Source: Thelocarpon superellum (lineage: Eukaryota). Taken from it: 34,793 nucleotides of DNA. Both the position numbers and the translations under genes were made by a program. The stretch covers positions 1-34,793 of the forward strand of contig JAPEUG010000165.1 in the NCBI GenBank assembly GCA_026025795.1. Reading direction: 5' to 3'. Positions 1 through 34,793 of the stretch are shown in pieces (the stretch's first letter is position 1; each line of letters starts with the position of its first letter). The notes under the pieces are model-generated. The model was not told where the DNA came from. It did not search any database and worked only from the letters and a program-made list of their open reading frames with translations.

Positions 1-539
1 GCGTGTCTGGAGCTGGGACTCGGTGAGGCGCAAACAGCGACACCGGGTCCGAGACGGACGACACCGCTGCATGGCCGACCGATGTGCACCGTCAAGGGTT
101 CGGTGGCGTCACACAAGACCACATGACCAACCGAAGGCGGGTAGCGAGTACGCGAGGCAGTGGGCGGGTATGGGAAAGGAAGTCGTGGTCTTGGACCGCG
201 AGGACGAGAATGGGAGGGGAGGAAGGGGAGTGGTGGGGGGGGGGGAGTGAGGGCAGTGGCCGCCAGGCATGCTCATCCGGCACCCGCCCGTCTGAACGAC
301 GCGCAGGGCTGGCACGAGCGATCGGACGGCAACGCGATGACGGGGTCTTTGTCCGACTGCCGACACGCACGGTGCGAGCACCGAGAGCGAGGCAGGCGAG
401 AGGGAAGGGGGACGGCGGAGGGCTCGGGCGTGACGGCGGGCCAGTCTCAGGAGGGTGAGAGGGTGCCGGGGTGGACGGCGTGGGGTGGACGTGGGAGGGA
501 TGCGACCACGACAGCAGCGTCGAGAGAAGGGTGGGTGGT

Positions 540-612
540 GCGGAGGGTGCGGAGGGTATGGAGGGTGCGGAGGGAAGAGGGGGGGGAAGGCCTGTGCTTG
601 TGCTTGTGCTTG
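540..612. repeat. Short tandem repeats (GCGGAGGGT-like 9-mers, then CTTGTG hexamers) in a probable intron
   Basis: Direct reading: gcggagggtgcggagggtatggagggtgcggaggg ... tgtgcttgtgcttgtgcttg. Confidence 0.7.
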
Positions 613-692
613 TAATCCCAACCAAGCTGTCGGGCTCAGGCGATGGCGAGCGCCACGGGCAAGGCCCAGGACCAATTAATGGGCGGACTCAC

Positions 693-1553
693 GAGACATC
701 CTGCACGGCGGGAATCGACGTGATGTAACGAAGGTTACCGCTGTTTCCCAACAACGCCGGAGGGTCTCCTGACGACTGACTCGAGAAGCTGGCGCGGCGT
801 GACTGGTCGGCGAGGGAGCCGACCGTGGAGGCGGAAGAGTAGGCGGAGAACACGTCGGCCTCGTTGACATAATTGGGCTCCGATGCTGCCACGGCGGCCG
901 CGGCTGCACCGGCAGCGCCAGGGTAGTCCGTCTCGAGCCGCAAGTGAAAGAAATCTGGAGGAGGCGCGCACCGCAACAGTCAGCGTTGCACGAATCAACC
1001 GCTCACGGGGTTGTGGCGTTGCGACCTGTCGCTCGCGCGCCGGTCTCCACGCCCTGTAGCGGTCGGCCTGGCGCCCGTCCCCGGTGGCCCGGTGGGACGA
1101 TGGCTCACCAGGCCAACCTCTGCTCCAGGGCCTGACCTGGCCCAAAGGCCATTGCCCGCGCCAGCATGCCTGACACCGGCGTTGTCCGGCGTCGGGCCTA
1201 GGCAGGAAGGGACGAGCGGGAGGAAAGCATGAACGAGTGGATGTCGAGGCTCGACCCAACTGTCTACCCCCAAACCCTCCCCGCCTCGGCCCGGCGCCGC
1301 ACTGAGCGGCGGGGTGTTTTTGAGACAGCGCACTGAGAGAGGGAAGGTGTGCGGGTGCAAGAGATCACACCCGCTAGATGATGTGAGGCAGCAAGACGGG
1401 TGCAAATGGGAGCGAGCAGGGTGCCAACGCTAGGTGCTAGGCACTGGGCACGGAGCGCTGGGCCGCTGAGCGTGCATGTTGGCCTGCGAGGGACGAGAAA
1501 ATCCGGAGCGGCAAAGCGAAGAGCGAAATCCTCTGTTACGTACCGTTGTTCAT
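693..1553 (-). CDS. 5' coding exons of an unidentified gene that runs off the left edge; segments 1553-1544 and 954-693 (MNN|DFFHLRLETDYPG...RRASFSS...VQDVS|)
   Basis: ATG AAC AAC G at 1553-1544 is followed by donor GTACGT (1543). Branch GCTGAC (984-979) and CAG acceptor (957-955) join it in phase to an 87-codon open exon that ends at a perfect GTGAGT donor (692). It is the first AUG after a long AUG-free stretch. No homolog recognised. Confidence 0.5.
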
Positions 1554-2741
1554 TGGCGGAACCGATGACGCAGATTGGAGCGCCGTCACCCAGAGGGAAA
1601 GCGAGCGGCGAATGGGAGCGAGCGCGGCGACCTCCAGTCGATATGGCTCGTCGAAGGGGCGATTGCGCCGTTCGGGATGCCGAACGTCAGCTTCCGTCCG
1701 CTCCTCGCCGCTCTCGACACAGCGACGGATGGAGCCGACCGCGATCGCAACCGCGTTGGCCGACCGGTAGGAAATCCCGTCCAGGGAACCCTCACGTCGG
1801 TGCACCGGTCGACGGCGGCGGTGGCGGCGGCGGTGGCGGCGGCCGTCCGGACACCTGCGGGAGCCGTGAGCCTATTGTTCCGCTCCAGGCTGGGCTCCAA
1901 GGCCGCTACCGGGCATTGTGAGCTCGCTTGGGGCGGGAGACCTTACCTGAATGACGGCCGCTCGTCAGAATTGTCTTTGGTCGATACCTGGGAAGGTCCG
2001 CGTCGGATCGCTTAACGGAGCTATCGTAGAATGTGAGATGTTGCGCGCCAGAGAGTTTCGCTAGCCCACGCCCTCGAGTCCCTAGAACTCGGATCGGACC
2101 GCCCCGAAGGGATTCGGGTGCTGCGGTGCTTCGGCTCCAGCGCCGGCGAGCGTCGCTAGTCTCCAAGCTAAAGCGGGCGTTGCGGACGGTCCACGTCAAG
2201 ACACTCGCTTTCTTCCTTTTTCCGACGTCCGTCGCAAATCTGCCGGCCCACCGGTGAAGTTGCCGCCGACGAGGCAGTGTGCACCGAAGCAGTGAGGGCA
2301 AACGGCCGAGGCCCGCGGGCGATGCCACGCGTCGCGCGTCTGGATCAACAGCTCCGCCGAGATGATCGGGACTGGAGCGGTTCTGGCGCCGTCGAAGATG
2401 AGATGCGCTTGTGCCTGGCGACCGGTGACGGGCAACGACCTGTCCCAACTGCGATCCGGTGGCAGCAGCCTCTTTAGGTTGCTTTTGAACCGCTGCTGGA
2501 ATGCTCCAACGTGTGGAGAAGTGTCGCGCCGAGACCACTCGTCGTCGTCGTCCTCGCCCAGCTGAGACCCAGGCGTGCTATGACGGCCGCACCGATTGGC
2601 GTTGGTTGGTTGGCTGACGTGATAGGCCGGTAGACGACGTGCAGGAGCGTCGGTAGCTTCGATGCAGTCCCTGGCGTAGACTCGATCTGCGGCCGACGGT
2701 CGGCGGTCGGCGGTCAGCGGCTGAGACCTCGTCGCAGCCGA

Positions 2742-2789
2742 GATGCGAGGTGCGAGGTGCGAGGTGCGAGATGTGAGATGCGATGTGCG
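2742..2789. repeat. Degenerate 7-mer tandem repeat (GGTGCGA/GATGCGA)
   Basis: gatgcgaggtgcgaggtgcgaggtgcgagatgtgagatgcgatgtgcg. Confidence 0.75.
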
Positions 2790-2988
2790 TCGCTGGGCGG
2801 GCAGGTGGGGGGAGAGGGGAGGACGGACGTCGGCTGTCCCCGGCTCAGACCAGGTCCAACCAGCGGCCGCGACGTGTTCGGCAGCGTGAGCACCTCGGAC
2901 GCAAGGAGAAGGCACACCGTGATGAGCGCCGCGTTGGTGGGAGGCCCGAGCGGATGGTGTCTGATGCAAAGAGATCCTCACGTCTCGC

Positions 2989-3000
2989 CGTATATATACG
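2989..3000 (-). promoter_or_regulatory. Candidate TATA box (perfect palindrome CGTATATATACG) for the minus-strand long-leader transcript
   Basis: Isolated TATATATA in very GC-rich DNA. On the minus strand it is followed by pyrimidine-rich, AUG-free sequence. Confidence 0.45.
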
Positions 3001-4017
3001 CGGGCGGTGCCTGGACGATGGTGCGCTCGGTGGAGGGCGGGTTGGGCAGACGCTGATCAGGCCGCGCGGGTCAATGGCATGCGCGCTCGCCGTCTTGGCC
3101 ACGATCCAAACACGGCGCAGGCCCGAGACTTTGGGGTGCGTGAGCCCGTCAACAGGAGCAGCGAGGGATGGCGATAGGGGCAACGTTGCGGGCGGCGCTG
3201 AACGGGATCGTGGAGGGCAAGGCCAGCTACAGAGCGCACCGGCGAGGTTAAGAGACTTCTACGAAGGGTCTCGCATGGTACACAAGAGCCAGCTAGCCTC
3301 GGGCGGAGTGGGCCAGACAAGCAGGTACTCGTGAGTTAATCCGCTGACCCAGCATGGGTCCATCTTCAAGTTGCTGCGAGCCTCTTCATCACCGCGGCCT
3401 GCCGCTCCCTTCACGCGCCCGGTCCATCGGCCCTCAGACCAGCTAGGACGTGCCATGAACGCCGTGGCCGGAGGAATTCGGACCAAGGTTCCAGACGGTA
3501 ATCTCGCTGGCGGTTGCATTCGCGTTGGTTGGCTGCGCCTCTCAGGTCATGAAGAGGGGCAGATGGCAGGCTGCAGCGAGGGAGCGTTGGAGCTCTGTGG
3601 GCAAGGTCCGAAGCGGTAAGCCCAGGCGGATCCGAGATCGTCTCGCGCTGATCATTTGCCTGCTCACGCTTAGACGTAGACGGTGTCGGCGGTCGACGGT
3701 AGACAGAAGGCAGAAGGCCGTAGGCGGGGCGAGGTGGGGAGCGGGCATCTGGGGCGTCGCCGCTGAAGCTGCGGTGACGCCGAACGTGGGTAAGTGCCAA
3801 GGCGGGCGATGGGCGATCGGAGACGGTCTCGCACTGCTTCCTACTGGGCAGAGGGCAAGCCTCTCTCCTCCAGTGGGGACAAGACGTGTTCCTGCATCGA
3901 GCGATGGTCTGGCCACGACGAAATCGTGATGGAGTCCTGCACGGCTATACGCATGGGTGGCGTAGCGGGGGTCCGCTCATTGGCTCGGACGTGAGACCGT
4001 GGGACTGCAAAGAGCAG

Positions 4018-4043
4018 TCATTTCTCATTTCTCATTTCTCATT
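4018..4043. repeat. (CATTTCT)n 7-mer microsatellite
   Basis: tcatttctcatttctcatttctcatt. Confidence 0.75.
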
Positions 4044-5821
4044 CTTCATCTCAGTCCCGGAGAAGGGTTTTTGGACCATGCATGGCCAAGCCGTTCGGAG
4101 GGATCGGGCACATCTTGAGGTCATCCGCGCCTCGATCGGGGGCTCCGTCGTGCGGCCGGTGTAGCACGTCTATCGACACGGACGATGCGGTTGCAGTCGT
4201 GGGGTGTTTGAAGTGACCACTCCTCTCGTCGCCCATGTGGACTGGCCTTGGTCGCGGAGCGCGATTGGCCGACGACAATTTTTCCCCACGCCCCGGCTGG
4301 GAGACTTAGTCCCCGGTGCAGATCTGCGCCCTGCTCCTTTCTTCCCCGGCTGCAGACGCTAGAGGAACAGGGATGTCGCGGATCTTTGTCCAGGGTGCAA
4401 AAGCCGTGGCGCGATCCGAGACGCAGGACGAGTAGGGTTTACGGTAACTTACGGAGTCACTACTCCCGTACGAGTACTGATACTCGTACCAGGGATGCCG
4501 TTGTCGGCAGATGAGAGAAACGACCATGGGAAGAGCGACCACAACTGCACAGGATCTCGAGTACCATGGCGTACCAGTCCTCGTACAGCTAGATCTCTTT
4601 ACTCCTCACGCTTGCGCTCGACTCTCCAGGATGGGCCGGTCCGCTTGAGAGAAGGGCCCCCTCTCTTCGCTCGAGCTAACCCTTCCCGCGACCTTTTACG
4701 ACGATGACGCTGGCACTGATCATGGCCATGGCGGCCACGGCGGCGACAACGACATCGACGACCACGACAGGGACGATGACCAGGGTCGTGATGGGTCTAT
4801 TTCCGGCGCAGCCCTAGCTGCATCTCGAATGGTTGGGCAGTCGATGATCCGTTCGCTTTCTGGTTCGGGTTCAGGCTCTCTCGTCTACCTTTGGGGCAGA
4901 ATGCGTCTGTGCAGTCCCTCGGTCGGAAAGGGCATTGGTCGTGTTTTGTCGTAGCTTATCCGCTGGGGCCCAACCTCAAGGCTAGATCTTGAACCCTCCA
5001 ACGATCCGCCGAGCCCCGGAGGAAAGCAGCCGCCGAGCCTACCTGCATCGCTGCGTCCTGGCCCCGCCGTCTCGACCGCTCGGACTTCGGGTCGCCCGTC
5101 CGGCACCTCCGACTTCCGACTGACCGAGCTTTACTTCAGCAGACGCCTCCACTCCCATCAGCCGCTTAGGATTTGCATCTCCTCGGCCGGATCGTAGGTG
5201 GCAACAGCAGGCCGCGGATCCGTCCCGAACAGAACACCGCCGTCACGCTCACCGTCACCGCGGCCGCTACCGTGGCCGTGGCGATGGCGATGGCCGGGGC
5301 TGGGCTATCGACGGCCTCCCCGGCCAGCTACCCGGCCATCGTAATCATTCCTGGACCATATCGAGCCATCTGACCGCCGCGTGGGGGACGCCGGCCCGCC
5401 TAGCCGTATCACCGCTCCACTCCCCCGCTGGCCTTCACGGCCTCTGCTCCTCCACCGCCCCTCCGTCAGATGTCACTCCCGTCGTACTACCCTCCCGGTC
5501 GAGCCACGGCCTTCCGTACCTGCAGCACCATCGCGTCATCATCCCTCCACTGACATGGGGATGGAGAGGACCTGTCCTGGCGGGCGCACGGGCTTGTCAT
5601 GAGAAGGCTCTGCATCACCATGCACGGATTGGTTCGAGGCTGCTGCTGTCAAGGCAGCTGCCCTTGCGCCCTGCTCACACGAGCATCGCCCACATGCCTC
5701 GCCTCACGCCGCACGCCGCACGCACCCCGCCTCACGCTTCAGGCCTCACGCTCCACGCCCCATGCCTTTGATGACATGCACGCTCTCGGACATGAGCGAC
5801 GCACGTTGGCCCAGTCCATTG

Positions 5822-5853
5822 CCCTCGCCTCCCTCGCCTCCCTCGCCTCCCTT
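5822..5853. repeat. (CCCTCGCCT)n 9-mer tandem repeat
   Basis: ccctcgcctccctcgcctccctcgcctccctt. Confidence 0.75.
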
Positions 5854-8169
5854 GCGTCTTCGTCTGGACAGGTGGGCTCCCGACGGAGTGGTCGAGGAGG
5901 TCTAAGGTGATTGCAGCCAGACAGGAAAGGTCGGCGACGCTCCCTTCAAGGGAGTGGCGTGCAGCGTCGGCCTACCTCCCTTCAGCCGCATCTTCTCAGC
6001 GTGGCGAAGATGACCAGCGGCAAGCATATGGTGGCACTCCGATCGTGGTGCCAGCAACGGGCCTGGAAATGGCGCGTCAGTTGACTGGGGCCCCGAGGGT
6101 TCGCCGTCGTAAACTCGGCTCGGATTGCATCAGAGCCGTGGGTCAGGCGTCCCGGCGTGATGCTATCCAGGGCGTTGGCGTCTGAGCGCAGCGAACGACA
6201 GGGCTCCGATCGGTTGGCCACTGATGCAGTGGAGGCCGAGAGAGGACGTGGATCGGACTGCGTCAACGCCCAGGCGCCTCCTTGTCGTCCGACCAGAGCG
6301 GTGCCGGTGCAGCAGCTACTGCAGGCAAACCGGTGGGCTGGTCCAGCAACAAGTTGCCTGTTTGGGGGTGGTCACGCCGTCATTCTGGTTTCACCACTCC
6401 GCCTGAGCGGACACTGGAAGGCTCGAAGAGGGGCCGAATACCAACGGCATCTTGCCTATTTAGTTGCATGTCTTGCATTTCGTCGACCGGCATTTCTGCA
6501 CCTTCCGGCCGGCAAGGACCAGCTGAAAACCCGACGATGCGTTCTGTTGGGCGACGCAAGGGGTTGGCCTGTTTGACCCTTCTTCCGAGGAGAAGTCGGC
6601 TCGGAGTCGCCACGAGGTCTTGCAGCGGTGGCGCGACCAAGTATTCTTACAGAGCCTGCTCCTGATCCTCGCGCTCGCGCTTGCATTCTGGCTCCGCCCC
6701 TTCTTGACAGCGGAGCATTACTCAGGTTGCATTGCAGAGCCGGGGTGGCGTGCGCGGAGGCCCAGGTGTGACGTACGGAATGGGAGTGGGACCGTACGTC
6801 GACGTTGACGACCACGCGCGCCGCTGAGTTGAGGAGTTTCATCTTCAGCTCCAATAACGAGGACGGAGGTCAGATGCGTGGGGCTTTCCGTAAGACCTGC
6901 ACGACGACGGTGACAGGACCGAAGGTGGAACAAGACGTGGGGGCTGGGGGTGGGGGTATGAGCTGGGAGGTGAGAGATGACGCCCTCCTCTCACCGCAAC
7001 TTCTCTCGGGAGCGTGTGATGTTTGTGATTGGTCCAGCTTTCATGTTGCTTCCAGGTACCTGCGCACCTCCCGTCCAATCCGGCACTTGCCCCTCGCTGC
7101 GGATGCAAATTCTTTCGTTTCGAGGTAGAGATAGCAGGTGAAGAAGCATGCGTGGAAGATTGATTCACAGATGACGGATCATTTCACTCCAGTCGCGGAG
7201 GCAAGGATGAGGACCAAGCGGAGAATGAGAACAGGATGACATTGACGATGACAAGCGCGAGGACAAGGGCGACGATGATGCGGCTGGCGGGCTGCCTCAC
7301 GAGTCCATCTTAGAAAGCGACCGGCGCGAGATGCGCGACCTGCACGAAACAAAGTAGGCAGCAACTGACAAAAAGACGAGAGGACCAGACATCGACGAAC
7401 TAACGCAGGCCGCCCGACGAATGCTCCTAGACCCACGACTCTCCCTGATCAAGCCTTCCACGTCTACTGACCAGCCGCACCTCATTCTCATTCTCTCCCC
7501 GAGACAGACAGAAGACAGCAGGCAGCATGTGTGGGAATGGAAACGGCAGACACTGGATGGTAGACAGCATGGGGTGTCTTACCCTCCGACTCGACTCGGC
7601 CTGGGGTCATCAGCCCACTTCGATGCTAGTGAGTTGATAGGCTACGAAGAAAAGAAGGAAGATCGCCATGGAGCTAGGTGGGTGAGTGTGCGGAGTGGGT
7701 AGGAGTAGAAGTAGGAGTGGGAAATGAATCTGGGTGTACCTGAACGAGAACGATGTGTAGAGCAGGGGACGTAAAATGTGATTCCTACCCTTCCGCAGGG
7801 GCGGTATCATCCAGTGCGTGGAGTGTGGAATACAGGAATGGAGTACAATTTATGAGTTGTGGTTGCGGTTGTGGTTGTGGCTATGGACACGGGTGCGTGT
7901 ATGGATATGGGTACGTTTATCCAGACCGATAAGCCGTCTATCCTCGTGCATGATCATCCCGCTTCTCTCTTTCTCGTTTTCTCTCTCCTTGCTCCTCTCT
8001 CCTTTTCCCTCTCTCCTTTGTCCTCTCTCCTCTCTCCTCTTTCCAGTCGAGGAAGCCATTTCTAATAATGAACGCATGAGTGCAGAAAGCAGAAGGCAGG
8101 AGGCAGAAATACAAAAAGCAAGCCGCTTCGCTAGAAGCCCAACAACGTCACCTACCAATCACACCATGG

Positions 8170-10020
8170 TCAGGCGTGAATGGCGGACTGAACGCCCGGG
8201 TATACGGCCACCATCCTGGCGTACAGTTCCGGGAAATCGGACATGAGCACCTGCGGGTCCCAAGCGGCCGCAACGAAGAGGGTCGCAACGCCGCTCTTGA
8301 GCGGAGTCAGGAAGACGTTGCAGATCTGTAGGCCGATGAGGAACGCAAACGCCATAACCACGGGTGTGTACTTGTCCCCTGTGTTGTACGCCGGATGGGT
8401 GAAGTCTAGGTAGAGGTAGGCGAGGAAGGCGGTGATGTAGCCCACGAATGTCGCACCCATGGTTAGGACCGGGTCGATCAGACATTCGTTGACCAGTGCG
8501 TCCATCCCGCGGTTTTTGATCATCCTGTGGCAGGGGGGTTGGTGTGTTAGCTGATTATGTAAAGAACCCAGGAGGGGGAAAGGGGAGGAGAGGAGGAGGG
8601 GGAAAGGGGAGAGAGGAGGAGGGGGAAAGGGGAGGAGAGGAGGAGGAGGGCGAAAGGGAAGGAGAAGAGGAGGAGGGGGAGAAGGAGGGGGAGAAGGAAG
8701 GGGAGGAGGAGGAGGAGGAGGAGGAGGAGGAGGAGGAGGAGAAGAGAAGAGGGGACCTACAGCCATGTATCTTTGGCCGCGGGGATGTAGGCCTTGCCGT
8801 AGAGAGCAATGTGAGAAAAGGCGTAATGGTTGACGAATTGCACAATCCACTCGAGGATGCCGACGAAGCAGCCGAGGACGCAGAAGAGAATGGTCCCGAC
8901 GATGTTGCCCTCTGCTGACTCGGATTGCTGCGCGATACTGACGGCTTGGCGGAGGAGTTGTACCAGACTGACAATCAGCGACCCGAAGCTGATGCTCCCA
9001 AAGGAATAGGTCATGGCACGGCGGAAGGCGCCGCGGGTGGCCCCCGACGGCACGCCGCCCGGCTTCTGCGAGCAGAAATACCACGACCCGTACACGCCGG
9101 CGATGGTCGTGTGGATCGTCTGCCGCATCCACTCCGTGATCCAGTAGCCGGCAAAGGTGATGAAGACCAACAGTCCAATCACCTTGGCCGAGGAGCATCC
9201 CCCAGCGGCCGCGTCACACGCCGGATTGTTGCCCGGCTGGTATTTGACGTAGATGGCCGTGAAGGTGACGGAGTACCACGCGCCAAAAGCCGTGGCAACC
9301 AGGCCGCCCAGGAAGGAGACGGTGAAGACGTGACCGTATGGTCCCTTGGCCACGTCCATGACCGTCTGCAGGATGAGCACGCTGAAGGGGATGCGTGGGA
9401 TCCAGCTGATGAAGCAGATGATGTAGAAGACGGAGAAGATGAGAAAGACAATGGCCGCCGAGTAGTAGTGTCGTGCAAAGTAGACGACCGCCGTGCCGAT
9501 GCCGAAGACGATGTTCAGGATGCCCGTGATCCAGATGAACTGCTTGGTGAAAGCACGGGCCAAGGTGAAGTAGGCCCAGCTGAGGACGAGGGCGACGAGG
9601 AGCACAAAGGCAAAGAGGATGACGGTGTTGGTGGACAGGCTGAAATCATTGCCCCCGTCGTAGATACCTCCGCCGTTGAAGCCTTTGGTCGTTGCATATC
9701 CCTGCAGCGCGAACCCACTGACCGCGACAAAGCCACAGAAGGTGAGGATCAGCTAGGGCGACTCGTTAGCCATCTGAAAAATCGCCCTTTCCATGCCGCT
9801 GCCTTACCAGGATGCCCGCCCACACATCGTGCCACTTGGGCGTGTCGACGCGGAAGGTCTGGTCAAAGCTCGCCTTCTCACCGGAGGCGGGAAGGGGCGC
9901 GGGCTGATAGGTATACGTCGGCGGTTGCTGCGTGAACTTGGGGTCTTGGTAGCCCTGGCCGTTGGCTGGTGGGGCACCGGCGTTCATGGACGGTCCATAC
10001 GGCTGTTGGGGGGCCGCCAT
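8170..10020 (-). CDS. PNS1: Protein PNS1, choline transporter-like (CTL/SLC44) family; exons 10020-9808, 9752-8761, 8524-8170; ~519 aa
   Basis: Pro/Gln-rich N-terminus ending FDQTFRVDTPKWHDVWAGIL, multiple TM helices, motifs TTIAGVYGSWYF, TYSFGSISFGSL and YAFSHIALYGKAY. Both introns are GT..AG with GCTAAC branch sites and give an uninterrupted frame. Confidence 0.93.
8571..8754. repeat. Pure purine (GGA/GAA) low-complexity tract inside PNS1 intron 2
   Basis: ~180 nt containing only G and A on the + strand, including (GAG)n; lies within intron 8760-8525. Confidence 0.9.
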
Positions 10021-10600
10021 GGCCAGGGTGAGGATGGTGTGGGTGAAGATGGTATGAGTGTCCCGGGTTTTCCGTAAGGGAGTTGGTCGTGGGGTTCGGC
10101 CGGAGCCGCTCAAGAATGTGGTGATCGATGTCAATGTTGATTTCCGCCAAGACGCGAGCCACTAGCTCATCGACGAGGACTGCGGAAGTCCAAAACGGCG
10201 GGCGAAAGTATTGTAACTAATGTTAGTAGTTATGACGTAACTTGGTGTGTTGGGTCAATTGAGCTTCGGTCGCGAAAACGTCCCACACTTATCGATACAT
10301 GAAGCAGAGCACCATTGGTAGTACCAACCTCACGCAACATCAGGGACTGGAGGGATAACCTCATCCATCTTTCGTACCGTCTCGATTCGTCGCCACTCAC
10401 AGCCATAGGGACGTTGGACCGTCGTGATGACCATCATGTATCCCCTGTTTCGTGTCCTATCGACTCGGTATATCATTGATGAATCCATCGCGCTACGCCC
10501 TGCCGTACATAGAACACGATGATAACCCGTGGAATCACCCGCTATACCACCTGTGCAAGAATCGCCCGCGCCACACATGCCATCATACCATGCCGTATAT

Positions 10601-12942
10601 TTACCGTGGAGCATTGGCCGGAAAACACTTGCGTCCGTGAATGTTGACGTGGAACTCCAAGATGCCATCTTCGACACCGATATAGCTAGCTCGTTGTCAG
10701 CCACGATCAGCGCGCTTCCTCACATATGCGAGCAGGTCCTCACAGCTTCCGACCGTCACCACTGACGGCACATCCAGCGGTGCCCAAACCGGCCTCCCCA
10801 TCGGGGCTGATGAGCGCGCTCGTCCCGTACCCTCCCATCCCCTCCACCTCGGCGTAGAGACCTCGCAGGCGCTCGCGTCGCCGCTGCTCGAGCCGGGTGT
10901 AGATTTCTTGCCGTCGCTGGAAGCTCGCTTCCATGCCCTCCTCGCGCTCGCGCGTCCATCGGTTCAGCGGCCCCGACCGCATGGCCGCCTCGATCGTCTG
11001 CCACGGATCCGATGCTCCGTCGCTCGTCGGCACGGGGAGTTGCGCCGGCGGCACCATGCCCGCCGTGGGGTCGGGGAGGTCCCGGACCGCGCTGGTAGAA
11101 GCCAACGCGCTTGGGGACGGGTCGACGACGCCGTGACGTCGCGCGTCATAGGTGCGGGTGCGGGTGCGGTCGCGGTCGCGGTCGCGGTCGCGGTCAGCGT
11201 TGCGAATATACTCTCGCAGCGACGGCACCGCCGGGGGATTCGAGGATCCCCACGAGAGGGGCGACTCCCGGCGGTGGGGTAGCGGCGAGACCGTACTCCG
11301 CAAGTAATTGATACTCACGGGCGGCTGGCCCGTGACAGGAGTGGACGCAGGCACGTGCGCCTGCGCCAGACGCTCGCGCGCCTCCATGCGTTCACGCGAC
11401 GTCCGGAGGGCGTCCAGAATCTGCCGCTCGCGCTCGGTGAACGGCTGGGGAGATTCCTCGCGTGCCTGGCGCTGGAGCCGACGCCGCTCCGTCGACGCCT
11501 CGGCGTAATCGGCGGCAAACGTGGCGGCGGCCGCGTCGTCTTGCGCTGCCAGACTCTGCCGGTATTGCCGCACAAACTCCGGCTCCGGCCCCGTGCGGAG
11601 ACGCGGGTCGATGGAATCCTCCACGCTGACATCCTCCGACATGTCGACCCTCTCCACGCGATCGGGCGCCGTGCTCAGGAGCACGACTTGGCGCGTCGCG
11701 AAGGCATTCCGGACGTCCATGACGCAGATCCGGCCGGACTGCTCGGTGCAGAAGAGCAGGTCCCAGGGATTCGGGGCGAAACACATGCTGCGGATCGACC
11801 CGGGCTCCGTGCGGGCGCGCGACGACGGCATGATCTTGACGATGGCTTCCTCCTCGTCCTCCTCCACCCGATCGGGTGCGAAGATGGTGATGATGCCATC
11901 CTGCGACGACACCGCACAGAGGTGTCCCGAGGGCGAAAAGGCCGTGGCCGAGCAGCCCTCGGTGAACATGTGGAGTTCATGCGTCGGCGGAAGCGGCACA
12001 TCCGTTCGAACGCCCCAGCGGCCCGACGTACCCGTGCCACCCACGCGCCGGAACCAATACACGACCGAGTCATCACCCACGGCGACCAGCCGATCCCCCA
12101 CCGGCGAGATGGACGCGTGGTTCATGGCAAAGGGAAAGTCGAGCTTGTCCAGCGGACGATCGTGCGTCAGGGAGAAGACGCGAACGGTCTTGTCATTGTT
12201 GGTCAGAACGGCGACCGTTTCATCATCGTCCTGGCCCCGCGACCGATGCAAGGTGACAGAGTTGACGATCATCCGGCCCAGCTGATACGTGTGCAAGCGG
12301 TGGGAGCTTCCATCGCGTGGGCTGCCGTGGCCATGGCGGGCTGGCGGGCTGGCCACGAAGCGCTGCGTCTGCCGTTGCAGCTCCGGCCCGAGATCCAACG
12401 ACAGCAGTGCGTCAACCTCGGCATGGTAGCGGCCGAGCTTCTCCAGCGCGGCATCGTCATCGTCATCAATCCGCATCGTTGCAAATTGTCCGTTGTCCAC
12501 GCCGCCAGCGCAGAGCCAGCCGTGGCCAGCCGCCACGCATCGCGGTTCGAAGGGGAGGGTGGCGATCAGGTCCTGCCGGCGCGTGCGCGTATTGATGCGG
12601 TAGATGTCAGAGTCCGAGGCATAGTAGATGACGTCGGCGCTGGGTGAGGTGATGAGACTCCGGAGTTGCCAATGCCTGCACCTCATCGTTAGATCCATTG
12701 GGCCCGATGCACCGACGGGGGGATCCTACCGGACCGGGATCTTGGCGGGGTAGTGCAGCCGTGGCTCAGGCAAGATGAAGGAGTTGGTCGGCAGGAAGCT
12801 AGTGGACACGATCAGCAGTCAGCAGAGCCTCCATCCTTCCACATCGTGACATTTGGCCCGGGCGGCCCACAGCCAGATGAGGCCAGGCTCGGGTGAGCGC
12901 CAAGCAAGGCGTCGTGACGTACAGATCTTCTTCGACCGTCAT
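10601..12942 (-). CDS. DUF2415-domain WD40-like protein (GID11/Ylr149c-like); exons 12942-12923, 12798-12730, 12675-10744, 10685-10601; ~701 aa
   Basis: Spliced sequence MTVEEDLFLPTNSFILPEPRLHYPAKIPVRHWQLRSLI...; family motifs HWQLRS, IVNSVTLH, NNDKTVRVF, MNHASISP, GSIRSMCFAPNPWDLL; C-terminal GRKLYIGVEDGILEFHVN. All three introns are canonical and in phase. Confidence 0.8.
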
Positions 12943-13564
12943 GATGTCGGAGTGGTGTCCGGGGCAGCAAAGGAGCGTTCTGCGCCCATGGATGTGGGGC
13001 CGCCGGAAGTATTGCAGGCTTCCGATCTCTCCGGATGGGCAATGACGAGTTGCGGGTGACGGCGGGGCTCATGAATGGGGGGCACTCCCCAGGTCTGACG
13101 TCTGTCGCGCATGGCGCCATGGCCCGACTTGCGTGGACGAGAGGCTGGACTGCCGTAGCTAAGGAAGGTGCGCTTTGTCGTGTCCAGAGCCGCCGTACAA
13201 AGCGGTTCGTTCGCTATCCCGTCACGCTCGACGACTCGTACGGTAGACGAGACGAGACGCGATGACAAGAGCGCCCTGCCCGCTTCGAACCCGTTCCATC
13301 ACAATTCCGCCAATTCGATCTCGTTCGCCTAGACCTGCCTCGCCTAAAATTCTTCGGGTCGTTGCCATCATCGTCTCAACCACTGAGCCAAACTTCTCGC
13401 GCGCAACGCCGCAACTTTTCTCTCCAGCTTCTCCAGCATCTCCAGTGATCCATCCACTTCAGTCGTGCGCCGCTTGATTCCTCATTCCTACTCCGTTGGA
13501 AAACCGTCGTCCACTTGGCGCTTCTCGTTTCATCCGTGGCCGTGGTCCGCTGACCTCCGTTAAC

Positions 13565-15767
13565 ATGTTGTCGTCACGCCTGGCTCGATCGGTGGGTCGC
13601 TCCAAATGGCCATCCAGCCACCCGGCCCACGCATCGAGAAGCTGACCGCAAGCATAGCTCCCACGCAACGTCGCCGCCCTTCCCCGATCGTCCCCTCTCC
13701 TTCGCGGTCGTTTGGTGCCATCACTAGCACGATATGAGTCGACGGCAGCATCGGGAGAGGAGAAGGTCAAGGGGCAGGTCATCGGGATTGATCTGGGTAT
13801 GTCTTCCCGTTGGAGCGCCACCATGAACCGCATCGGTCCGCTCACGCAAGCTCACAGGTACGACCAACTCCGCCGTCGCGGTGATGGAAGGGAAGGTACC
13901 GCGGATCATCGAGAACGCCGAAGGTGCACGGACAACCCCTTCCGTCGTGGCCTTTGCCCAAGACGGCGAGCGACTGGTCGGCATCTCGGCCAAGCGCCAG
14001 GCCGTCGTCAACCCCGAAAACACCCTCTTCGCCACGAAGCGGCTCATTGGCCGGAAATTCACGGATCCCGAGTGCCAGCGCGACCTCAAGGAAGTGCCCT
14101 ACAAGATCGTGCAGCACACCAACGGCGACGCCTGGGTTGAGGCCCGCGGGCAGAAGTACTCGCCCTCGCAGATCGGCGGGTTTGTCTTGCAGAAGATGAA
14201 GGAGACGGCCGAGGCCTACCTCAACAAGAACATCAAGAACGGGGTCGTGACCGTGCCGGCCTACTTCAACGACTCGCAACGGCAGGCCACCAAGGATGCC
14301 GGCCAGATCGCCGGCCTGAACGTCTTGCGCGTCGTCAACGAGCCGACCGCTGCGGCCCTGGCGTACGGGCTTGAGAAGGAAGACGATCGGATCATCGCCG
14401 TGTACGATCTGGGAGGCGGCACCTTTGATATCTCCATCCTCGAGATCCAGAAGGGCGTGTTCGAGGTCAAGTCGACCAACGGCGACACCCACTTGGGCGG
14501 CGAAGACTTTGACATTCTGCTCGTGCGCCACTTGGTGCAGCAATTCAAGAAAGAATCCGGCATCGACCTCGCCGGTGACCGCATGGCCATCCAGCGCATC
14601 CGGGAGGCGGCCGAGAAGGCCAAGATCGAGCTCTCGTCGTCGCTGCAGACCGACATCAACCTGCCTTTCATCACCGCCGACGCGTCGGGCCCGAAGCACA
14701 TCAACTCCAAGATCAGCCGGTCGCAGCTCGAGAGCTTGGTCGATCCCCTGATCGGCCGGACCATTGACCCTGTGCGCAAGGCGCTGAAGGACGCCGGCCT
14801 CCAGGCCAAGGATATCCAAGAGGTCATCCTTGTGGGCGGCATGACGCGCATGCCCAAGGTCTCGCAATCCGTCAAGGACATTTTCGGCCGGGACCCGGCC
14901 AAGTCCGTCAACCCGGACGAGGCCGTGGCCATTGGCGCCGCCATCCAGGGTGCCGTCTTGGCGGGTGAGGTCATGGACGTCCTGCTCCTCGACGTCACTC
15001 CGCTGTCGCTCGGGATCGAGACGCTCGGCGGGGTCTTTACGCGTCTGATCAACCGTAACACCACCATCCCGACGAAGAAGTCACAGATCTTCTCGACCGC
15101 GGCCGACTTCCAGACGGCGGTGGAGATCAAGGTCTACCAGGGCGAGCGTGAGCTGGTGCGCGACAACAAGCTCCTCGGCAACTTCCAGCTCGTCGGCATC
15201 CCGCCGGCGCACCGTGGCGTGCCCCAGGTCGAGGTGACCTTTGACATCGACGCCGACTCCATCGTGCACGTGCATGCCAAGGACAAGGCCACGAACAAGG
15301 ACCAGTCCATCACCATCGCCTCGGGCTCGGGACTCTCCGACGCCGAGATCCAGGGCATGGTGGACGACGCCGAGCGATACGGCGAGCAGGATAAGGAGCG
15401 CAAGTCGGCCATCGAGTCGGCCAACCGGGCCGACAGCGTCCTCAACGATACGGAGAAGGCGCTCAAGGACTTCGAGGACCGACTCGACAAGGCCGAGGCC
15501 GACGCCATCCGGGAGAAGATCGCCGCGCTGCGCGAATTTGTATCCAAGAGCCAGGCAGGCGAGGGCACCACCACCGCCGCCGAGCTCAAGGAGAAGACGG
15601 ACGAGCTGCAGGTCGCGAGCCTGAACCTCTTCGACAAGATGCATAAGGCTCGCGCGGACCAGCCCCCGAGCGGCAGCGGCGACGCATCGGGCCAGTCTGG
15701 CGCGGGCGAGACCGGGTCGTCGACGGACGGATCGGCCCCAGGCAGTGAAGGCGAGAAGAAGCCGTAG
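13565..15767 (+). CDS. SSC1: Mitochondrial Hsp70 chaperone; exons 13565-13591, 13658-13796, 13858-15767; ~691 aa
   Basis: Arg/Ser/Leu-rich presequence [17 protein letters not shown]...; [26 protein letters not shown] and [16 protein letters not shown]; DnaK-like; no EEVD or HDEL tail. Confidence 0.96.
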
Positions 15768-15815
15768 TCCGCTCATCTATCCCATACTCCACCTGTCCAC
15801 AACATGCACACATAC

Positions 15816-15820
<5 letters not shown>

Positions 15821-15858
<38 letters not shown>
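15821..15858. repeat. (CT)19 microsatellite in the SSC1 3' region
   Basis: Perfect CT dinucleotide run. Confidence 0.95.
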
Positions 15859-15862
<4 letters not shown>

Positions 15863-16355
15863 ACATGCAGTACGGCAAGACGATTGTCTACTCCGCCCCG
15901 CTCCGCTCTGAATGTAGACCACTGCCCTGATCTCCTTTCCTGTACACTACCGCGCTACTACTCATCCAGCAACGGCGACAGGCGGAGTTGAAGGGTCTTC
16001 GACTCGGCCCCCTTCTCCCAGATGACCCCTCTCGCCTTTTCCTCTCTTCCTCCCTCCCCCTGCGTGTCTTTCGTAAAACTGTATTTAGCTAGGGAGACTG
16101 TGACTGTAGATGAGGCATCGAATGCGAGAAACTCTCTCCTCTCTGAACTTGGCCTCCCATCGCGGACAAGATCGAATTGGCGTGACTCGAAGGTTGTGCA
16201 TGGTGTATGGTGCATTGTAGACTCGGACGTCTATCGTAGTCTGGTCGGTCGTTCTCACTCGCGTCTATGATGTCTATATGGATAGTACAGGTACGCCGTC
16301 GCTAAAATCGAACAAAACCAATGAAAGGAAGGGAAAGGAGGAGGAGAGAGGAGCA

Positions 16356-18235
16356 TCACCAAGTCAAGACCTGGGAAAAGACTTCTGATTTACTATCCTC
16401 CGTCCGCCGCGTATAGGTCATGACCAGCTTGCCGCCCAAGAAGTCAAACGTGGGCTGGACCATGTTGATGCGGGAGAAGGCAGGTACATCAGCAGCGGTG
16501 CGAATCTCGCGGTCGCCCTCTTCCAGTGCGATAATGTACCGCGCGCAGCTCGCCAGGACGTTGGCACCCCACACGCTCTCTTGGCGCGGCGTCTGGTCGA
16601 GGAGGGCGACGGCGGCGCGGCGAAGCTGGGGATCGCGCGCCCGAAAGGCTGTCAGGAAGAGCGGGCGCACGATGCCTGGGTCCATCGAGAACGTGCGTCG
16701 GCCTGGTTTGATTTGGGAGAGCTGCGTGGACGCGCGGACGACCACGCGGGCGAGCGTGACGATCTGGTCAAAGACCGGGAGGAACTCGTCCCAGATCATT
16801 TCGTCCGCCGGCATGGGCCAGTATTGGATCTTGGTGACCAAGCCGTGTATCTGTTGTTGTATTTTGAGTACCAGCGCGCCGTTGAGCTCTTCGGCGCTGA
16901 GGTTTGGACCCATCTTTTCGAGGAAGACTTCGAAGGCCGCAAACCATCGCTCGATCGTGGCGCCGTAGTCGGCCTGAATCATGAAAATGCTGTCCTGGTC
17001 GTCACCAGGCGTGGCGTGGCTGCACCGCTCGACGGCGTGCAGGTAGCGGGTACCGTGGAAGTCGGCATTGTTCCGTGCTTCTTCGATGCTGGAAAACTCC
17101 GATGGGACCTCAGGGCCGAAGCCCGGCTGCGTGTTGGAGGCATGAAGCTGGAAGGTCTCGTAGGGACCATTGGCCATCTGCATGAGTTGCATGTCCAGCC
17201 GTGTGAAGATGACTTCGAGATAGTGACGCGGAAGATAGGCATCCGGGGCCCAAACTAGATTCGCATGGCCGGGGCTTTGATTCTCACCCGCACCCTCACG
17301 CTGACCCTCGGCACGTTCTGCCCGCTCCAGGTCAGCCATCATCTTCACGCCGCCTTTCATGTGCACGATGGCGGAGCCGTATCGGTCCTGTAATGTCTAG
17401 GCCAGGTCAGCACCGTCGCTGTCCAAAAGGATGAGACGACGTCCGAAACGGCAGGACGATTGCTGAGATACCTCAAAGCAGGTGAAGAGAACGCAGGACG
17501 TGAGGGCCACATCGGCTGCCATCTTTCCCCTTCCCGACATGGCCCGGGACAGGCCGCGGATGGACTTGTTGTAATGTTCTAGGGCGAATGCACCGGGGTC
17601 ATGGTCAGCTCCCGGGCCCGGGCCCAGCATCTCAAACCTCTCGTGGCTGGCGCCGACGGCGAGCACGGCGTGGCGGATGATGGGGTCATGATGCGTGGCT
17701 TGGAGCAGCAAGCGACTCCAGAATTCCGACGAAAAGTAGCCCGACAGTTGGGGCACCGTTCGGTCTCGGAAGAAGCGAAAGCAGCGGCGCTCCTGAGGAC
17801 CTCCGGGAATTTCGAGGGAGGGCCCTGGGGCGATGACGAGAGCACGGTGTTGCGTTCCAGCCCCCTGCGGCGGGTGAATGGGCGGGTCAATGGGCGGGCT
17901 GACAAGATAGCCATCGCAGGTCCGGCCGGTGTTCCTGCATCGTGCGCACGCGGGTTTTTCTTCGTCACACTTGACCCGTCGGATCCTGCTTGTCGGATCA
18001 GTCGCAGTCGACGCGGTGCCTATGACGCCAGCAGATCGACAAGCGGTCTGCCGCGTCGGTCATAATGGGAAGGGGGCTTGGCCTATGGTGGATCGGCCAC
18101 CCGCCACCATGTCACATTGACTTACTTGCAGGTGAGGCATCCAGTACGCACCTTGGGCTTGGATGCTCGAAGGCGTCTCGGTCCTTGACTGGGCGTCGAG
18201 GGGCGAGTTTCCGCGGCCGCTGGACTTGGCTGCAT
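16356..18235 (-). CDS. Zn(II)2Cys6 transcription factor with Fungal_trans_2-type C-terminal domain; exons 18235-18126, 17985-17472, 17396-16356; ~554 aa
   Basis: Spliced cluster KVRTGCLTCK|IRRVKCDEEKPACARCRNTGRTCDGY; then FWSRLLLQATHHDPIIRHAVLAVGASHE, ALEHYNKSI, CVLFTCFE and RDPQLRRAAVALL...PRQESVW. Phases are consistent. Confidence 0.92.
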
Positions 18236-20355
18236 CTTGCACGATATGCTTCGTGATCGTGAGCTTTAGCGGGTCGATGAGATTCGCGACAGGGCAGATC
18301 GGATCACTCCATGGCGAGAGCTAGCGTGCCATGAGGCCGCTGTGGGCTGCCAGAGACGCGTCCGGTGTGGGCGGCCGTCCATCTCACAGGACGCCGGCAC
18401 GTCTAAGGCATGGGTACTGACGGCCGCGGCGTCCGTTGCCCCTCCAGGATCTAGCGGGTGCGCCACGCAGCCCTACGCGGGCGCGAGCCGGGGTGCGCGG
18501 CACTGTGCCTGGCGCTTCTCCCAGCCCATTCTCGGCTTCTCGCCCCCATCTCGGCCATGTTGTCAGGATCTGGTCCCTGTGGGTCGGCCCATGCTATTCT
18601 TGTCGCCTCCTCGTCATGTTGAGTAGATCTGGTCGCCGCCGAAGCAGGTAGATTCGTCCGGAGCGCTAGCAGTACCGCCAGGTATTTCCATCACGAGCGG
18701 CTCCTCTCTTTGCAAAAAGTCTACTCCCTTCTCACGTGGAAGTCTTCCCGGCGTATTGGTGATGCTGGTGACTCTGGCGACCAAAAATCGATTGAGTACT
18801 GTGGGCGGGAAGAAGACGGCAACGTCAGGGAGTAATAGATCGCAGATCGACCAAACGACGGAATATCACGCAAGCCTCAAGACTACATCCTTCTTCACCA
18901 ACGCCGCATGTGCCAATGTCAACAACGACCGACGTGTACAGGCTTACCTTCTTGTGTCAGATGCCAGAAAAGTCTCACCAGTATCCGAGAGTTCAAGTCG
19001 AGGGGCACGCACCGTCATGAGCAGCTCTGTTATCCATCGAGCAGTACAACCCTCGGGCAGTGTGAGAAGCGAGAGCCATTTGTCTGGCAGCGGCTTCGCT
19101 TAGCACTTACATTGAGCACAAACGTTGGTGCTGCCCATGCAGATTACTTCACGGGTCGTAGAGTCTTTTTCCAGCTTCGACTTCAAAGATCCCATTCCTA
19201 AGATCACTGGTGTCGCAGTGATGACTGGGCGCTCTCGCACGGCAGACCACAATGCCGAATGACATTAAGATGGTGGTAGTCACGCCAATGCAGGGGAGCA
19301 GCTTGTCGGAGCTCCTGTGCCTTTCGCCGTCAACGGCGCAAAGCCTTACAACGCCTGGGACCGGTGCTATTCTTCTCCCTCTTCTAGACAACGTGCCTCC
19401 CCGCCGGGAGCGTGATTGCTACCCACGCCATCATGCCCTCGCTTGGCCCAAGCTATACCGAGGACTCGCCATCGTCAGAGCGCAAGTGACACGGGCATGT
19501 TACACGAACGGAAAACGCCGGCCAATATGCCCCGTCTCACGACAGACAGGAAAGGCGGGGAAGCCGAGAAACAAGTTTCACCTGCGCCGTTGAGCCGACA
19601 AGTCGAGCCGTTTTCCAGATCATCTCGCTGGTGATGCAGATGGACCTCTCATTTGACATGGCTGCTGGACGAACGGAGAACGCGTGCTCCGGAAAGAACT
19701 CTTGGATGTGACGCTGATCTAGAATTAGAATCGTGGCATCGAGAACAGTTGTGGGAGAAGTGCTGGAGAAGCAGTGAATACAACTTTGGTTTGGATGCTC
19801 GATGTTGTATCGTAGTATGAAGAAACAGATCAGTGGTATATTTCGGAGCCGAATGGACCTGGGAAGGATGCTGTAGAGGTACAAGGGTGTTGCACAGAGC
19901 GACGAGACCAAAGAAAGGAGTTGAAGGAGAACGTACGTGATCAATGGCTTGGCTGGCAGTTCCCTTTTTCCCCGCAAACCATCCTTCCTTCCGCCTTCTC
20001 TACGCAAACCTCTCCCTCCCCTTTCCCATCCGATCCCCCACCAAACTTTCATCCCATCTACCGACCTGTCCGCTGATCCCATTGATCCTAGAGAAAAGCA
20101 CAACACGGTTCACGAAATGCCTCTATATGGGATATGAGAAGCTAATGTTCGCTCCCCTTCAGGATGAACTCGTCGAAAACCATCAACGGCCACAGCGCCG
20201 GTGATGCCGCCGCGCGATGGATGAACGCCGACACACTTAGCGCCAAGCTTGCTATGGCGATGGCAGCATTCATATCTACCACGGGCGCCGCTTCCCGTGC
20301 GCTGGCGGGCATATCATCACTCGGCCAATATTTGAAGCCGAGGTTGCCGCAACAG

Positions 20356-21836
20356 CTATCCCCAACCCAAGTTGCGCGCTTCATGTCTCATGTCATCAAT
20401 GAGCTGCTCATACTTGGTCCCGTTGAGCGGTAACGCGGTGGCTCCATACTGGCACATCACGCCCTCTGGAGTGGCGTGGACCATATCCCAAGCCGGCGTG
20501 TCGGGGAAGTCCTCGGCTCCCGTCATCCAGTGTGTGAAGTCGGCCAATTGAAGACTGGTTGAAGCTTTGTTGAAAAGAAAACTCCCATTGAACCAGAACG
20601 GCCGCCTTTTGGCGTCGGTATGAGCAATGTGCGACGTGCATATGCGATGGCCCTTTTGAATGCCACCACCAACAACCGTCTCCAAAACGCCAATGGCGCC
20701 TCCATAGTCGGCTTCAAAGTGATAAGGCGTCGAGGAGAGTTCGGCTGCGATCCAGTACGTTTCCTTGTCACCTGTCGCGAAGTGGACTCAGGATCATGCT
20801 GACCTCTTGGACAAGACCGTCGCTTACCGTGAACATGCTGCCAAGTCTGCGCGGTCCGAACAACCTCCGTATTCATCCACGCAGCATAGACGAGACTCAT
20901 GAATACCTCCGGTCTCCCTTTATCCAAGCAAACCACTCCAGATTCCATCTCTTGCCAAGCGTTGGCCCTCCAGAATAGACTCCGCTGCAACATCTCACTA
21001 GGCTCCTTCTCCTGCATGAGGCTCCTGAGCCAATCACGGCGGCTTCTGTCGTCTTTAACGAAGGCTCGGTCATGCCAGAAAAGTGTCCCGGTCTCCACCA
21101 AGCCTGGTTGAGTCTCAAAGGTCCGGTCTGGATTTTGCAGGAAGACGACGTCGGCGTCGACGAGCATCACTTTCCGAAAGCGACTTGCGAGCATGGCGAA
21201 AGGTTTCTGGCCCCACCCGGCTGTCTCAAGACCCACCAGGGACCCGTTGAACGAGCGGGAGAGATCGAGCATCTCGATATCGGGACCGAGCTGGAGCAAC
21301 TGATCGCGGCCATCTGGTGACAAGTCCGCGTCTCCCGAATAAGCAATCTGGATCGGGAGAGTGGATTGGAGGACGTTCCGCAGCGAGCGGATCAAATGAG
21401 TGGCAAAGACGACGTTGCCGGTCCCAACAGAGATGACCAAGCCCGTGGTGTCGTGGGCAGATGCCGTGGCAGTTGCTGAGGCTGACCAGGGGAGGAAGAT
21501 CGGTGCCGCTGGCCAGAACCACGGGAAGTCCCTCTCCAAGAGATTGAGAAGCGACGTCCTCGACAGTCGAGTGTCTGCCATGAGCGTCTTGATGTGTGAA
21601 GCGTAGGCTGCAATGCGCTCTCCCATGCTGCCGAATTCAGAGGTGTTGGGCGCGTTGGCGAAGGCGGTCCGCAATCGAGAGGCGCTCACGCCCGGTCGCT
21701 CGAAAGCGTTTGACGGAAGAGAGGACAGCAAGATCCTGCTGTACATCGGCCGGTCCCACGTATACAACCAGATGACAGGGAAGCAGAGCACGAGGACGAC
21801 GTACAGTAGTGGACGTCGTCCCGGCCCTGTCCACAT
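20356..21836 (-). CDS. Alpha-1,3-mannosyltransferase, GT71 (MNN1/MNT family, Mannosyl_trans3); exons 21836-20828, 20771-20356; ~474 aa
   Basis: N-terminal type II TM anchor; SLRNVLQSTLPIQIAY, KPFAMLASRF, DADVVF (DxD), GTLFWHDR, EMESGVV, HG|DKETYW across the intron, PFWFNGS. Confidence 0.9.
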
Positions 21837-24011
21837 CGTGACAGTCGACCCCGGACAGGTCCCCCACTCGACCAAGGGCGAATTGTCCGATTCTGGACCA
21901 GGATGCTCTCGTGGAACGTAGAAAGCGCGATAGGAGCTCGACACGAGAGCAGATCTCTTCGACGCCTAGTGCTGTCGAACATGGCTCCTCTACAGCACAG
22001 CCATAGGCACAGGTGTCGTCAAGCTTGGCCTGTATGCCATACGCCTGTCTAGCGACGGCACCCTTAGTTCCCGGACCTCATTGTGCTGGGAGGAATTCTG
22101 CCCCATATGTTAGCATTAATGAGACACTAGCGAAACAAATCACGTGAGGATCTGCGCTCAGGTCCTGTCATTCCAAACCTGACAAGGAAGACATATGTCG
22201 GCACGACGGTCATGACCCACGCAATTCCATGGCTCCATGTCGGCGCCAGCACACAGGCCGTCACCATTCTCTTCGAGCTGGAAAGGACAGAAAGGTGAGA
22301 CGATGACTGCAGACATCGGCCTCTTCGTCGACCAATACCCGCTCCCTGTACATGTAGTCTGCAATCTATCTAACCCCCTCATGCATGCCAGCTACAGTCG
22401 CGTAATGTTACCTGATTGGCTTGTGTACACTCGACAGTCTCGGTCATCTGAGCGGTCGCAGTCACGTCATGTACCAATTAACATCCAGCAGCTTCATGAC
22501 AGACTCTCTCGAGGAGACCACTGATCTCCTCGAAAGCCCATGCCATTTTCGAGGTGACGTTTCTAAGCAGTCACGTGCACGTTTTACCACGCCCTCTCTT
22601 CGTAGCAGTTCACTGCAACCTGGGTCTCACACTCCACAAGTGTTGTCTTCTTTCTCGCCGTGCTGATGAATGAGGGTGGAGGAGGATGTAGGAAGAGTAT
22701 CAATAGAGACAGCGTCCGTTCCCACTTTCTTGCAACGAGATGCAGATGAGGGGGGATGCAATCGCAGCCTTCCGCCATCGTCTTCGTCCTGTGGTGGTCC
22801 CTACATGAATCGCTCCTCAGGCATGTCAACGCAACTGCGGTGTTTAGATCCTTGAGGGACGAATTGAGCAGAGCAATTAGCACACCTGAGGGTCGTGCGG
22901 GTTCGCACGGGTCGCTTAGCCGTGATGGTCTTGTGGCGTTTGCAAATTCCAGTCGCCCACTTTGACCGTGGGTGCGATTCAAATCTCACGGAAGACCTGC
23001 TACTATGATAGTATCTTGTACAACTACCCAGACGTTATTCGGTAACGAAGAGGACCTTGAGGTTGACAACGACTAGCTCTGCTAGTAGTGGGACGATTAA
23101 GGCTGAAACGTCGCGATTGAGCACGGGCCTTGCGACCGGGCCCCTAAATCGAACTGACCGAAGCATCGCGACACGACCTCGCCAAGCAACGACGCAAGAA
23201 AACTCCGACGCGGCTGAGACACGCACGCCTCCCGTCCGCTCTGTCGGAACGTTGGACTGCCGGGCCGCCGGTACGGATCTGCTCCAGCCGCGACCGCGCC
23301 ACGGGATCGGCCGCCAAGATGTGCCCATTGAGATGGTGATGCTTGTTTGGTTGGACGCGGATATCGTAAACTCTGACGCGCACTCGACAGGTCCATATGC
23401 ACTGCCTCATCTACAGGGGAGCTCCTGCAGCGCCGATTGAATACGCCCGAATCTAATGCCTCTTCATCCTCGACCGAAGAACCGCCCCCAACCACAGCCT
23501 TTTGCCAGCTAACGTAATCATAGCTGGCCTGGTCAACAGGAGGCCAGGCTCCAATGCCATTGGCCTGCTCGTTCAAGTGCCCCTGCAAGGACGGGAAACG
23601 CGCATCCTCCCTCTGTAATCTTGTCTCTCTGGTGCTCACCCGGCGGCACAACAAGTCGCATGTAGAGCCACGATGATGAATGCAACGGCGGCATGTTGGT
23701 TTCAGGGGTGCCGGGATTCATTCGAATTGGCCGGTTCGTATCGTCACGTCTCACGGATCTACACAGTGTCCTTGTGTGATGTCGCCAGTGAAAATAGAAG
23801 ATCAAGTTCCTTGTTCAGTATTTTTCTGGAAGCATTCTCTCGAGCTCAAGGTCTCCTGTTCCGCGCGCAAGCCAGGTCAATCATTTTCTATTCAACCATC
23901 CCACCGAACCCTCACCTGCCCGTCTCGTCATCATGGCGACGATGGCGACGTGCCCAGGTACCTTTGGCCCCTTTCCCACCGTGTTGTGCTTGCCTAACGG
24001 ATGCCGTAGCA

Positions 24012-25089
24012 ATGGCGAAAGATGGTACCAACCAATCGCTCTGGAGCTATTGTCCGTCCCTCGCGGCGGCGTACCTCTTCGCCATCTTTTTCCTCCTGTC
24101 CGCCGCTTTCCATCTGTACCAGGCCATCCGATACCGCAAGCCCTATTGCTTCGTCATCATCACGGCCGTCACGCTCCAATGCATCGCATTCATTTTCCGC
24201 ATCATCTCAATCAACAACGGGACCGTGGTGGCACCCTACGCCATCTCCTTTGTCCTGATCCTCGTGGCGCCCGTCTGGACGAACGCCTTCGTGTATATGG
24301 TATTGGGTCGGATGATCTACAACTTCATTCCGTCCGGAAAGGTCTTTGGCCTGCGCGGCTGGCGATTTGGCATCTACTTTGTGCTGCTGGACATTACGTC
24401 GGTGCCCTCGCCCTTCCGTTCCAGCGCCAGCGACTCACATCATCACAGGGCATTCCTCGTGCAAGTGTTTGGCGCGTCCAGGGCAGTGGGCAACAATGTA
24501 CCAGAGGACCAGCTCTGGCAGGGTCTGCACATCTACATGGGAGGGGTATGCCGTCATTCCTGTGAGCCCTCACCACCCGATACGGTCGCTGACTCGGCTT
24601 CTTTCACCGACAGATTGGTATCCAGCAGCTCTTCATCCTCGTCTTCCTCGTCATGGTCACCCGCTTCCACCAGCTCCTGCTACTACAGCCCAAAACGACG
24701 CAGAACTTGCAGGCCAAGCGTCTTCTCTGTGTCGTTTACATTTCGTTAACGCTTATCACGGTCCGTACCCTCTCGCACGAAGACTAGGCTCGTGGCTGAT
24801 GAAACGTGCTATGCAGATCCGGATCATCGTTCGCCTGCTCGAGTACAGCCAAAGCCTCGACGGCGTCATCGCGACCCACGAAGCGTTCTTGTACTGCTTG
24901 GATTCCTCGCTCATGCTAATTTGCGCACTGATGTTCAGTCTGATTCATCCCGGCAAAGTCATGCCCGGCAGCGCCGGAAACTTCCCAAGTCGCAAGGACC
25001 GCCGCGCCATCAAGGCGGCGGAAAATTCGTTTGGCAGCCAGCCCGGGTTGAATGAGCTCTTGCATCGCCATGAGGGCGGGGCGGTCTAG
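24012..25089 (+). CDS. RTA1: RTA1-like (lipid-translocating exporter family) membrane protein; exons 24012-24397, 24449-24545, 24614-24760, 24817-25089; ~300 aa
   Basis: LWSYCPSLAAAYLF, LILVAPVWTNAFVYMVLGR, FVLLDI.AFLVQ, GLHIYMGGIGIQQ, IRIIVRLLEYSQ, HEAFLYCLDS, IHPG. The three introns restore a single frame. Confidence 0.9.
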
Positions 25090-25263
25090 CCCACGAGTCG
25101 ATTGGGAGGCACACGGCAGTTGAGCTTCAAGGCTACTGGGAAATTCCTATGTGCGGGTTTTGGACTCTTCCATGTGCTACTGGTCACAAGGAGCTGGATA
25201 GACGGAACAGGGAGAAATACGAAGCTACAGCGAGAATACACATGAACAAATCGTAACGAGGCC

Positions 25264-25704
25264 TCATCCCTTTCCTTGTTCTGCTCGGCCAGACCCTGCA
25301 CCTGTTCTCCGATCATCCAACGCGTCCACGACCCGCAGCTTCAGTCCCATGCCTAGCCCACCCACCTCCTTCGCAACCTCACTCGCCGCTTCGTCCCCGT
25401 CCCCGTCGTTCCGTGGCCCCCGCGTCTCTCCTAGCCCCAAGATCCGCTGCGTGGCTGCACTCTCGCTCACCCAGCCCCACAAGGCCGCGTACAGCATGAC
25501 GCCCGCGCCTAGGATTATTCGTCGCCGGGGAGATATGGACTTGTATGCGCTGAATGGGTATACGCGTTAGTACTGACGTGGTGCTGGTGAGGTGCGCTAG
25601 ATGATGGGCGAAAGGAACGGTCAAGTATGGAGAGAGAGAGGGGGTCCTGTATTTGGAGGCTCGTAGTTGTGGACAGGGATGGGGACGTACCGGAATAGGC
25701 TCAT
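25264..25704 (-). CDS. Small single-TM hypothetical protein (99 aa); exons 25704-25691 and 25549-25264: MSLFRAYKSISPRRRIILGAGVMLYAALWGWVSE...LKLRVVD...
   Basis: ACA ATG start context, donor GTACGT (25690), perfect TACTAAC branch, CAG acceptor (25552-25550), in-phase join. It resembles short Pezizomycotina proteins of the pattern MSL..Y..LSP+.R...G.G.M.YA...+..VD (recalled, not searched). Confidence 0.8.
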
Positions 25705-26338
25705 TGTACCTCGTCCCTCTTGTGGCGGGAGGGACTCGGTGAATATTCCTCGGAAAGATATCCGTGGAATGACATGCTCAGAGACGTAGAAGTACGAGTA
25801 TGTTACTCCTAGCGCGGTCGTTGGAGGGTTTGAGAGAAGCGAGTGCAGCGGTTTCGGCTGCTGTCGGCGAGATCCGTCGTGTGGACACTGGCATTTGCCG
25901 ACCGCGACGCCTTGCCCTTCGAAATGCAGCTCTTCGCCATGTGTCGACCATGCTCTGGACGCTGGCGTGCATCATTTGCTTCTGATACGAGCAGCCCTGA
26001 TCATTTAGTACTTCCTTGGACGCATCTGGCATGAAAGAACCCTTTACGACCCTAGACGCAGGACAAACAGCTCAAGGAAAGCCAGTCATTCGGCCTCGTT
26101 TGCAACGCGCAATAATAACAGCACCGCTGCCTTCTCAGTGAATAACTTATGCGTGACTCCCAGGCTTACAAGGTACCATAGTAGGAACGTCTTGAGTGCT
26201 CATAAACATAGCAACTATCACAAGTGCCCCGTCCCTCCGCGGTCTCTCTTCCCCATTCCTGCCTATCAAGGACATCTCTCCTCTCACCTCGCTGGGCCCT
26301 CAATCGTCGCATCTCTGCCAACTGAAAGAGATGACAAC

Positions 26339-26723
26339 ATGAAAGCGATTCTTTTCATGACCTTCTCGGTCCCGATCGCCCTGGTCCACGGCAGCCCTAC
26401 GGCACATACTACCAACGCCACCTCGGCACCAAATATCGGACACTTTAGGACCGATCCGCGAGGAGGCTGCGTTGGGACGTAAAAACCAGCACGCCCATCT
26501 ATGCGTCGAGCTGTCTTCGCATTCCGGATCCTATCAACGAGTTCATTAATTCGATGCCATCAACAGCAGCGACGTAGCTCAGGGACGTCCGAGCTACTTT
26601 GTTGATCAATGCGGCGTCGAGATGGGGAGTACGTTGTCTGATTATTATTGCCAGAGGTGGGATGAGATGGAGGGCTTGCTTCAAAGTACTCAGAGGCCCC
26701 GTGGCGAGTCCCGGGTCTTCTAG
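26339..26723 (+). other. Candidate small secreted protein or its pseudogene (signal-peptide ORF MKAILFMTFSVPIALVHG|SPT...)
   Basis: Signal-peptide-like start. The frame stops at 26482 unless a weak intron (26479-26566, GTAAAA...ATTAAT...CAG) is removed, which gives 98 aa. Confidence 0.3.
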
Positions 26724-27033
26724 GTGGCTGCTGGCATTCACGAGACACTCAATCCGAGCGCTCAGGACGGGCTCCCCACAGGTGAGGGCTTCAGAAGCAA
26801 CAATGAGAGGCAGGGGGGAGATCTGATGTGCATCGGACGGGCGTTTGAGGAGAACTCGGGGTTGAAGGAAATGCCAGCCAGGTCTTTGGTCTATTTGAGA
26901 TCTCCTCGCGTATGATGTCCGACAAGACCAGGGCACCTTTTGGGCTTCTTCCACCCAGCATAAATCGGAGAGGTCAACCAAGTTCTTGTTTAGTGCTACA
27001 GGGTTGACTAGAACGAGACATGCACAACTCCCA

Positions 27034-27762
27034 TCACCATCCCTTCTTCTTCATCTGCCGCACTTTATTTAACATCAGCTTGAAGCCAACCTTGAATCGT
27101 TTCCGCCACCGTTCGCTCTTGAGTCGCTTTCGCTTCAACCCTGGTCGTTCGTGAAAGCGTTGTCGGAAGTGGTCTCCCTTGACGTTATTCTGCGAGAGGA
27201 GGGAACTGAGGTAGATGAGGCCCCGACCCAGATCCGTGCCGCGTTTTGGGTCGATGAGAATGCTGCGGCCCAGCGACGGACTGAGACGAGTTGTCGGGCG
27301 AGGAGGCTCGTGAGGAGGCTGAGTCAACTTGACGCTGGAACCGGGGGAGGCCGCCGAGGTGGATTTGGGCGAGATCATCTGTTCGATGGGAACGCGAGAG
27401 CGGGCGGCACGGTCTGCGCGAGAGCTACGATACGCATCCCTCAGGTCCATGGATGAAGTTCGAGGCGAGCGTGAGGAGGCGGAAGATGCAGGAGACGCCG
27501 TGCCACGGATGAGAGAGACAAGCTCTTCGCTCGGTGAACTCGCCGAGGAGGAGCTTGGCGTCGGAGCTTCTCCTCGGCCCTGGCGTGGCGTTGTGCTCAG
27601 GGTACGACGATTCAGGTGGCGCGACCGGGCGAAGTGCGAGCGAGGGTGAGAGATCGGCCGACATGACCCGGTCGACTGGTCCACGATGAGGGTCCGTAGG
27701 GACGTCGACCAGCTAGGTGCTCGTCGACTCCAAATGCAGTTGCCAATATGTCGCACCTCCAT
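27034..27762 (-). CDS. MRP21: Mitochondrial ribosomal small subunit protein bS21m; intronless; ~242 aa
   Basis: Arg/Ser-rich presequence-like N-terminus and C-terminal S21 domain LGRSI...NNVKGDHFRQRFHERPGLKRKRLKSERWRKRFKVGF...MKKKGW. Confidence 0.88.
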   Translation of the reverse strand: MEVRHIGNCIWSRRAPSWSTSLRTLIVDQSTGSCRPISHPRSHFARSRHLNRRTLSTTPRQGRGEAPTPSSSSASSPSEELVSLIRGTASPASSASSRSPRTSSMDLRDAYRSSRADRAARSRVPIEQMISPKSTSAASPGSSVKLTQPPHEPPRPTTRLSPSLGRSILIDPKRGTDLGRGLIYLSSLLSQNNVKGDHFRQRFHERPGLKRKRLKSERWRKRFKVGFKLMLNKVRQMKKKGW

Positions 27763-28237
27763 AGCCACTGATCGCCAGGTCAGCAATCACATCCCCACAC
27801 TGGTGAGCACGAGCCTTACGTGTGTGACCTGTAGATCCCTGGGCTGGTGCCGATGTGATGCAACTCAAGGTGGAGCTTCTAAGGTCGCGGCTGCCGATGA
27901 CCTGCCGTGGTGAGGGACAGTTTGACTTTGGAGTTTCTTCTCGGCGCCAAGCTTTTGCCAGCCAAATTTCCCAGACTTCCAACTTCCACGGCTCAAGAGC
28001 TCCACTCGACCAGAAAGCGCGACGATCTCTCGAACTCAACTTGAGGAATGCATCCCTCCGTCTACCCAGCGTAGCCTGGCCTGACCTCGCCCACGTCATC
28101 TTACCCGAGCCACCTGACACCGAAGGCCATTGATCTCTTCGGCCACGTACGACTCAGCGAAGGCCAAGGCCTGAGATACGGTCCGTCGTGCTGCGTCGCA
28201 ATCTTCATTCACCTACTATTACGCGTCGTTGCTCACC

Positions 28238-30873
28238 ATGTATAATCCCTACCAAGGTACGTGGAACCATCACGTTTCTTCGTCTACGCACATCTCTCCC
28301 ATCGGCACTGGGTGTTCTGCCTCGAACGGCGGTGCAAGCGTGGCTTACCTTTCTTACAGCACCGCCGTACGGTCGCCCGCCAGGCTATGGGTCGTTCCCG
28401 GGGGCCCCCGGAGCTGGCCCACCAGGAATGGCCCCACCTCCGGGGATAGGTCAGTCGCTCTCTATTCTCCTTCTCATCACCATGGCCACGTCGAATGCTG
28501 ATCGAGTGCAGCAGGTGGGGCTCCCGGCATGCCGTCGGCGCCAGGGGTAGGCCTCCCACCTGGCATGCAAGCCGACAATGCTCAGCAGCCCGGTAGACCA
28601 GGCAGCCTCCCCTCCGGCTTCCAGCCACCGGCCCATATGCCCAAGATTGACTTCTCCGCCCCAGTCATCCGCTTGGGCACGACCGGACCCTTAGCCAAGC
28701 CCTCTGGGCCGGGGGGACCAGGCGGACGGAAGGAGAGCTTGAGCGATCCGATGTCCTCCTACGCCGGAGGTCGCCCGGGGCTGGGGGCTGGACACGGTGG
28801 GATGGACCAACAGCGACAAGCCATGCGCGAGAGCATCATGTCGCTGGCGCCGCCCACCAAAGACGAGATCGTGCGGACCATCTTCGTCGGCAGCCTTACC
28901 GACGACGTTAGCGATATGCAGGTGGAGCGAATCCTTCGATCCGCTGGCAATCTACGGCGCTGGCATCGAGCTACCGACGCTGATGGGAAGCAATGCCGTT
29001 TCGGCTTCGCCGAATACGACGATCCGGAGAGCTTGGGCACCGCGGTTGAGGTGCTGAAAGAGGTGCAGGTGCCGCGGACGCGCAAAGAGAGGAATGGGAG
29101 CACGGATGACGAGGGTGTGGAGGAAGTGGAGCATACGAAGCTACTGATCGTGGTGGATGAAAACTCACTGAACTACCTGGAACATTATCAGTCCTCGCGC
29201 GCCGACGAAGACCCAGCCCAGGCACAAGCTCGACTGGACAACGCAAGGAGCACGCTCGCCGCCGCTCTCGCCGACATGGCGAATCCCACCGTGGACGATC
29301 AAGATCACGAGGCCCCCTTGGACGGCGATGGCGATAGCCACATGCGCGACGGGGAGCGAGCTGATGGTCTCCCGGCAGAGATCGTGACCATTCCGCTGAC
29401 GATCGACGATGAGCTGGCCGACATTCCGGCCGAGATGCGAGAGACGGTGGCGCAAGAAATTGCTGCCTTCCGCGATCGGAGCAACCGGCGGGACATGGAA
29501 CGGCTGAAACGGGAGGAGGAGCTCGAGTCGATGGAACGATCGAGAAATCTCGGCCCCCCGCGCGGCGGTCGCATGGCATCCCCCACCCTTCAGGCCCCGA
29601 CCGGCCCTGCCGGTGGCGCCAACGGCATCCCCCTCGGACCACGTGATCGCGGCGTCCAGGGTGCCCCATCGGGACCCAAAGGCTTCCACGGTCAGCAGAT
29701 TCCGCGAGATTATCAGCGCGGGGTGGCCTTCGTCAACGGCAGCGGACTCAACGGCGCGGGCGGAGGCTGGATCAATCGCGAGGACGAGGACAGCGACGCT
29801 AGCGACGAGGAGCTCGAGCGGCGGCGGAAAGAGCGCCAAGAGGCGGAGCGAGAGAAGCTCTACCTGGAGCAAGAACTTCGCTGGCTGAACCGAGAACGGA
29901 GTCGGACCGCCGCCATGGAGCGAGAGATGGCCCGCGAGGCCCAGGATGAGGTGCGCCGCGAGCACGAGAAGAAGGTGGTGGCCACGCGTTTCCGCGAGTG
30001 GGACGACGACGTCGAGGCCAGCCGCAAGGGAGAAGACTACTACCTTGACCGTAGCCTGTGGGTCCGCAATCGCGCCACCTTTCGCCAACGAGAGCTGGAG
30101 ATGGACGAGCGTGATCGGACCGCGGAGCTACGTGAGCATGCCAAGGATGAAGAGAAGCGTGAGGAAGCCCGTGGGATGGCCGACCAATTCCTTGCCCGGC
30201 AAGCGCAGGAGCTCGAGCAGCACGGCGGCCTGGCGCGCGAGCCGGCGCGCTTTCGCCTGTCGCTGGGCGCAGCGGCGCAGAAAGCACAGGCGGCGCAACA
30301 ACCCCGACGCACCGTGGCCGAGGTCGAAGGACTCCTTGAGGACGAGGAAGAGGGCTCGGGCACGGCGAAGCGTACGCTTGTGCCCATCACCCTCGACACC
30401 GCGGCCGACGGGCCGGGCAGCGCGGCCCACCTCACGCCCGAGGAGCGGAACGAAGCGGTGCGACAGCTGGCCGCGGAGATCCCGTCGGATCGCGACGGCC
30501 TCTGGGCCTGGTCCGTGCGCTGGGAGTACGTCGACGAAGCCGTCATCAAGGAGAAGTTGCAGCCGTTTGTGGAGAAGAAGATTGTCGAGTACCTGGGCGT
30601 GCAGGAGCAGATGCTGGTCGAGGTCGTGGAGGAGCACGTGCGCAAGCGAGGCAGCCCAGGCGACCTGGTGAAGGAACTCGAAGGGGTAAGTTGTCTCCAC
30701 CCGGTCGCACGCACAAAGATGTTGTTATGTCTTCTTGCCGTTCACCCGCTAACCACTACTGTTTTGTCCTGACCCAATAGGCGATGGAAGACGAAGCAGA
30801 AGCGCTGGTCAAGAAGCTGTGGCGCATGATTATTTTCTTTTCCGAGAGCGAGAAGCGGGGGCTTTCGGCTTGA
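28238..30873 (+). CDS. SNU71: U1 snRNP-associated Snu71/Usp107/RBM25-like protein (RRM, R/E-rich region, PWI); exons 28238-28256, 28360-28449, 28515-30685, 30781-30873; ~790 aa
   Basis: Pro/Gly-rich N-terminus; RRM RTIFVGSL...WHRATDADGKQCRFGFAEY; charged coiled region with EWDDD; PWI domain LWAWSVRWE...PFVEKKIVEYLGVQE...LVKKLWRMIIF. Canonical introns. Confidence 0.9.
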
Positions 30874-31366
30874 GTCTGAGAGTCCTCCCTCTTTTCTTTT
30901 CCGTTTCTCTACCGCACGTTTTGAGACTCTGTGGCGTGGTTCACAGCACATGATACACGATGCAGAGAGACCGGGCGTGGGTTGCCGCCGGCACATACAC
31001 AGCTCGTGGTGTGGACTCTGGCAAGGAAGGATGAGACCTTGGCAGGGAAAGCCTTGGCAAGATTTACAGGATGCCCGTGTACTGAAGTAGCCACGTCGCG
31101 CTAGGAGAAGTAGAAGAAGAAGCTGGTCTCACGTCCAAAGAATGGCCACCCGCGGCCGAGGCACACAAAGACCACTCACTTAGGAACGAACGGGGCGACG
31201 AATAGATGGAGGACTCATTGCGCCGTTTCGTAACTTCTCTTCTCACTTTCTCACGCTCTCCCTGCCCTAAAAGTAATATCCATCACGCACTAGACTACAA
31301 TATCTCCATCTCCCTTCCCCATCCCCTGGGACCCCCCATGCCCAATCTCCACCCCAGCAAGCTCAC

Positions 31367-32613
31367 TCAGAGACGCGCACGAGACTTGGATGTAATCATA
31401 TCCTGGCCCTTGTTGAGCCACTTCACGGCGTCTCCGACCATCTCGTCGACGATGGCTTTGGCAGACTTGCGCTCATTCACCACCGCGGCGGCCTTGCCCA
31501 TCAGGAACGGACGGGCATTATCCATCGTCTCGTCGTCAATGTCGTCGCCGAGGGTCTCGAAGTCGTGCTCCACCGGGATCACGCCCTTTCCTGTCAATTC
31601 CTTGATCTCGCCCGCTCGGTTCTCTTCCCAGTTCTGAATGTATGCGTTGGTGCGCACGCGGAGGGGTCGGCCCTGGGGGGAGGGTTAGTCAGGGGTAAAG
31701 GAGATCTGGAGGGAAAGTGGCGTACAGTGAAGATGATGGTTCGCACGTTGTCGTCAAATCCAGCCGTTCGCACGGCTTCTTGGTGGGCCTTGGGCGCGCC
31801 GGCTTCCTCGGACAACACGAAGCGAGTTCCGATCCAGACGGCATTGGCGCCCAGCATCAGGGCGGCGGCGACAGACTGCCCGTTGAACAGACCGCCGGCC
31901 GCCACGACTTGCACGTCGAGACCCGTGAGGGGGCTTTTCTTGCCCTTGCACATCGCCGCCACGGTGGGGATCAGCACCGACGTCGGCACGTCCCCCGTGT
32001 GACCACCGCCTTCGCCACCCTGCGCGCAGATCATGTCCGCGCCCATGTCGATGCACTTCTGCACGTGCTTCGGGTGTCCGATCATGTTCATGTACAGCAC
32101 GCCGGCCTTGTGGAGACGCTCCACCACGTGCTTGGGCGGCACGCCGATCGCGCACACGAACAGCTTGGCCCCGCTCTCGATGATGATGGTCACCAATTCG
32201 TCCAATTTGCCCTTGGTGTAGTCATAGCTACCGGGCGGGTCAGTCAGCTACGTCATCATTTGAGGGCCATCCCGCATACTTGGTCTTCCGCGCATTGCCG
32301 CCAACTTGGGGAATCAGGAGATCCACGCCAAAAGGCGCATTCTTGTCCTGGAGATCCGCCTTCAACTCATGGATCTGCTCGCGCAGCATCTCGGGCGTAT
32401 AGCCGACGCCACCGATCACGCCCAGACCACCGGCGTTGGTGACGGCAGCGGCGAGCTTGGGTCCGGCGGCAACGTTCATGCCCGCCAACATGACGGGGTG
32501 AGGGATCTTGAGCAGATCGGTCACGGGCGTCCGGAGTTGCTCTGCAACACCCCGTTAGCCACATCGCCGCTCCTGTGCCCCACTTCTGCGCTCGACTCAC
32601 GTGGGGAGGCCAT
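31367..32613 (-). CDS. Nitronate monooxygenase / 2-nitropropane dioxygenase family flavoprotein; exons 32613-32601, 32541-32280, 32227-31726, 31672-31367; ~360 aa; C-terminal ARL
   Basis: HPVMLAGM...LAAAVTNAGGLGVIGG, PFGVDLL, CAQGGEGGGHTG, VVAAGG, GANAVWIGTRF, TGRPLRV. Three canonical introns in phase. Confidence 0.93.
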
Positions 32614-33608
32614 TTTGACGGAACAGAAAGCGAGGAGGTGAGAAGTGGACGAGGTTGCTGGAGCAAGATACGGTAACTCAGAGGATGCGAGGGCGAGGTT
32701 TGGACGGGATGAACGGGAGGTGGGGCGGAGAAGGCAGAGAATGGAGGTGTCGTATCATGGGTATCAGATGTGCCGCCAACGGCCCATACCGAACCTCCGA
32801 CGGCTACGGCTGATGGATGAGCCGAGGTCCACGTCTAGTCCCTCTTCGCTAACTGGATAGGTGTCAGGCTACGGTGATTATGGGCAAGTCATCGATCATT
32901 CACTCTCCATTGCCTCGTTTCGACCATTTTACGGGGGTTGAGGAACGCGTCCCGGCCTGGCACTACGAGTACGAGCATTGCTGACGGGTACGGTACGAGT
33001 CCGACCACTTCGTCATCGGACGTCGAGTTCCGCCATGCAGTCCCTCCGCTTAAGCTCCAACCGCGCTGACACAAGCATGGTCACCGAACCCGCTTACAAC
33101 CAACTACCCAAGGCGGCTGGCATCTCAAGCGCAACTGATGTTCTAGGGACGACGCCTGTGATCTAGAATGCCCTCGGCCAAACACGTTCTTTCGTGATCC
33201 TAAGGGCAGAATGATTCCGTTCTACTTCTTAATGGTGGCCCATACGTCATTCCCAAGATGATTCTCCACCTCATTCAACCAGCATACATTTTACCCATCG
33301 GTTGCGCCCCCCTTCTTCTATTAAGCCCACCACGCTCGGTATCGTCCATTATCCCGACACACGTGCTCTGAAATAGACACATCAGAAGGTTGGGCGTGTG
33401 GCCGTGCACTCATCTATCGCATGCCAATCGTAAGGAATGTGGGGGTATCAAGTCGTAGGGAACGTCAAAGGTATCCATCATCCAAATCGAGCAGATGCAC
33501 CATATACCATTATTAAGTCACCGCATCAGACCGAAAGGGAAAGGGGGGTTTCCAAAAGACCTACGCCATATCGCTCGCAATGCCATGACACCTGGATATG
33601 TCCACCCA

Positions 33609-34793
33609 TCAGGCATTCAAGAACCAGACGCTCGCAATGGCAGTGGTTAGAAGAAGATAAGAAATCGCATGGAGCTGAGAAGGCGCGGCGCCGGTGAAGC
33701 TCGCGGGAGGGGCGGCGGCCGAGGCCGTGCCACCGTCCGATGCGCTGGACGTGGAGCTGGTCGGACCCGATGCGCCAGACGACGCCACGGAAGATCCTCC
33801 AGGCGAGAGTGGAGAGCTGGAAGGGCTCCCACTACTCGGCCCGGGGGTCGTGTGAGGGGGGGATTTGCTACTCGGAGGGTGACTCGACGTAGGGCTGGTA
33901 TTCAAGGCGGGTGCAGCAGCCACGGCACTGGCCCCAGACGTTGACGCCCCGCCAGAAACTTCGCTTTGCGCTGGTGAGGCGCTGGACACGGTCGCGGCAA
34001 GATCGCTCCCAGAACAAAAGTCGAGGAATTGTTGCAGGTCGGGTTGGACAGAGTCGGCAAAAGAGGTTGACTTGCCACCGGCATGATCGGCGATGCACGC
34101 CTTGCAACCGTCCACGTCCGCAGTAAATGCGTTCTGCGGATCGCAGAGCGCCGGCGTCTTCCCGGACGATTCCGCCTCGAGCGCGGGCGCGTCTAGGAGA
34201 ACTCGTCAGCGGCGTGGGTCGGGCACGCTCCTCATAGACTTACTGCAATCGTCGTAGCAAGCTGGCGGAGCGGTCTCTGCTCGCTTGCTCAACCGGCTCT
34301 GGTCCCCAGCCATGATGGCTCGCGCCACGCGTGCCACGCGCACCGTCAGCTCGGCATAACTCCGCTTCGTCTTTGCTCCCGGTACGTCCGTCGTGGCAGC
34401 ACCACCCTGCTGGTCCACCACAACCGACGACTGCGTCACGAAGATGTCGTAGCCCAAACTGAAATTTTGCGGTCCTATATTGAAGTAGTCGTCTTGCAAC
34501 ACGTATTTTGCTGTTGCGTTCGACGTCACCGGCGCCCCCCAGGACTGTGGCGGATTAAGCGGCACCACCGGCTCACATTCGTCCGGAGAACAGTAATATC
34601 CTGGATCCGGGAGACCTGCTTCAATCTCACATCCGTCCTCCTTGGGAGGTTTGCAAAGGAATCCAGGGGCACACCCCCAAGTGTAGTCCGTCGGAAGCGG
34701 TCCGGGTGCCGTGTATGTGGGATTGCGGATGCGCTTGGAGCAGACGCTGAGAGTGGGGAGTGTTGAGACTGTCGCAGTCGCCGTGCCAGTCGC
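33609..34793 (-). CDS. Cys-rich, Ser/Thr-rich putative GPI-anchored cell-surface glycoprotein (5' end outside the window); exons >34793-34244 and 34192-33609
   Basis: Frame is open from the window edge: WGCAPGFLCKPP...YYCSPDEC, then CYDDC|NAPALEAESSGKTPALC...C..C...FLDFC, a Ser/Pro/Ala stalk and a hydrophobic tail FTGAA...ISYLLLTTAIASVWFLNA. Intron GTAAGT..GCTGAC..TAG. Confidence 0.85.

Follow-up and report, generated by a model that had tools for sequence, protein, structure and literature searches.

Upstream AUGs are generally depleted in 5′ UTRs under the scanning model, and the leaders of Saccharomyces cerevisiae GCN4, Neurospora crassa cpc-1 and CPA1/arg-2 work through conserved upstream open reading frames (uORFs). 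The morphogenesis regulator UME6 of Candida albicans reportedly has a long 5′ UTR. According to the accessible parts of the sources, the 5′ UTR of C. albicans WOR1 was shown by experiment to lower translational efficiency; the ~1.1-kb leader of C. albicans EFG1 affects translation, which it promotes rather than inhibits, and in strain SC5314 lacks a short AUG uORF that another strain has (PMC6034079); and the N. crassa cpc-1 leader exceeds 700 nt and has two uORFs (PMC5487733). The locus described here lies in a 34,793-nt stretch of Thelocarpon superellum DNA (GCA_026025795.1, contig JAPEUG010000165.1, positions 1–34,793, forward strand; hereafter the window), where the start of a minus-strand gene is preceded by a zone with a single sense ATG (Table 1).

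Table 1. Coordinates of the features at the 5′ end of the gene and in the putative leader
Feature	Position	Strand	Basis or remark
First minus-strand ATG upstream of the zone	3078..3080	-	Upper bound of AUG-free stretch
Palindrome CGTATATATACG, candidate TATA box	2989..3000	.	Sequence; putative TSS roughly 2960-2880
AUG-depleted zone, putative 5′ leader, ~1.3-1.5 kb before any UTR splicing	1554..3077	-	ATG counts, shuffles
Candidate 92-nt 5′UTR intron, GTAAGG ... GGCTCACGG ... CAG	1855..1946	-	Relaxed criteria
Lone upstream AUG and 14-codon uORF (MPGSGLGAQPGAEQ, then stop), A at -3 (cacaATGc)	1872..1916	-	Sequence
Coding exon 1, 10 nt, ATGAACAACG, then donor GTACGT	1544..1553	-	Homology of spliced start
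Intron 1, 589 nt, phase 1, GTACGT ... GCTGACT ... CAG, 4 minus-strand ATGs	955..1543	-	
Coding exon 2, DFFHLRLETDYPG...IPAVQDV, S split across junction	693..954	-	tblastn, BLASTP

Joining 1544 to 954 on the minus strand (1544^954) gave a protein that begins with MNN followed across the junction by DFFHLRLETDYPG; the N-terminus of P0003, a 702-aa protein carrying the NDT80/PhoG domain PF05224, is MNNDFLQLRLDTDYP. Exon 2, which is followed by the donor GTGAGT at 692–687, was 63.6% identical to residues 4–88 of P0003 by tblastn (E 3.5e-24), the only residues of this protein to match in the window, and 62% identical by BLASTP (E 2e-28). As judged from this homology, the ATG at 1553 was confirmed as the true start codon and the splice 1544^954 as correct. 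An earlier note on this DNA had claimed that the AUG at 1553 opens a 10-nt coding segment spliced at this junction, and the match of the MNN/D start to P0003 bears it out; the BLAST search it suggested for the spliced protein, run on the in-window part, returned this NDT80/PhoG relative at 62% identity, so that its guess of a fungal regulator gene takes the form, by homology, of an NDT80/PhoG-family transcription factor. Family membership is deduced from the N-terminal 87 residues, which are 62% identical to P0003; the remainder of the gene lies outside the window, with the DNA-binding domain expected past its left end. The gene would be placed at the family level, with VIB-1/XprG, NdtA/FSD-1 and RON1 as possible sub-families, the source names of the relatives being generic and neither the protein atlas nor PMC4683649, PMC3821154, PMC4140635 and PMC9426599 narrowing the choice. 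A search of protein representatives with the exon 2 peptide found only two real relatives, both of them fragments ending at the exon border. Annotated orthologues begin with MNDIL (Botrytis) and MNQV or MNSV (Dothideomycetes), and most database models of the Ndt80-like family begin at an internal Met (MPPPSRSP...) and lack the 10-nt exon 1 and exon 2.

By direct count, 1554–3077 contained one minus-strand ATG, at 1916–1914 (CAT on the plus strand), with its nearest neighbours outside the zone at 1553–1551 and 3080–3078, and 24 plus-strand ATGs, 19 of them in 1918–3077. The recount agreed with the earlier note both on the lone minus-strand ATG between 3077 and 1554 and on its hand count of about 19 on the plus strand. 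When each region was shuffled 20000 times with dinucleotides preserved, 11.45 minus-strand ATGs (sd 2.68) were expected in 1554–3077, and one or none was reached in 1/20000 shuffles; in 1917–3077, where none was observed, 8.46 were expected and zero was reached in 0/20000. The plus strand of the zone was not depleted (24 against 19.1 expected). The composition-preserving test that had been proposed as a check of the minus-strand depletion therefore upheld it. Minus-strand ATG density was 0.7/kb in the zone, 6.8/kb in intron 955–1543 and 15.8/kb in 3078–8000, and the borders of the zone were sharp, the lower being the start codon and the upper the jump to 15.8/kb. A window-wide correction was made with block shuffles keeping local dinucleotide content (500-nt or 1500-nt blocks, 1500 shuffles each, either strand). 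One gap of at least 1164 nt appeared in 7/1500 shuffles with 500-nt blocks and 5/1500 with 1500-nt blocks, and a span of at least 1527 nt with at most one ATG in 0/1500 and 3/1500, respectively. The second-largest real gaps in the window measured 435 nt (ATG) and 423 nt (CAT). Over the whole window the CAT-free gap ranked first of the 64 trinucleotides by normalised gap (18.6 expected hits; GGG next, 15.6), and on the sense strand of the leader ATG had the lowest observed/expected ratio of any trinucleotide (0.09; next 0.53).

Orthologous loci were collected by a metagenome scan. With N-terminal alignment it gave 47 pattern matches, none of which was confirmed; with full-length protein alignment it gave 80 loci, 33 of them with an N-terminal exon upstream of PF05224-type matches, and in 27 of these 33 the match began no later than query residue 15. 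A 10-nt exon (ATG plus 7 nt, then GT) was present 419–688 nt upstream of exon 2 in 24 of the 27 usable loci, and the three loci lacking it have only 225–559 nt of upstream DNA. First introns of the orthologues measured 419–688 nt and carried on average 9.9 ATG/kb. The 1 kb before the start contained, in 16 distinct loci, 26 sense ATGs against 249 antisense, with 172.3 expected. Sense ATGs were fewer than antisense in 16/16 loci, which are phylogenetically related, so that a sign test overstates their independence; per locus, the sense count was reached by 0–18 of 2000 shuffles. Selection against upstream AUGs, as supposed in the earlier note, thus gained independent support. The region from −5000 to −3500, used as a control, had 18.9 ATG/kb. 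In the pooled leaders the observed/expected ratio of ATG was 0.15 and that of the next lowest trinucleotide 0.81; ATG is the sole strongly depleted trinucleotide. The longest ATG-free run, in L026, spanned 3059 nt; that of L035 spanned at least 2234 nt before the contig ended, and the next in length were of 1428, 1398 and 1325 nt. The largest antisense gaps were 112–518 nt. When the leader of the window was compared by blastn with 17 orthologous leaders, nothing matched, and leaders are mostly unalignable between loci, indicating that the absence of ATG has persisted through sequence turnover. Another 29 family loci had no recognisable N-terminal exon; with starts not placed, their largest sense gaps were 344–987 nt and antisense gaps 234–471 nt. 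Six of these 29, with a mini-exon of the type ATGAGCAGCA then GT, or ATGAATCATA then GT, had 3–7 sense against 12–21 antisense ATGs per kb. Some lineages or paralogues may have the ATG-poor leader in a weaker form or lack it.

The TATA palindrome reported earlier at 2989–3000 is present. All four TATAWA matches of the 34.8-kb window overlap at 2991–2998, ~80 nt in from the upper end of the ATG-free zone, and transcription would probably start just downstream of them. The element is not conserved: none of 13 orthologous loci has TATAWA near the zone boundary. Transcription of the zone and its retention in the mature mRNA are suggested by one observation, a depletion of ATG that is confined to the sense strand and ends at the start codon. 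The window gave no Rfam family match, and RNA folding, examined along the leader in 150-nt windows, was not unusual (z ~0; mean +0.20 sense, −0.05 antisense). No codon periodicity was detected in the zone by a test that is weak, since exon 2 also shows little.

The gap might be a functionless product of chance or of composition in a GC-rich, strand-skewed region: the zone is 65% GC, with more G than C on the plus strand and CA scarcer than TG (60 vs 104), other trinucleotides reach normalised gaps of 12–16 in the window, and block shuffles sometimes equal the observed gap (5–7/1500). We regard this as highly improbable, because shuffles with the same dinucleotides still expect more than eleven ATGs, ATG is the lone outlier of the 64 trinucleotides, the gap adjoins a homology-confirmed start on the correct strand, and the sense-specific depletion recurs in all 16 orthologous loci at 48–65% GC. 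Translation of the zone, as a non-AUG N-terminal extension or an unrecognised coding exon, is just as improbable. Although no stop interrupts the frame of the main AUG for 106 codons upstream in the window, and the zone is covered by long stop-free ORFs, as its 65% GC would lead one to expect, each of the 16 orthologues has an in-frame stop 7–75 codons before the start, which argues against a coding extension, and ATG-free runs there reach 3 kb; the lack of codon periodicity, though it comes from a weak test, agrees with this, and the annotated proteins of the family begin at the mini-exon Met. Less far-fetched but still unlikely is a zone made of nested leaders (several TSSs or alternative promoters), or one partly spliced, in which the scanned leader would be shorter than ~1.4 kb. 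ATG islands in the ATG-free leaders of L007 and L044 end on CTGAC...CAG, like the ends of UTR introns, and under relaxed rules the window's leader has five donor-like sites (2981, 2917, 2592, 1946 and 1795). However, introns are not selected against ATG, as intron 1 and the first introns of the orthologues attest, so that a long removed segment should carry ATGs, and 1917–3077 has none. With nested leaders, each transcript's own part must still be AUG-free, which amounts to the same mechanism.

The AUG at 1916 could well stay in the mRNA as a tolerated or regulatory 14-codon uORF, with reinitiation at 1553, 318 nt on; we consider this a serious possibility that falls a little short of probable. 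The context of this AUG is strong, with A at −3, and the candidate intron around it has an off-consensus donor, GTAAGG (G at +6), and branch, CTCAC; none of the leader's donor-like sites is strict, and the only strict donor of the region is the confirmed donor of intron 1 at 1543. Under relaxed rules, candidate introns of at most 300 nt take in ~40% of the leader (~608/1524 nt). A few upstream AUGs are tolerated in the orthologues (0–4 per 1 kb), and the intron is therefore not needed to explain the lone AUG of the window. Lone 13-codon uORFs occur at −483 (L039) and −670 (L012), and 9–10-codon uORFs overlap the main AUG in L012, L026 and L031; the orthologue uORFs differ from the window's in sequence and position. 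Candidate introns held no excess of the upstream ATGs of the orthologues (8/73 against 10.1% coverage under strict rules, 22/73 against 34.9% under relaxed ones), in a blunt test whose set may include ATGs upstream of the TSS. Removal of the AUG by splicing is favoured by the position of the best donor of the leader, CAG/GTAAGG, 30 nt before it with three usable acceptors after it, and by probable UTR introns holding ATGs in orthologues. This donor (G of GT at 1946) and acceptors at 1906 and 1855, each preceded by GCTCAC, had been pointed out in the earlier note; all are present, GCTCAC lying at 1923–1918 and 1871–1866, and a further acceptor was found at 1890. The candidate intron, 92 nt long with the acceptor at 1855, would measure 57 nt with the one at 1890 and 41 nt with that at 1906. 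A switch operated by retention of this intron would be speculation.

The reading that we prefer, and hold to be very likely, is that an NDT80/PhoG-type (p53-like) transcription-factor gene has its 5′ leader in the zone from 1554 to about 2950–3077 (minus strand), and that this leader has been purged of upstream AUGs. The depletion, its specificity for ATG and for the sense strand, and its conservation were observed directly. As for mechanism, 43S complexes would load at the cap and scan the leader, an upstream AUG would divert them, and purifying selection would remove such AUGs over the entire scanned length. Removal of this kind would explain why one sense ATG is found where about 11–24 are expected, with normal numbers in the antisense strand, the intron and the DNA farther upstream. 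The architecture, an AUG-poor leader of ~0.4–3 kb, a 10-nt exon with the start codon and an unusually long intron, would be inherited in several classes of filamentous ascomycetes. By analogy with the long AUG-free leaders of C. albicans regulators, protein output may depend on scanning capacity (helicases, RNA-binding proteins). We put forward more tentatively, as a possibility that we rate below even, that in the orthologous Ndt80-type group an AUG-free leader of up to 3 kb, the 10-nt start exon and a first intron of 0.4–0.7 kb form an inherited post-transcriptional gate, with output set mainly by scanning and splicing and not by transcription alone. Only excision of the first intron would then connect the AUG with its reading frame. 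Within the leader there are small conserved islands.

Accounts of how Ndt80-like factors are regulated have dealt with the transcriptional and post-translational levels; a conserved, kilobase-long leader from which AUGs have been cleared suggests translation as an additional layer of control, as yet unexplored. In filamentous fungi, according to the accessible parts of the sources, such factors have been linked to nutrient-stress responses, the production of proteases and cellulases, cell death and sexual development (PMC4683649, PMC3821154, PMC4140635). The words “untranslated”, “leader”, “uORF”, “intron” and “upstream” do not occur in the text of PMC4683649. No earlier description of the leader was found in the literature searched, a scope that left out the vib-1/xprG gene papers and most subscription journals, so that a prior mention is possible. 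In practice, most database gene models of the Ndt80-like family need the correct start exon and exon 2. If the gate exists, “ATG deserts” could map such leaders from DNA sequence alone.

The leader shares with those of GCN4, cpc-1 and CPA1/arg-2 its length and a presumed use of scanning and reinitiation, and the single short uORF of the window might act similarly; it differs in being dominated by a near-total absence of AUG, and its lone uORF has no demonstrated conservation. The selective logic is that of the general depletion of upstream AUGs, whereas magnitude and context differ here. An AUG-free leader of 1.5–3 kb is an outlier for filamentous ascomycetes, a group in which leaders are reported to be usually AUG-rich (PMC7049704). 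Since the EFG1 leader promotes translation, the direction of any effect is not predictable for the present gene. EFG1 and UME6 offer a likeness in their kilobase leaders of morphogenesis regulators, but there the transcripts have been mapped and here the leader is deduced from DNA. The WOR1 leader, as far as its source is accessible, is likewise a very long leader of a master transcription factor without AUG-initiated uORFs; it belongs to the Wor1 family of a CTG-clade yeast, whereas the Thelocarpon leader is known from its DNA, and the 10-nt start exon with a long intron and the conservation across classes, found here, are not described for WOR1 in that part of the source. By analogy, the leader appears similar to, and would add to, a known kind, the long AUG-free leaders like those of Candida WOR1 and EFG1.

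The earlier note's single minus-strand ATG in 1554–3077, upstream of the start codon at 1553, was confirmed by count (1916–1914); the plus strand held 24 ATGs in this zone, and the earlier hand count of 19 within 1918–3077 was reproduced. The depletion withstood the composition-preserving shuffling proposed as a check: in dinucleotide-preserving shuffles of 1554–3077, 11.45 minus-strand ATGs were expected (sd 2.68) and one or none occurred in 1 of 20000, and none of 20000 such shuffles of 1917–3077 was free of them. Because the borders had been set after looking at the sequence, the whole window was also block-shuffled with local dinucleotide content kept, and the largest gap on either strand was scored. 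With 500-nt blocks, 7 of 1500 shuffles gave an ATG gap of at least 1164 nt and 0 of 1500 a span of at least 1527 nt with no more than one ATG; with 1500-nt blocks these counts were 5 and 3 of 1500. The second-ranking real gaps in the window were 435 and 423 nt. After normalization for frequency the zone's gap was the largest among all 64 trinucleotides in the window (18.6 expected occurrences; runner-up 15.6), and ATG had the lowest observed/expected ratio on the leader sense strand (0.09; next 0.53). Counted on the minus strand, ATGs numbered 0.7/kb across the zone, compared with 6.8/kb for the intron next to it and 15.8/kb over 3078–8000. These results confirmed ATG depletion in the zone. 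Short tandem repeats in the leader are listed in the table.

The 10-nt coding segment described earlier was present at 1553–1544, and splicing 1544^954 read ATG AAC AAC G/AT TTC ..., i.e. MNN-D-FFHLRLETDYPG... When exon 2 was used as the query, a single long relative emerged, P0003 from a Thelocarpon impressellum genome (702 aa, N-terminus MNNDFLQLRLDTDYP), carrying Pfam PF05224 (NDT80/PhoG). Pairwise identity was 62% over 87 residues (E 2e-28), and tblastn of P0003 against the window placed residues 4–88 at 955–692, with no other credible match; this sequence similarity supported the start codon at 1553 and the junction 1544^954. The DNA-binding domain and all other parts of the gene lay outside the window. 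N-terminally complete relatives started with MNDIL... (Botrytis, Stromatinia) or MNQV... and MNSV... (many Dothideomycetes). The majority of database models of the Ndt80-like group (P0011–P0128) had an internal start, MPPPSRSP..., and lacked ~170 residues, those encoded by the first (10-nt) exon and by exon 2; the fragments P0004 and P0005 ended in ...QDVS because the GTGAGT donor gives an in-frame TGA. Source names and the protein atlas gave no assignment to a named sub-family (VIB-1/XprG, NdtA/FSD-1, RON1).

Metagenome contigs were scanned with the full-length family alignment, and 80 loci were obtained, all carrying the gene in plus orientation. The exon-2 homologue was placed by N-terminal peptides in 33 of them, and six whose match began only at residue 30 or later were excluded. 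A 10-nt exon (ATG + 7 nt, followed by GT..G[TC]) lay 419–688 nt upstream of exon 2 in 24 of the 27 loci kept; all but L056, which had one more, offered a single candidate, and an in-frame acceptor was present in 23. The other three loci had only 225–559 nt of upstream DNA. Intron 1 (589 nt in the window, 955–1543; 419–688 nt in the 24 loci) greatly exceeds the usual length of fungal introns, and its retention in the window would bring the frame to a stop after five codons (ATG AAC AAC GGT ACG TAA). Merging of near-identical loci (L002=L003=L076, L026=L036≈L031=L032, L046≈L048, L066≈L067, L079=L080) left 16 distinct loci of 48–65% GC, which are phylogenetically related and therefore not fully independent.

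Features and ATG statistics of the leaders and orthologous loci
Feature	Locus or sample	Position	Value or detail
Sense ATGs	16 distinct loci	1 kb before start	26
Antisense ATGs	16 distinct loci	same 1 kb	249
Sense ATGs expected, dinucleotide shuffles	16 distinct loci	1 kb before start	172.3
Sense fewer than antisense ATGs	16 distinct loci	1 kb before start	16/16
Shuffles reaching observed ATG count, per locus	16 distinct loci		0–18 of 2000
ATG density	16 distinct loci	orthologous introns	9.9/kb
Sense ATG density	16 distinct loci	−5000 to −3500	18.9/kb
Pooled ATG observed/expected	16 distinct loci	leaders	0.15; next lowest trinucleotide 0.81
Alternative mini-exon ATGAGCAGCA, then GT	L007, L011, L037, L043		
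Alternative mini-exon ATGAGCAGTA, then GT	L044		
Alternative mini-exon ATGAATCATA, then GT	L058		
ATG cluster (4–6 ATGs) in otherwise ATG-free leader	L007	7632–7946	ends CTGAC, pyrimidine run, CAG
ATG cluster (4–6 ATGs) in otherwise ATG-free leader	L044	7433–7547	ends CTGAC, pyrimidine run, CAG
uORF of 9–10 codons beginning GCGAATGAGG	L012	2331–2360	
uORF of 9–10 codons beginning GCGAATGAGG	L026	8578–8610	
uORF of 9–10 codons beginning GCGAATGAGG	L031	8310–8342	
Tandem repeat CGAGGTG x7.3	window, plus strand	2739–2789	plus-strand ATGs present, no minus-strand ATG
Tandem repeat GCGGTCG x4.6	window, plus strand	2689–2720	as above
Tandem repeat (CGG)n/12-mer x2.6	window, plus strand	1813–1843	as above

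The longest ATG-free runs were 3059 nt (L026), at least 2234 nt (L035, reaching the contig end) and 1428 nt (L006), followed by 1398 nt (L033), 1325 nt (L051) and 1237 nt (L012), with the shortest 513 nt (L056); on the antisense strand the largest gaps measured 112–518 nt. Apart from short islands the leaders were largely unalignable between loci, so the absence of ATGs was maintained through sequence change. By blastn the window leader aligned to none of the orthologous leaders, and the loci included no close relative of the window. In-frame stops 7–75 codons upstream of the start in orthologues excluded the zone as an N-terminal protein extension. The main reading of the earlier note, in which the zone is a regulator gene's 5′ leader purged of AUGs, was supported by the P0003 match and generalised by the depletion in all 16 orthologous loci. 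Another 29 loci offered 2.5 kb or more of upstream sequence, but in them the N-terminal exon was unrecognisable and the start unplaced; their largest sense gaps were 344–987 nt versus 234–471 nt antisense. Six of these carried a mini-exon of other sequence and milder depletion (3–7 sense vs 12–21 antisense ATGs/kb). AUG depletion may be less pronounced in certain lineages or paralogues.

The palindrome reported at 2989–3000 was in place, and the sole TATAWA of the 34.8-kb window (TATATATA, 2991–2998) lay within the ATG-free zone, ~80 nt from its upper limit. Its position would be compatible with a TSS near 2960–2880, which would give a leader of ~1.3–1.4 kb; a TATAWA lay near the ATG-free border in 0 of 13 orthologues. 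Neither a recognisable gene nor codon periodicity was found in 3078–8170 (~5 kb upstream of the leader), and the two ORFs tested there (5124–5771 and 6085–6576) had no Pfam match. The window is GC-rich fungal DNA with genes including Hsp70, a Zn2Cys6 factor, a choline-transporter-like gene and others. A minus-strand ORF (13842–15080), antisense to the Hsp70 gene (13827–15767, plus strand), matched Pfam PF10712, “NAD-specific glutamate dehydrogenase” (E 2e-127); since this family is known to match the opposite strand of HSP70 genes, the ORF is almost certainly spurious.

The lone upstream AUG opened a 14-codon uORF (1916–1872) with A at −3. The splice-like motifs described around it were found, the best of five relaxed donor-like sites in the leader being CAG/GTAAGG at 1946; no strict donor occurred in the leader, the confirmed one being at 1543 only. 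With candidate acceptors at 1890 or 1855 (CTCAC branch-like motifs) the AUG would be removed in a 57- or 92-nt intron, and with one at 1906 in a very short intron of 41 nt. That the AUG is spliced out within such a candidate 5′UTR intron is a tentative reading, to which we give somewhat less than an even chance. The switch that the earlier note proposes through retention of this intron is speculative. Its retention in the mRNA as a uORF comes just short of an even chance, and orthologues do hold some upstream ATGs: in frame 3–15 nt before the start (L002, L077, L079), in 9–10-codon uORFs overlapping the main AUG (L012, L026, L031) and in lone 13-codon uORFs at −483 (L039) and −670 (L012). Against retention, the ATG clusters of L007 and L044 look, from their closing motifs, like the 3′ end of a 5′UTR intron.

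Relaxed candidate introns (up to 300 nt) covered ~608 of 1524 leader bases by our own addition of the listed candidates. Among orthologues and the window, upstream ATGs were not enriched in candidate introns under strict (8/73 vs 10.1% coverage, p 0.46) or relaxed rules (22/73 vs 34.9%, p 0.83), a test that is blunt because ATGs possibly upstream of the TSS were included. The GCGAATGAGG uORF, absent from the window, began 25–26 nt before the main AUG and ended on or just after it (in L012 its stop overlaps ATGA); this is possibly an overlapping uORF conserved within one sub-group.

The ATG data are consistent with a scanning model, in which 43S complexes would traverse the whole zone in the mature mRNA and AUGs would, for that reason, be selected against there and nowhere else. 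No Rfam family matched in the window, and leader folding energies were ordinary, with no unusual structure; control, if any, would therefore probably act through the length of the leader, its dependence on helicases or proteins bound to it. Conserved islands of orthologue sub-groups are possibly a further control site. One, CTCCCCTCCATATTGCGGGGAGACCT, with a possible CUCCCC/GGGGAG hairpin, lay between about −290 and −235 relative to the start in L006, L012 and L033, and another, GCGGCAGCTAATCGAGGATCG...CCGGCTAAACCGCCCCAGATTGCC, at about −450 to −290 in L064, L066, L069 and L079. Both shared a CCAGATTGC-like core, and blastn found no counterpart of either in the window.

No description of an AUG-free leader was found in literature on Ndt80-like genes outside subscription journals. 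In Neurospora, leaders are long and rich in AUGs, and low-uAUG leaders are exceptional in fungi, according to PMC7049704; on that account a conserved 1.5–3 kb AUG-free leader is an outlier. The EFG1 leader of Candida albicans SC5314 is 1.1 kb long, lacks an AUG uORF and promotes translation, as stated in PMC6034079. By analogy the present leader may work in the same manner as those of C. albicans WOR1 and EFG1, although its gene belongs to another family and another fungal subphylum. In addition, the present gene has a long intron and carries its start codon on a conserved mini-exon.
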